NCBI GenBank assembly: GCA_977017575.1
Contig: CDRNVI010000002.1
Span: 186,001 to 250,000 of the forward strand
Reading direction: 5' to 3'
DNA: 64,000 nucleotides
Origin: Paramoeba atlantica
Taxonomy: Eukaryota > Protista > Discosea
Shown: piece after piece, positions 1 to 64,000 of the stretch
How the letters are laid out: each line of letters starts with the position of its first letter
Position numbering within the stretch: position 1 is the stretch's first letter
The notes under the pieces: model-generated
What the model saw: only the letters and a program-made list of their open reading frames with translations
Database searches by the model: none
Told to the model about the DNA's origin: nothing
Translations under genes and position numbers: made by a program

Positions 1-849
1 TTCGCTCATGTGTAGATTGCCTTTCGTGGGAGCGTAGTGTTCGGTCACCTGCAATCAATTGCTCTAGCGATGGGATAAAGTTTTCCATTATCAAACACTT
101 AATGCGTCCCGTAGTTCTTTTTCTGAATAATGAGTAAGTTAGTGCTATAAAATAAATGTATAAATGGCGAATCAATCTTGTGAAGATATAGTAATTTAAC
201 GTTCTAGGAAAGAAACTATGTATGGCCAGTATGATTGTGAAAGTAAAACATTGCTACACAAAGTTGAGAGCTTATCAATAAACTATAGCACTTCTGCATA
301 AAGCAATACGTTTAAAAAACGTGGTAGGCGAACTATTGTTTCTGAATCTCAGACTCGCGAAATTATGGATGATATTAAGAGGGGTGACTCTGGGGGGAGC
401 GCCTGGAAGCGCCAAGGACCTTTGTGGATAGGAGTCACCCCTCTAAGATCCACACTGCATCCAACAAATCGATTGATGCAGATTCCGTAGCGTAGGTCGC
501 ACGCGGCATAATTTCTCGTACGCGTTCAGAAATTCTTGTGCAACATGGAGGTCCGTATGTATTTTGTAATTCTTGGGCACGATAAATTTTGCACGACAAT
601 GCATTCGCAGTGTGAACTGCTACCTTAAACATTTTGCTTCAGTTAGTTTTAAACATTGACGAATTTTTCTGCAGAATGGATTGCGACTATAAATATGGAT
701 AATTGCGAGTATAAATATAGATATTGCGAAAATTGTGACTGGACCCGGGATCGACCTGTGAAGGGGAAACCGATACAATTATCCGGATGACATCAGGGTT
801 TCAGGTGCACAATCCTTGTATCAACGGATGGTCGGTTTCATCGAGATAA

Positions 850-1660
850 TCTTCTTTGGAAGGGGTCTACGAGTGCAGTGCATGCTAAAGGATCAGATAA
901 AACTATTGACGAACGCATAACACAAAATCATCGGGCAGGTTCCCACTTTCAAGATGCAGAAACCTTTAAAAAATGGATAGAACTGTTTTGGCAACCACTT
1001 CTTCCGGGACAACGGCAGACATCGATAAAACAAATGCTCATGGTTCTCTACGGTATTCGATTTGGAAATGAGCCTACAGAGGTGGCCAAGGAGTTTGGTT
1101 TAAGCGTCCGCACAGTTACTCTTTTTTCAAAGGGTTCTCAAAGTCATGCTTTCAGTTGCATACGAAACTGCTTTCGACGAAAGTCATGCTTTCAGTTGCT
1201 TTGACGAAAGCCATGCTTTCATATGATGAAAGCTGAATGTATGAATTACGTCGTGATGCCGCGAGCGGAACATTATCCTACATTGCAGAAAGATGAAACT
1301 TGCTCTTCAAAGTCTAAACGGAGAGGCAACAATCGTCCTCAGCGAATACGCAGGGAGGGATCACAGTGGGCTAGCGTTGTGGCGATCACAAACGCATATC
1401 AAAAGGCCAAAGAAGTCTTCGTCAGTCGTTTAGAAAGCCGCCAGTCGGATACGATAGGTTTTGCACATTTCGATAATGTTTCATTTTTTTCATGGAACGG
1501 ACCATGATCTGACGTGGATAAAAGACGCTGTTCAGATTGTCTGTTGCAGTGAATCGTTTGCTTGCGGCAGAACTCCAATATGATTTTGACCGTTCGATCA
1601 ATTTCCATTTACATATTGAGTGTAATTGTAATTGGCCTGCAAAAGCCAAATGGGTGTAAA
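850..1660 (+). pseudogene. Degenerate Merlin (IS1595/ISXO2-like) DDE transposase
   Basis: Fragmented frames give, in order: a CxxC remnant (GVYECSAC*), an HTH-like 'MLMVLYGIRFGNEPTEVAKEFGLSVRTV', a first-Asp-like motif 'LQKDETCSSKSKRRG...EGSQWASV' (cf. VEIDE..KRK..RGR...W), 'RLESRQSDTI', then SD and AVN remnants. It is broken by stops, frameshifts and a ~20-bp tandem repeat at 1140-1220. No TIR found. Confidence 0.65.
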
Positions 1661-2012
1661 CAACAACATACTTCCCCATTATGCACTCACATCAGGAGTG
1701 GTAAATTTATTTTCCATAATTCTAGTCTAGAAGGTGTGGAGGGGGTTGATGATGATTGTGTATCATCCCTTCCCGTAGTCTACTCCTTCCTCGGAGTACC
1801 ACCAAACGCATGCATAGATAACATGTACAGATCACTTGGAATATAGACCACTTGGAAATACGTATAAGAAACGCAACTAAACGCAATGAGGTGACAAATA
1901 AAAAGGAACTTAAAATATAAAAAAATCTGACGACGCTTCGCGCCGCAGGCAGCCAGAGGCTTCGTCAAAAAGGACTCTTTAACCCCCTATAAGTAGGGGG
2001 GTGCCCCTCAGA

Positions 2013-2034
2013 CTCTTAAGTGGGGGGTACAGTA
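2013..2034. repeat. Orphan TIR-like end of a TA-targeting element
   Basis: CTTAAGTGGGGGGTACAG-TA. The reverse complement TA-CTGTACCCCCC resembles the termini at 4248 and 27491. No partner end found in the window. Confidence 0.35.
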
Positions 2035-2216
2035 AATCCTCCACCCGCTTTTTCGTACAAGCGGGCCTAGGGGGGTACGCGCAAAGTCTTTGTGTGGAAA
2101 TCTTGTTTTAAAGGCGAATTTTCCTTTACTTTAACCGCAAATTGCAACAAAATCAGCTCAAACGGACACTTGGTTGAAAAGTTAGGGTGGTGACTTTTCG
2201 TTGGGGGGATTATTAA

Positions 2217-3968
2217 TCAAGACCCGGCAATCGACGAAAAGAAGTCAAGAACTTTTGGGTGTGCTCTCACGGCTGTGGAATCAAACTGAGTAATTGATAA
2301 TCCGTGCAGTGAGACACAACGGGAAAGAGCAACATAGGCTTGTCCATACTCAAAGACAGTCCTATCGATCGACACTTCCAATCGATCTATAGACATTCCC
2401 TGACTTTTATGTATACTTAATGCCCACGCTAGTCTCAATGGTATTTGTTCACGGTGGGCAACGACTTTAGAAAAGATCAGAACTTCTCGCTTGATGCGCT
2501 CAACGCGTACGTCTGCATCCAGCACGGCAAACCGCACGACCGGCGACGCGCTCTCGGCCAGTCCTACCACAACACCTCGTGATCCGCTCACCAGGGAGCG
2601 GTGAATGTGTGGCAAAGCTGCGAGCAACACGACCTGCGCCCCCACCTTGAGTGTAATGGTTTCAGGGAGATACGTCTCACGACGAAGCACGGAATGAATG
2701 TATTCACTATCCGCGTTGTCCTGCGCCTCGTAGGTAACACTCTCACCGGTTAGTATCTGAAGGGAAGAGGTGTTGATTGTGTCCACATCGTGGGTCATGG
2801 AGCGAAGAGAGGTTGGGTACACACCGTCCGAGTGGTTCAGCTGCCTACCAATACAGGGGGAAAAGGTATTTGAGGCACGTTCAGTAACAACACCTTTACG
2901 CAAATCGGCAAGCGCTTTCACAAGTGTCTCATCCGATTGTCTGAACACATGTTTTAGTTCGATAACGTGAGGTTTCAGATAACTCCAAGCATCTGACTCA
3001 AAACAAAATACTTTGCCATCGTGATGCTTTCGTCGTATCACTGGTGGAAGCTGAAAGAAATCTCCTGCAAGTATCATTTGAATACCACCGAAGGGTTTCT
3101 CAGGTTGCTTCTTCAGAGTACGCCCAATTTTATCGAGCAAATCAAAAAACTGACATGAAACCATTGAAATTTCGTCAATGATAAGTTTCTTGCACTTACG
3201 CCAGGCATGCGACACATTTGGTCGCTGTATTATGCGCGGTATCATCTGTTCAAGCGTCAAGTCTTCGGATGAAGCCCCAACACCTGCAAAGCTATGCAAA
3301 GTCTGACCACCTATCTCAATTGCGGCAATGGCAGTGCTTGCTGTTACACAGATGCTTTCAGAGGGATAGCGCGTGACTAAGTGCTGAAGCAAAAATGTTT
3401 TCCCCGTACCGGCGCAACCAGTTAGAAATATGTGCTCACCTTGTCGAAGCCTCTCTAGAGCTTCTTCCTGCTCTTCACTTAAAGGAAAAGTTTGACTGCT
3501 GGGTAATTCCATGAACGATCTCGCATCTTCCGACGCAACATCTTCCAGTTCAACTCTTCTATCGTGAGCTTCGCGTGTTCTCTTGTTTTCGGATTTCGAA
3601 ACATTCATAGGAATACTGTGCCAAAGTGATCGGCTTGCAATCATCTCATAGAGCTTTTCCAAGTCGGGAACAGATTCTGGTGCAGCTTGTATGTGCATGG
3701 TGATATGTTTACGTTCTAAATGAGAAAGAGTGAGCGACATCTTTCCGTCACGCACAGAGTTGCCGAAAACTTTTCGAATGCTCCCAAGTCTAAAAAAAAT
3801 ACCTTGTCCGGTTTTGTGCTTCGAATTTTTTACTACAAGACATTGCCCCAAATCTGTCTCGTTGGTCAGGTATGCCTGAGTTCCACCCCATGGACGAATT
3901 AGTTCGCCGTTTTCTGATTCTATAAATATTTTGCCCACCACCGCATCATCGCAAGCTTTACGAGGCAT
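2217..3968 (-). CDS. PIF1: PIF1 family 5'-3' DNA helicase
   Basis: 583 aa. Walker A GCAGTGKT, DEISM, GDFFQLPPV, VFRQ, QIPLRLAWALSIHKSQGMS and GQAYVALSR motifs, plus an N-terminal extension resembling the PIF1 N-terminal domain. Confidence 0.95.
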   Translation of the reverse strand: MPRKACDDAVVGKIFIESENGELIRPWGGTQAYLTNETDLGQCLVVKNSKHKTGQGIFFRLGSIRKVFGNSVRDGKMSLTLSHLERKHITMHIQAAPESVPDLEKLYEMIASRSLWHSIPMNVSKSENKRTREAHDRRVELEDVASEDARSFMELPSSQTFPLSEEQEEALERLRQGEHIFLTGCAGTGKTFLLQHLVTRYPSESICVTASTAIAAIEIGGQTLHSFAGVGASSEDLTLEQMIPRIIQRPNVSHAWRKCKKLIIDEISMVSCQFFDLLDKIGRTLKKQPEKPFGGIQMILAGDFFQLPPVIRRKHHDGKVFCFESDAWSYLKPHVIELKHVFRQSDETLVKALADLRKGVVTERASNTFSPCIGRQLNHSDGVYPTSLRSMTHDVDTINTSSLQILTGESVTYEAQDNADSEYIHSVLRRETYLPETITLKVGAQVVLLAALPHIHRSLVSGSRGVVVGLAESASPVVRFAVLDADVRVERIKREVLIFSKVVAHREQIPLRLAWALSIHKSQGMSIDRLEVSIDRTVFEYGQAYVALSRCVSLHGLSITQFDSTAVRAHPKVLDFFSSIAGS

Positions 3969-4247
3969 AACGTCAAGAAAAAATAACAGAAGAAGAAGCT
4001 TACACGGAATTATGTCCCCTAAAGCGGATGAACGAAAATTTGCATCCGCTACTTTCGGAGTTGTTCGCTGGGCTGTTGGTGCAAACCCAGAAAGTTATAG
4101 AAATGTCGGATTACAAAATATACAATGATCAATTTCTCTCAAACTGCATAAAAAAATCCTATAAACAAATCCTGATGCATCCAAGTGGAATACACAACGA
4201 AGGCACCAAACCATGCAACGGCTTACTCAGTAATAGGGGGTATAGTA

Positions 4248-5901
4248 CTGTCCCCCCTATTTAGTGTTGAGTGAAATTCGGGTCAGATTGAACGAAGTTT
4301 GCACACTTTGTAAAAAAAATTCTAAAAGTGACTAAATATCAACTAATTCCAAAAGAAAATCAAAATGATGCAGAAACGACGATTTCCGCACAAAACAGTG
4401 CCACATCCAACAAAACTTGTACCAGCGGGCTTAACCTCACTTAACCTCGTTTAACGGGAGACGTGTGACAAAGTTCATTTCAAGATACCCAACATCAAAT
4501 TCATCAACAAAACCCAACATCAAATTCATTCACCATGATTTCACCCGTAAACTGAGAACGTAAAAAAATACGGGCAAAGTTTACAAACTAGGCCCCGTTC
4601 CGGTTTAATGTACCTGTAGCTCGTTATTGTACCATGGGGGTACAATAAGTGGGAACGATTGGTTTAATTGTACCTCCCCTGTGCAACAGAGGGCGTCGCG
4701 CATTAATTTTTTGCCTTTTTACGGATTTTAATTTTAAAATTGATTACAATTTTACCATTTTTATCAGCGAAGACAAGAAAATAGAGAAGCCCCGGTGCCG
4801 CGAAGCGACGTAATTTTCGTTATTTTTCGGAAATTTTATTGTACCTGTAGCTACACCTGTACGTTACTTGTACGTACTTGTACCTGTACGTATTGTACCT
4901 GTAGCTAGTTATTGTACCGGGGGGAGACATTAACCCGGACGGATTGGATCTTTTCCCCTTAAAAAAGCGCGCCGCTTCGCGGCGTATTGTTTTCAAAACC
5001 CTGATTGTAGTATTTTTTCACTCGGATGGGGATACAGCTTTATGAACGCTGTGGGGCATTTGTATAAAGGCCTGTGGGGGGACAGCTTGTAAAGGGGGGT
5101 ACAGCTATGAAGGCTAGGTCTGGCAAGCAAAGTATAAAGGAGAAACAAACAAGGAAAGAATGAATACAACTCCGCTCACCAAAAATGGAACCAACGTTTA
5201 TGGAGGGACGAGTCTTGCATTTTGTTGATCGCAAGTATCACCCTGTATGATTAAAGCAAATTAAATGAGACAATGACGTCGTATACGTCATCATCCCTCG
5301 CAGATGTCACCTTCATTATGAAGAACGTATGAAGAACGTACGTATGAAGGCTTCATACGTGAAGTGAAATCTTCGTTGCTCTCAACAGGGCTCATCATAT
5401 AAAAAGGAGGATATTGTAAAAAAATTATGCATTATTGTGGAGGGTATATTAATTGTACATTTGATTTGTGTAATGCATACACCGTTCATATACAGCACCG
5501 TATACAGCGTACACCGTATTTTCACAGTAAGGCGGCTACAAACGTACTGTATGTACACAAACTGTAACGACTCCAAACTGTATGTACGGTAGCAAACTAA
5601 AAAAAGGCGACTACAAACTGTATGTACGGTAACAAACTAAAAAAAAACTACACTTTAAGCTACTTTGTACGTGTACAATCCATTTTTTTGGGCTAAAATA
5701 GACCTCGTTCGACCTCAAATGCAAAGCGCGGGTTCGGTGCGGGTTCGGTGATGCACACCCGCAGTCCCTCTAAAGTAGAAATCGGTAAACAATCACAAAT
5801 AACAAGCAAAGATAAGCTTCGTGGGGCCTGTACGCACCGAACCCAAAATTAAACACCAAATAGGAGGGGTTCAGCACTCAATAGTAAATAGGGGGGGGCA
5901 G
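4248..5901. mobile_element. Non-autonomous TA-flanked TIR element (Tc1/mariner-type), 1654 bp, with internal repeats
   Basis: Left end TA-CTGTCCCCCCTATTTAGTGTTGAGTG. The right end, reverse-complemented, is TA-CTGCCCCCCCCTATTTACTATTGAGTG. The interior has GTACCTGTAGCT repeats (4600-4920), GGG(G/A)TACAGCT repeats (5030-5110) and tandem repeats (5530-5650). No transposase ORF. Confidence 0.75.
5530..5650. repeat. Degenerate ~40-bp tandem repeat
   Basis: CTGTATGTACGGTA(G/A)CAAACTAAAAAAA...CTACA units, 2-3 copies. Confidence 0.7.
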
Positions 5902-5931
5902 TAATAAGAATTCTGAGTCCTAAAATGATTA

Positions 5932-6901
5932 CTCCCCCTGTCACTAATAATGATAACCTTAAAAATTATCATTCTATGTGGTGAAAACTCTTAAAAAACT
6001 ATCAACTTATTTTCATGCACGCAGGATGTTTTTACAAAATTTTTTATGTCTTAAAAAAACGTTTTTTGAACTACAAAATTATCAACCTATTTTCATGTTT
6101 TAGACCGTATTTTCGTATTTATTTTTCCATGACTTCTCGATCACTGAAAAAGAAGCGCCCATTAGATGAATTGGGCTCCATTGAAAAATTTACAAACTTT
6201 GGTGGACGACCATCTTCTAAGAGGTATAATAATCTCTCTAAAATAGTCTCAAAAAAATTATCATTCTTGAGGATTATCATTATCAGTATTAATGGACACT
6301 ATGCAGTTGTCCACTGCCATCCAGTGCCATGCGCTGCCATCCAGTGCCATCCAAAACAGAGATATGAGCGAGTATCGAAGGCTTTTTTTGTGTTTTGGAG
6401 GACCCAAGAACCTTCCATTTCCGCCGGATGTTGTAGGACAAGTGATGGCCATGATATGAAAAAGGGGCTAATGTCGGATTCAATTGTACTCATTTTTCAA
6501 AAACACGTCTTTTTCTTTCCTTTTGCAAAATAAGATATTTTCTCGGTCTCTTCTTGTGCGTGCTCTGTCATGCACATGTGCGGACCTGAGTTGAATTTTA
6601 AAGTGAAAGCATGATGGGGACACACCAACAATTTTGAAGATTTTTTGCGTTGTGACCGAAGAGAAATGTCCTCACGATCACGAGGGTGGGAAAGTTCGTG
6701 ACTCTGTTTTTAGTATTTGTTGGAGACGATGTAAGCACGTAAGTTTTAGAAAACAGTTGTCTCGATTACTTCCTTACTTTTATTCAGATGTGCGCCAACC
6801 GTCCCACAAATTTTAGTTTTGGGTACTTGTAGTACACAAGTACATAAAAATTAGTCATCCAGTGCCATCCAAATCTTCATAGTGTCCAATGACAGGGGGA
6901 G
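5932..6901. mobile_element. Stowaway-like MITE / Tc1-mariner deletion derivative, 970 bp
   Basis: Perfect 12-bp TIR CTCCCCCTGTCA / TGACAGGGGGAG. Flanks are TA (left) and TG (right, one mismatch from TA). Internal CCATCCAGTGCCAT repeats at 6315-6355 and 6856-6870. Confidence 0.7.
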
Positions 6902-7316
6902 TGTTTCCTAATAAATATAAGTCCCAAAAACGTGAAATACTTCTTTTCTCAAAATCTCATCGCAGCCTCGTACAGATCATTTGTCACAAATTTGAAGAAC
7001 AAACGTTCAACTTGAATCAAGACTACGGTCAAATTAAATCAAGAAAGTCTTGAATCAAGACTAAGCTTGCGTTTTAGGCGACCGTTAAAAATCAAGAGAT
7101 CAACCCGGTGCGTGCAGGAGAGAAATAACACCAGCGGCTGTAGTACAGTAAGATACTGACTCTAAAACACATGATCTATTTATTGGTGAAAAGAGGTCTT
7201 ATTCCCCTGAAAAAAACCTGATTTTTTCTTGCCAGTTTCGAATAAAAAATTTCAGTATTTCAGCAAAAAATTTCAGTATCTAAGCCAGCGTTCAAACATC
7301 ATGGCTCTGCTGCTTA

Positions 7317-7899
7317 CTCACCCTTTTATTACTACTTATAAGTATACCGTATGTAAAATATAAGTGATTTCGTGATTTATAATGTCGGTGTGCTAGCTGC
7401 TTCGTAGAAACAGCGGTGGCTATTGGTAAACGGGCTTCGCAAAATTGCTTCCCACTAACGACGCCGCGTATGGCAGAAAATATCACCGCAGGGAGTCGAA
7501 CCTGCGACCACCAGATTATGAACGGCAGGTCTTACCAACTGGACTACCTGGGTCCGAGTCCCGCGACCTACGTTTTTAATCACCTTGATTTGAGCCCAAA
7601 TCGAAGATAGAGGGGGGCGGGGGCTGGACCCCCTTTTCTCACCCTGCTGGATCCACCCTACTCCGGACACCATAAAGAAGGGAGAGGCAGAGGTTGTAAA
7701 CAACCTCCGCAATTTATAATATAAACAGCTTTTATAAGCAAAACGTAGCGAGCCCAGTTTACTTATAAAAACACTTATAAGGCGACTTATGAGAGCTGCG
7801 GGTCCAAAAAAGAAGCCCAACTTATGAAATATTCTTCGACTTCATCGTCAGTATGCCGGCTGCCCGAACTTATAAGTACAGTAGTTATGAAAGGGGGAG
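7317..7899. mobile_element. Stowaway-like MITE, 583 bp, containing a tRNA-derived cassette
   Basis: TA-CTCACCCTTTTATTACTAC ... GTAGTTATGAAAGGGGGAG-TA (16/19 inverted match, TA on both sides). Internal ACTTATAAG-type repeats. Confidence 0.7.
7481..7553 (-). pseudogene. tRNA-Met(CAT)-derived degenerate tRNA with intact Pol III A and B boxes
   Basis: Minus strand: TAGTCCAGTTGG (A box, 7535-7546), loop TTCATAA followed by TCTG as in tRNA-Met, T arm GCAGG-TTCGACTC-CCTGC with B box GGTTCGACTCC (7492-7502), and TTTT directly downstream. The acceptor and anticodon stems do not pair. Confidence 0.75.
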
Positions 7900-8343
7900 T
7901 ATACGACTCCGCTCTATCACTTTTTTTTGGATGGGCTGCGAAACGTCTGACCGCATCACGTTTTTGGCGAATTTCGTAGTTGGGAACCTTGTATGACATT
8001 GTGTTAGAAGACTGTTAGAAGACCCCATAATGCGAATTAAAGATTTTTTGAAATCCACTGTTGAAGGAATTTGAAATTTTTTGCAGAGCTCAGAGAAGGA
8101 GCTAGAGTAAAGCTCATAAATTAAAGAAACTCATAAATAGAGAACTACTACCAAATTCATGTTTGGTATGTTTTATTGGGGAAAGTAGGCTAAAATATTT
8201 TGGAGGAAAAGTCCCTATTCACCTATTTCAACATTCGTCTTTTGCCGTCTCCGTTTGAAAATCTGTCATCAAGGAATCAAACTATTTCGCAAAGGAATTA
8301 AAAGATCTAGATAAGATAGAAAATATTCTAGATATTTTTATAA

Positions 8344-9522
8344 TTAAATTTTATAATCTTGTGTATGTAGCAACGATTCATCCAGGACGGTCAAGTTATC
8401 CGTTTTCATTCCACAGTTCGGTGGGAGGCAGCACCATTTCAGTTTTCCAGTGGTATAGTCAAACATTACAGCTTTTGCAGCATCTTGTGTATTCTTGTAG
8501 TGTCGTCTCTTTGCAATTTTTGAAATAATATTTGCCGGGTCACTATTCGTTTCCTGATTGGACAGGCCCATTCGATAGTGTGTACAAATAGTTTCCGGTA
8601 AGAAATGACTGAGCACCTCCTCAGCATGGAGCTCTATATCGTTTAAATGGCGTTCAATATAGCTCCAAGGTCGATATATAGCGTCTAAACCACATAACGG
8701 TTGTCGCAGAAACTCAGCATTCTGGGGCAACGTTAGCAATGTAACTTCTTTGCTATGAGGTACACGACCCTTCGCTGCCTCCGAACTCACATGTACGCTT
8801 ACCCTTCCGCCTTGCATATCAGCTAAATTCTGAGTTAGCGTGCGAACGCCCACATTGGGGAATCCCGCAATGGTCACAAACACCTTTTGAAGTCCAAAAC
8901 GACGTTGAATCCATGCAACGACTGCTGTGGAATCATACAGTAGAACGCCAGCAAATTTTTCTACCTTTTCCAAATAGGAAACCCACGCTTGTGCGATAGA
9001 TGAAGGAACCAAGTTTTGCTTACTGAGGAGTAAAAGAACAGGAGTATTATTGTGAACTTCAGCAGCTAGGAGGAGCGTTGAGCTGACTCCTGATAACGGC
9101 GCCCGCGCATCGACGACAAGTATCAGCAACTGGCTCATATCCAGGCATTTTACCAGTTGAAGAGAAAAATCTTGATCTTCGAAGATTTTCTTTTTCCTTA
9201 CCGCCGCTTCCTGTCCTTTTTGGGAATCATTTTTTAATACACTCGCTTTGGAATTCGATACAACACTTTTGCCCTGCTTTTTCTCTTGTGCTCTGACATC
9301 CAACATGCCTTGTAAAAGATCTTCAACATTGCTAGTTTTCCTAGGGATTGACAGAATAGCGCGTTCAGCGTGAAAATTTTGCGGACGTGAATCCCGAATG
9401 CTTTTAGTTTTTCGAATCGCTCGTTTGACGTCTCGTCTATGCTCACGGACATGACGGAGCACTGAAAACTTCTTTTTCAGTGTTTGACGCTTCGAAAGGT
9501 CTCCTTTGCTTCGCTTCGGCAT
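8344..9522 (-). CDS. GNL3/nucleostemin/Nug1-like circularly permuted GTPase-fold ribosome biogenesis factor with degenerate G motifs
   Basis: Basic N-terminus 'SKRQTLKKKFSVLRHVREHRRDVKR' (Grn1/GNL3-like), VVDARAP, LLSKQNLVP and IAGFPNVGVRTL in permuted G4-G1 order. Confidence 0.8.
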   Translation of the reverse strand: MPKRSKGDLSKRQTLKKKFSVLRHVREHRRDVKRAIRKTKSIRDSRPQNFHAERAILSIPRKTSNVEDLLQGMLDVRAQEKKQGKSVVSNSKASVLKNDSQKGQEAAVRKKKIFEDQDFSLQLVKCLDMSQLLILVVDARAPLSGVSSTLLLAAEVHNNTPVLLLLSKQNLVPSSIAQAWVSYLEKVEKFAGVLLYDSTAVVAWIQRRFGLQKVFVTIAGFPNVGVRTLTQNLADMQGGRVSVHVSSEAAKGRVPHSKEVTLLTLPQNAEFLRQPLCGLDAIYRPWSYIERHLNDIELHAEEVLSHFLPETICTHYRMGLSNQETNSDPANIISKIAKRRHYKNTQDAAKAVMFDYTTGKLKWCCLPPNCGMKTDNLTVLDESLLHTQDYKI

Positions 9523-9709
9523 GATTAACTTGTAGAAAGAAAACTCAAAAAAGAGCCTACTTTAGGTAAAAGAAGAATTTATAAATGGTAAATTTATTTT
9601 ATAAATCGTAGCCATAGATTTTGCGGTGGTTGTATAACTACAGCTCTACCCTCAATTATTGAAAAAAAGTGAACAAAAACAGTGAAAATATAAAGAGGAA
9701 TACAGTAAT

Positions 9710-11881
9710 CATACATCTCCGCAGTACGGTACTTCGTACTAAACGTAGTACGGACCCCGTATTTCGTACTAGTACGTACTAAGTACCGTACTATCCGTAC
9801 TTAGTACGAAAGTCCGTACTTCATGCAGTTTGTCTAACAATTTCAAATAAAGAAATCACACTGAAGTAGTGTACCATGTGACGCTGAAGGGCTGCAACCT
9901 CTGTCATGAAGGGCATACATGCTAACACTCACTAAATAAAAGCGAATATAGAAGTAATTTAAAAGGAATATAGAAGAAGCGTACGGTGAACGCATAAAAA
10001 TTTGAATCAAAAGACACTCTATATTTATCACTATTTTCTCACTTGCTATGAACTAACGAATAGGTGATCGCCGACACCCGCCCAAAAAATGTATAAGAGA
10101 ACGGAAAGGAAAAGTGAAAGTGATCTAAGAACTTTTAGAAGCTATTTTCATTGAATATATAGAATACTGTATATATTTTTTTACAAAGGTATGCAATCAA
10201 CATCATACATTACAAGATTCCATTAATTTTAGTTTAATACTACGAAAAATCACCCTAAATTAGTCCAATGAGAGAGTGGCTACTCTGTAAAATTTTTGTC
10301 TTCACCTTCATCTGTATCTCTACTTTCGAGAAGATCAAACTCACCTTCCTCGGATGATTTATATTGCGTTTTCGGGCTATGAGTCACTCTTTTAATCTTA
10401 TTTAGGTTTCCACGCAAAAAAATCCGGTCAGCAATCACACGTGGAGGAAGTCTGGATTGTCGAGGACAGTACATATACGACAATATCGATAGCCATGAGT
10501 CACACTTTGTCACGAGAGGTGGCGTCCAAACGTAACGACGCGCGGCGTTAGCAAATAATGGGAAAAGTCTATCACCCGTAGTGCACCAGTAATCATACTC
10601 ATTACTGTGCACAGAGGGATCCCACTCAAAGTCAGTACAAGTGACGTACGCTTGCCATTCTATGTCAGTAATAGAAAATAAGGCGTTTCGCTCTGTTAGT
10701 GCTCCCAAACCTCGATCAAAAAGGTTGTTCGCCCGCTGCACACTGATACTCTTCATGTTATATGGGCGCCCGAATTCAGAAATGAATATTGGATCGAACC
10801 AAACAATGTCTTTCCAAAATTCCATGTTATGGTTTTTAGAAAGCCGGGACATATGATGCTTCAGCGCTTCTTTTAAACCTTCAGGCCCGACTCCTTCCTC
10901 TGAATCCTCGAATAACTGTTCCAAAGTTTCGGCAACGTGCGTCGCTGTAGGTTTCCCATTGAGGTCAGAAAATTTGTTCAATGCAACGAAGAGAATAGTA
11001 TATGTTCTCCCTTCATCCGATCGATGCCAGCGTCAACGGCAGCCCCAAAGTATGTATACTTATCGATGTCCGACTTGAGAATTTCCCATAGCTCATCGGC
11101 GAGAACAGATTCACATTCGTGAAGTTTTCCGGTCTTTTTGGGGAAAAAGGCTAGAAACTGTTCAATGGTAACCTTTGGAGGCCATTGCTCCAGGAGCGAC
11201 CGAACAAAAGTAAGAAATTGCTGCGAAGGAGTGCTCATGAGAGCATGCATGCTGGGTACTATTCGTGTGGCGTAAAGTTCGGCTTCCCTTTCACACGACA
11301 TAGCCATTTGAACAGCGTCAAGTTTCTCCTTATCAATTCGAAGATCGCAGTGCTTACGATGTTGTTGATAATGATTACGAGTCTTGCAATGAGATTCAAA
11401 ATGGCAGCCAGGGGCCATGCATTTGTAATGACATTCATGCCCCATACCGTCAACGGGCATTGCATCATGGTCGTGATGACAATTTGCCGAGCAACGTACG
11501 ACAGCAAAAAGGGGAATCGCCCCCTCTCGCATTAGAACGCTAGGCGGCGTTGCGTGATGAGCGCGAGAGACCGTTCTTTCGGGAGTTACCTCGCTTCCAT
11601 CCTGTTCACCTCGGCTTGACTTCCTAGACATGGTGCTGGAGAAAAGTGAATGAAAATTGAAAAGAAAATGCTATAAGTAACGGAATAATAAATTAGTTTA
11701 AGTAATGCGATCCCAACATTGTTTTCCAATGAAAAAGATGAGCTTTTCTTTAATTGAAATTCGTAGTCAAGGTCCCACTTTGGCATAAAATAATTTTCAA
11801 AATGTATGAAGTACGGACTTTCGTACTTAGTACGGATAGTACGGTACTTAGTACGTACTATCCGTACTAAGGAGATGTATG
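9710..11881 (-). mobile_element. hAT-type DNA transposon, 2172 bp, with CATAC termini and 6-bp TSD
   Basis: TSD AGTAAT at 9704-9709 and 11882-11887. Terminal IR CATACATCTCC/GGAGATGTATG. A 55-bp subterminal IR (9770-9824 vs 11806-11860) matches at 54/55. The element encloses a hAT-like transposase pseudogene. Confidence 0.88.
10280..11631 (-). pseudogene. hAT-family transposase, frameshifted and internally deleted
   Basis: The ORFs 10978-11631 and 10280-10981 join if 1 nt is restored at ~11030, giving 'AVDAWHRSDEGRTYTILF' (hAT D-x-W first catalytic motif). Also present: BED-like finger 'CMAPGC...TRNHYQQHRKH', 'PTATHVAETL' (cf. HTGENIA), 'WFDPIF' (cf. LDPRF) and a C-terminal dimerisation domain 'YW...FPLFANAARRYVWTP...CDSWLS...RQSRL...IFLRGN'. 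Confidence 0.82.
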
Positions 11882-12049
11882 AGTAATATAATAAAGGAAA
11901 AAAATATAAAAGGGGGCTCCCGTGGTCCAAAATTGAAAAAAAAATTGAAAAAAATGCGGGGTCTAGGGTGGGCCGGGGGAGGGCATACCGCACGAAATAT
12001 TTTTTGAAAAAAAACCCGCAGAAGGTGCAGCCGGTGTCTTTCCCCTATA

Positions 12050-12120
12050 TTGTAGTATTTTGATAGTTTATATTGTAGTTTATATTGTAGTACAGTTTAT
12101 ATTGTAGTATTTTGATAGTT
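12050..12120. repeat. Short tandem repeat (TTTATATTGTAG-type units)
   Basis: TATTGTAG repeated 4 times with GTTTA/TTTTGATAG spacers. Confidence 0.7.
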
Positions 12121-12377
12121 TCGGACCTACACTAGCTTTCTATACTATACTATACTAGCCTATACTAGCTTTCTACGCCGTTGTTTTCGCCAGATATCCC
12201 TTCTTCGATCCGTGGTGTGCCCCCCAAAATGACCCATTTTTGATTAAAAAAGGTAAAAAAGTATTTTTCGGACCACATGGGGCCTTGTTGTGTCGAAAGA
12301 ATGGTGTGGTTGGAGTCGCATTCTCTACCCAATACGTTCGGTAGGCTTAAATTCACTCCTACAAGTCATTTCCCACA

Positions 12378-12460
12378 CGCAAATATCAGATTTAGTGCTC
12401 TGAGAGCAAAAATACGCAAAAATCACTCCATTTTTACCCGAAAATCGGCTATTTGTGGCC
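12378..12460 (+). repeat. Dispersed ~85-bp repeat (inverted copy at 17760-17845)
   Basis: ATC(A/G)GATTTAGTGCT(C/T)TGAGAGC(A/G)AAAA...ATTTTTACCC(G/A)AAAAT(C/G)GGCTATT is shared with the reverse complement of 17760-17845. Confidence 0.7.
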
Positions 12461-12508
12461 ATAATATTTCCGTATTCTTCAGCTTTCCAGGCCAAATTTT
12501 CTTCTTTA

Positions 12509-12603
12509 GGCTCTTCATTAATTGCGGTGGTAGTTTTCAACTCGAAGCGCGCAGCACGAGTGACTTCTAAGTTGGAAACGACCACCGCGTTTAACGAAGA
12601 GCC
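12509..12603. mobile_element. 95-bp fold-back mini-MITE
   Basis: TA-GGCTCTTC...GAAGAGCC-TA. The 34-bp arms (12509-12542 / 12570-12603) match at 29/34. Confidence 0.7.
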
Positions 12604-12730
12604 TAATAATAAAGCCGTAAATTATGCTCATAAATTATAGCCAAATTATTTGGCTGTATTTGAAATATAGCCTTTGTTTTTGTTTTTTGGACAGAATTTA
12701 GTATACCGCACCCATTTTGTATACCTACTA

Positions 12731-13048
12731 CCGTATACCCCCCAGTGAGGTACCCCCCAGAAAGACATATTTGGCCTTTTTTGGGCTGATCCCAGTAAGA
12801 GAGATTTGGTTCTGGAGCCCCACAGGAGGCGTATAGGGGGTAGGGGGTGGGTGTCTGCATGTTGGGGGGCCTCAGGGGTAACCCAAAGAAGCGTTTTAAC
12901 ACGTTTTCACAAGAAAAAATGGAAAAAAATAGTCAAAAAAGTTGGGAGAAAAGAGGAAACTGGCCAAAAAAGCATACCCCCCCCAGTAAGAGAGATTTGG
13001 CCATTTCGACCCAAAACCCATTCTTTTACTGGGGGGGGGGGTATACGG
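12731..13048. mobile_element. TA-flanked MITE with CCGTATAC TIR (Tc2/pogo-like end), 318 bp
   Basis: TA-CCGTATACCCCCCAGT ... ACTG(G)nTATACGG-TA. Internal direct repeat CCCAGTAAGAGAGATTTGG at ~12790 and ~12982. Confidence 0.75.
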
Positions 13049-13247
13049 TAGGTATTTTCGTGGAACATTAAGAGTTTTTAGTATAGGAACATTCTTTGGA
13101 ATCACTTTTCTCCATTGGACCCTGCTAAAGACGTCTTGATGAGAAAACGTCAATTGTCGGATAATCACACCTGTATACACACTGTATCGAAGCAATCATA
13201 CCTCTATGGAGATACCTTCCGATTCAGAAGGTATTCAGTTCATTTCT

Positions 13248-14162
13248 TTAGGTTCTTATTACCAAGCTTTCTATCTTGCACTCGTTACGCTGTAAATACG
13301 TTTTTAAAAGATTTTTAGCCACATTTACAATGTGTTTATATCGACAACTGCCAAGTTTTATTCCACCAAACCATCTCGTCACTATTAATATAATGTTTTT
13401 GAGGCGCAGCGCTTGTAAAAGGAACAGCAGTTTCGAGGACGCTCCAGCTTCACCGTCATCGTCACGACTCTCAAAAAGATCATCATTCTCCATAAAACGG
13501 TAGGCATAGATAGCTGGATGCGTTGCCCCCTTGACTAGCTTGGAGCCGCGTATACGCTCCAGTACCAGGATCACCTCACGTTCTGAACGCGCTTCGGCCA
13601 GGTGAGCCTGAAAAGCCGAACGTCGATCCCTCACCACCTCGCCGGAAAAAAAAGGGACTACAGTATCTTCTAGCGTATTATTCGTTTTAGAATGAATTAT
13701 GTTCTCCGGAAAACCGTTCTCTTCTTTGTTTAGTTTAAGAGACGCCTGATCTCTAAACCCATCCATAAATAATGTGTTCCGTGTTTGAAAAGAGTGCTGC
13801 TGCAGCTCCGTAGTTATGAGCTGCGTAGCGTACACCAAAACTGGTGAAAATCTTAAGCTCTCGATCACTTGATCGTAAATGTCGTGAATGAATTTCTTTC
13901 GCCAAGTTCCACAAACTTTATAGATAGCTGGAAAATAGATGTCAATTCGTGGAGTAGCTGCTGGGTATTCTGCAGAGAGTTCATAACGAATAGTGCACTT
14001 TACTTTTAGGACATGTAATGCAACAAGAACACTGAAGGGAGGGGTTATTGTTACTGCTTCTTCAGATAGCAGCGCCTGCAAACACTTTATTTCTTCATCT
14101 ATAAGGCTCAACGTAGATTCTCCAAATCTATGTCTCGTTTCCTCAGAGAGGATGTCTAACAT
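13248..14162 (-). CDS. IMPACT: IMPACT/Yih1 protein (RWD + UPF0029 domain)
   Basis: RWD-like 'YELSAEYPAATP', then 'DRRSAFQAH', 'ATHPAIYAYR', 'DDDGEAGA' and 'VTRWFGGIKLG'. Confidence 0.9.
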   Translation of the reverse strand: MLDILSEETRHRFGESTLSLIDEEIKCLQALLSEEAVTITPPFSVLVALHVLKVKCTIRYELSAEYPAATPRIDIYFPAIYKVCGTWRKKFIHDIYDQVIESLRFSPVLVYATQLITTELQQHSFQTRNTLFMDGFRDQASLKLNKEENGFPENIIHSKTNNTLEDTVVPFFSGEVVRDRRSAFQAHLAEARSEREVILVLERIRGSKLVKGATHPAIYAYRFMENDDLFESRDDDGEAGASSKLLFLLQALRLKNIILIVTRWFGGIKLGSCRYKHIVNVAKNLLKTYLQRNECKIESLVIRT

Positions 14163-14374
14163 GATGGTGAAAAAGACGTCACTAGGACCATATTATGAGA
14201 TTTGCACGTAATAAACATGTAATACTTGCATACCCTGGATGTGTACAAAAGTAATTTATGTACAGTATGTATTACTACAGGCTGTAGTAATAAGTTAGGC
14301 AGTACGAATAGGAATAATGTGCTTCGTTCTCTAACACAAGGGTGTAGACTACATCCTTGTTTTACTACCATATC

Positions 14375-14774
14375 GGTCAAATCTCCCTTTTTTCCCCCAA
14401 ATTCTTTTTGAAGTTTTGAAGGGCACTCCAAATGCTAAAATTAGTTACTTGCATTTCATCAGCTCATCTTCTGAGGCTGAAATAAAGGCCATTCGTGCTT
14501 TCAATTTCCAATTCGTTCATGTATTGTCCATACAGTATCGATACTGCACCGAAATCTATAAGTGTGTCACACCTTTTGCCAACCTGGTGTGCCACAATTT
14601 GAGCCCTAGAACTCATATTTTCTATAAATGTCCCCGAATGTCTTGGTGTAAATAAGTCAAAGTCTTCTATTTCGTCAATACCAATCTAGAAGGATTGTAA
14701 AATCGCTGAACTCGAAAAAAAATTGAGGTATTTTTTTTTTAAAAAGATTTGGGGGAAAAAAGGGAGATTCCACC
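14375..14774. mobile_element. Merlin-type MITE, 400 bp, 8-bp TSD
   Basis: TSD ACCATATC at 14367-14374 and 14775-14782. A 28-bp TIR GGT(CA/GG)AATCTCCCTTTTTTCCCCCAAAT matches at 26/28. GG start plus 8-bp TSD fits Merlin. Confidence 0.8.
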
Positions 14775-14779
14775 ACCAT

Positions 14780-14816
14780 ATCTTTGTGTAGTACTACAGT
14801 AGTACTACACAAAGAT
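14780..14816. repeat. Perfect palindrome, 18-bp arms, 1-nt centre
   Basis: ATCTTTGTGTAGTACTAC-A-GTAGTACTACACAAAGAT. Confidence 0.9.
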
Positions 14817-16292
14817 GGTCGTAAAACGTATGCCCTATACGCCTCCTGTGGATCTCACGAGCCAAAACTCTCTTACAGGGGGGTAAATGAAAAAAGTATA
14901 TGAAAAAGCATATGAAAAAAGTCATAGATCTTGGTCGTTAAAACGAACATCAATTGAACTCAGAAACTTTTGGTGTAATCATGCAGACACGGGTATTGAA
15001 AACTGGTGGATATAAAGTGTAGGTTTCTCATCCCTGGGTGGGAAACTATATTTCACCTACGACGTAACATACCTATGTGTTCTATGAACACTTGTGTGTG
15101 TTCAGTAGTTCTATGGTTCAATGAACACTTTTATGAACCAATAGAACACTTTTTCGATTTTTTTCCTGGCGCACAAACAATTTTTTTTGAAGCTTTGTTT
15201 CATTCAAATGGCCCCAGATGGTACTACACGACCTAGATCCTCACGTACATGTAGGTACATGGCAGAATAGGTGGTGCGAGTCTGTGCCATCGATATGATT
15301 CCAGCGTCAAGGGGGCCACGAAGAGGCCCCAACCCCCAGTTAGGTTGGTCCTAACACGTCCTAACACGTGTTAGGCGTTTAATCAATTCGGCACACAAAC
15401 GTCTTTAATGCACATAATGTGTTCACAGTGCAAAAAGAATGTTTAGTGGAAATGACGACAACGAAGATGAGGAAAAAAATTCAGGTTTTTTCTTTGGGGA
15501 AAAAAGTCCCCTTTCACCCACAAGTGTATCGAGTACTTTCTTTTTTTCATCTGGACCCAGGTTTCTATTCAGAAGCAGGCCATGAAAGCACTCCAAGTCT
15601 TTCGCTGCTTTGTTAGCGTGGCTATCATATTCTTCAAGTGAAGAGCATTGCTTTTGTATTGAGCCTTTCGTGACGATAAACACCCTCCACCATGGAAAGC
15701 GTTCATAAACCCCACCCAATGAAAAGTGACCCACCACTTTTTCTTTCGTACAAGCATCCGTTTGAGCTGATTTTTGTAGCATTTTGCAGATCTCAACATA
15801 AAGACTTTGCGCGTGAAGAAACGAAACAAAAAGAAGCGAATACGTATATTTTAGAGAAGAATTTCCATTTAGTCACCTTTTCTCCGTTCTATTTTATACA
15901 CTGCTTAAGGCGAGAGTCAAAACTTAATACCGTATTGTCGATAGGGTATTTACGTTTTGGGGCAAACGAGACCACGCTTTTTGTACACATCGGATAAGTA
16001 AAGGCTTATACATGTATATGAAGGCTAATATAGACCAGACGTTTTCTATGGGAAAGGTCTGGTGAATTGGGGGGGGGCAATTTTTCAATACATCTTTCAT
16101 TCTATTTGTAATATACTCCTTAGAGGCATGGGCGGTGTGTGCCGTAGCCCCACCTTTTTGGGGGAAAGGTACCTTTTTCAGCGTCTCTATGATAGACGAG
16201 CTCCTGATAGACGAGTCAGAGTCCAGAATAACTAAGTGTTTCCACCCTACTCCTATGGCACCCCAAACTTGGCATCTCGGCGCCCAGCGTAC

Positions 16293-16395
16293 TGGTTCCC
16301 CATGTAATAGATTGGGGTGGTTCCCCATGGAAGCAAATTAGGGTGGTTCCCCATGGAAATAGATTAGGGTGGTTCCCCATGGAAATGGATTGGGG
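16293..16395. repeat. 4 tandem copies of a 25-26-bp unit (fifth copy at 17094-17121)
   Basis: TGGTTCCCCATG(G/T)AA..(G/A)ATT(G/A)GGG units, which are amplified transposase coding sequence (MGNHPNLLHGEP). Confidence 0.85.
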
Positions 16396-16408
16396 TGCAA
16401 ATGGATTA

Positions 16409-16492
16409 CAGTGTTATATTTTATTACGGTATTATTTAATTACGCTTTAAGGTAAGCGTAATTAAATAATACCGTAATTAAATACAACACTG
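16409..16492. mobile_element. 84-bp fold-back mini-MITE with Tc1-type CAGTG ends
   Basis: TA-CAGTGTT...AACACTG-TA. Inner perfect 25-bp arms ATTACGGTATTATTTAATTACGCTT around a 6-nt loop. Confidence 0.8.
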
Positions 16493-17759
16493 TAACCGTA
16501 ATGTCATCCACTCGTAAATTACTAATTTTTGAACACACTTTTTGAATAATTTTTAAGCGCCCAAGCCATTAGATTCGTCTGTGATCATTTTATGAAGGCT
16601 TGTGTTTCGTATGAAAGTGAGGCCGATGGTATATTATTTATGTTTCGCATGAAAGTGGATCGGCCTTCGATACCAAAAAGGAGAAAAACAACTGACAACT
16701 CGGAAAATGAGGAGAATTCACAGCCTTTATGGTCTTTGAAGGCATTACTCAAAATGAAATCCCTTGGAAATGGGCCAGCGCGAGACATTCCGGCATCCAA
16801 GCGCGAAGCTGAGGTACGAAGTGTGCTTCGAGGTAAGGTTGCGAGAACTGGCGGTAATAGGAAACCGTCTAAGTAAGGAAAGAATTGATGGAATTGCATC
16901 TTGGCAAATTTTGAATACCTTGAGGATTATTTGTAGGTTATGGGAAAAATATTGTTTGTTTGTACCGTATCAGACACATATAAACTCTGAACTTGGAAGT
17001 CATAGATGAAAGCTTTCAAGGTGAAAGTGTTAAGCTTTTTAACCGACTTTAAGTCGGTCTTATTGGATATTGGATTTATTTTTGTATTTGGATTGGTTCC
17101 CCATGTAATCGATTGGGGTGGCTTCCCATTTTTCTTCGACGGGCACGAAAGGTTCCTGTGGGACCTCGTCCTCTCATTAGAAATTGTTGAGGGTAATAGA
17201 TAATGCTTGACTAAATGAGGGAAACAATAGTTTTTTGCAACAACAACAACAAAATATTTTGAAATGAGAAATGCATTACGTTCGGCGAGTACAAAAAAAG
17301 CTGCCACGCGTACTAAGAGAGAACCTCATACCGCGGCATTCTTATACTGCATAGCTAGGGCATGTGTAATCACTTGGATATGCGCAAAACAAAAAAGTTT
17401 TATGAAAAATAATCAACATGTTCGTGGGATGTGTACCTCCCCAAAAAGTGTTCAATGCGTTCTATGTGTTCAATGAACAAAAAAAAGTGTTCATAGAACA
17501 CATAGGTATGACGTAATGTGATCCTTTGGTGGGTTTGGTGGATGTGGTCAGGATTTTTCCTGCAGTAAGGCGGGGGGACCTCTTCACATCCAGGGGCTTT
17601 CACCCAAGTGCGGATATCAGGCCGTGAGAAGAGAGTCTGAAACTCCCAACGTAGGACGCGTAGTTCCTATGAATTGTCACTCACGCGATAGCGCAACTGC
17701 GTTTTCCGCGTTTTGAATGCAGAAGAAACTGATTTTGAATGCAGAAGGGAATTTGACCG

Positions 17760-17845
17760 ACAATAGCCCATTTTTGGGTAAAAATAGGGTCATTTTTGTG
17801 TACTAGTGTTTTCGCTCTCAAAGCACTAAATCCGATTTTTTCGCA
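17760..17845 (-). repeat. Dispersed ~85-bp repeat (inverted copy of 12378-12460)
   Basis: The reverse complement aligns by eye with 12378-12460. Confidence 0.7.
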
Positions 17846-17850
17846 TAGGA

Positions 17851-19536
17851 TCAAAGAACTACTGGAGTAATGTCCAATCTCTTAAGATTATCATAGACTT
17901 GAGAACCTTCGTACAGTGGAAGTAGCCGTTGTATTTTTTCTATAACCTTGCGATGGGTGCACAAAGTCCTGCGCTCGAGTAGCCAATGCGACCAAAGAAG
18001 CACATACGGGTGAGAAACAGAAAACACACCAGGAAGAGCTCTTAACAGTTCTACTACCTGCTCTACCGACTTATCATTACTTGATTGTTTTTGATAATAG
18101 TCAAGCAAACTTGAGTAAAGGTTCCCGGCGTCTATCCTCATGTAAGCAAGACTGCAAAAAATTCGTTGAATGTCCAATGGCTCAGATTTTGGGAGCACTG
18201 TATGTACTTGTTCTAGTACATCGGGAAGAAATTCTTGTGGAATAGTAGTGGGAAAATAGTGATTTTCAACGAACAGAAGAAAGCGGGCTAGAGATATGCT
18301 ATCCATGCGGGAAACCTCTTTGCAAACGATTTGAACAACTTGTAATTTTTGTCTTGTATTGATCCATCGGTAGTTACGAACAAGTTCACGCAAGTGGTAG
18401 AGAGGGAGTGAGTCTGCGTCCTTTAATATAGTATTCAGCAAGTAGGGTATGATCTCATAACTAAATTGGAGGTCGAATTCGGGTCGACGAACTTGTGTGT
18501 GCTGTATGAAGAATAACGAATGCATCAAAGTAGCAACCATAAAAGGTGATAATTCTTTGATAATTCGACTAACGTCGCCGTGCTTGTCAAAACGAGTTAG
18601 ATATTGACGAACCATCGTTATTGGCCGGGACGTTGCTGTTTCTACCAGTAAGTTTGTGAACCGAAAATGATTCAATACGACGCAGGTGCCATATTCATGA
18701 TCAGCTTGGCCCCATGTTGCTTTCCATAGGTGTTCAAGTATTTTTTCAAAACAAGAATCTCCGTTTGCGATTCCCGGAACACGACGTAAATATTCTAGGA
18801 AAGCAAAGTAAGGATATAGCGAACTCTTTTGATATTCTTTAGTCCCAACGGGGTGACGCGCAACCCAATTTCTGCGTCCCGATATTTCGTTTGAAAAAAG
18901 AAAATCCATTACTTTGGTCACGAGCTCAGATACCAAATCTGATGACATCGTTGGAGCGAAGCACGCAAAAACTTCTAAAAAGTAGCCGACTAGCGTCGAA
19001 GTCAGCTCTGAGAGCCTTGATAATACAAGAACCATGACATCGTGTGCTACAATACCTTTGATCATATTACGCACACCTGAATCAGCATAAAAAGGTTCAC
19101 AAATTTCTTTACCTTTATTTATGATTTGTACAAGCTGAAGAATGCTCCCTTGGAATTCCTTTGAAGGCTCCACAACATAAGAAGCTGGGTTCTTTAAGTT
19201 TGACTTTAGATGTTTCAACAACCGTTCAACATTTTCAAGACGACCAAGCAATAGCTCACGTGAGCGAATATCACCAAAGCCATTAAATTCTTTCTCTAAA
19301 GCAAAAACAATTCTTTTCCAAGTAACGTCTGCATTCTCAATATTAGAAATTTGCATATTACCCACTATCTGCGAGCATGATTCGCTTTTCAAGATAGTTT
19401 TGCAATAGTAACGGAAAGCAGTTTGTCCCGAAAGTGAATAAATATCATAGTGTATTCTGTTAATGGAGCACCTTGGCCTGCAAATTCGGAATCGAAGCAA
19501 TGAAGAACGAAGGCACTCTTTCGAATACGATCTCAT
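17851..19536 (-). CDS. Hypothetical alpha-helical repeat protein, probably mitochondrial RNA-binding (HPR/FASTK-like)
   Basis: 561-aa ORF with a basic, presequence-like N-terminus. C-terminal repeats such as 'EPLDIQRIFCSLAYMRIDAGNLYSSLL' and 'DSISLARFLLFV'. Confidence 0.5.
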   Translation of the reverse strand: MRSYSKECLRSSLLRFRICRPRCSINRIHYDIYSLSGQTAFRYYCKTILKSESCSQIVGNMQISNIENADVTWKRIVFALEKEFNGFGDIRSRELLLGRLENVERLLKHLKSNLKNPASYVVEPSKEFQGSILQLVQIINKGKEICEPFYADSGVRNMIKGIVAHDVMVLVLSRLSELTSTLVGYFLEVFACFAPTMSSDLVSELVTKVMDFLFSNEISGRRNWVARHPVGTKEYQKSSLYPYFAFLEYLRRVPGIANGDSCFEKILEHLWKATWGQADHEYGTCVVLNHFRFTNLLVETATSRPITMVRQYLTRFDKHGDVSRIIKELSPFMVATLMHSLFFIQHTQVRRPEFDLQFSYEIIPYLLNTILKDADSLPLYHLRELVRNYRWINTRQKLQVVQIVCKEVSRMDSISLARFLLFVENHYFPTTIPQEFLPDVLEQVHTVLPKSEPLDIQRIFCSLAYMRIDAGNLYSSLLDYYQKQSSNDKSVEQVVELLRALPGVFSVSHPYVLLWSHWLLERRTLCTHRKVIEKIQRLLPLYEGSQVYDNLKRLDITPVVL

Positions 19537-20034
19537 TTACAGCGTATTGAGAAGTTCACAGCCTTTGGAACGTCAGATCGACTATTGGCGAGCGACAGGT
19601 CTCGTGTTGAGTGAGATTACCATATCATTAAAAATACTCTATCAGTTTCACATCGATACATCTGTATTTTGTTTTAATATCGTTATGGTAAGCTTTACTA
19701 AAGAAGGCACAAGCTTTGCTCCGTTTAAAATAAGAGTCTTAACCACATCGCTGGTGATCATAACCAAGGCTCCTTTAAACAGGGTAGTAACAAAGCATTA
19801 AGTTAAGATCACCAAAAGTAAAGATAATGAATTACCAATGTATAGGAAGTATATGATTCTGCCCCCCCAAAGCATTCGCCGGAATACTTCCAATACTGTG
19901 ACTGTCCGCGCATACCCGTTCAGATTAAGACTTGTAAAAGAGAAACTTCCCAACTCAAAAAAAACAATTCGGGCAAACAAAATCCGCCAAAAAGGTTTAT
20001 ATCATTATCATGCCTTATGAAGGTTTCACATATT

Positions 20035-22344
20035 CTACGAGGTTTCGAAAACGTTCCGTTCCCCAAAGTCACGACGAGTGTGTAACAATCTCTGAATTTC
20101 TTCAGCGGGTGGATACTGACCGCGGCAATGCCACGGGGTATCCTTGTCGCAAATACGATTTCGTGAATCGGCCACCCACATCTTCGACGTCTGTGAGACA
20201 TTCATCACTTGGTAGATACGGACCAGGCCATGGCGTGAAGTGTGAACATGTTGGAAAAAACGCGGGTCTGGCCCAGCTCCGTTGTCCCCTGCGCTATACA
20301 GTTGATAGAGCAAGGATTTCCTCATAGAGGCAGTAGGTCGCCCATCGGACATTAATCGGAAATTGCTGCAGAAAGGATCCTTCGGACACAGATCTTGGTA
20401 CACGCTGGTACCAATGCGAGCCATCCAAGGCGCTTTAGCTGCGTCATCAGCACCCCCACCAGCCCAAACCAGCACATAATCAGCCAAATGACGGATCAAA
20501 GAATTCTCAGGGGAGGTCAAACAATACCCCAGGAGCGCAATGTGCTCATGATTCCACGTGTTTCCGTCGGCCAAGGTGGTACGGTTGGAGATGCCCGTGA
20601 TTTGGTACCCATAGTCCCACCAAGCCAGAATGCGCGCGTCCTCCGGGGTGTTGTCCCGGAGCCATTCGTAGGAGGCTAGGTAATCACGCAGTATTGTTTC
20701 TGTTTCTCTTCCGTAAGCATCTGCTACTCGCCCCTTGAAGACGATTTGGGGTTCACTGTGAGCTACGGCAACCTTTTCACAGTGGTCGACGAACTCACGT
20801 GCCTTAGGAAAAGCCATAGCGAGCAAAGTGCCGAGCGCTAGCATGCGAAATACCCGGAAAAACGACGTATCAGTGAAACGATGTCGACCAGGACGCCGTA
20901 GTTGGGAATCAAAACTAGAAGTAATTTGCGCCATAAACCAATCCAGCACGTAACCAATTGCAATGCCGCACAGTGCAGAGCATGGAACGCACATTAAAAC
21001 AATAAGTCTCGACATTTTAAGTGCAAAGAAATAGACCACCACGGCGGTTAAAGCGATGAAGCTCGATTGATGAAAGTTGTGAAAGGCGAGCGCCATCAGA
21101 CCCCAGGGTGCGACGTAGTAGCCATAATGTAAATATAGCCAGAACGCATCAACAGTAGCAGGCTGGTGTTCCGCCACAGAATCTACCAAAGGATTGCCCG
21201 TTTTCGTATGCTGAACAAATAGACTTCGCACTCGTGCCGTCAGTGGTGCAAAATACCCCGCCGGGTAAAGAACCACGACCGCGGCCAGAAGCAAAATAAG
21301 AAACACGAACACATAACCCAGCCGTATCCGCATCCCCCTTAGCGACCACAACGAGGCAACCCGAGCACGTCGGCGGTGCCGCTCCGACAAGTGCAGGAGC
21401 TGAAAAAACACAAAAACGAGAAGACCCGAGACCTGTTCAAGGGAGCGAAATGGACTGTACCCCACCGGGGGGACAAAAATCGCTAACGCGGTCCCAATGA
21501 TATAAAACACCGTATAGGAACGATACAGCTGGTCGCGATAGACACCCTGGAGCCAGTCTGTGATACACAACAAGGTGGCATGCAACGCAATCATGTTCGT
21601 AACAAACACATAGCCGCCCCAGGTGGCGACCATGTACCCGTAGCTCACACCAGCCGCCAGGGGATAAAACCAGCACGAGGCCTTGGACTCTTTTCCCGAC
21701 CGTGGTCGAAGAGAGCGAACCCAAAAGTAAAATGTGGCGCACATGGCAGAGATTGCAATGGCCTCGTTGTCAAACCAGCCCCCAATGGAGCGTACGATGT
21801 GTGCGGGAATCATGGCCATGACGAGTGCACCTATGGCCCCGGCCAGGGGTGATCCACTGCACTCCTGCGTGAGCCAGCCAAGAAACAACGTGGAGAGGCA
21901 CCCAAACCAGGCAGGGATGTAGCAACAAACCTCTTTGAGGGTCAACGTAAATGAAGGGCCTAGAAAACCAAGAGCCTTGTAGATTGCGACAGCGGTAAGC
22001 GGGAGTCCAGGGTAGGTAGTGGAGCCTACAGGTCGGCCCAGGGGATACCACGATTGGTAGTCAAACCAGTGGAAGAATCTATCCCACCCGTTGTTAAGCA
22101 GATACTCGGCGGCACGGAAATTAAACCAGGGATCAAATTCATGAATCACCATTCCATATTCCTGTATCGCATGGAGTCGTATTTCAAAGGCTTTTTTGAG
22201 CGCAAAGGTAAAAAGGATGAAAATGAGTGTATAATACAGCACTTTTGTAACGTCGCAGCCGCGTTCCTTTTCAGATTCCGAGTTGCCAACAGGCAATCTT
22301 GACGGTACGGATGATTGCCGTTTCTGCGACGGACTGCCACGCAT
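20035..22344 (-). CDS. STT3: Oligosaccharyltransferase catalytic subunit STT3
   Basis: IHEFDPWFNFR, YPLGRPVGSTTYPGL, GGWFDNE, SVAEHQP, WWDYGYQI and TTLADGNTWNHEHIA. Confidence 0.97.
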   Translation of the reverse strand: MRGSPSQKRQSSVPSRLPVGNSESEKERGCDVTKVLYYTLIFILFTFALKKAFEIRLHAIQEYGMVIHEFDPWFNFRAAEYLLNNGWDRFFHWFDYQSWYPLGRPVGSTTYPGLPLTAVAIYKALGFLGPSFTLTLKEVCCYIPAWFGCLSTLFLGWLTQECSGSPLAGAIGALVMAMIPAHIVRSIGGWFDNEAIAISAMCATFYFWVRSLRPRSGKESKASCWFYPLAAGVSYGYMVATWGGYVFVTNMIALHATLLCITDWLQGVYRDQLYRSYTVFYIIGTALAIFVPPVGYSPFRSLEQVSGLLVFVFFQLLHLSERHRRRARVASLWSLRGMRIRLGYVFVFLILLLAAVVVLYPAGYFAPLTARVRSLFVQHTKTGNPLVDSVAEHQPATVDAFWLYLHYGYYVAPWGLMALAFHNFHQSSFIALTAVVVYFFALKMSRLIVLMCVPCSALCGIAIGYVLDWFMAQITSSFDSQLRRPGRHRFTDTSFFRVFRMLALGTLLAMAFPKAREFVDHCEKVAVAHSEPQIVFKGRVADAYGRETETILRDYLASYEWLRDNTPEDARILAWWDYGYQITGISNRTTLADGNTWNHEHIALLGYCLTSPENSLIRHLADYVLVWAGGGADDAAKAPWMARIGTSVYQDLCPKDPFCSNFRLMSDGRPTASMRKSLLYQLYSAGDNGAGPDPRFFQHVHTSRHGLVRIYQVMNVSQTSKMWVADSRNRICDKDTPWHCRGQYPPAEEIQRLLHTRRDFGERNVFETS

Positions 22345-22598
22345 GTCAAAATCTCAGTAGCAAACCCGGAAAAATGTTTTCTACTTATAAAACACTAGTT
22401 TCGAAGCAGTTAAAATGTCCTATAGCAGCAATAGGAATGGGTAATTTAACCAAGAATGCGTTTAACTATCTGTATGTAAGCAACACTGGCAAAAATAATC
22501 CTAATATTTTACTGACTATAGATAACAGAAAACGCAGAAGGCAAGTGTTTCTCATTCCCATTTCTCGTTTCATCAAGATATCATGCAGAAAAGTAATG

Positions 22599-23024
22599 TT
22601 AGGAATCTCGAAGCGGTGTGGGCATCACATTTTCTTCAAATTCAGGTTCCGAACCAGAGTCTTCTTCACTGTCGGGATACTTTTCCACAAGTTCCTTTAG
22701 TACATCGGAACGAAGTTTTGAACGGACCGCCTCAAGTTCTTCTGGTGAGTAATAATCGGCGATGTCTCTTCGTGAATGCCTTACTAGCGGATTACGGGAA
22801 TCCGGAGGGGGCAAGTCAGAGTCCGCCGCGTTCGAATCTTGCCTTATTACTGGTGTATCGTCTTTCGATTGTGTGCACTCATATGTCCAATGTTCCGAAG
22901 ATCCGCATTTTTGACAAAATGTTTTTCCTTTAATCGCATTTCTAGGCTTTGAGTAACCTTTCGGAGGAATATATTGTGCAGTACCCGCTTTTACACGTGT
23001 TCTCAAAACAGAGCTGTCATACAT
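22599..23024 (-). CDS. Zinc-knuckle protein (ZCCHC10-like)
   Basis: CQKCGSSEHWTYEC CCHC knuckle and an acidic C-terminus. Confidence 0.75.
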   Translation of the reverse strand: MYDSSVLRTRVKAGTAQYIPPKGYSKPRNAIKGKTFCQKCGSSEHWTYECTQSKDDTPVIRQDSNAADSDLPPPDSRNPLVRHSRRDIADYYSPEELEAVRSKLRSDVLKELVEKYPDSEEDSGSEPEFEENVMPTPLRDS

Positions 23025-23213
23025 GGTAGAGAAAAGCTTGATATTGAAATATTTAGCAAAATGTATTTATTAAATAAGCCCACATTTACTTGATAAATCA
23101 AAATCGAATGGTAGGAAGGCCTCACTGTTATCAAATTGTCTGGTACATCTAAATTATATACATACTTACGTTACTTCCATACGTAGATACTGTACATAGA
23201 TTAAAATTACATA

Positions 23214-23992
23214 CAGGGGCGGTTGTTGATCTTGCCCCCTCCTGGGAAATTTTAATTCTTTTATCCGTTTTCGCTTATCTTCGCAGCATTGAAGAGATCT
23301 CGTTCCCCTAGCGAAGCGCTTTGCCGCCTTTTTTTTATAGAGACCCCCTGATGCCCCCTGGGTCGAAAAAACACAGTTTTTTTGGGATTTTTTTTGTGCA
23401 CACAACCATTTTTTCCCCACACTTTCATATTTTTGTGGTTTATTTGAATGTGCATAAGCTTAAATAGACTTCTAATTTCTTTATGCTCAAGCAATATTTC
23501 TGTAGAAACATCAATAGCTGCTTAATAGAAATTTTTAAACCTCAACAACACGAATACAAGACCGACTAACCCTAAAAGTGGTGAATATGTAGAAGGGTGG
23601 AAAGAAAATAGGCAAAAATGTCGCACAGAAGAAAAAAGTATTAAACTCCATTGATTCGGTTCGCGATTCAAAAATTTCAATTCAAAAATTCGGCTTCGAA
23701 ACGTACTGCAAAACAATGGAGAACGTTCTGGATATTGATTCGTTGTGGTCTTCTTCTAGGACAAACTTTTTTTTTGTTGAAGACATTTTTTCTGAATATG
23801 ATTAAGAATCCTAAATTTCCGATTTTTGTCAACTCTCGAGTCGCCGACAGGGCATCAGTGGGTCTCTATGAAAAAGAGGCGGCAAAGCGCTTAGCTCGGG
23901 GAACGAGATCTCTTCAATGCAGCAAAGATGAGCAAAAACGGATAGAAAAATTAAAAATTCCCAGGAGGGGGCAAGATCAACAACCGCCCCTG
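23214..23992. mobile_element. TA-flanked MITE with ~143-bp TIRs, 779 bp
   Basis: TA-CAGGGGCGGTTGTTGATCTTGCCCCCTCCTGGGAA... (23214-23356) is mirrored at 23850-23992 and followed by TA. No coding capacity. Confidence 0.9.
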
Positions 23993-24062
23993 TACATGTA
24001 TAAAAATATTTTATACATATTTTAAACACGTATGAATTGCCTAGTACGTAATTTACCCATTA

Positions 24063-25049
24063 TTATCCACCATACAATGCAGCCCCAAAACCAAACTGGA
24101 GTCCCAATTCAACGGACGCTATTAATATTTCAAAGAAAATCAGGATGATAACAATCCATTCGAGACGTGTAGCATGTCGCTGTTGAAACTGCCAGCTTAT
24201 GGTATCTAATGTGCTCATCGCGGCATCAAGCTTCTCATCTACTTCGTGAATACGAGCAGCAATACTGTATTCGGCATTGAGGTGCTCAAATAACGGCAAG
24301 TATCGGCTATGCTCCCAGAAAAAGTCAGGCTCTCCCACAAGTTCCGACTCGTTTCTTATCATCATACGATATTGAAAAATCTCACCTTTGAGCTGTCGTG
24401 CACGCAAACCGGATATTGATGCCTGACCACGCACCTTCATTTGGTACGGTAGAGGCCTACATTCCTGCAAAAGTCGGTCAACTAGATTTTCGACTACGTC
24501 CATTTTTACATTTTGAGCAAGACTATGACTGAAGGCTTGCTTTAAGGGAGATCTTTGGTTATGCAGTAGAAGACGATCGCGTTGCAAGGCTTCCGTAAAA
24601 GTAGCCGAAGTCCAAAGTTCATCCGCTCTGTAGCTGACAAACTCGCTAATAAGCCACAATGGAAACATTTGTTCCAGGATCCTTTGAGCGTATCGCTGCT
24701 GGACCCATCGATGGTTGTACGTTTTCTGTAAGAAATCCCTGGCAATCGACTCAAAGCTTCGATGAGAGTTTCCCCACCACACCACGGAGCCATAGGCAAA
24801 GACAAACAAGTCAAACTCTGCCTCCACCATTGTCCTATATCCCGACCCGTGATGAAGGGAGCGATTTGTGACATGCAACACCCCATGAGTGATGATACTT
24901 CGGTAGTCTTGTCGTTTGTAATATGACGCAATTGAGGGAAGGTCTAGAGAGTCAGAGACGCAGAGAGCAGCAACTTTTCCCGGCGGAATCGGATCGGTGT
25001 CATATGTACATGATTCTCGACTTAATTCACTCACATGGGGTTGTACCAT
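24063..25049 (-). CDS. RMD1/Sif2/RMND1 (DUF155) family protein
   Basis: 'LFVFAYGSVVWWG', 'AFSHSLAQNVKM', 'PDFFWE', 'RLEWIVIILIFFEI' and a C-terminal TM helix. Confidence 0.88.
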   Translation of the reverse strand: MVQPHVSELSRESCTYDTDPIPPGKVAALCVSDSLDLPSIASYYKRQDYRSIITHGVLHVTNRSLHHGSGYRTMVEAEFDLFVFAYGSVVWWGNSHRSFESIARDFLQKTYNHRWVQQRYAQRILEQMFPLWLISEFVSYRADELWTSATFTEALQRDRLLLHNQRSPLKQAFSHSLAQNVKMDVVENLVDRLLQECRPLPYQMKVRGQASISGLRARQLKGEIFQYRMMIRNESELVGEPDFFWEHSRYLPLFEHLNAEYSIAARIHEVDEKLDAAMSTLDTISWQFQQRHATRLEWIVIILIFFEILIASVELGLQFGFGAALYGG

Positions 25050-25330
25050 TTCGGTCTAAGTGGAGGAAGTCGGATGACGTGCTAGGGTTACATCCATTGA
25101 TTCGGAATAGCAAAAAATATCACTAATCGTTATATGAATATTTTGGTAAGTGGTGTGCGTGATGTAAACTACTGTAAAATTAAAACGATTAATACTTGTA
25201 AGCCTTGTTTTCACAGGTTTCCTACATTTTCAAATGTATTTTTCTTTAATGGGTCATCTCTCTAGCAATGAAGCAATATCTAGATTTCTTTATCTAAAAA
25301 AATAGCATAAATAACTTTAGCAAAAAAGAT

Positions 25331-26758
25331 CTAACGACGCAGAAAGCTGTAAGATCCCAATGCACCCAGAACGGCTCCGAGAACTCCACTTCCGACAACG
25401 GAGAGCACGAAAACCGTATCTCCATGTGGCTTGATGCGCCCCTGCACCGGGAGACAACGCCGATCGCTGGGGTGCACTACTGAGCCCGGGGGACACCCTT
25501 GCAAGGGACATGCAAGCCGAAAATGCGCACATTCGGGGCCTGGAAAAGTGTTCAACTCCGTACAGCGATGTTCCAATAGCCCAGCTGGATCAGCATAACA
25601 AAGTCCGTCGGGGCTCTTAGGAGCCGAAGTTTGTTCGAGCTGTGTGAGCCAGGAGTATACAGTAGGCGGCTCACACAAGGAATCGTGTCCCTCGGTGGAA
25701 AAACACGGAAGGTGAATTTGAAAGGACCTATAGGAGAAGCCGTTCGAAACCCGATGCGGGATCATGCGGTGTACCTGTATTTTCCCTTTTTTTGAAACTT
25801 CTATAGCAACGGCTTCGCCGAACATTGGGGAATTTAATGGGGACTCGTAGTTTCCCGGACGTAGAATTCCCATCGCCCCGTATATAGCTACCAGCGTTAC
25901 ATCATGTGCCGAATACTCATGAAAGTGTTGTCCGCATGACCCCAAGTTATTCTTAGCAATTTTCAGCACATGTGAGAGAAACGAATATCCAAGCGAGCCA
26001 ATTTTCCTGCGGAACTGCCCGTCGCTTGAGGTCGCATCTGGATTAATGCCAATAAGAATGGCGTGATAGTGCAAGTTTCGTCTCAGAAACCGAAGCAACT
26101 TCTCATAATTTCGCCCATACGAAGACGATGCAACGGTTATCTCATCACGTTCCGCCACTTCACAAGCAGCAGCATCGGCAGCGAGTCGAACACACGTTCC
26201 AGGATGTTTGAAACATACGGCTTCACTAATATTCGTCATACGAGCAATGTCTCCCATACTTTCTTTAGAGAACGTCTCCTGTGCTTCGATATCACACTTT
26301 CGATTAATGACAAGAGTCGGATTCCGTAGCCGTACTGCCGGTGGTTTTATGAGAAGCAAATCATCCTGAAAAACGGGGGAGACCTTAACGTCCGGAAAAT
26401 CTTCCGGTGGAAACAAACTCTGCAAAAGTAATGTGGCCGAATTCCGTGTACGATCAAAATCTGTGCTGCGTGCGCTCATGGTAAACGGATCCCAATGTTC
26501 AGAAAGAATTTTCCCGTACCGTTTTCGTAAGAATTTGCCAAGTGCTTTCATCATAGATTTTCCTAGTGGTGTGAGCGATGTGCTCGTATAGATTAGGTCA
26601 CCGTTTTCGGTCATATTTGCTGGAGATCGAACACCGTGCCTATGTAGCACAAAAATTTGCCGAATTGAATCCTCATCGGATTCATCAGTGGAGTTCCACA
26701 GCGGTGGTACGTTAAAGCACAAGGTGCTCCATACGACAAGTAGCAGGACGATCCCCAT
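25331..26758 (-). CDS. Membrane-bound histidine acid phosphatase
   Basis: Signal peptide, RHGVRSP, SAHDVT, Cys-rich stalk and C-terminal TM helix. Confidence 0.9.
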   Translation of the reverse strand: MGIVLLLVVWSTLCFNVPPLWNSTDESDEDSIRQIFVLHRHGVRSPANMTENGDLIYTSTSLTPLGKSMMKALGKFLRKRYGKILSEHWDPFTMSARSTDFDRTRNSATLLLQSLFPPEDFPDVKVSPVFQDDLLLIKPPAVRLRNPTLVINRKCDIEAQETFSKESMGDIARMTNISEAVCFKHPGTCVRLAADAAACEVAERDEITVASSSYGRNYEKLLRFLRRNLHYHAILIGINPDATSSDGQFRRKIGSLGYSFLSHVLKIAKNNLGSCGQHFHEYSAHDVTLVAIYGAMGILRPGNYESPLNSPMFGEAVAIEVSKKGKIQVHRMIPHRVSNGFSYRSFQIHLPCFSTEGHDSLCEPPTVYSWLTQLEQTSAPKSPDGLCYADPAGLLEHRCTELNTFPGPECAHFRLACPLQGCPPGSVVHPSDRRCLPVQGRIKPHGDTVFVLSVVGSGVLGAVLGALGSYSFLRR

Positions 26759-27490
26759 TGCTCATCGATCCAATCACAAAACTCAAATCCCCAAAGCCTG
26801 TTGCTGTGTAATGTGAAGAAAACGTGCTACCTGTACTGTTGATTCTTCTCAATTCGCATTCAGTAACATTTAATTAATAGTTACCGAAACGAACAAGCAC
26901 TAAGTACAGTGTAAAGCACTCTAATAATCATTTATTCGAAAACAAAATGTTACGATTTGTAAGAGCAGATATGGTCAAGAATCAAAATTTAAACACTCTT
27001 TAGTATGTAGGGGAATGTTAACCAAGTTTGGTGAAATGTTTGAAATCTTCTTATTTCGTTGATGTATGGACGTTCTCAGCGCAAGATGCTTCGAGTATCA
27101 AGGATGTTTCAAATAAGCCATGAAAAGTATCATCATAATAAATCGATTCTCTTGATATTAAGAAAAAACTTTTGTCTCAATATTTATCATAAATCGATTT
27201 TATGTGTCAGTGAGTTGACGACAGTTACACCAATCAGGACGGTCTTCCGCCCCAGCTGAAAACTTATACCCGGACCCGGATTTTAATATTGAGTATGCGT
27301 TGCTCTGGTTTGTTACACATTAATTTCCTTTGCTATTGAAATTGCGATCAGCAAAATTACATGTACACTGATTTGACTATGCGTCAATAAATAGCACTGT
27401 CCGCCCACTCATAGTGCCGCGGATTTTGGCCACACGGTACTATAAGTGGGGGGCACTCGAAGTCGTGAAAAAATAATTTCATATTATATA

Positions 27491-28178
27491 CTGTTCCCCC
27501 CCCCGTTTATAATAGCCTCGCTTTTGCCCAAATGAACCTATAAAGGGGGGGGGGGGCGATTAAAGGTTGCCACAGAAAGCGCCCTGCATTTGGGGGCGAG
27601 GAACCAGGAATTATTCAATCGCTCAGTGGGCCCCGGCCCTCTTCCAAAGTAAAATGTCCAGCACGAACACGCGCCATACCTCGAACCATATGAAAAAAAA
27701 TATCAAAATATTTAAGACGGTGCAAGAAAATTAAAAAAAATCTTCCCCAGTTTGCCCAAAAAAAGAACCTATAAACATACCTTTGCGGGTCCCCCGGGTC
27801 CATGCGGGTCTACGCCCGGGTCCATGGACCCACGGACCCGCTCTTCGACAAGTTGCGTAATATTTTTACGAAGATATTTCTAGTACGCTCAATACTACTT
27901 GAGGTTTTAGTCGGGGATAAAGTGTGCAGCTAAAATACGTTGTCCAAAATCTTACATCACTCATCATGCTCACTTCAGGGTTGAATGAAATTTTCTGTTT
28001 CACGCTTACCATAGTTCGGAATGATCATTGACTCTTTCTGTTTCATGTTAGATTACAAAGCGTTTTTTGCAAAGCGGGTCCATGCGGGTCCATGGACCCG
28101 CGAAAGGTATCCCGCCCCTTATTATAAATTATAATAAAAGGGGAGGGGTCGAAGCTATTATAAACAGGGGGGGTAGGG
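27491..28178. mobile_element. TA-flanked MITE, 688 bp
   Basis: TA-CTGTT(C)nGTTTATAATAGCCTCG vs right-end reverse complement TA-CCCTA(C)nTGTTTATAATAGCTTCG. Internal GCGGGTCCATG(GACCC) repeats at 27785-27840 and 28074-28101. Confidence 0.65.
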
Positions 28179-28735
28179 TACTTAAATTTTCGAAACATAC
28201 ATAAAATCCGGAAACTAAGCAAAAATCCGGAAAAATGGCACTAGTGGGGGGATCACGGTAATATGCTCGAAGTAAGAGTCATAACCAGATTCCTTCAGAT
28301 TCCTAATTTCAATATACGTGGGAGCTTCGATCTCGCACAGACTATGTATTGCCTGGGTACAGTGAGCTGGCTACCCTAGTTAGATGTCAAAGTGAGATGA
28401 CGCCCACAACTATGCCATTCTGAAATTCAAAAGGAAAAAGTATGTTTTCTAAGATATTAAAAAATCTTTGAAGGCCTCTAGTACAGCTATGCTCGGCCCC
28501 CCATCGTGTTCCCTCAGAGGGGAATGCCTCCCCGCGCCGGTAGGAGGAAGTATAATACGAGTAATCAGTACATAGACTACTGATTCCTGTTTTTCCCCCA
28601 ATAAAGCAGTTCGCAGATCGATTTCGATGTACTCTACTGTCCAAGAACCCTACTATCCAACTGAAAACTCTACTATCCAAGAAGTTTTTATAACTACCAT
28701 AATTTAGCAGTACTCCATTTAGCAGTACTCCTTTC

Positions 28736-28773
28736 GTCATACTCGAATCGAGTATGACCATCGAGTCGATGGT
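28736..28773. repeat. Two adjoining perfect palindromes with 1-nt centres
   Basis: GTCATACTCGA-A-TCGAGTATGAC (28736-28758) and ACCATCGA-G-TCGATGGT (28757-28773). Confidence 0.85.
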
Positions 28774-28838
28774 GATGCGCGAGCTTATAAGAGCCACGCA
28801 CTGTTTCTTTTTCACTACTGCTACTGAGCATTCAGTAG

Positions 28839-30317
28839 CTATGACACGTGAAAAGATGTTTCAATTTCTTCGAGAGTTCTTCCCTTGGTCTCTGGAACAA
28901 AAAACCAGACGAATGCTATGGCAAGAAGAACGAAAACGTTTATTACCACGAATGTCCAGGACAGCCCACACACACCCAGGAGAACAGGAAAAAGTTGAGA
29001 AACAATTGTGTTAGTTATCCAATTTGCCGTGGTGCTTAAGGCCATCCCCCCGCCCCTGTATTGCTGCGGAAAAATTTCAGATGTCACCACCCATGGAACA
29101 GGCCCCATACCAGGTGCAAAGCTCATTAGGTAAAATAAAAGACAGCCGAGATACACATATGCACGAACCCGAATTGCGAGTGTGGCGATTGGAACCCAAG
29201 ATATGGCTACCATGACTGCAATACTTACAAAACATCCAGTAAGAGATATGAGACAGGTGAATACACGCCCATAATGGTCAATCGTATGCACCCCAACGTA
29301 AGTAAAAAGAGCATTGGTAAAGGCAAGTGGTATGCTTAGTGCCACTGGGGCCACCTCTCCCGAGAAACCGGCATCCCGAAGAATGGTTGCGGAATAGTAC
29401 ATCAGAGTGTTTATTCCGCTCAATTGTTGTAAGGCCTGAATTCCACATCCGATTAACACACGTTTGCGCAGCTCCTTATGAAAAACTAGTTTGCGTAGAA
29501 AGGACGTTGAGCTGTTGGGTTGTATTCCGGATTCATGCGACACTGCGTTGGTATCTACATGGGACGACAATGTATTCCCTTCCTGAGAGACTACGATCGA
29601 CTGATTGTTCGTTAGTACATCGGGTAGCATCTCACTTTGTTTTTTCCTGTGATCCAACCAACGATCTGACTCGGGCAGAAACCATGGAGAGAGGATCAGC
29701 TGTGTAACTGCCGGAACCGCACCTACTGAGAACATGAGCCGCCAACCCATATTCACACTGCCCCATTTCACAAAGAGTAACGCAACTACGCAAGCAATAA
29801 ATTGACCCCCGGTGAGCATCATCACATTTAACGTGACAAGTCGTCCCCGGCGACCCGGTGGGGATATCTCAGAAAGGTAGACAGGGGTGACCACCGAGAC
29901 CAGACCCACCCCGAGGCCTAAAACGAAGCGACCGCAGTATACCACAGGGAGAGCCCAGGCCACGGCGGAGAGAGGGCTACCCAGGAGAAACAGTCCCACA
30001 GCAAGCAAGATGGAACGCCGTCGACCATACCTGTCACTACAGTGCCCCGCAAATACAGACCCGACCAGCGCACCCAGGACACCGATACTCACGATGAACC
30101 CTGTGGTCCAGGAATCGAGGGGGAAACTAAAATGCTGGCTGAGCTGTAGCATGGCCCCGTTGACAATAGCCGTGTGATACCCAAACAGAAGGCCACCCAA
30201 GGATGCGCAAAACACGTTTAAGTTACTGTACGCCATGTGACAAGAATTTGTATTGAATGACAGATCTAGAAAAGGAGAACAGGTAAATGGTTTTAATAAT
30301 TCCCAAAAGATAATCAT
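28839..30317 (-). CDS. MFS sugar porter, myo-inositol/polyol:H+ symporter-like
   Basis: GGLLFGYHTAIV, DRYGRR, PVYLSEISP..RG, QQLSGINTLMYY, GMGPVPWVVTSEIFP and PETKGRTLEEI. The true start is probably the internal Met 'MAYSNL'. Confidence 0.93.
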   Translation of the reverse strand: MIIFWELLKPFTCSPFLDLSFNTNSCHMAYSNLNVFCASLGGLLFGYHTAIVNGAMLQLSQHFSFPLDSWTTGFIVSIGVLGALVGSVFAGHCSDRYGRRRSILLAVGLFLLGSPLSAVAWALPVVYCGRFVLGLGVGLVSVVTPVYLSEISPPGRRGRLVTLNVMMLTGGQFIACVVALLFVKWGSVNMGWRLMFSVGAVPAVTQLILSPWFLPESDRWLDHRKKQSEMLPDVLTNNQSIVVSQEGNTLSSHVDTNAVSHESGIQPNSSTSFLRKLVFHKELRKRVLIGCGIQALQQLSGINTLMYYSATILRDAGFSGEVAPVALSIPLAFTNALFTYVGVHTIDHYGRVFTCLISLTGCFVSIAVMVAISWVPIATLAIRVRAYVYLGCLLFYLMSFAPGMGPVPWVVTSEIFPQQYRGGGMALSTTANWITNTIVSQLFPVLLGVCGLSWTFVVINVFVLLAIAFVWFFVPETKGRTLEEIETSFHVS

Positions 30318-30389
30318 ACGAAGCCTAAAACTATAAGCGGACGGCGTCGTAAAATTTTTATTTTACTTATATTTTTTTCATTCCAACTG

Positions 30390-31703
30390 CTACTCATTCT
30401 TTGATCGCGCACGCTTCCTTTGCGAAGAGATCGAAACCAGATTCTTTCGACGAAACAGACACATGACGCAATTCTTCCGAAACACATCATTTGCCATGTT
30501 GTTATTTTGTAGAATAAATGTGGAGGCAAAAGAATTCAGTTGGGGTCCGTCGACAACCTCCCATCCCCATTGCTCGCGTAACAGCTTTATTTCCGCGGAC
30601 ATCTCTTCCAAAGTCCCGCAGGTGGTGAGCAGATAAGACAGCCTCGGATTCTGTTCCAGTGCCGTTAAGGAATCAGTCCAGTCATAAAGTCCCGTGGTGA
30701 GACCCATGGAAGGGGCAAATGCGAATGTTGGAAATTTCCAGGTTTCCTCCATTTCACTAAGAGTTGTGTGGTATAGACCTCGATAATAGTGAAGAGAACC
30801 ATATACGTGTTGACGGTCAAGTGATTTCGGGACATGCGGTCCTACAAAGACTAAGTGGGTTGGGGATACAAAATCAGAGTAGGGTAGGAGGCTGTACCAC
30901 AGAGAAGGAAATTCACACTCCCCTCGAGCAGCTCCAATAATGTGCACGCAAGCACCTTTTTTTGATTGTAGTGTACTCCAGTACTTCCACAGCGTGAGCG
31001 GGTACGTAAGGTAATCGGTTAGTTGTCGTCCCATCGGAGTTCCATGCACGAAATGAAGGCATTGCCAAATCGAACACTGTACGGGATCCACCACGTGGTC
31101 ATGTATCACCTCTTCCAATGCCACGTCCTCTAATTCTTCAATGGGTCGTACAGGAAGCGTGCAGCGACCCATCTTTCGAATAAAATCCAGAATCTCAGAA
31201 CGAGCCACGGGATTCTCCATGTCTTGATGCACCACCTGCAAGGCCTCGCACACGACATTGTGGAAGCCTCTGTCCGCACACTGACAAGAAGAGGAACAGT
31301 ACACAATGGAATGACAACGTTTGCAGCGAAACCGTTCCTGGGGTTGACCCGCGCATACAGCACAACAGGAAATCCCTAAAGCGATCGAATCCGGCGGCGC
31401 AGTATCAATTCGTGTCATGGCTTTCGAGTGAACCATTGCCCCACAGGCTTGTAGCTTGGGAAACTCGGAAACCAGAACGTTATCTTCTAAGGCAATGTCG
31501 GAGGCAGGGAGAGGAGTCGGCAACGAGGCTCGAGAAGAGTTATGGAGCGGATCCGATTTGGGGTGATAGGATTCTGTGCTCGGGCGTGTTTGCAGTGAAG
31601 GTCGGCGGAAAATGATTTGCGGCATTGGAGGATACGTAACTTCTTTTACATGAAAGTATAAATTTTGAAGAAAGCTAATGTTTTGATAAAAGGTTGCAAA
31701 CAA
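30390..31703 (-). CDS. MYND zinc-finger protein (MSS51-like)
   Basis: CAVC...CKRCHSIVYCSSSCQCAD..FHNVVC MYND finger, then 'HIIGAARGE' and 'HLVFVGPHVP' as in MSS51-like domains. Confidence 0.8.
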   Translation of the reverse strand: MFATFYQNISFLQNLYFHVKEVTYPPMPQIIFRRPSLQTRPSTESYHPKSDPLHNSSRASLPTPLPASDIALEDNVLVSEFPKLQACGAMVHSKAMTRIDTAPPDSIALGISCCAVCAGQPQERFRCKRCHSIVYCSSSCQCADRGFHNVVCEALQVVHQDMENPVARSEILDFIRKMGRCTLPVRPIEELEDVALEEVIHDHVVDPVQCSIWQCLHFVHGTPMGRQLTDYLTYPLTLWKYWSTLQSKKGACVHIIGAARGECEFPSLWYSLLPYSDFVSPTHLVFVGPHVPKSLDRQHVYGSLHYYRGLYHTTLSEMEETWKFPTFAFAPSMGLTTGLYDWTDSLTALEQNPRLSYLLTTCGTLEEMSAEIKLLREQWGWEVVDGPQLNSFASTFILQNNNMANDVFRKNCVMCLFRRKNLVSISSQRKRARSKNE

Positions 31704-31857
31704 GTTATTTATGAAAACTTACACTTAAGAGTTGTACTGATATATGCCTAAAATTGGTCACCAAACGTGAAATCGTCAAATAGTATTACCGGCCATCCAC
31801 AGTTGGTTCTTGTTAGTGAAAAACAAGGTCAAAGTTGACGGCATAGAATGCGATCTC

Positions 31858-32634
31858 CTAATCAACTGTCATATCCCCCTTGGGCGAACCTTCCTCAATA
31901 ACCTGGTCTTTCTTTTCAGTTTCCCTCAACTCCTTTAAAATTTCCTCCACAAGCTCCTTTGGAACGTCGCAAAAGGTCTGTTTCGACTCCTCACAAACCC
32001 ACCCCAACTCAAACGCATACAGCTTGTCCTTCTCATCATGCACGTTGTGCAGAATCCGTACCAATGCCTTCAACGCCTCACGGCATTTGAGGGTTCCAAA
32101 TGACAGCTTTTCCAGCTCCGCCTTTGCTGCGGTCTTCCCCTTCCCCACCGCACATGCGTGGTACCCGTACGTCTCCCCGCTGGGGTCAATTAAAAACAGC
32201 TGCGGGCCGTCATCCCCATACGACCCCAGCAGCGTCGCACACCCCAGCGGGCGGTAGGCGCCAAACACGGTGTACATTTGCATAAACGCCCCAAGTTTCT
32301 CACGCAGCACAGTTCCTGAAATCGGGCACGCGTTGACCTCACGGTAGGCTCGGGCCTCCTCGCGGCCTCGGGTCATCAGGTGGCGCCCATCGGGCTGGTA
32401 CCCCGCCACGCAAACCCCACACTGCTTGTCGAGGGGATAGACCCGACGTAAGGCGGAGGGGTCCGCGAGTTTCGTCGGGAGCGCCTTCTCTACCCCCAGG
32501 AGTACCCCGTCGAGGCATTGGATGCCGATGGCCGTCCCGGAGAGGTCAACCGCTTTCGCGGCGTACTCCACTTGGAAGACCCGACCCTCGGGGGAGTAGG
32601 TGTCGACGCTGAGGTCGTACCCGGAACCGGACAT
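31858..32634 (-). CDS. PSMA3: 20S proteasome subunit alpha-7
   Basis: SGYDLSVDTYSPEGRVFQVEYA, RPLGC, GPQLFLIDPSG..YGY and AVGKGKTAAKAELEKL. Confidence 0.93.
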   Translation of the reverse strand: MSGSGYDLSVDTYSPEGRVFQVEYAAKAVDLSGTAIGIQCLDGVLLGVEKALPTKLADPSALRRVYPLDKQCGVCVAGYQPDGRHLMTRGREEARAYREVNACPISGTVLREKLGAFMQMYTVFGAYRPLGCATLLGSYGDDGPQLFLIDPSGETYGYHACAVGKGKTAAKAELEKLSFGTLKCREALKALVRILHNVHDEKDKLYAFELGWVCEESKQTFCDVPKELVEEILKELRETEKKDQVIEEGSPKGDMTVD

Positions 32635-32817
32635 GGAGGAAGGAGATGGGGAGAGAGGGAGAAGAGATACGGAAAAAGGGTGGCTAAGGAAAAGGTTCGT
32701 TCGTGGGGTAAGGATTAAATCCTGCCTTTATACATTGTCTTAGTAAAAATACGCACTTCTCCCTAATTTCCGCCGATTTCGTACATCCGAACGCCTCCAC
32801 TTACACAATTATACACA

Positions 32818-33462
32818 TCACCTCCCCGCATTCGAGCCCTGCCCCTTCTTCGTCTCCGCCTCCTTCGTTTTCTCCCCCTTTTCCTCCGACAAACCCGCCG
32901 GGCTGGGCCCCGGATGGCGATGCTCCACGGTCACAATACTCGAAAAAACCACCGCATTCGGAACATACACCCGCTCCCCTTTGTCGTTTAACAGCGTCAG
33001 GTGGCGTATGTCCCACCCGCACACCACCCCCTCCACGGCCGCGGCCCCGGTGCCGAGTTTTAGCCTCTGGCCGTGACCAAACGCCCGGTTGCGGTTGAAC
33101 GCGAGCATGAGACCGGCCATGAAGTTGGCCCCAATGTCTTTGGCCGCGAACCCCAGGGAGGCGCCCCCGATCCCGAGCCCCGTGAGCAGCGGGCTGGTGT
33201 CCACCCCCGCGGTGCCGAGCACCACGAAGACCAGCATGCTCCACGTCGCGGTCGCGGAGGCCCGGGAGACGAGATCGCGCACGGAGACGTCGGGGACGAG
33301 TCCGGTGCGACGGAGGAGGAGGTTGTAGAAGGCGGTGAACCCGGGGAGCCGGGGGAGGGAGGAGGGGAGGAAACCGCGACCGGGGATCATGTCATGGAGA
33401 GGGGGGGGGGAAGAAGAGAAAGAAGAAGGGAAGGAGGAGGAGATGGGGGAGAAGGTAGACAT
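32818..33462 (-). CDS. mscS: Small-conductance mechanosensitive channel (MscS family)
   Basis: 'GVDTSPLLTGLGIGGASLGFAAKDIGANFMAGL' TM2-TM3 and 'GVVCGWDIRHLTLLNDKGERVYVPNA' beta domain. Confidence 0.88.
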   Translation of the reverse strand: MSTFSPISSSFPSSFSSSPPPLHDMIPGRGFLPSSLPRLPGFTAFYNLLLRRTGLVPDVSVRDLVSRASATATWSMLVFVVLGTAGVDTSPLLTGLGIGGASLGFAAKDIGANFMAGLMLAFNRNRAFGHGQRLKLGTGAAAVEGVVCGWDIRHLTLLNDKGERVYVPNAVVFSSIVTVEHRHPGPSPAGLSEEKGEKTKEAETKKGQGSNAGR

Positions 33463-33475
33463 AACGTATAATGTA

Positions 33476-33827
33476 CAGGGGGGATTAGCTAATGCTCGGG
33501 GGGCTAAAATTGTAAAACTTGGCCAATTTTGGAAAATAATAGCGCTTTTGAGAGCTAAACATCGACTGCAAGCTTTTAGGAAATTCTGACATTTTTTCCC
33601 CGAAAAGTAAAGTCAAACCTAGTACGCACAGTGCCCCCTGTTCCTTTCTATCACGATATTTGTGTGCCCTGTGGTGAGAGAAGGTACTCGTCTTTGAGGC
33701 ATGAATGATGAAAACAGGAGAAGCCCTAAAAATTGGGAAAAGGCGAGCTCTCGAATGCGCGATTATCTTCCAAAATTGGCCAAATTTTACGAATTTTAAA
33801 CACCCAAGCACTAGCTGATCGCCCCTG
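33476..33827. mobile_element. TA-flanked MITE with ~70-bp imperfect TIRs, 352 bp
   Basis: TA-CAGGGGGGATTAGCTAATGCTCGGG...TTGGCCAATTTTGGAAAATAAT is mirrored at 33757-33827 (reverse complement CAGGGGCGATCAGCTAGTGCTTGGG...) and followed by TA. Confidence 0.8.
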
Positions 33828-34019
33828 TATGAGGTGTTGGTGATAAAAAAAGACAAGAAGAATAGTCAAGACATCCTTTCTATAACTAATTTCTATAAAG
33901 TAACTTTCTATAAAGTCAAGACAGCTTGAATGACGTGTGACGAAAAGCGGGTGGTAATGAAAAAAGGAAGTCGTAGTGTTCAGTGACAGTTTTCAGGACA
34001 TGAAAACATGCAGAATGTC

Positions 34020-34847
34020 CTACTCAGTTTGTATATCACCTGGGGCGATCTGAGGTTGGAAGGTGGGATCAATATAGTATGAATCCGGGGGAGGTTCTCG
34101 TACGACTCGGGTCTCGCCTTTTTGTGGCAAAGCAGTAGCCCATGTAGATTCAGCTTCGACGATTTTGGATGACTCGTTGAATTTTGTGTGAGAAATATCC
34201 GTTCGAAGATGCGGTATACTCCAGACTCTATTTTTCTTTTGAAAAGTATCATGTGTATGCCCCACAGAAGATCTAGCTAAGTGAGGATTGCTGTCCTTTT
34301 TAGCGTCACGTAAATTCACCAAAGGGGGAAACGTTTTGTCCGGCCATTTTACGTGGCGAGTCGAGGCGAGTGTGCTGGGACGCTTGAGACATGACTTGCG
34401 ATCTGGAAAATTTTCATCTTTAGACGATTGCCCTGGCAATTTACCTCTATAATCCGAACTCATGTTCGGTTCCAAGCGGGGATACGACCATTTTCTGCGT
34501 AATTCGTCATAAATATCTTGCGTTTCCGTGTCACACAGACTCTTGAACGCATCATGTGTCTCAATTAATACGTGTCGAGCTTTCTGGCCTTCTGAACTGT
34601 GCCAAAAAGATGTATGAATCATCGACGATGTACGTAAAATCATCATCAAAATATCAATCTGATTGCCGGACAAAAATCTGCGGCTTGGGTTATAAGGCAA
34701 TGACTCCAATTGTTCAAGTAAGGTAAACAGAAACGAGGTTTGTGTCGCAGATGAAGACGATGCAATTGATTCGTACTTTTCTTCAGTTTCACAATGTTGA
34801 ATTGACACGGGGAATGTATCGCGAAATACGTTAGCGTCTTCATCCAT
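34020..34847 (-). CDS. Probable PNUTS/PPP1R10-like PP1 regulatory subunit
   Basis: Helical N-terminal region ending 'DELRRKW' (TFIIS-N-like), 'KSCLK' SILK-like motif, 'RHVKW' RVxF motif, and downstream 'VWSIPHL' and 'REPPPDSY'. Confidence 0.5.
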   Translation of the reverse strand: MDEDANVFRDTFPVSIQHCETEEKYESIASSSSATQTSFLFTLLEQLESLPYNPSRRFLSGNQIDILMMILRTSSMIHTSFWHSSEGQKARHVLIETHDAFKSLCDTETQDIYDELRRKWSYPRLEPNMSSDYRGKLPGQSSKDENFPDRKSCLKRPSTLASTRHVKWPDKTFPPLVNLRDAKKDSNPHLARSSVGHTHDTFQKKNRVWSIPHLRTDISHTKFNESSKIVEAESTWATALPQKGETRVVREPPPDSYYIDPTFQPQIAPGDIQTE

Positions 34848-35102
34848 TCTATTACTGAAATAATGGATACCGTAACATCATGCCTGTAACTCCCTCAAAC
34901 ATCGCTTTTTCGAATACGCAGTATGAACACCTAGGTAGAAACTAGCATATTTAGTAAAACATGTAGTAGAATTCACAAAAGAAGAAGGGAACGTGTATTC
35001 AAGATTACTTCAATGGATTCGGAATCTTTTCCTGGAAAGGAATATGTACATATAAAAGCAACACTTGAAGAGAGGTGGTCGGCATTGTTTCATTCTAAAT
35101 AT

Positions 35103-36233
35103 TTATCTCGGAACAAAGTAATAAGTCCCTCGCTGAATGCACATATTTTGATAAAATTCGGCTTTGAATGTCAGGCAAGGTGTCTGCGGGGGCAAGAAAG
35201 GTTGGCCAATTTCAGAATCCCACGGAGGCACAGGATAGTGTTGATCATATACGTGGAGATGTGAAAATAATACTTTGAAAGTATCCTTCTCTTGAAATCG
35301 AGCTAGCGAAACACTGCTTCTTGATAATAAATTACCAAATTGGGTGGCATGAGCTGGCGTCTTGTACTCGGAGTGTGGAGACCGGCTCCGATAGTGCAAA
35401 CATGACTCTACATCTGAGGCCACAAAGCAGAGAGGTGTCGGGAACGGTGTATTCACTATGTTAATAGCATTTTCATATTCATTACATTTCGGGGCTTGTT
35501 GCACCAAATGATAAACTTGTGGAAGAGACTCTGCGATATGTGTCGCTAGTTCTTGGATAAATTCGGTGAATACAGTCTGTGTCAGACTGTATTCTGCCTC
35601 ATGATCAAGTTGTGCATAGCAAAATAGTTTACCGCTTTTCGCATCAATCTCGATAGGTGAGCACATCAACAATCCGAAACGGTTGTCCAGCCTTTTCTGA
35701 GCAGCTTCTATTCTGGCGTCTACTCGGTGTGGCAAAATGTATTTCTCCCAATCGGAGTTTCTGGGTCGGTCCGTTCCTGCACGTGGACCACTGATCAGAG
35801 ACGTGCACAATGCTGTGTAGTTTCCATCCCAGAGTGTCACGGAGACATCAGGGGCTTGTCGGTGTGAGGCTCCCACGAATTCCACATTTGCGATCGTAGG
35901 ACGAATGCCTTGAATGAGAGGTTCGGTGTAAACAGTTGTGCGCGTTAAATTGTAAGGCACATTTCGAAATTGGTGTCTTCCTCCATGGGGAGAATATTGT
36001 GGATCGAGCAGTGCATCCTCAGCGGCAGCTATAACGAGCTCTCGGTAGGATTCCCAAACGTACGCGTGGTTCAAGCCTTGTAACATAAAAGGAAATGCTT
36101 CGTAATTGGGGTGGAGGTGAAAGTTTCTACCTGGCCCATGCAGAGTAAGGTATTTCTGCGCGTGGGCAATGGCTTGGGCAGCAGTGCTTCGGTTGAGACT
36201 GGTGAGCTGCGCCAACATAAAAAGTGCATTCAA
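35103..36233 (-). CDS. Hypothetical protein
   Basis: 376-aa open frame in cluster orientation, complex composition, no family recognised. Confidence 0.75.
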   Translation of the reverse strand: MNALFMLAQLTSLNRSTAAQAIAHAQKYLTLHGPGRNFHLHPNYEAFPFMLQGLNHAYVWESYRELVIAAAEDALLDPQYSPHGGRHQFRNVPYNLTRTTVYTEPLIQGIRPTIANVEFVGASHRQAPDVSVTLWDGNYTALCTSLISGPRAGTDRPRNSDWEKYILPHRVDARIEAAQKRLDNRFGLLMCSPIEIDAKSGKLFCYAQLDHEAEYSLTQTVFTEFIQELATHIAESLPQVYHLVQQAPKCNEYENAINIVNTPFPTPLCFVASDVESCLHYRSRSPHSEYKTPAHATQFGNLLSRSSVSLARFQEKDTFKVLFSHLHVYDQHYPVPPWDSEIGQPFLPPQTPCLTFKAEFYQNMCIQRGTYYFVPR

Positions 36234-36561
36234 AATAGTAAAATAGGATTAATCTCGTTTGAGTTATGAAAATACAAGCTTTACAAAATCTTGTACACCA
36301 CTCATAGCTTCCTCAAAAGCCCACACCATGAGTGGTATTTCAGTGCTAAAAAACATTATCGGGCAAACATTCACTGATTTTTAAAGGTAAAACAATGGCA
36401 ATGGTAAACAATGGCAAGCGCAAGCTTAAATAGTTCCAACAATGTGTGAGACACAACCAAAAGAAGAAGGCAACCAGCATGTATCAGTATTTCAGTAATC
36501 TACATTTTCATTCAAAGTGGTTAAGCATGACAGTGAACTACACGGAGGTTGAGGAATCACT

Positions 36562-37710
36562 TTAGTCCTTGGCATCAGAAATACCTTGTTCGCTTATGCA
36601 AAATGCGCACTCAAGCTCCGGCAAAGAAGGACTGTCATAAATTTTACAAATCCGTTGCTCACCTCGCCCTTTTCGGAGACTTAACCGTGTAGTTGAAGCA
36701 TGAGCGACCACATGTCCACCCACGGGCTTCTTAGGATCTGCCACGAACATGGAACCTCCCCCGGGGTCGCTAACCACTTGGTTGGTAATATAAATCGCGA
36801 CGTTAAATTCCTCTGCCATCTTAATAAGGCTGCTTAACATCTTTCCCAGTTTCTGTTGACGTTCCGCTAACTCTCCACGTCCACTAAAATCAACCCGAAA
36901 CAGCGCCGTAATACTATCCACCACCAACAAGGCAAACTGCTCCTCACACAGCTTCGCCGCGACCAAAGAGAGAAGCTGATATTGGTGCTCATGGGTAAAC
37001 GCTCGCGCCACAATAATATTATCCATTGTAGCATCCGGATCCAACCCGTACCGTTGCGCAATCGGACGAATCCGTTCCGGACGAAATGTGGACTCGGTGT
37101 CGATATAGGCCACTTTTCCATTCCCCCCTCCCATCGCTTTCGGCAGCTGGCAGGTCACACACAACGTGTGCGCGATCTGCGTCTTCCCGGTACGAAACTC
37201 CCCAAAGGCTTCGGTAATGCTCATGGATTCGACCCCACCCCCGAGGAGCGTGTCTAACGCTTGAGAGCCTGTGGTAATTCGCGTAATCCGTCTTCGTTTT
37301 TGCAGACTCTCGGTTGCGGTAATAAACCCCGTATGGGCAAGTTTCCGGGCAGTGTCAATAATTTTATCCACCTTGGCCTCCGAGAGACCTTTGATGGCTA
37401 CCAGATCCTTACGACACTGCATCAGGACCCCCTCGACGGTGTGGACATGCGCGGTACGGAGTTTGTTGACATCCACGGCGGGAATGCCCATCTCGGTGAG
37501 TTTGTCGAGCTCTTGGAAAGTGGGGCTGTGCTCATGTAGGGTAGAGAACGCAGCTCCGGTTGCGTCAGTGTGATCTGCGGTCGCGCTCGTTTCGGTTTCA
37601 CAGGATGCCGCTGCCCCGGACGGGGCTTGCGAGGTCCTTGATTTGGCTTTTACTTGAGAAGAAAGGGCCAGGCTAACGGAAGCGGTACCGGGTTGGAGCT
37701 GGAGGCTCAT
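36562..37710 (-). CDS. DMC1: Meiotic recombinase DMC1
   Basis: [49 protein letters not shown] and GISDAKD are DMC1-type rather than RAD51-type residues. Confidence 0.93.
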
Positions 37711-38152
37711 AAATGGAGAAAACAGAAGAGGTTTGTGTTATTTTATAGTAGAAATAAGAATCGTCAACTAATACCATGCTCCAGTGTCAAGAATACTAAC
37801 GAAGGATTGTAAAATTTTGTGTTCTATTACAGCTGTATGTTTTTTTTCGTTACACGTAAAGTTCTGTGAAGCAAGAAGAATAAATCAGGTTGTCTAATTT
37901 AAAAGAACTGGCAACTCACGTCTATTTTGAATAAAATGGGTGGGGCAGCTCATCGGAAGCCAGTATCCAGAAAAAGCGCAGACTATGAATATTGCGAATA
38001 TCAACCCCCAAGAAACCCTGTAGCAGCATTTCCGGAGTCAAGCCTCTTACATATCTCATTACTTCGCAATGCAACTGTTCAGCATGAACACTATTCATAG
38101 TGCTTCACAAGCATTGCGTCTCCAGAACAATAGAACAGGCGAATCGAGTAAC

Positions 38153-38443
38153 TCAACGACGCACCGAGAATTCTGCGGAGCGCTCCCTGGCCCGCGTCTT
38201 GGCGTCATGTAGTGGTTGATAGGCTATGTCAATGGCGCGTCCGGTTTTCGGGTCTATTACAACCTCATATCCCACTGCGGATGTGGGGCCTGTGGTAGGC
38301 GTTTCCTTGAGAAACATAACGTAGCCGCTGTACACCAACAGACTAACACACGTAACACGAACAACAGCCTGGGCAGCATGAAATTTCCAGCCATAACTCC
38401 AGCTTACTGGTAAGAATTGACGCAATATACTGGGGCCAAACAT
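38153..38443 (-). CDS. Small single-pass membrane protein, possibly mitochondrial
   Basis: 96 aa with one hydrophobic helix 'VVRVTCVSLLVYSGYVMFL', in cluster orientation. Confidence 0.6.
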   Translation of the reverse strand: MFGPSILRQFLPVSWSYGWKFHAAQAVVRVTCVSLLVYSGYVMFLKETPTTGPTSAVGYEVVIDPKTGRAIDIAYQPLHDAKTRARERSAEFSVRR

Positions 38444-38830
38444 GTTCCCTCCAAAACGAAGCTAAAATTTCTCAACTAAGGTGAAGCGGGTGATAGTGCT
38501 ACACAATTGAATACTGATCAAACTTAATGATTTTACATGCGAACAATGTTTATTCGCGAATTTTATCGGTTCACGTTGGTAAGGATTGGTACCTTAGGAT
38601 AGTTATAGTGGATAAAAATAATGCACCGACATTGAAACGACGCAAGTTGAAACGACGCAAGTTGATTTCCTTTTGAGAAACATGATTGATATTAATAGAG
38701 GAGCTGTACATTTGTACATCAGTCGTTATGGTATAATATACAGAGTTTCTGGAAAAAAGTCAGCTCAATGTTAGCACCCCGTTACTGGTTATTCGTGAAT
38801 TCACACATTCCCATGAATTATCCCCCAAGG

Positions 38831-40135
38831 TTATAATGTATTTTTTCTTGTCCTAAATTTACTTTTTGAATGCGCCGAGTCACGACGACGCCGCCAATTG
38901 CAAAATTCCGCACATAGCTCGGTCTTGATTACGCACCACATCCTTTTCTTGGACTCGACGATGCGTTGTCTAATTCCGTTCTTGTCCACGAAAGCGCGAT
39001 GTTGATCATCTATCATTGCCTCAACACTCACGTAACGCTTCTGGCAAAATTCGTAAAACTTATGGTTCATTATGGAACATTTCGGGTCGTATAAAAATTC
39101 ATGACGTAAGTAACTTTCTGGATAAAAGTACTGCAAAGATATACCAATCTCAGCCAGGCGGTCGCGCCAGTGCCTTATTTCCTTCAGAGGTGCTTCCATC
39201 CATTGATTCCATGCAACCTGCCGTGAAACAGGCCATACCTCCTTCTCCTTTAAATCCTTGCAGTACAAAGAAAATGCTGTAGGAGGGATTTCCAATGGAA
39301 AAAAAGGGAGTTTCTTTAGATATACTCCAAAACCTTTGTCCGTATAATGTTTGAAACGTTCCTGAAGTTCCTTTAACTGCATAGCGGCAAGAGAGAAAGT
39401 TTGGATATCCTGTTTGTACATCCTCAACAATATTGATTTTATCCCTTTCCACAAACCTACATTATCGCGTCCAAAAAAACGGGCGTCCGCGTCTTCTAAC
39501 AGTTTCTCTGCTTCTTCATAATTCTTGCAAACGAAATTGTAAAAGTCATGATTCTGCCTGGGATTCATTTTGTCATAAGGCTGATCAGAATTGGGAGTTT
39601 CGGGTGAGAAATACGGGAGTGATGGTCCACGGGTAATAGCGTCATGTCGGAACGATTTTCGACGGCCTTCCTCCATATTTTTCCACATACTAAATCGTGT
39701 TGAACGTTCCCACCCAATAACACCCCATGAAAATAATGTAAATCCTACTATTGGCGTATTGGGCTTTACAAAAAAAGAGTGCGTTTGATCCTTGCGCCCC
39801 CTCTTTCCCTCAAAATGTGTTGAAAGCACCTCAAAATCGTCCTGCAGTTGGCCCTTTTGCTGAAGGTCACGAGAAAGATTATGATAAAATCTCTCACGTG
39901 TCGTAGCAGTACGCGGTGTATGTCCAGGCATGGAAGATGTACTCTCATCTGTGTCTATGGACTCAGTCGTGTTTTCAGCTCTAAATTCCTTCTGTAAAGT
40001 CTCTTTGTATATAGCTTTCTGTAAGGTTAAAGTTTCTTGTCGTTCATGTTGTCGATTTCGGAGGTAGGTATTAATAAAATCTGTCGACGACGACGTAGAA
40101 CGAGGTAGGGAAAAGCGAAAGAAAGTGCACCTCAT
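38831..40135 (-). CDS. Probable mitochondrial protein with degenerate HMG-box-like segments
   Basis: Presequence-like 'MRCTFFRFSLPRS'. 'KPNTPIVGFTLF...WKNMEEGRRKSF' and 'PPTAFSLYCKD...AWNQW' resemble HMG boxes. Confidence 0.5.
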   Translation of the reverse strand: MRCTFFRFSLPRSTSSSTDFINTYLRNRQHERQETLTLQKAIYKETLQKEFRAENTTESIDTDESTSSMPGHTPRTATTRERFYHNLSRDLQQKGQLQDDFEVLSTHFEGKRGRKDQTHSFFVKPNTPIVGFTLFSWGVIGWERSTRFSMWKNMEEGRRKSFRHDAITRGPSLPYFSPETPNSDQPYDKMNPRQNHDFYNFVCKNYEEAEKLLEDADARFFGRDNVGLWKGIKSILLRMYKQDIQTFSLAAMQLKELQERFKHYTDKGFGVYLKKLPFFPLEIPPTAFSLYCKDLKEKEVWPVSRQVAWNQWMEAPLKEIRHWRDRLAEIGISLQYFYPESYLRHEFLYDPKCSIMNHKFYEFCQKRYVSVEAMIDDQHRAFVDKNGIRQRIVESKKRMWCVIKTELCAEFCNWRRRRDSAHSKSKFRTRKNTL

Positions 40136-40728
40136 TTTATCAACTTTTGTATGAGAAATTACGGATCTAGTGGTGTGGATGGAGGTATTAAAAGGAATTA
40201 AACTCCAACGTTATCTTGGCATGTCCTTTGAAATTCCAATACAGTAGTGTAAGTAAAGCAAACTAATTTAGGACACAGTAAGTAAAGATTATTTCATGAT
40301 ACTATATTTTACTGAATATTACTATAAATTTTGTCAAGAGACTCGCGAACCAAAACTCAACAAAGGTTGCGACATCCAGAAATGCGATTAGTAACATTCA
40401 ATCAGCAAATCAAAAATTAACAAGGAATAAGAAAGCTCGATATAATAGCTTGAACGAGACAATCGACGGTGTTATAATTGATATTTTAAATTTATTATTC
40501 CCAAAGCGCTCCCAGTACATTCAACCTGGGGGTATACTTATCAATTATCAATATCATGCGAATAATGAAGAATTTCAGCTCAGAAAGTGTATTAATCTTT
40601 CGTTCATCAAATTATGAACCACAAGGATAATTAATATGGACCAACTTTTAATATTCTTAGCTAAATATTCCGGGTGTCAGCTATGAGGAATGTTTACACT
40701 GTGCAACAGCGTATTTTACTCCACTTCG

Positions 40729-41760
40729 TTAATAGCCTTTACTCAAATCAACTAGGTATTCAGGAAGCTTGCCGCTCTCTACGTAAGTTTGAGCCAGTTG
40801 TACGAACTGTTCCGCGGCCTCCTCGAATGCCTTTTTCCCAAGATCAGCATTATGAAACGTCATCAAGAGCTTGTCATCCGGCAAGTCCCACACCGGGCTG
40901 GACTCTGGCAGCGGCTCCGGTTCAAAAACATCCAACGCCGCACCACGAATCTGACCCGTCTGTAACGCCTCCACCAAATCCCCCTCATGTACCGTAGACC
41001 CACGGCCAATATTCACCAGCACCGCACTTTTCTTCATACGCTCAAAATGCTCCGCACGAAGAAAATTCACCGTATGCTTCGTATGCGGCAACACCACCAC
41101 CACAAAATCACTCTCCTCCAAAACCTGATTCAACCCCGCTTCCCCATGCAACTGTTCCACCCCGAGATCATCCGGGGACGGCACCGGGGAGCGTCGGTAC
41201 CCCAGCACCCGCATCCCCAGCGGCGCCACCACCTTCGCCACCGCGCGGCCAATATTCCCGTACCCGATCACCCCGAGCGTGGAGCCCCGCATCTCCTCAT
41301 TGGTAAACCGCTCCCACAGCTTGTGCCTCCGGTGGTACTGCAGCCGTACCACCTGTTTGTGAAAGTACAGACAGCTGAGCAGGACGTGCTCCGCGAGGAG
41401 CGGGGCGTAGGGGCCGCGGGCGTTGCTTAGGGGGGCGTGCAGGAGCTGCGCCAGCCGCGGGGGGTCGAAGGCGTCGACCCCGGCGAACAGCGAGTGCACC
41501 CAGGCGACGGTGGCGCCGTGGGGGGCGAGCCGCTGGGAGTGGAAGGCGTGGAAGATGTCGGTGGCGGCGGGGTCGCCAAAGGCGAAGACGTAGCGGTCCG
41601 GGGAGGTCTTGGCGAGTTCGGCGGAGAAGTCGGAGAGGGTGTTGCCGAGGACGATGTGGGAGAAGAGGGAGGGGGAGGTTTTGGAGAGGATGCCGCCCAT
41701 GTGGGTGAGGAGGGCGGGACTGATGATGGCGATGAGGGTGAGGGGGAGGGGGGCGGGCAT
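40729..41760 (-). CDS. D-isomer-specific 2-hydroxyacid dehydrogenase
   Basis: GVIGYGNIG, VVLPHT, LVNIGRG, GAALDVFEPEPL and LMTFHNA. Confidence 0.92.
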   Translation of the reverse strand: MPAPLPLTLIAIISPALLTHMGGILSKTSPSLFSHIVLGNTLSDFSAELAKTSPDRYVFAFGDPAATDIFHAFHSQRLAPHGATVAWVHSLFAGVDAFDPPRLAQLLHAPLSNARGPYAPLLAEHVLLSCLYFHKQVVRLQYHRRHKLWERFTNEEMRGSTLGVIGYGNIGRAVAKVVAPLGMRVLGYRRSPVPSPDDLGVEQLHGEAGLNQVLEESDFVVVVLPHTKHTVNFLRAEHFERMKKSAVLVNIGRGSTVHEGDLVEALQTGQIRGAALDVFEPEPLPESSPVWDLPDDKLLMTFHNADLGKKAFEEAAEQFVQLAQTYVESGKLPEYLVDLSKGY

Positions 41761-41947
41761 GGGGAGAGGAGGGGAGGGGAGGTAGGGAGGGGATAGGGAG
41801 AGGGTAGTTTTGGAATTCGTGGGTACAGGAAAATGCGAAGTAAAACATAAGTGTTTTATATCCGAATTTTGACCAAGTGAAAGAATTCAAAAAAAGAATG
41901 TGCACAAACGTGACATCTGCAATCCTACGCATTTCTTGGCAGTAGCA

Positions 41948-42316
41948 TCACGCCTCTCTGCTCAACAGTTCAATTTGCGTCTCTGCTGCTTTTCGCATAT
42001 CCATGAAAGCATCCATCTGTGCAGCTGCAATTTCCCTACGTGTCAATGTTTGTGTAAGACGCCGGTTCAATTCGTCCCATTTTGAGGCACAGAACTCCAA
42101 ACACTTCTTTTCTTTCTCGTCTTCTTTCAGACGATTCATTACATGTTTCTTCTGGCGTTCGTTGGTGTACAAATCACTTAAATCGACGCACTTGGAGAGA
42201 CAACTCTCAACTGGTGCATTGAGCATTGTATTTCGGAGGCGTACCTGGGACAACATTTGGTACGCAGTCATTGTGTTGCTTTCAAATGAGGTGGGAGGCG
42301 GCAAGGGCTGCATCAC
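41948..42316 (-). CDS. Small Tim chaperone (twin CX3C)
   Basis: CLSKC ... CLEFCASKW with a long inter-motif spacer. Confidence 0.75.
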   Translation of the reverse strand: MMQPLPPPTSFESNTMTAYQMLSQVRLRNTMLNAPVESCLSKCVDLSDLYTNERQKKHVMNRLKEDEKEKKCLEFCASKWDELNRRLTQTLTRREIAAAQMDAFMDMRKAAETQIELLSREA

Positions 42317-42451
42317 TTGAAAGAAGTTCGTAGAAAGTTAGTAAAAAGCACGAGATTTCAATAATGACAATAACCTATTCCAAAAGAACATTCCAAACTA
42401 CTCATTCCAAACTAGAAAATGTACCCATGGCAAAAACTTTGTGCAGTAAAA

Positions 42452-42916
42452 CTAAGTAAATGAGGCATGTAGCGTATTTAATAAAGTTCTTAAAATTTTT
42501 CTTTCCAGTAAAGTTAGCTGCTGAAAAGCGTCGTCAGAGTGCTTGGAATCAAGCGCAAAAAGAGCTATAATATATCTCCGAATCCGATTCATAGAAAATC
42601 TCGGGTTGTTTTTCAGCGTCAAAATTTCTCCGTTCCTCTTGTCTTCCGTGCTTACGGATTCTGCTTCACCGACATTATCTCGTTCCTCTTCTTTTCGAAT
42701 AGCCCGCTCACAAGCTTCCAGTAGTTCTGGAGTTGGTACCGGTACGTTTCCTGACGGAACATATCCCCTCGTCGCGTGTGAATCTCTATTCGATAGCGTG
42801 CTAAGTTGTTCATACAACATGTATTCCTCTAAAAGGGCCTCAGTCGTCAGAAACGCGGAAGCACACTCTAAGCCTTCTGGAAATTTCCAGTTCCGCAGGA
42901 AATTTGGGTCATCCAT
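42452..42916 (-). CDS. Hypothetical protein
   Basis: 154-aa ORF in cluster orientation filling the intergenic gap. Confidence 0.6.
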   Translation of the reverse strand: MDDPNFLRNWKFPEGLECASAFLTTEALLEEYMLYEQLSTLSNRDSHATRGYVPSGNVPVPTPELLEACERAIRKEEERDNVGEAESVSTEDKRNGEILTLKNNPRFSMNRIRRYIIALFALDSKHSDDAFQQLTLLERKILRTLLNTLHASFT

Positions 42917-43262
42917 GAATTGTTCTATGTCGGTTGAGGAAAAAGGTCAATGTTCACTTTTAAAAAGTATCTCACAAAGTATACCAGTTCTAGAACTATG
43001 AAAAGTGTACTAAACTTAAACTTAATGTTCGTAAATGCGGTTGTGATGGCTGAAGAATGTTCGTTTAAGATTGTACAATTTGTAATCTGAATTGCAAGTT
43101 AATTTCACTATTTAAAAGGTGGAAGCTCTATTTCTTCGATGCAGATGACCAAAGGTATGGTACTGAGTGACACCTTACAGTGTACTACACTGCCTTCACT
43201 GTATGATAGAATGAAAGGCGCTCGTACCAAACAGAGTACGTTTCCTTTTGTCATAATATCAG

Positions 43263-44663
43263 CTAGGGAACACCAAGAAGCATTTTCAAGACGAGATTTA
43301 GTCTTGTGCAACGTTGCGAGGATGTTGGCGTTCTGTCCCGTTTGCCATGCAAATACAACAACGTCTTAATTATAGAATCAATAAAAGGATTCGATGGTAC
43401 GTTTTCATTTGGCGATATGCCTTCATCTTCTATATCAAGTAGTTTGAGAATCGGAGCACGTCGTAACATCGTGTTACCAGTCGGCGTGTCAATATAAATC
43501 ATCTCTTTCGGAAGGGATGTCAAGCAAGCTGAAATAGAAATATCTTCAGGGAGTAAAACTGTACCCCCTTTGTGGCACATCTGCTCTTCTAACGCAGTGG
43601 TATCAGATGATTCGAGGCTAAACTTCACACTCTGTACCGAGGCCGGTGGAGTAGTAGCGTTCAAAGGGGGAATGACAGAGTTGTCTTTCTTATCCGTATC
43701 ATTCGAAGGAGGTGAATTGTTTTTAGGTTCCGAGGTTTCGTTGCTAACATAGAGTATTGGTCCGTCACACGTGGATTTTGCCACCCCAACGGGCCACACA
43801 TTGCGTTCCTCCAACGAGAGGCTATCGCTTCTTTTTAGGGGTGTCAAAAGAGGCCGCACCATTTGACATAGTGAATCATCATTTTCCTGGCGCAGAAAAG
43901 TATGACGAAGCAATTGAGCCGACGATGGACGCGAACTCGCTCTTGGGTGTAAACAACACCGCAGAAAACTTCGAAAGGAAACACTCCAGCGTTGTGGTCT
44001 GGAGAGTTTTGGCAGAGTCCCTGACCGAATCTCCATTAAAGCTCGAGGAGAGGGCATACGACTGTGAGGCGGAGAACCCTCTGCCATTTCAATCGCCGTG
44101 ATTCCCAAACTCCATATGTCAATTTTTTGGTCATATTTTCCCTCTCGCGCCATCTCGGGTGCCATCCAACACGTGGTGCCGGCGCACCAACTCGTCGGTG
44201 TACTGGTGTTTTGGATGGCGGAACCAAAATCTCCAAGTTTTATTCTGTAATCGCCCGTCAACAGAATATTACTACACTTTACATCTCGGTGTATGATGCC
44301 TTCGTTGTGCAAATAACACAGCGCACTTATTACAGCTTTGCAAATACTTGCAATTTCACATTCACTTAAGGTCCTCTGCAGGGAGCTCATGATTCGCTCT
44401 AAACTGCCATAGGCACAATATTCTGTGACGATCCATGTCGAATTTGTGTCTTGGAAGGAACCGTACCACTGCAATATATTTGGATGATGACAACGCTGAA
44501 GCAAACGCGCCTCTTGAAATTCCTGTAATCTGTTGTCATCAGTCTCTAGGTGGGGGAGGAGCTTAACTGCGTAAATGTTTCCGGTTTCCTTTTCCCGCAC
44601 TTTGCAAACCGTACAGGTTGCACCATTACCTAGAGTCTCAAGAATGATAAAAGTCTTGGTCAT
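43263..44663 (-). CDS. STE20-family Ser/Thr kinase
   Basis: LGNGATCTV, YAVK, TEYCAYGSL, HRDVKCSNILL, DFG, GTTCWMAPE and DIWSLGITAIEMAEGSPP. Confidence 0.92.
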   Translation of the reverse strand: MTKTFIILETLGNGATCTVCKVREKETGNIYAVKLLPHLETDDNRLQEFQEARLLQRCHHPNILQWYGSFQDTNSTWIVTEYCAYGSLERIMSSLQRTLSECEIASICKAVISALCYLHNEGIIHRDVKCSNILLTGDYRIKLGDFGSAIQNTSTPTSWCAGTTCWMAPEMAREGKYDQKIDIWSLGITAIEMAEGSPPHSRMPSPRALMEIRSGTLPKLSRPQRWSVSFRSFLRCCLHPRASSRPSSAQLLRHTFLRQENDDSLCQMVRPLLTPLKRSDSLSLEERNVWPVGVAKSTCDGPILYVSNETSEPKNNSPPSNDTDKKDNSVIPPLNATTPPASVQSVKFSLESSDTTALEEQMCHKGGTVLLPEDISISACLTSLPKEMIYIDTPTGNTMLRRAPILKLLDIEDEGISPNENVPSNPFIDSIIKTLLYLHGKRDRTPTSSQRCTRLNLVLKMLLGVP

Positions 44664-44808
44664 CCATCAAATACTGACATAACCCAACACTAAAAAATGC
44701 ACTTCTACCCAGTTTTGTTTTCAAAACCTTTACTCGTTCAGACATACAAAGTAAAAATACAAACCTGTCAAAAAATACAAAATTTGGTTCCGAACAAAAT
44801 GTCGTACA

Positions 44809-45426
44809 CTACGTATGTTCCTTATAACGCACTTTCAAAGGAAGGCCGTGTAGCACGGAGCCATCCAGCAGCTCACACGCTTTTTCGCAATCCCCAGGAC
44901 TCGAGTAGGTGACGTAGTACGTTGCTGGGCTCTTACCTAGAGGGTCAAACAAGTGATCGCGGTGAATACTACGTACCGCGCCCACGGTCTCACAACATTT
45001 TCGTAACTCATTAAAAGGCACATGTACCATTACATTCGTAATCCTTACGGTTGTTTCGGGTAAGATCTGGTAAGGGGGCAAAGCGCCCTGTTCGAGCTCA
45101 GTGAGTCGTTGATGCACGTCATTCGCCAAGGTGTTATAACTAGACAAAATCTCCTCGTGCGTGGCACGCACCTTTTTTAGATCCTCCTGGAGTTGTGTGG
45201 CTTTTTCCCGAATCTCGAGTGCGGTGCGTTGTTGCTGAAGAAGTGGGGACCAGGCTTCCTGTAGGAGTGTGTTGACACCTCTTACCCAGGAGGTGTGCTG
45301 AACTTTTTTGGTGTGTTTGTCGTTATGTGGTGTACTGGGCTTCCCTTCTCGTCTACAAATTCGAGATGCGAAAATCATAAAATCATGTATGTAACGAAAA
45401 ATGCGAAGTATGTAAATGCTTAACAT
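44809..45426 (-). CDS. Coiled-coil + RRM RNA-binding protein
   Basis: 'TVRITNV...ELRKCCETVGAVRSI...TYYVTYSSPGDCEKACELLDGSVLHGLPLKVRY' RRM. Start uncertain. Confidence 0.75.
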   Translation of the reverse strand: MLSIYILRIFRYIHDFMIFASRICRREGKPSTPHNDKHTKKVQHTSWVRGVNTLLQEAWSPLLQQQRTALEIREKATQLQEDLKKVRATHEEILSSYNTLANDVHQRLTELEQGALPPYQILPETTVRITNVMVHVPFNELRKCCETVGAVRSIHRDHLFDPLGKSPATYYVTYSSPGDCEKACELLDGSVLHGLPLKVRYKEHT

Positions 45427-45638
45427 ACGTTGGTAAGAAGCATTATATCACATCTTACTTCTATATAATACTGTATATGCGCTTCATCTTATCAAACTAC
45501 TTTTTTTACAAATTTGAATTTGGCAATCGATTTTTTATTAAGGATTATTCTTCCGTATAGAGGATGAGATAACTTTGGACATGTACTTTGAGGAATTGAA
45601 ATATTCAGAATTTAAATAAAAGTAGAAGACATGATCTC

Positions 45639-46124
45639 TCAAGTTTCAGCCTGTGAGAAAGGATTGTTCTCCGATCGATTAAATAAATTTTCTCTAAAAT
45701 ACTGACTCCTATCTTCGTGTTTCACTGCCTTGTAAATATCACGCAAGCTGCTAATTGCGTGAGCTACTAGTAGCTCTCGTTTGTTCCGTTTGATGTTGTT
45801 AAGGTGTGAAGGATTCATCTCCAAAACGTCCCCAGATAACAAGGGTCTTTTATTGATCGGTCGACGCGTTCGATCCTTTCTTCTCATTTTTTGAGATATT
45901 TCCACTTTAGTTTTCAGAGATAAATTCTCTAGCGTGGATCCGAACTGAAAACCTTCCTCAAGAGTTTTAACGTTGCTATCAATGTTTTCGGAAGATGGAA
46001 TAACGTAGTTTTCACTATTCTCACTGTTGCCACGACCTTGTTTACTTCGTCCCCGCTTCGTAATTTGCGATCGCTTGAGCCTTTCCTCTCGTGATAACTT
46101 CGCTTTGCGAGTACTCTTAACCAT
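45639..46124 (-). CDS. Hypothetical basic protein, possibly nucleolar
   Basis: 161 aa, K/R-rich, in cluster orientation. Confidence 0.6.
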   Translation of the reverse strand: MVKSTRKAKLSREERLKRSQITKRGRSKQGRGNSENSENYVIPSSENIDSNVKTLEEGFQFGSTLENLSLKTKVEISQKMRRKDRTRRPINKRPLLSGDVLEMNPSHLNNIKRNKRELLVAHAISSLRDIYKAVKHEDRSQYFRENLFNRSENNPFSQAET

Positions 46125-46430
46125 GTTTAAAAAAGATTCAGAAATTCTGAATCAGAATTCACGAAATAAATATTTAGTAGTTTTATAGATATTTAGTTTT
46201 ATAAATATTTAGATATTTAGATATTTATGATACTCCTTACTCCTAGTTGAATGAGAGGTCTACGCAGATGATAGATATTCATCAGATGTACAATAGGCTA
46301 TCAAATTAGAGACAACAAGCAATTTGTACCTTTCATCTAACAGTTCACATCATATCTTGTAGAAGATGGATGATGACATGTGTATCAAACTAAAAGTTAC
46401 GAAAAGTTCGTCCTTCAATCATCGAGTCTA

Positions 46431-48380
46431 TCAAGCAGATCGAGATCGAACAGTGTCCGACTTGAAGATAGAGCTTAATTGTTGGTTGCCATGAAAACCC
46501 ATGCTTTCAGCATTTTCACGTACTTCTGATAGGGGCGAAGCGGTGTATGTTTCATCTGCTGACGATTCACTTTCACTTTCAACAAGGTATTCTACAGCTT
46601 GTTTGAGCTGCCACGCTTTTGCCGAACTAAGATCCTCAACGTCGTTTTCAAGAAACGCTGCTATCTGCCCCGGAGTAACGTGAAATCGATCTTTACATTC
46701 TTGCAGCTTCTCCACTTTAAGTGTATTTGTGTCGGGTGATTGCGAAGTGAACGAGGTTGAAACAGATTCTGGGTCACCATTTTCTGTTGAGCCTGTGGAG
46801 TCATCAGAACATGAGCTGTTCCTGCTAAATAAACATTGATCTCGGTGGCATGCTGATGTGTCGTCGTTTTCACAGACCTCTAGAAACCAATCAAAGGTTT
46901 TCAACATGTCCTCTGCTGATAACCGAGCGGAAGGATCTATTTCCAGCATAGGGCGCAAAAACTGAGATATTTCAATCGATTTTTCGGAAGTGAAATTATA
47001 TTTTTCATATAACACATCCTCCAATGACCATAACTTCAAGTCAACAACATGCCGAAAACCACCGTAGCTCGTCAAGAATCGGTCTCGATACTTCCCGTTG
47101 CCACGTGCCATATGATTAGGAATGGGTCCTAGGGCTTCTACCATCTGGGCTAAATGATCTTCATCGCGGCTGTACTGCTTGGATTCCTTTGGGTCAAACA
47201 AAAAATCTCCTGTTATGAGTTCAAAGGCAAGGCAAGCTGCACTCCACAGATCCGTTGAGGTATCATAGTCGTACCCTAGGATAACTTCAGGACTCCGATA
47301 CTGCCGTGTCTGAATTTCATCACTGAACTTTTTATTCCTCCAACAAGCGTTTCCAAAGTCAGCCAAAGTAACCTGCTCCGTACGTCTCTGCTCCCAATCT
47401 GCGCTTACTTGAGTATCTCGTTTCTCATCCCTCTTTTCCGAGTCAACACAAGAGAGAGATTCCGTGGATCCATTCAGCCCGTTTGATGCGTACACAGGCG
47501 TAGAATGCTTCTCCGGTTTACTTTCCGGAATTTTCAGTTGCTTTACTTGTTCTGCCAATTTGTCAGCTTCGTCACTTCCTTGCGAGGGTTCTGCTGGTTG
47601 CCCGGGCTTTTTGACGTCCTTTTCGCGTCTCTTCAGCCTCTTCTTTTGCGACTTTGTAAGTAATTCTGGATTCTTTTCTGAGAGTCTGATGTCTTGAGCA
47701 CGATCAGGAGGTACATAGTTCTGCATGACTTGCTGAATTTTCAAAGTTGGTGCGGAAAGCAGTACATTTTCGGGTTTGAGGTCCGTATGAATGATGCCTA
47801 ATCTATGAATGTGCACCAGAGCCTGCAGAATCTGCTTCATTATCTTTTTCACATGAGACAAAGGTAACCCACGATAGTTATGCTTCTCAATCAAATGCAA
47901 AATATTTTCTCCCAGAACTTCAAAAATCATAATCACGTGCTTCCCGTTTGGGCCCCGATGCTCGAAGAAATCAAGCATGTGCGCACAATGTAAAGATTTC
48001 CATTCATCATGTGAGATACTATACCGTATTTGCTTCAATACTTCAATTTCGTCCATAGCTGCTTCTGTGTATTGTGCAGCGCTCTTCTGCACTTTCATAG
48101 CCGCAAATAATTCTGTATTGTAGTCCCACACAAGCCACACGGTAGAGAAATATCCCCATCCTAATTTCTGAATTACGCGATACCGGTTCCAGTAGAGCTC
48201 ACCTATGTGAACAGGATGATATCCCCCTTTTCGGTACTCTCGTTTCCGCTCCATTTCTGTATCGCTAAAATCTTCTTCGCTTTCACTAACATAATCATTT
48301 CTTTCTTTTTCCTTTTTTCTTCGGATCTGCATTTGTGGGTTCTGCGGCCCATTCTTTCGTCTTAAAAGTGCATGTCGCAT
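46431..48380 (-). CDS. SRPK: SR protein kinase
   Basis: YRKGGYHPV, KLGWGYFSTVWL, IIHTDLKPEN, a spacer insert, ADFGNACW, IQTRQYRSPE and DEDHLAQM. Confidence 0.95.
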   Translation of the reverse strand: MRHALLRRKNGPQNPQMQIRRKKEKERNDYVSESEEDFSDTEMERKREYRKGGYHPVHIGELYWNRYRVIQKLGWGYFSTVWLVWDYNTELFAAMKVQKSAAQYTEAAMDEIEVLKQIRYSISHDEWKSLHCAHMLDFFEHRGPNGKHVIMIFEVLGENILHLIEKHNYRGLPLSHVKKIMKQILQALVHIHRLGIIHTDLKPENVLLSAPTLKIQQVMQNYVPPDRAQDIRLSEKNPELLTKSQKKRLKRREKDVKKPGQPAEPSQGSDEADKLAEQVKQLKIPESKPEKHSTPVYASNGLNGSTESLSCVDSEKRDEKRDTQVSADWEQRRTEQVTLADFGNACWRNKKFSDEIQTRQYRSPEVILGYDYDTSTDLWSAACLAFELITGDFLFDPKESKQYSRDEDHLAQMVEALGPIPNHMARGNGKYRDRFLTSYGGFRHVVDLKLWSLEDVLYEKYNFTSEKSIEISQFLRPMLEIDPSARLSAEDMLKTFDWFLEVCENDDTSACHRDQCLFSRNSSCSDDSTGSTENGDPESVSTSFTSQSPDTNTLKVEKLQECKDRFHVTPGQIAAFLENDVEDLSSAKAWQLKQAVEYLVESESESSADETYTASPLSEVRENAESMGFHGNQQLSSIFKSDTVRSRSA

Positions 48381-48742
48381 GAAAGCAAGATAAAGTGTTC
48401 AATCTGAGCGGCTTAGCCAAATTCAGTCATAAAGTGCAAAATGAAAGTAATCCGCAAAAAATGGTTTGCAATATAGTAAGAATTGCGTGTTTAATGATAC
48501 TGAACTTTAATAAGTCAAAACTTGTTCCCTTCCCTGTATAAAAGTTTTCAGTATCAAAGATATGCTGCAATGAAATCATATGTCATGCGAACAAACTAAG
48601 CAAACATGTGAACGTCACGCACAAAAAAGAGCAAAATCAGCAAAATGTATCAGTACGTAGTTCCGTACTTCTCAGTCATCCTGCTGACCATTAGGATCTA
48701 ATACCCTTTTAAATAGAGAGTTCTGCCACTTCGTAATTTCTC

Positions 48743-49414
48743 TCACATAGCACCACCACGTTTTTCCTGACCCTCTGTCCACGCCTTGGCAATCATTTGT
48801 TTCATGCTATCATCCCCATCATTGTACATGTCCTTCATGAGTTTCATAATGCTATCCCCCGGATTGGCATCGTCATCCGTTTTGCTTTTCCCAACAGAGG
48901 GAAATCGAGATACCTTTTCTTTGAGTTCTGTCCAATGTCCTGAATCTGATTTTGGTAACGTGAGAACCACCGCACCCCCGTGTTTTATCCGATACGAGCA
49001 GGCATCCGCTTTCACCGACTTCTCCAACGGATAGAGCAGCAGTCGACAAGGCGTTCCCCTCACCTCAGCGGTAAACTCAGCCCGATTTCCCGAAGCCGCG
49101 AGCTGTGGATTAACGACACCCTCCGTGTCCTGAATCCCCGACAACGTGAAATAGACTTTGACGCTCTTGTCGGTTTGATCCCAAGAATATTGCGTGAGTT
49201 CTTTAACGGGTAGTTTGACTTTTACCGTGTCCGTGGTTGCCACAGCAATGGGGGAACTGGAAGGCAGGTCTGCGCCTTTAGCTGTTGTCATCGAGGTTAA
49301 CAAATTTTGCAACGCTGCTCGCACGTTGGGTCGTTGTGCATCCGAAATTAATCTCTGCAACTCGTTAATATCTTCTTGAGGAGTGATCATGGTGTAAATA
49401 AAGGATAAGATCAA
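48743..49414 (-). CDS. CACYBP: Calcyclin-binding protein / Siah-interacting protein
   Basis: N-terminal 'EDINELQRLISDAQRPNVR', CS domain 'YSWDQTDKSVKVY' and SGS domain 'IMKLMKDMYNDGDDSMKQMIAKAW'. Confidence 0.88.
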   Translation of the reverse strand: MILSFIYTMITPQEDINELQRLISDAQRPNVRAALQNLLTSMTTAKGADLPSSSPIAVATTDTVKVKLPVKELTQYSWDQTDKSVKVYFTLSGIQDTEGVVNPQLAASGNRAEFTAEVRGTPCRLLLYPLEKSVKADACSYRIKHGGAVVLTLPKSDSGHWTELKEKVSRFPSVGKSKTDDDANPGDSIMKLMKDMYNDGDDSMKQMIAKAWTEGQEKRGGAM

Positions 49415-49522
49415 TAGATCCTTGTAAGATGAAATAACGCAGAGATGAAATTGTGTGTGTCATGTAGAGTAATCACGTACAACTCATAATTCATCACATA
49501 GAAATAGTCTAGAACACATGGT

Positions 49523-50635
49523 TTACCGCTTCTTACCATTCTTTGGAAGCACCTGCAAAGATTTAATCTTGTCCTCCAATTGCGTTAGCTCTGGATCTGC
49601 ATTATCGCAGGCCGATCTTTGTTCACAAAAACCATTTGTTTCGTTCTTTGGAGGATTTCGTGATTTTTTGTGTTTTGCAGTCGAAGGTCGAATATTCTTG
49701 TGAGCCTTCCTTTCATGCGATTCTGATTTCTCCGAAGATGTCATGCGTCGTGCGCAACCAAAAAATCCAACCTGAGGTGCGCCGCTCTCTAAACACGTCG
49801 GTTCCTTCTCACATTCCAGGCTTTGTGCTGTCTCCTCTCTCTGATGTGACATTTCGACAAACTCCTCAACCCCTCCTTCCCCTTCCTCATATACAGCGGT
49901 GGCTAACACACAAAGCGAGGCATTGTTGCAGCTTTGAACCTTACTCTGTAACTCCCGGTAGCGAGAGGGTGGGAGTGTCATCGTCCACACAGATCCTGGT
50001 ATCGAATCTGTCGCATCGGATGAGGAGACCGTCGAGCTCTCCACTCGCAAAAATTCCATCGAATGTAAAACCTCTCCTATTCTTTGCGGTCCAGAGACAC
50101 GCACGCGCATATCTGCCCGTGCCAGCGGCAGCGGTTGGCTCTCCACAAGGGACTTCACGACATGTAAAATTTGTGGTTTCATCGCGGTGTGCAGACGGAC
50201 GGCGAATCCCGTATCCCGCATCACACGCTCCAGGACACTTTTTGAATAGCGCCGGCGGGTGCGGGGGTCCACGCAAAGCTCCGTGACGCCGGTGACGACT
50301 TGGGACCACGCTTTTTGGTACTCCGCCTCGCGTTCGAGCTCAGCCACTTGGATTTCCCCATGCTGGAGAATATGAGAAAGGACGGTGGCCTCATCTGTGG
50401 TGCCGAAACACTTGGAAAGCTCCGCGCTGGAGGCAAACTGTCCCGTGCTGACATTCGTGAAGACACGCTCCGTGACCACTACGTCGTGGAGGTTATGTTG
50501 GGGTCCGCTACGGTAGGCGAGTACGGTGTTTTTGTGACACGCAATTTCGAATCGCTTTCCTTTCTGACGCAAACGAACGATGGAGATACTGTTGTGCCTC
50601 CGTTGATTGAGAGGAGTAGTGATGCGAGCACTCAT
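49523..50635 (-). CDS. SBDS: Ribosome maturation factor SBDS/Sdo1
   Basis: 'TPLNQ...IVRLRQKGKRFEIACHKN', 'VFTNVSTGQFA', 'ILQHGEIQV', 'CVDPRTRR' and 'RADMRVRV'. Confidence 0.92.
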   Translation of the reverse strand: MSARITTPLNQRRHNSISIVRLRQKGKRFEIACHKNTVLAYRSGPQHNLHDVVVTERVFTNVSTGQFASSAELSKCFGTTDEATVLSHILQHGEIQVAELEREAEYQKAWSQVVTGVTELCVDPRTRRRYSKSVLERVMRDTGFAVRLHTAMKPQILHVVKSLVESQPLPLARADMRVRVSGPQRIGEVLHSMEFLRVESSTVSSSDATDSIPGSVWTMTLPPSRYRELQSKVQSCNNASLCVLATAVYEEGEGGVEEFVEMSHQREETAQSLECEKEPTCLESGAPQVGFFGCARRMTSSEKSESHERKAHKNIRPSTAKHKKSRNPPKNETNGFCEQRSACDNADPELTQLEDKIKSLQVLPKNGKKR

Positions 50636-50996
50636 TCGGAAATGTGGAAAAGGAAAAGGAATAGGAATGCTTGTTGTATGTATGCTTACCGCATGTAAGG
50701 AGGGTATAGTCAGCGAGGACAGCCCGTGTTAAATACAAAACTTTATTAGAAAAACATCATGTGAAAAAATATCCATCACTATCACTATTCCGATTAGAGC
50801 ATGTAATTTTTTCCTGGCACATGCAATACATGTGCGCTACATTGTATGTGGTTGATTTCTTTTTACTTTGTTCAATAACCTGCGTCATAAGAAAATGCAT
50901 GATTATCTGCCGATCTTTGACACTCAAAAGGTAACTGTCATGTATAAACTACATCCTAGTATACTCCTATATTCTTCACATGCTAGACATTAGATG

Positions 50997-51833
50997 TTAG
51001 TGTTGTGTACTATGTGCTCGTGGATGCAATGAGCCAAACACATCTCCTAGAATAAATGAGCCGTTGTGTGGCACGAACGATACATTTGGAGAGTTCACCA
51101 ATTCATTGGCAATCTCCTTGGCTGCTTCAATGCGTCGAAGCTCCACAAGACCATTACCAGCCTTTTGCATCGCATTGCTAATGAGTCGCGCTGCGCTAGA
51201 TTCACCCTCTGCTCGAATGACGGCAGCTCTTTTCTTTTGCTCGTTCTCTTGCACAACAAATTTAAAGCGTTCCGCCTCTTGCTGCGCGACTTGCTTTTGC
51301 TCCACAGCCATCATGAACTCCTTTCCGAAAGAGATATCCATCAGACTGATGTCGTCCAGAATAATGTTAAACTCGCGACTAGCTTTCTCGCTCATCCAGC
51401 TGCGAATACGTTCACTCACCTTTTCACGGTTCACAATAAGCTCCTCGGCATTATGTTCCGCAACCACAGCCTTCATGATTTCATTCCCAATGGAGGGCAG
51501 AATCTTTTCGTCGTAGTCGTGACCCAGCTCCCGGTAAATATCTGGAAGCTTCTCCACACAAGGGCGAAACAAAACGCGAAGGCGTATGTTCACCATCTGC
51601 AGGTCCTTCGTTCCCGTCATCGTGCTGATCACACGCGGCCGCAGGCGAATGTCAAACAGCTTGGGGACTTCCACCATGGGCATACGGAAATGGATGCCTT
51701 CTCCATAGGTACCGTCCTTGATACCTGAAAGCATGGAGTAGACCACCGCACACTCCCCGGGGTGCACAACGTAGGTGCACGTTCCAGCAGCCACGGCACC
51801 CAGCCCAAAGGCAACGGCTGTGCGCGCGAACAT
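50997..51833 (-). CDS. PHB1: Prohibitin 1
   Basis: TMTGTKDLQMVNIRLRVLFRP, LPSIGNEIMKAVVA and AVEQKQVAQQEAERF. Confidence 0.95.
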   Translation of the reverse strand: MFARTAVAFGLGAVAAGTCTYVVHPGECAVVYSMLSGIKDGTYGEGIHFRMPMVEVPKLFDIRLRPRVISTMTGTKDLQMVNIRLRVLFRPCVEKLPDIYRELGHDYDEKILPSIGNEIMKAVVAEHNAEELIVNREKVSERIRSWMSEKASREFNIILDDISLMDISFGKEFMMAVEQKQVAQQEAERFKFVVQENEQKKRAAVIRAEGESSAARLISNAMQKAGNGLVELRRIEAAKEIANELVNSPNVSFVPHNGSFILGDVFGSLHPRAHSTQH

Positions 51834-52299
51834 GGGTGAAATTAAAGGAAAGAAAAGAGAGAACGTTTTGAAAAGTGTGATTGCGTTCTAAGGTGACGAC
51901 ATAAAAAAACATGGATGGGTAGAGAGACATAGGGAAGCACACATAATTTTTATGTACAAGTGCTCTTAATTCTTTTTCAAACGTACACAAATCTATCTCA
52001 ATGAACACTTTATACTGCATCCACCCAACTCCGAACAATATTGTATCATTAGAAATAGGCATGAATTGCTCGTTCTTCTTAAGTGTCCCGATCGTCGCAG
52101 CTGTAGTGTGCTTTCCCACACGCCGGGGAAAAATATTATCAAATGGTTTCAACGGCGTTTTCTGTGGAATCCGAAGCCACGAATGAAAGGAAAGGTAAGG
52201 TAAACCTTGCATGGAAAAGGAGATGCTGAACTGAAATAGTTGCTGCTGTTTTACATCGTATTGTGTATGGCCAACATGCACCTCTATTCATTAGTATAT

Positions 52300-55185
52300 C
52301 TACTCATTTATGTCTGGATTAGAAAGTTTTACTTGCCGTATTCGATCTAGGCCAGGGGAAGTCGAATTTACTTTGCCTTCAACTTTCGACGACTCCGAAA
52401 ATGCAACCAGCTCTGCAGCTTGCTCCTCAGTCAGAGTATGATGCGACAACTGTTCGGCGATCTCTCTAGTTACCGTGTCGAAAATATTGCCTTCAAGTGA
52501 AAGTTTGGTATAGGAACGAAAAAGTTTCCACAAATCCTTGGTGCTGTACTTCACGTTCTTTAGTACCATTTTTGTACGCCTAGCTAACACGAAAAGCACT
52601 TGTTGAAGTGACTCACAGGGCTCGCCCCCTTTAATATACTGCATCCAATGGTCGGTTGCGAAGACATCAACCAGTTGGGTGACTTTTGTGGCTGTAAGCA
52701 GCGTCGCATTTGCCTCCACGTGGCTTAATATTCGTTTGCGTAGTGCGATAGATTGCAGGAGACCCAGAGGGCCCATTGCAATGGCCCAGTTCAGCAGGAC
52801 ACCTTGGTCTGTGACGATACCGGTGTGGTTCTCCCAAGAGGAACGAGCAATGTGCCGCAGCGTGTCACGGCGCGGGACGTAAGCCGTCTTACACATACAG
52901 TACAGCCAGTCCGATGCAAGGTGCAAAACCCACGCGCGGCTTAGCGTATCCTCCACGTGTTTGTACACAACATCCAACAGTGTGGTTCGGTGACACTGAA
53001 GATCGCCAAGGGCGCGAAGCAACATGTTTAGCACGGGGCCGCTTGGTATCACAGGGCTCTGCGAATCCGGCTTGGGTATCAGTTTCTCTTCAGCAACTGT
53101 GTATAAAAGCTCCAAAATGTCGGGCGATATTGTTGGAAGCACAGAGAACGCACGCAACGTCGTAGTTATATCGACAATGTTTGTCATTTCACGGCTTCGA
53201 AGTCCTTCCTTAATGCGTTTCGTGAGAAAATTCGTGACGCTGGGCTCCAAGCACATTAATACCGTTAAAGAGTTGAGAACTGAGCACGCAGAATGAAGAC
53301 TCCATGGGCCACAATTCGAAAATTTTGAGCAAAGCACGTCCTTAATTTCTTCATTGTATCTTACCGATTGACTCATAAAAGATAGGATCATAGCTATTTG
53401 TCCAGGGGAAAAATAGAGGCTTTTTAAACTCAGTAAGCGTTCGTATACGAGCAACGTAATTTCTCGTGACAGAGGGTCTGATTTCCGCCTAGTACGGGCA
53501 TTTAAAAAAACGGTAATGGTTTCTATAGATGTTCTCGGCAAAGATCTTTCAAATGAGTAAGAAAGTTCGCTCCACGCGTCAATATTTATCACCCTCGACG
53601 AGGCCATGATCTGCATTAACGTCGCATGATCTTCTGAGAAATCCAACAAAGAATTCCGGAGTAGTCCAGGTAGGCGTATCCAGAGTTGTGAATATATTAA
53701 ATTTTTTCGCTTTTCTTGCTCATGTTTGTTTCGATATACAAACTGAGTTAAGAGAATGATGTCTTCAATACTAAGATCACACGTTTCATTCGCTTTTGAA
53801 AGTTCAAGTCGATTTTCCACTTGGTGAAGAATTGCCTTACCAAACTCAGCATGTTTTTTAGGAAACTTGTCACCAACGCAATATCGTACGAGTTGCACAA
53901 GATTATGGTTATCAAGAACACCGTCAGGTTCGGCTTTTGCATTACCCAAAATTTTTGCGATGAAGTCATGCGCCAATACAGGATCACAAATCGCTGAGCG
54001 AAGCATGACTTGTAGAGCAATGGTCAGTGTACTCGACGGTGCATCCTCAATATTCTTATGTATGTGGCGGAGCAGTGCATTGTACACTTCGGGGTTACCT
54101 AAAAGAAGTCCTCTAGTGCTGTGAAGCAGATCCCTTGCATTACGAACGGAACAACTCTCAAGGTTTTGTAAAATCATGTTTCTCACCGGGTCACACAAAG
54201 CTTTCGTTCTATGAAGTTTCAGTACGTTTGCACCTCGTAGCAGCTCGCAAAGCCGAGGTATCGATAGACATGCAAGGCATGGAATGCATGAGTCAAGTAG
54301 GACTTGATGTCCTTCTCGATCAAACATTTCGCGTTGTCCGACGTTTAACACACAAAACGATTCCATGTATGGCGGAACGCATTGAACAGAACGTTCATTG
54401 AGCGGTACAAGACGCATCATGGCATCATGAAAGAATTTCGCCGTCGTTTTCCGAAGAGAAAGTTTCATTCGGCCTACCATCGACAGAATATGAGGAATAC
54501 GTGAACATGAAAATCCCGTTGCTTCACAATTTGAAAGGGTTTCTGCTAAACTGTTTAAGACATGCTGATAATCTGCATATTCAGTGCCGTGAACCATATC
54601 CATTACAACGAAAAGTTCTGCTAAAGCATTAGGGTCGCTACTTGAAAGTAACTTTTGTGCCCTACTGAGGAGTATACGAAAGAAACCATGGTCATATGAA
54701 AATCTGTCCTGTTTGACAACAGAAAGGGCGTTCGCTACTTGTGCTGCATCCATAGTGTGAATCAACTCACAGTATCGACTTCGGCATTTCTGTAATAGGA
54801 CCCATGGCATGGGCAACGTGACTTCGCTGGAAGTCCTCAAAAATGCTGTTAATTCTTCTATCGCCAGTTCGGACGCTAATAAATCTACTCGGTCATATAA
54901 CTCGCCAACGAATTTGTCTGTGTGCAGGCGTTCAGTCGTTTTATCCAACCCTAAAGCATGGAGTATAACCGCAATATCCCTTGCACTTAGTTTGTTCACA
55001 GCGATACCAAACAGATTTTTATTGTAGCCATGTAAAATGCACTGCGGAGGTGAGTCGAATATTTCCAACAAGGACTTCAATACTTTCAAAGTTTCCGCAA
55101 CATTTAGAATATGAGGAGGTAACGTGCGCTGCAAGAGTCTTTGTAGAGACAATGGACGCACATGGGCAAGTGACAACAGCTTCAT
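52300..55185 (-). CDS. Large alpha-helical repeat protein, probably mitochondrial (HPR/OPR/FASTK-like)
   Basis: 961 aa with a presequence-like N-terminus. Degenerate helical repeats such as 'LSARDIAVILHAL', 'MDAAQVANALSV', 'FSPGQIAMILSFM' and 'WSLHSACSVLNSL'. Confidence 0.55.
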   Translation of the reverse strand: MKLLSLAHVRPLSLQRLLQRTLPPHILNVAETLKVLKSLLEIFDSPPQCILHGYNKNLFGIAVNKLSARDIAVILHALGLDKTTERLHTDKFVGELYDRVDLLASELAIEELTAFLRTSSEVTLPMPWVLLQKCRSRYCELIHTMDAAQVANALSVVKQDRFSYDHGFFRILLSRAQKLLSSSDPNALAELFVVMDMVHGTEYADYQHVLNSLAETLSNCEATGFSCSRIPHILSMVGRMKLSLRKTTAKFFHDAMMRLVPLNERSVQCVPPYMESFCVLNVGQREMFDREGHQVLLDSCIPCLACLSIPRLCELLRGANVLKLHRTKALCDPVRNMILQNLESCSVRNARDLLHSTRGLLLGNPEVYNALLRHIHKNIEDAPSSTLTIALQVMLRSAICDPVLAHDFIAKILGNAKAEPDGVLDNHNLVQLVRYCVGDKFPKKHAEFGKAILHQVENRLELSKANETCDLSIEDIILLTQFVYRNKHEQEKRKNLIYSQLWIRLPGLLRNSLLDFSEDHATLMQIMASSRVINIDAWSELSYSFERSLPRTSIETITVFLNARTRRKSDPLSREITLLVYERLLSLKSLYFSPGQIAMILSFMSQSVRYNEEIKDVLCSKFSNCGPWSLHSACSVLNSLTVLMCLEPSVTNFLTKRIKEGLRSREMTNIVDITTTLRAFSVLPTISPDILELLYTVAEEKLIPKPDSQSPVIPSGPVLNMLLRALGDLQCHRTTLLDVVYKHVEDTLSRAWVLHLASDWLYCMCKTAYVPRRDTLRHIARSSWENHTGIVTDQGVLLNWAIAMGPLGLLQSIALRKRILSHVEANATLLTATKVTQLVDVFATDHWMQYIKGGEPCESLQQVLFVLARRTKMVLKNVKYSTKDLWKLFRSYTKLSLEGNIFDTVTREIAEQLSHHTLTEEQAAELVAFSESSKVEGKVNSTSPGLDRIRQVKLSNPDINE

Positions 55186-55287
55186 GATGCACGAGTTGTG
55201 TCATACACAAAGGAAAATAATTACGATAAACTTAGACATCACATAGTTAGGACATAACAAGTAAACCTAAGACAAAGTACACCCGGT

Positions 55288-55312
55288 GTGAACCTATCGA
55301 CGATAGGTTCAC
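55288..55312. repeat. Perfect palindrome, 12-bp arms, 1-nt centre
   Basis: GTGAACCTATCG-A-CGATAGGTTCAC. Confidence 0.85.
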
Positions 55313-55735
55313 GATAATCGTGGGTCGTTTAGTTTTTTTCCACCTATAACCTACTTAGAGGGTTGAAACCTATGAAAGGCAAAACCTGACAAAACCCGCA
55401 TAATCATCATTGACGTGGCGAAGAAAATTACTTTGTCAAAAATGGTGAAGAACATACTTCAGGACGCCAGCGCATGTCCTTTCTCCTGTCAAGACATGCT
55501 TTTTGGCATGAACACCACATTATAAGCATTTAAACTTACTCGAAAGCAAACTCTAGAACAAACTTCCTGTGCACACATTGAAGAACTCCAGTTTGAGTAC
55601 CTACATACAACTCCGGCCAGATTGACAAAGCCGAATCAAACATAATCATGCGACGAAACACACCGTTTGTCACGAGATCGCTTTCCCCCTTTCCACTTCT
55701 TACAATGGAACCCGTTGTTCCCTCCTTTCCCTCTC

Positions 55736-56704
55736 CTAGAAGTACCCCGTGTCATTTAACCCCACCCGCGGCACCCTCCACCCAGTCTCGATCAACTCAT
55801 ACACCCGACGCAACGCCTCGTTGTTTCGTCTCTCATACCCCATCGAGGTCGGGGCCCCATGCCCGGGCAGCACTGCTGTGTCATCGGGAAAATCCTCTAA
55901 CATGCGAAGCGAGTGGGCGAGTTGATCCCCGCACGCGTAGGGCAAATCTACGCGAGCGATGGAATCACGAAACAGTACATCCCCAGTAAATAGCAACCGT
56001 TCTGTCGGCAGGCTCAGCATCATATGCCCCGTAGAGTGCCCCGGGGTGTGGATGTACTGACACGGAATGTCCCCGAGCAAAAAGAACGCATCCATTCGTC
56101 GTGAGGCACACCCAATTAAGTAGTCGCCCTCCCCACGACGACCTGCGCTAATGTTTGGACAGGCCCGAGGGATGGGCATTTGCACCTCGGCCATGTCATA
56201 GCGTCGGTACCGCTGACACACCTGGGTCCATTTCTCCATCCATACCCCATCGACGGGGTTGTACGCGAAACGGGTATCCTGGCGATTTTTATCCCGAAGG
56301 TAGCAGAAAGGGTGAAGCCCGATGACGTTATCGATGTGAAGATGGGTGAAGAAAATAAATTTAAGCTCGTAGGCGGCGTTGTCCATGAAGGTTACCCAGT
56401 CATCAGGCCAGTCGTCTGACATGTCGATGAGAATGCATTCGTTTTTTTGCTGCTTCTCCGGGGGTGTTTTGGTCGCGATAAGCCATTGATTGGAGCTAAA
56501 ATTGTTAGCAAAGGCTCGGCGAAAAATGCGTACGTGTTTGGATTCGTGGTGTAACAAAATGTAATGCGTGTCCAGTCGGTCCTTGCGGGGAATCCCTGGA
56601 TTCCGTTCGGCTCTCTGCCATTTGAAGTGATCGATGGTCTGCGCATGAGCATTCGAATTTCCAATAAAAGGAATACCGCATCGAAGAAGAGAACGGCGCA
56701 ACAT
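55736..56704 (-). CDS. Metallo-beta-lactamase fold hydrolase (glyoxalase II/YcbL-like), probably mitochondrial
   Basis: THLHIDN, HTPGHS, LFTGDVLF and VLPGHG motifs. Presequence 'MLRRSLLRC'. Confidence 0.85.
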   Translation of the reverse strand: MLRRSLLRCGIPFIGNSNAHAQTIDHFKWQRAERNPGIPRKDRLDTHYILLHHESKHVRIFRRAFANNFSSNQWLIATKTPPEKQQKNECILIDMSDDWPDDWVTFMDNAAYELKFIFFTHLHIDNVIGLHPFCYLRDKNRQDTRFAYNPVDGVWMEKWTQVCQRYRRYDMAEVQMPIPRACPNISAGRRGEGDYLIGCASRRMDAFFLLGDIPCQYIHTPGHSTGHMMLSLPTERLLFTGDVLFRDSIARVDLPYACGDQLAHSLRMLEDFPDDTAVLPGHGAPTSMGYERRNNEALRRVYELIETGWRVPRVGLNDTGYF

Positions 56705-56914
56705 CAGTTAGATCAGATTCATCCGAATCTCATAACGTTCATTGTAAGAAACCAGAAAAAAAATTCATAAGTTGAATATGGAAAAGATTTTGCTGCGGGT
56801 TACTTTTATATATCCTATTTCACAAACATCACTGTTGAAATGGAACGTCTATCCGGGGATCATAGTTAGCTAAATTAACGGGGATACAATTAAATAAAGG
56901 AAAGTGAAGTAATC

Positions 56915-58663
56915 CTACTTCCATATCCTTATCGTCCGATCAACACTCACTGCGGCAAACTGCTTATGCACGGAACTCCATGCAATGTCTCTGACACAAA
57001 CCTTCGGCTCCGTTCGTTGCAGCACAACCTCTTTTTCCTTCGTATCCAACACAAACACCCCGCCCATCGCCCCCAACACCAAATACCTCCCACTATCCTC
57101 CACCCTCATCTTCCCACACTGCGCCGAGAACCGCACCTCCGGATGGGTCCACCGAAACAGCGGCACACTCTCCTGCCGTCTATCCCACCTCTGCACCACC
57201 CCATCCTGTCCACTGGAGTACATCCCATACTCCCGCACGGGACACAACTCCACCCCGAGCACCGCCCCTCGGTGATGGGCAGGGGCTCCCCCCACCTGCT
57301 CCTGCCTCGTCCTCCCCCCCGTTCGCGTATCCCACACCCGCACCCTCCCATCACTGTGCGCCGTCACCACCCCGCCCCAGGAAAACCCGGGAGGCACCGC
57401 GAGGTCGTTCACCCGGGAACCACTGGTGGCTCTCCACACCGTAGTCCCTCCCCCCGCAATATCCCACTTGCGCAGCCCCCCGTCACGGGTCGCGCTGTAG
57501 GCGTGGGAGGGGTCCCCGATCGAGGAGCCCGGACCCGCTCCCCCCGCGGCTACCGCTGCGCTCCCCCCCGAGCCCGCGACCACCGCGAGGGCGGTGATGG
57601 GGACCGCGGGGCCGGAGAGCTGGCAGCGGTACCGGCGGGAGGGGGCGTGGAGGACGACCACGGTGCCGTCCCAGCAGCCCGCGAGCAGGACCGCGGGGGA
57701 GCACGCGAGGGCTTGGATGGCACTGGAGACGACATGGGTGGTGGTGGGGGGCGTGGGCGTTGTCGTCGTAGTTGTACTTCTACTCGTTGTAGGGGTTAGT
57801 AGAGTGCGACTCGTTGTACGTAGTAGAGTACTCGAGGTACGGGTCGTACTCCTTGTAGTCATAGGGGTAGTTGTAGGGTTCGTTGTAGGGACAGTTGTAG
57901 GGTTCGTTGTAGTTGTAGGGGGAAAGGGGGTGCAATCGTACCAACACAGGGTACGGTCGGAGCCTCCGGTGACCAGAGCGGTGTGCTGGGGGCCGGAGAA
58001 CACGCAGGTGGTGAGGTCTCCGGGGGTGGGGGAGGGGGTGGAGAGGAGGAGGGTACCGGTGGGGGTGTAGGGGTCGTGGGTGGGGGTGGGGAGGGAGGGG
58101 GTGGGGTAGGAGAGGGTGGTATGGGAGGGTGGGTTTTGGGACTCCAGTTCGGTGATACGGCGTTGGAGTTTGGTGTTGGCGTCCTCGAGGTGGGCGACGC
58201 GGAGGAGGGCGTCGGTGTAGGCATCAGGTTGGATTCCGTCTTTTGTGGTTGGTGAGTCTGGGACATCCATTTTTTCTTTGAGTAAGTCGTATTCTTTGTG
58301 CCAGATCGTAGCTGAATCGCTGAACAATTCGTTTTGTCGTGTGAGGTGCGTTAACGATCTGTCGAAAGAATCGATTTGCTCCCTCATTGTAACAATGCGT
58401 TGTTCGATTACGTCCACATTAGATCTCCAATCGGCAATTAATGCTTTTAGGGCCCGTTGGTCAATTTCGTCGTTCTGTGTGTCTTTTGTGCTCATCAAAT
58501 TCACGTCTCCTCCTATTGTTCTATTCGTACCGGAAATTTGCATGCTTGTGATTAACATCAAAATTGTACACTTGTTTACTTCAAGAGCAATGTTGTTTTT
58601 ATGATTTTCTAAGATTATCTGAGAACTTCTCAGATAATCTGACAGCTTCTCAGTGAGAAGCAT
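56915..58663 (-). CDS. Coiled-coil + WD40 protein (ATG16-like architecture)
   Basis: N-terminal heptad coiled coil, then WD repeats: TGGSDRTLCWYD, AGCWDGTV, SATRDGGLRKWD, TAHSDGRVRVWD, SSGQDGVVQRWD and VSVDRTIRIWK. Confidence 0.75.
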   Translation of the reverse strand: MLLTEKLSDYLRSSQIILENHKNNIALEVNKCTILMLITSMQISGTNRTIGGDVNLMSTKDTQNDEIDQRALKALIADWRSNVDVIEQRIVTMREQIDSFDRSLTHLTRQNELFSDSATIWHKEYDLLKEKMDVPDSPTTKDGIQPDAYTDALLRVAHLEDANTKLQRRITELESQNPPSHTTLSYPTPSLPTPTHDPYTPTGTLLLSTPSPTPGDLTTCVFSGPQHTALVTGGSDRTLCWYDCTPFPPTTTTNPTTVPTTNPTTTPMTTRSTTRTSSTLLRTTSRTLLTPTTSRSTTTTTTPTPPTTTHVVSSAIQALACSPAVLLAGCWDGTVVVLHAPSRRYRCQLSGPAVPITALAVVAGSGGSAAVAAGGAGPGSSIGDPSHAYSATRDGGLRKWDIAGGGTTVWRATSGSRVNDLAVPPGFSWGGVVTAHSDGRVRVWDTRTGGRTRQEQVGGAPAHHRGAVLGVELCPVREYGMYSSGQDGVVQRWDRRQESVPLFRWTHPEVRFSAQCGKMRVEDSGRYLVLGAMGGVFVLDTKEKEVVLQRTEPKVCVRDIAWSSVHKQFAAVSVDRTIRIWK

Positions 58664-59122
58664 GATGTCTTAGATATCATGCTGAAAGGTGAAGAAAAAT
58701 ATGGAATTAAAATATTTACAGAAAGGGTCTATCGTACGCTAGTAAGCACGTGATATCGGTTCACCCTGATTTATCTATTTTAGATTATGGACGTTCTTTC
58801 AAAGAGGATAAGTCAAGGGGCTAGAATTAGTTTTCTTCCCTCACTTATCTTCATCAGGGAGTTTCATGAGGCCTTCCCCATGGCCTCAGAATAAAGTCTC
58901 GAAAAACTACCGAGTAAGGAAGTCTCTCATTCGGATAAAGGTTCCACCTTTGGGATTTCGGCTCGACTGTCATGAGTTTCCCATGAAGAAGGTTCATTAG
59001 AGAGTGATAGTTGTCCACTAAAGAAAAAGGACATGGCGTAGCGATAGTGGATACTAGATAGATGTACTGATTGTTATAACACGGTGTATAGCACGGTTGT
59101 CTCTAGAACACTTGAAAAAAGT

Positions 59123-62100
59123 TCAAATTGAATGGTCAGGTGGCAAATATTGTTTGGGTGCAACATTTTGTCTAGTCTTCGTTTGGTGTTTCCGAAAGTT
59201 TTCTGACTTACCCATTCGTCTTCTTTGCTTTTGGTCCTGCACAGCTCTCAACCTTCTCACTCGCTCTTCTGTAACTGGGCGATAGCTTGCGCGTTCCGTG
59301 TCGGAAGTGCTTCCTGTCCTCTTTTGAGCATCATAAAATGCTTGTATGCTAGCAGCTGTGGTATGGGTCATATCTGAAGCTGATCGACCAAAGCGTAATA
59401 AAGGTTCCTCCGGCACTTCAAGCTGGCCTCTTTGGTACATTTCTTTGAAACGCTGCAGGTAGTCGTATTTCCGATTTTTATGGCCGGCAACAGATCGTGC
59501 TCCTATACCGTGCCGAGAGGCGAAGGCAAGTGTCTCAGTTTTGTGTGTCCGCAAGGTTTCGATAACATCCCTTGATTGGCTACTTTCCTCCTTTGCAATT
59601 TGCTTGGCCAACACCGACTCCGTATAAAGCTCTTTCTGTGCGGCGTACATTACCGGCGACATTGGTTGGGGCGAATCCGTGGTGACTGCATCCGATCTAT
59701 TGTTCTCAGAAGACACCAGTGTATCGGCACTTTGCATTGCATTCTCCATATCTTCATCATCCATATAAGGAGCCAGTGGATTGGTTCTGTCTTTCACCCA
59801 GACAAGCTCGCCTGCGTGCGGCAAGGAAGTACTGTGTTCCGCTACAGGCTTGCGACTGCCATCTTCATACACTTCATGAGGGAAAGCTTTGGCATCAGCA
59901 AGCTCAGAGGGTGTTTTTGCGTTTGTACTGTCGATTTCTATTTGCTCTGGTATTGTTCGCTTGGTCATGCCAACAGGCGCAAATGGGGTACTTTGTAATA
60001 GTGATGTTTCACCACGAGAGACCGCCAATGCCGCGTATTTTTTTAGCAAATTTCTTTCTCTCCATAACGTTGTATCCCACCCGAAGGCACCCAAGCGTTT
60101 TTCTGGATAGACATATCCAGATTCATCAATAGCCCATAGTGCCCCGGCAGGTTCGCTACCATCTGCTCGAAGTATTGGAAGAAGTTTGTTACGATCTCGT
60201 GGGTTTGGGATATCTTCCGGTTTCTTAAATTTCGAAATGATCCCAAGCTTTGCTAATGCTTGATTTTTTTCTTCAAAGGATTCGCCTCGCGGGGTTCCAT
60301 CATCGGATGGGCTATCAAATAACTTATGCTTCGTTAACGTATTGCTTTTCCATTTTTCCCAGTACTCTATCGGAGTATCCATCGGTGGCACGGGATCCAA
60401 GGAAGGGAGATTTTGCTCAGCATCAAATTTTCTAAGCTCCTTGTTAGACTGTTCCGTACTGCTGCCAAGAGGTCTCCGAAGATCATCTTTACAATGAAGC
60501 AAAGGATTTGTTGGATCGTAAACGACATCAGGGTCAACGCCATCGGGCGTTCCTTGTGTTCTATAATCTCCTCTAAAATTGGTTTGTTCCACGTCTCTAA
60601 GACCACGAAAACTCGGATGAATGTCACTTGAACTCTTTTCTTTTTGTGCATTCAACGAGCTTTCATTTTGATGATCCAACGGAATTTCATGCTCTGCAGT
60701 ACCTGAACCGTGCCGCTCTTCGTACTCTTCACGAGCCTGTTCCATTCTTCGGGAGCGTCTTCTCATATCTCTTGTATACGCAGCTTCCTCTGAGATATTT
60801 CGAATCCTTCGAAGAAGAGCAACAGTAGATGGATACCCTACCTTTTCCATTGCATCGAGGTAAGAGAGCGCGCGGGTTGTGCTGCCCTCCTCTCCAGATC
60901 GCAAATGCAGAAGAATCATATTTACATAGGCGGACTTGGGCAAAATCTTTTTTTGACCAACACCACCAGAAAGTGCTAGCTCTGCAAATACACTCTCAGC
61001 TCTGGCAACCTCACCTTTGCATAATGATAAAAATTTTAAATACGCAACGTAAGCCTGAGCTGGCTTCTCAGTGATGTTGTAATCGTTGAAGCTATGTGTC
61101 CATATTCTCATTCCTTTGTTGGACCACTCCTGAAAAAGTGTTAAATCATGGGCATAGTGTTCACCTATCATATGGATGATGCTGGCGTAAATGTGTAGCA
61201 AAGAACTAAGTGCACGGGATATCCAATGGGAAGTAAAACTGTCCTTCGATTTTAGTTTCATGGCTACAGCCAGATCAGAAGTTGTCTCATCTCCTGCTTT
61301 CACCAGTTTATCAGCTCCCTTAGAACGCGTGTGTATCAAGGCAAGTACACCCAGACAGGTTGTTTCTGCCTCCTTCCACAACCCGTTCTTTGGATGAGCA
61401 TTCTCTGCCTTAAAATTCTCATACTCAGCTTTTCGGATGGCATGACTATAGGCCGTAAGCACTGTAAGAAGGTGTTGAACTTGAAATTTATGCCCATTCT
61501 CTTGCAATTTTGCAAATAACTTTCTCAACGCTGACAAGTCACCACGATTTGCGCTCCCACACATCATGTAGAAAAACGTTTGATTGGACCACTCAAAACC
61601 CAAGATCTCCATTTTTCTTCCGTACTCGACCAGTAGAGCATGGTCCTTAGGTTGGCGTTGCAGTGCATAAAGCACTGCATCGAAACATTGACGTAGAGGC
61701 ATCATATTATACGCAGATTGCATGTGCTCGAACAACTCAACACACTTCATTACGCTGCTTTCCTTTGTTATATCGCGTGCATGAGCCCATAGCACAGCAG
61801 CAAAAGTTGCTTCGTCGGGTTCCAAGTTTGCCAACTCTCTCATGTGATCGTAAACCTGTATTGCGCTGGAGCAATCATGCGCCTGTACGAATCCGTGAAT
61901 AAGAATCGTCCAGGTCACACGATCTGGTGTCACGCCTTTCGATTTGGCTTCTTCTACTAAAGACATGCATTCATTGACTAGACCTTGATTAGCGTACATT
62001 GCTATAATAGCATTGTATGATATGATATTCTGGCCGCCCAGTCCCAGGGCCTTGGCTAGATCAAAAAGTGTTGCGGCGGCTTTATAGTTTCCGTAAATGC

Positions 62101-62728
62101 CAAGAGCCCGTATTGCGCTTTTGATACCTTCCGGGTCATAACTTAGTCCAAGATCATTAGCCATTAGGACAGCAAGCTCTTTGGAGCGCGCTGTGATGGG
62201 GGCGTTAAAATCTAAGTATGCGACAGGCATTCCATCCTCTGCTAACGGTTCGCTAGGCAGAAGAGACGCGTTTGTAGTAAATTGCGCCGATAATTTATTT
62301 GAGGAAGCTGGAGTTGAATTACCGTGTGTAACATCCTTAGATTCTTCATTCTGATCGCAGTTCTTCACATTTTTAGTCGAATCACTCGACGGCAGTAAAG
62401 GATATACTGAAATTTTATCTTTTCCGAGAACGTAGGGAGGATCATTTTGTATTTCTGAACAAAAATCAGCTAGTCTACGTAACCCGCTCTTGCAATTCTT
62501 TACGACGTTACGACTTTCGCCGCACGTATCGTCTTCCAGGGGGTACTGCCAGGCATATGCCCAGCGTTCGATCATATCATCCCATTTTTCTGTCTTTGGC
62601 GGGCGATAATCGGCCGGAAGAAAAGATTTTCGATAGAGTTGGAGCTCAAGTTCTTTTACAGAGGGCCCAAGAGCAGTGCGACCGCGAAGCGCGATGTGCT
62701 TTACCGCTTTAGCGTACGTAGAAGGCAT
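59123..62728 (-). CDS. Large pentatricopeptide-repeat (PPR) protein, probably mitochondrial
   Basis: PPR motifs 'ISYNAIIAMYANQGLVNECMSLVEEAKSKGVTPDRVTWTILIHGFVQ' and 'EPDEATFAAVLWA'. 1201 aa. Confidence 0.88.
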   Translation of the reverse strand: MPSTYAKAVKHIALRGRTALGPSVKELELQLYRKSFLPADYRPPKTEKWDDMIERWAYAWQYPLEDDTCGESRNVVKNCKSGLRRLADFCSEIQNDPPYVLGKDKISVYPLLPSSDSTKNVKNCDQNEESKDVTHGNSTPASSNKLSAQFTTNASLLPSEPLAEDGMPVAYLDFNAPITARSKELAVLMANDLGLSYDPEGIKSAIRALGIYGNYKAAATLFDLAKALGLGGQNIISYNAIIAMYANQGLVNECMSLVEEAKSKGVTPDRVTWTILIHGFVQAHDCSSAIQVYDHMRELANLEPDEATFAAVLWAHARDITKESSVMKCVELFEHMQSAYNMMPLRQCFDAVLYALQRQPKDHALLVEYGRKMEILGFEWSNQTFFYMMCGSANRGDLSALRKLFAKLQENGHKFQVQHLLTVLTAYSHAIRKAEYENFKAENAHPKNGLWKEAETTCLGVLALIHTRSKGADKLVKAGDETTSDLAVAMKLKSKDSFTSHWISRALSSLLHIYASIIHMIGEHYAHDLTLFQEWSNKGMRIWTHSFNDYNITEKPAQAYVAYLKFLSLCKGEVARAESVFAELALSGGVGQKKILPKSAYVNMILLHLRSGEEGSTTRALSYLDAMEKVGYPSTVALLRRIRNISEEAAYTRDMRRRSRRMEQAREEYEERHGSGTAEHEIPLDHQNESSLNAQKEKSSSDIHPSFRGLRDVEQTNFRGDYRTQGTPDGVDPDVVYDPTNPLLHCKDDLRRPLGSSTEQSNKELRKFDAEQNLPSLDPVPPMDTPIEYWEKWKSNTLTKHKLFDSPSDDGTPRGESFEEKNQALAKLGIISKFKKPEDIPNPRDRNKLLPILRADGSEPAGALWAIDESGYVYPEKRLGAFGWDTTLWRERNLLKKYAALAVSRGETSLLQSTPFAPVGMTKRTIPEQIEIDSTNAKTPSELADAKAFPHEVYEDGSRKPVAEHSTSLPHAGELVWVKDRTNPLAPYMDDEDMENAMQSADTLVSSENNRSDAVTTDSPQPMSPVMYAAQKELYTESVLAKQIAKEESSQSRDVIETLRTHKTETLAFASRHGIGARSVAGHKNRKYDYLQRFKEMYQRGQLEVPEEPLLRFGRSASDMTHTTAASIQAFYDAQKRTGSTSDTERASYRPVTEERVRRLRAVQDQKQRRRMGKSENFRKHQTKTRQNVAPKQYLPPDHSI

Positions 62729-63191
62729 ATGTAGGGACTAATTTCGTCAAAGACGAAGTTTACGTAGGCAAAATATAGGTTTTTCAGAAGTATCTGGAAT
62801 AATCTTCAGAAGTGTTAATATTTCTCAAAGTGTTTTATCAGTCCTCTAGCTAGCCTTATTTGCATAATATTACTATTGAAGTACATCCGAAAATCGCATG
62901 TTTTCTATTTACAGGACTTTAATGCCGTTAAGTTCTACATGTGTATTTCGTTAATCTAGAAATTTTCTAGGTTGGGATCCTCCTATAAGCCTTATTAAGG
63001 TCTACCACGTACTATACAGTGCAGTATAAAGTCCACGAAGCTTCTACAAGAATCCTTAGAGCAATAGTAAACCCCTCACATACTGCGCATTATCTAGTAA
63101 GACTTTTTCTAAACTTGGGAAAACTCCCAAGGGATTGTTCGATCACGTTCCATAAAACCAGTAGAAGACAAGGAACAACGCCATAGCATTA

Positions 63192-63833
63192 TTATGAGGC
63201 ATCTGAACTTTTTTCCGACGTCACATCGTCCATGCGCGCATCTACACATTTACGAAAGGCATCGACGATTGGAGCGCACTTCACGATTTCTTCCTTGTCA
63301 TAAACATTTCCCTTTTTCGATTCCCTAAAACATTTTTGGATAGCCACTTCCTCGTCTTGACAGAAAGGTTCGTGATACTGTTTTTCAAAAGACCCATCTC
63401 GCACAACGTCATGCAAAAGGTCTTGAATGAGATTCGATTCGTTCTCAATGTTCATGAGAATTTTTTCCGAATCAGTTAATTCTCTATTTCCTGATTTCAG
63501 CGCCCCCGAAGTGCAAGAATTCTTTTCTTGAGCAAAAGCTTTCGGCAACTCGAAAAATGATCCAATAAGCCGAGCTACGCTTCCTACTTCTTTTGTAATT
63601 GTGTCTTGGGCTAACTTTAATGTGGTTTGAAGAGTTCTCACACCTTGCACTTCTTGAGTTTTACCTGGAAGGAGCTCGGGATAATGCCGCAGACCTTTCG
63701 GAAACACATGCTCTTTGGACGCCAGACCCAAATTCACCAGTAGAAGTCCCACTTTTATTTGATCTTCGTGCTCTTTTCGAATATCATCCAGCATTCGAGA
63801 ACTGGAAGGATGATTCCAATTTCCACTTTCCAT
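63192..63833 (-). CDS. Twin CX9C (CHCH) intermembrane-space protein, Mic19/CHCHD3-like layout
   Basis: C-terminal CQDEEVAIQKC ... CAPIVDAFRKC after a coiled-coil region. Confidence 0.7.
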   Translation of the reverse strand: MESGNWNHPSSSRMLDDIRKEHEDQIKVGLLLVNLGLASKEHVFPKGLRHYPELLPGKTQEVQGVRTLQTTLKLAQDTITKEVGSVARLIGSFFELPKAFAQEKNSCTSGALKSGNRELTDSEKILMNIENESNLIQDLLHDVVRDGSFEKQYHEPFCQDEEVAIQKCFRESKKGNVYDKEEIVKCAPIVDAFRKCVDARMDDVTSEKSSDAS

Positions 63834-64000
63834 TTAAAAAGTAGTATTTTCCTTTTCGTTCGAATAATCCCTGACGTTAAGTTAAACATTTCCGAAACTA
63901 ATGTCTTCCGTTTTAAGTGACGCCTGTAATTCCTCACTACATTAAATTAATGAAGATTGTTAATACAATGTACCATACTTTCTACTCATAAAAAGAAAGT

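What the first reader, a model, noticed from the sequence alone, without database searches (positions are those of the whole stretch)
9704..11887. hAT-derived transposon with atypical CATAC ends and a 6-bp TSD
Seen: both ends are intact (AGTAAT TSD, 11-bp TIR, 55-bp subterminal IR at 54/55 built from GTAC palindromes). The enclosed transposase has a BED-like finger, a D-x-W motif restored by one base at ~11030, an LDPRF-like motif and the hAT C-terminal domain. The second-Asp region and most of the insertion domain appear deleted, and the catalytic 'SERxFS' position reads 'CDSWLS'. Known: canonical hAT elements make 8-bp TSDs and start (C/T)A(A/G); shorter-TSD hAT subgroups are rare. Trypanosomatids are generally held to lack DNA transposons, and Merlin is the type I recall reported in bodonids and Perkinsela. 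Inference: this may be an undescribed hAT-related lineage in a kinetoplastid, and the near-identical IRs imply recent mobility.
Basis: partly seen in the sequence, partly recalled or inferred. Interest (0 to 1): 0.78.

Follow-up and report, generated by a model that had tools for sequence, protein, structure and literature searches.

The report
Deleted copy of DDD-type hAT transposon
A 2.2-kb jumping gene in a trypanosome-related protist is a broken, non-autonomous copy of a hAT-type cut-and-paste transposon; its lineage duplicates 6 instead of 8 target bases and carries aspartate where hAT enzymes normally have a catalytic glutamate, and an intact master copy lies elsewhere in the genome.

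Summary
The element is real. Window 9710-11881 has perfect 11-bp inverted ends (CATACATCTCC) and a 6-bp duplication, AGTAAT. Five other copies of the repeat it landed in carry a single AGTAAT at that point, so they serve as empty sites.

It is a deletion derivative. A 3142-bp master copy on another contig encodes an uninterrupted 776-aa protein. The window copy lacks 979 bp of it, with 4-bp microhomology at the junction and a frame shift. The loss removes the second Asp, the CxxH motif and the TRW tryptophan.

The protein has no Pfam hit, but hAT membership holds on four counts:
- Same-lineage paralogues and distant relatives pass Dimer_Tnp_hAT.
- The family profile hits Hermes at E = 1e-8.
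- A confident model (pLDDT 85.6) aligns to Hermes at Z 23.7; the next fold scores 11.
- C317/H320 and W475 are conserved.

The Hermes glutamate position is Asp in 22 of 23 relatives, including the prokinetoplastid Papus. Four further families in this genome share CATA(C/G) ends and 6-bp duplications. Canonical hATs in the same genome have CAGGG ends, 8-bp duplications and Glu.

hAT elements with 6-bp duplications (hAT6) are already described from animals. The Asp triad and a kinetoplastid host were not found in the papers searched. The scan has already noted this lineage on other DNA of this genome (s1-403570).

The parts
9704..9709 (.). Left target-site duplication, AGTAAT
   Evidence: Paralogous empty sites carry a single AGTAAT.
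9710..9720 (+). Terminal inverted repeat CATACATCTCC. This is the end downstream of the transposase gene.
   Evidence: The same 11-mer ends the other copies.
9710..9832 (.). Subterminal region packed with AGTACG/CGTACT motifs (12 GTAC). Presumed transposase binding sites.
   Evidence: motif counts; inverted repeats I1, I6, I10. The binding role is inferred by analogy with the subterminal repeats of Ac and Hermes.
10280..10981 (-). C-terminal remnant of the transposase, equal to master residues 544-776. It holds WFDPIF (10784-10801) and the hAT C-terminal region with CDSWLS (10487-10504). It is out of frame with the N-terminal remnant.
   Evidence: (94% identity to master residues 538-776).
10994..10997 (.). 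Deletion junction with 4-bp microhomology AATA. 979 bp of the master copy are missing, about codons 213-538, including D267, C317/H320 and W475.
   Evidence: Residue mapping.
10978..11631 (-). N-terminal remnant of the transposase: master residues 1-212 plus 5 out-of-frame codons. It holds the Cys/His finger (11347-11424) and the first catalytic Asp in AAVDAGID (11020-11043).
   Evidence: (96% identity to master residues 1-215).
11798..11881 (.). Subterminal AGTACG/CGTACT repeat region (8 GTAC) at the end upstream of the transposase gene.
11871..11881 (+). Terminal inverted repeat GGAGATGTATG.
11882..11887 (.). Right target-site duplication, AGTAAT.
9621..9709 (.). Left half of the high-copy host repeat into which the element inserted. 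It is context, not part of the element.
   Evidence: about 1000 first-look candidates, and most of the 40 scored copies are 96-98% identical, most of them ending at 9709.
11882..12340 (.). Right half of the same host repeat. It is context, not part of the element.
   Evidence: and for contiguity in five uninterrupted copies.

Best explanation
Window 9710-11881 is a non-autonomous, internally deleted (Ds-like) copy of a 3142-bp cut-and-paste transposon of the hAT superfamily. The master copy (G000:C23:294969-298110) encodes a 776-aa transposase with an N-terminal Cys/His finger, a split RNase H-like catalytic core, a large helical insertion domain and a hAT-type C-terminal region. Its candidate catalytic residues are D200, D267 and D704.

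Inferred from Hermes and Ac: the transposase binds the GTAC-rich subterminal repeats and cuts at the CATAC ends, with W475 assisting hairpin formation on the flanking DNA. It then joins the ends to a target cut with a 6-bp stagger, which gives the 6-bp duplication.

The window copy keeps both ends but lost 979 bp of coding sequence, probably through interrupted gap repair at a 4-bp microhomology. It cannot make transposase and could move only if the master copy supplies the enzyme.

The element belongs to a distinct hAT lineage that combines CATA(C/G) termini, 6-bp duplications and Asp in place of the catalytic Glu. Shown here: the structure, the deletion, the empty sites, the homology and fold, and residue conservation. 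Inferred: the catalytic role of D704, the binding role of the repeats, and mobilisation in trans.
For: Ends and duplication:
-.
- Five paralogous empty sites with a single AGTAAT.

Master copy and deletion:
- Intact 776-aa frame.
- 97.4% and 98.5% identity of the two arms, and a 979-bp deletion at AATA microhomology.

hAT membership:
- Relatives P0006, P0080 and P0093 exceed, and P0096 just reaches, the Dimer_Tnp_hAT cut-off.
- Same-lineage paralogues L045 and L046 reach 29-30 bits over the full model.
- The family profile hits Hermes at E = 1.1e-8 over about 325 residues, pairing TRW with TRW and CDSvlS with SERTFS.
- The AlphaFold model has pLDDT 85.6.
- The ten best Foldseek hits are all Hermes, at probability 1.00.
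- VIA-align gives Z 23.7, 403 residues and 3.5 A to Hermes; the next fold, integrase cores, scores Z 11.
- Protein-atlas neighbours are hAT, BED and DUF659 clusters.

Residue conservation: D200 26/26, D267 25/27, C317 28/30, H320 29/29, W475 28/32, D704 22/23. The same pattern holds in paralogues, Papus and metagenome members.

Lineage signature: CATA(C/G) ends and 6-bp duplications in five families at 33-47% protein identity to the master transposase.

Internal control: canonical hATs of the same genome have CAGGG ends, 8-bp duplications and C-E-R-x-F-S.
Against: - The 776-aa protein and both window remnants have no Pfam hit and no PDB sequence hit on their own.
- Profile-profile comparison with this genome's canonical hATs is weak: probability 19%, E = 0.0012, C-terminal region only.
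- No coordinates of the model were available, so I could not measure whether D704 sits beside D200 and D267.
- All complete copies of this family occur on both haplotype contigs, and the window copy is 100% identical between them. No hemizygous insertion demonstrates very recent movement.
- Only one allele of the master copy is open; its twin has a TAG.
- No transposition has been observed.
Confidence: 0.88

Rival explanations
1. The lineage is a separate superfamily that only resembles hAT, for example a relative of IS3EU or Dada, which also make 6-bp duplications, or of P or Kolobok. It would then not be a hAT member.
For: - No direct Pfam hit for the 776-aa protein.
- 6-bp duplication, a third terminal base T, and Asp instead of Glu all depart from the hAT norm.
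- hhalign against this genome's canonical hATs is weak.
Against: - Hermes is by far the best structural match, Z 23.7 over 403 residues. The P element and ISCth4 score about 10 or appear only with Foldseek E > 0.01.
- The profile hit to Hermes reaches E = 1e-8.
- Lineage members pass Pfam Dimer_Tnp_hAT over the full model.
- CxxH and TRW, typical of hAT, are conserved.
- The IS3EU ends reported in PMC12730594 (TAYGG..CCRTA) differ from these.
Confidence: 0.05
2. Asp at the third position marks catalytically dead or domesticated proteins, and the elements are old relics rather than a working D-D-D transposase lineage.
For: - Asp replaces the Hermes E572 equivalent.
- No hemizygous insertion of this family was found.
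- One master allele carries a stop.
Against: - Asp is conserved in 22 of 23 relatives that are otherwise 17-49% identical, together with both other Asp residues, CxxH and W. That pattern indicates selection on an active site.
- More than 20 paralogous frames of over 500 codons in this genome have no stop.
- Copies have perfect ends and exact 6-bp duplications in five families.
- The window copy is 97-98.5% identical to its master and lies in a young repeat.
- From general knowledge, D-D-D triads work in piggyBac and mariner.
Confidence: 0.1
3. The window copy is still autonomous, and the two reading frames are joined by a frameshift or a sequencing error.
For: The two open frames of 217 and 233 codons overlap by 4 nt.
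Against: - Alignment to the master copy shows 979 bp missing between them, which removes about 326 codons holding D267, C317/H320 and W475.
- The haplotype twin on C12 is 100% identical, which argues against a read error.
Confidence: 0.01

Closest known systems
Hermes transposase (hAT superfamily; PDB 2BW3, 4D1Q, 6DWW/6DWZ, 8EDG/8SJD)
   Same: - The fold matches: an RNase H-like core split by a large helical insertion domain, plus a C-terminal region (Z 23.7, 403 residues).
- The profile hit reaches E = 1e-8.
- The TRW tryptophan, a CxxH-type motif and two Asp residues are conserved.
- The element ends begin with CA.
   Different: - Identity is about 10-12%.
- The S-E-R-x-F-S glutamate (E572 from my own knowledge of Hermes) is replaced by Asp in C-D-S-x-x-S.
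- The duplication is 6 bp instead of 8 bp.
- The ends read CATAC instead of CAGAG.
- The subterminal motifs are different.
hAT6 group (Kapitonov and Jurka 2007, Repbase Reports, as cited in PMC12730594; hAT6-1_NV, hAT6-1_SP, hAT6-2_SP)
   Same: These are hAT transposons that make 6-bp target-site duplications.
   Different: - The described members come from a sea anemone and a sea urchin and branch beside Blackjack-type animal hATs.
- No sequences were available here. Their third catalytic residue, their termini and their relationship to this lineage could not be tested.
Ac/Ds of maize (autonomous element and internal-deletion derivatives)
   Same: A master copy with an intact transposase coexists with shorter copies that keep both ends and the subterminal repeats but lack internal coding sequence. 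Here those are a 2172-bp and a 720-bp derivative.
   Different: The resemblance is in behaviour only. Mobilisation in trans is inferred, not shown. Ac makes 8-bp duplications and has a D-D-E triad (my own knowledge).
Canonical hAT elements of the same genome (L051-L054)
   Same: They share the host genome, the Dimer_Tnp_hAT domain and similar element sizes of 2.4-3.4 kb.
   Different: They have CAGGG termini, 8-bp duplications (TCCAAAAG, TTTTGTAC) and C-E-R-x-F-S with Glu.
Merlin relics of Bodo saltans and Perkinsela (PMC8101967)
   Same: They are DNA transposon sequences in kinetoplastids.
   Different: They belong to another superfamily (IS1595-like). They were reported without detectable inverted repeats or duplications and were judged inactive. 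The present family has exact ends, duplications, empty sites and an intact gene.

Membership tests
hAT superfamily | Transposase fold: an RNase H-like core interrupted by a large all-helical insertion domain, as in Hermes | tested here: met
   - AlphaFold model of the master protein: pLDDT 85.6.
- The ten best Foldseek hits are Hermes at probability 1.00.
- VIA-align: Z 23.7, 403 residues, 3.5 A; the next fold scores Z 11.
hAT superfamily | C-terminal hAT dimerisation region (Pfam PF05699) | tested here: met
   - The query itself is below detection.
- Same-lineage paralogues L045 and L046 score 29.1 and 30.5 bits over model positions 2-84, against a cut-off of 21.4.
- Relatives P0006, P0080 and P0093 exceed the cut-off and P0096 just reaches it.
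- The family profile aligns this region to Hermes.
hAT superfamily | D-D-E catalytic triad, with the Glu in S-E-R-x-F-S | tested here: not met
   - Both Asp residues are present: D200 in 26/26 and D267 in 25/27.
- The Glu position is Asp in 22/23 relatives.
- This is a conservative acidic replacement, so I treat it as a lineage variant and not as grounds for exclusion. Canonical hATs of the same genome keep Glu.
hAT superfamily | Conserved CxxH motif and the insertion-domain tryptophan (TRW) | tested here: met
   C317 in 28/30, H320 in 29/29, W475 in 28/32. TRW pairs with the Hermes TRW.
hAT superfamily | 8-bp target-site duplication (typical; subgroups with 5, 6 and 7 bp are accepted) | tested here: not met
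   The duplication is 6 bp in 11 insertions, and in five empty sites for the window copy. hAT5, hAT6 and hAT7 are recognised exceptions.
hAT superfamily | Short inverted ends beginning (C/T)A(A/G) | tested here: inconclusive
   The 11-bp ends begin CA but continue with T, as CATAC or CATAG. The consensus itself is recalled from memory, not from a tool.
hAT superfamily | N-terminal BED-type zinc finger | tested here: inconclusive
   A conserved C-x2-4-C ... H-x3-4-C/H cluster is present and is modelled as strands followed by a helix. There is no Pfam zf-BED hit. The domain was not folded and searched on its own.
hAT6 group (Repbase) | 6-bp target-site duplication | tested here: met
hAT6 group (Repbase) | Phylogenetic clustering with hAT6-1_NV and hAT6-1/2_SP | not testable with these tools
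   Only a Newick tree without sequences was available, and Repbase and Dfam were not on hand. I therefore do not file the element as a hAT6 member.
IS3EU (another superfamily with 6-bp duplications) | IS3-like transposase and TAYGG..CCRTA ends | tested here: not met
   The best fold and profile matches are Hermes. The ends are CATAC..GTATG. IS3EU features are taken from PMC12730594.

The most novel reading that the evidence does not exclude
The CATA-ended, 6-bp-duplicating, D-D-D elements form a deep, previously undescribed hAT clade native to kinetoplastids. At least five families with open transposase frames occur in this genome, and an expressed homologue occurs in the prokinetoplastid Papus ankaliazontas. 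On this reading the clade is independent of the animal hAT6 group, and the Glu-to-Asp switch goes with a target stagger two bases narrower. These would also be the first kinetoplastid DNA transposons with demonstrable ends, duplications, empty sites and intact genes.
Probability: 0.45. Interest if true: 0.65.

Novelty: new variant of a known kind. Interest (0 to 1): 0.55.

Why it matters
The papers I could search report only inactive Merlin relics as DNA transposons in kinetoplastids, and none in trypanosomatids (PMC8101967, PMC12278014). This genome carries a structurally complete hAT system: a master gene, deletion derivatives, exact ends and empty sites.

The lineage also offers a natural experiment on hAT chemistry and geometry. 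Elements with Asp, 6-bp duplications and CATA ends sit in the same genome as elements with Glu, 8-bp duplications and CAGGG ends. That pairing makes two questions testable: what sets the target stagger, and whether the third acidic residue is interchangeable.

The window copy itself is an ordinary Ds-like derivative.

Tried and rejected
- Pfam on the two window reading frames and on the intact 776-aa protein gave nothing relevant. phmmer against PDB sequences also gave nothing.
- The word-based protein search found only P0001. I first took its locus L037 (CATAC ends, duplication ATTCTA) as an independent organism. Its flank is 100% identical to G000:C60, so it is the same organism and counts only as a paralogous family.
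The ends and duplications of the distant metagenomic relatives could not be checked.
- hhalign of the family profile against this genome's four canonical hATs was weak: probability 19%, C-terminal region only.
- The supplement of PMC12730594 holds a tree with hAT6 names but no sequences. The hAT6 third residue remains unknown to me.
- Empty sites in related strains could not be sought, because the genome search holds no relatives of this genome. I used paralogous empty sites instead.
- The copy at C34/C69 gave no clean 6-bp duplication; its left end is mutated to TATAC.
- The simple inverted-repeat finder found no convincing ends for L047 and L049, and the outermost ends of L046 were not resolved.
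- No reading-frame repair was done. The natural intact copy was used instead.
Full report
**The observation**

The region reads as described. AGTAAT (9704-9709) is followed by CATACATCTCC, and GGAGATGTATG is followed by AGTAAT (11882-11887). The 11-bp ends are perfectly complementary. A 63-nt subterminal inverted repeat at 95% lies just inside them, with arms 9770-9832 and 11798-11860. GTAC occurs 12 and 8 times in the two terminal 125-bp stretches, against 0.46 per 125 bp in the interior, mostly as AGTACG or CGTACT.

On the minus strand there are two open frames of 217 and 233 codons that overlap by 4 nt in different frames.

**Proof of insertion**

The element sits in a high-copy repeat. Its left flank from about 9621 and its right flank up to about 12340 each gave about 1000 first-look candidates in the genome.

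In five uninterrupted copies of that repeat (L038-L042), the two flanks align contiguously and overlap by exactly one AGTAAT. These paralogous empty sites fix both boundaries and the 6-bp duplication.

**What the window copy is**

A whole-genome search finds a twin on contig C12 that is 100% identical. I take it to be the other haplotype, because KMP-11 and MRP genes also occur in pairs on paired contigs. The search also finds longer copies.

G000:C23:294969-298110 (L031:506-3647) is a 3142-bp element with the same ends, a 6-bp duplication ATAATA and an uninterrupted 776-codon frame. Its twin on C14 has one TAG.

The window copy aligns to it at 97.4% (left arm) and 98.5% (right arm). It lacks master positions 1281-2259, which is 979 bp, at a 4-bp AATA microhomology (window 10994-10997). 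Because 979 is 3 x 326 + 1, this single deletion explains both the missing domain and the frame change.

- Retained: residues 1-212, with the Cys/His finger and the first Asp in V-D-A-G-I-D at 11020-11043.
- Retained out of frame: residues 544-776.
- Lost: D267, C317/H320 and W475.

Other members of this family, counted per haplotype:
- a 720-bp derivative with duplication TAAAGA;
- a copy disrupted by a Tc1/mariner-like element;
- a subfamily copy at 72-77% identity carrying nested pogo-like and Tc1-like elements, with duplication TTTTGC;
- about a dozen solo ends.

**Superfamily**

The 776-aa protein has no Pfam hit and no PDB sequence hit. The exhaustive HMMER search found 119 relatives, mostly metagenomic fragments.

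Several lines then converge on hAT:
- Long relatives P0006, P0080 and P0093 exceed, and P0096 just reaches, the Dimer_Tnp_hAT cut-off at the position aligned to query residues about 650-735.
- A profile of 56 relatives (A1) hits Hermes transposase at E = 1.1e-8 over about 325 residues.
- With that alignment AlphaFold gives pLDDT 85.6 and pTM 0.77.
- The ten best Foldseek PDB hits are all Hermes at probability 1.00.
- VIA-align gives Z 23.7, 403 residues and 3.5 A, against Z 11 for the next fold, retroviral integrase cores.
- Paralogues of the same lineage in this genome (L045, L046; 33-34% identical to the query) match Dimer_Tnp_hAT over the whole model at 29-30 bits.
- The protein-atlas neighbours are hAT, BED and DUF659 clusters.

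I conclude that the element belongs to the hAT superfamily.

**The departures from canonical hAT are lineage-wide**

In the Hermes alignment, TRW pairs with TRW and the Hermes S-E-R-T-F-S pairs with C-D-S-x-l-S.

Conservation across the relatives:

| Residue | Conserved in |
|---|---|
| D200 | 26/26 |
| D267 | 25/27 |
| C317 | 28/30 |
| H320 | 29/29 |
| W475 | 28/32 |
| D704 | 22/23 |

The same Asp is seen in all paralogues with a C-terminus, in the EukProt protein of Papus ankaliazontas (P0141, 795 aa) and in distant metagenome members.

Five families in this genome, including the window's own, share the end and duplication signature; the four others are 33-47% identical to the master transposase. 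They begin CATAC or CATAG and have 6-bp duplications: ATAATA, AAAATA, AAGAAT and AAACTT, TAATAT, TATTTA. ATTCTA at L037 belongs to the AAAATA family. A second element in this window has ACGTAA at 15062-15067 and 17511-17516.

An internal control comes from other hAT elements of the same genome (L051-L054). They have CAGGG ends, 8-bp duplications (TCCAAAAG, TTTTGTAC) and C-E-R-x-F-S with Glu.

The three traits therefore travel together: end sequence, stagger and third acidic residue. Each family also has its own subterminal motif: GTAC-based here, GGGTAAAT, TTCGACGTCGAA or ATTACCAC in others. This fits co-evolution with the N-terminal DNA-binding region, but that link is inferred.

**Mechanism**

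I infer hAT-type cut-and-paste. The transposase binds the subterminal repeats, cleaves at the CATAC ends with the D200/D267/D704 site, and integrates with a 6-bp stagger. Hairpin formation on the flanking DNA, assisted by W475, is taken from Hermes.

The window copy cannot encode this enzyme. It is a Ds-like passenger whose ends match the master's, so it could be mobilised in trans. The microhomology at the junction fits interrupted gap repair after an excision.

None of these steps has been observed. No hemizygous insertion of this family was found, so 'recent' rests on three facts:
- 97-98.5% identity to the master copy;
- intact duplications;
- a host repeat whose own copies are 92-98% alike.

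**Host**

The genome encodes KMP-11 (151 bits) and the editing protein MRP (32.8 bits), each on two haplotype contigs. All large frames of the window lie on one strand.

The window's STT3 is 46-51% identical to its best named hits, which are Papus, Neobodo, Trypanoplasma, Trypanosoma and Leishmania. This is a kinetoplastid-type protist without a close sequenced relative. Nothing shows it to be a trypanosomatid.

**Comparison with the literature**

hAT groups with 5-, 6- and 7-bp duplications are named hAT5, hAT6 and hAT7. The hAT6 entries in the published tree are from Nematostella and a sea urchin and branch beside Blackjack. The 6-bp duplication alone is therefore not new.

I found no paper reporting a hAT lineage with Asp at the third position. 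For kinetoplastids the searched papers report only Merlin relics without ends or duplications, and no DNA transposons in 57 trypanosomatid genomes.

Whether the lineage is already in Repbase or Dfam could not be checked.

**Earlier notes of this scan**

Earlier notes describe the same lineage on other DNA of this genome (s1-403570, s1-370095, s1-386374) and the second element in this window (s1-396267). I re-derived their claims independently here.

**Limits**

- No model coordinates were available.
- L037/P0001 proved to be the same organism.
- The joined two-frame protein of the window copy was never built or searched. The natural intact copy made that unnecessary.

Noticed in passing
window 15062-17516: A second element of the same lineage but a different family. 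Its ends are CATACCTATGTGTTC...GAACACATAGGTATG and its duplication is ACGTAA (15062-15067 and 17511-17516). I saw no transposase frame inside it. It is already noted by the scan as s1-396267.
   Followed up: partly
window 9621-9709 and 11882-12340: The host of the insertion is a very abundant repeat: about 1000 first-look candidates, with copies 92-98% alike. Its first 41 bases end in ...CAATTATTG, which resembles a spliced-leader exon. It may be one of the leader-headed retroelements noted elsewhere in this genome.
   Followed up: no
L033:2126-3180 (G000:C34) and L035:2564-3571, 5182-6285 (G000:C10): Tc1/mariner-like (DDE_3, HTH_Tnp_Tc3_2) and pogo-like (DDE_1) transposase genes are nested inside copies of this hAT family. 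The genome therefore holds several DNA transposon superfamilies.
   Followed up: partly
G000:C54:595465-659793 and G000:C99:50096-77178: Five solo ends on C54, and three on C99, read CATACATCTCCCTAGTACGG in one orientation each. Several lie about 6.5 kb apart, as if a segment holding one transposon end had been tandemly duplicated.
   Followed up: no
G000:C63:143135-148298 versus G000:C20:294692-295973: One haplotype copy of a truncated family member is split by about 3.9 kb of extra DNA, while the other haplotype is uninterrupted. This may be a hemizygous nested insertion of another element.
   Followed up: no
L051-L054 (G000:C48, C37, C39, C79): Canonical hAT elements with CAGGG ends, 8-bp duplications and open frames of about 590-680 codons occur in the same genome. 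Two show weak DUF659 matches.
   Followed up: partly
window 8344-9522 (-): The neighbouring 392-codon frame has no Pfam match at E <= 0.01. It ends 182 bp from the element's left duplication.
   Followed up: no
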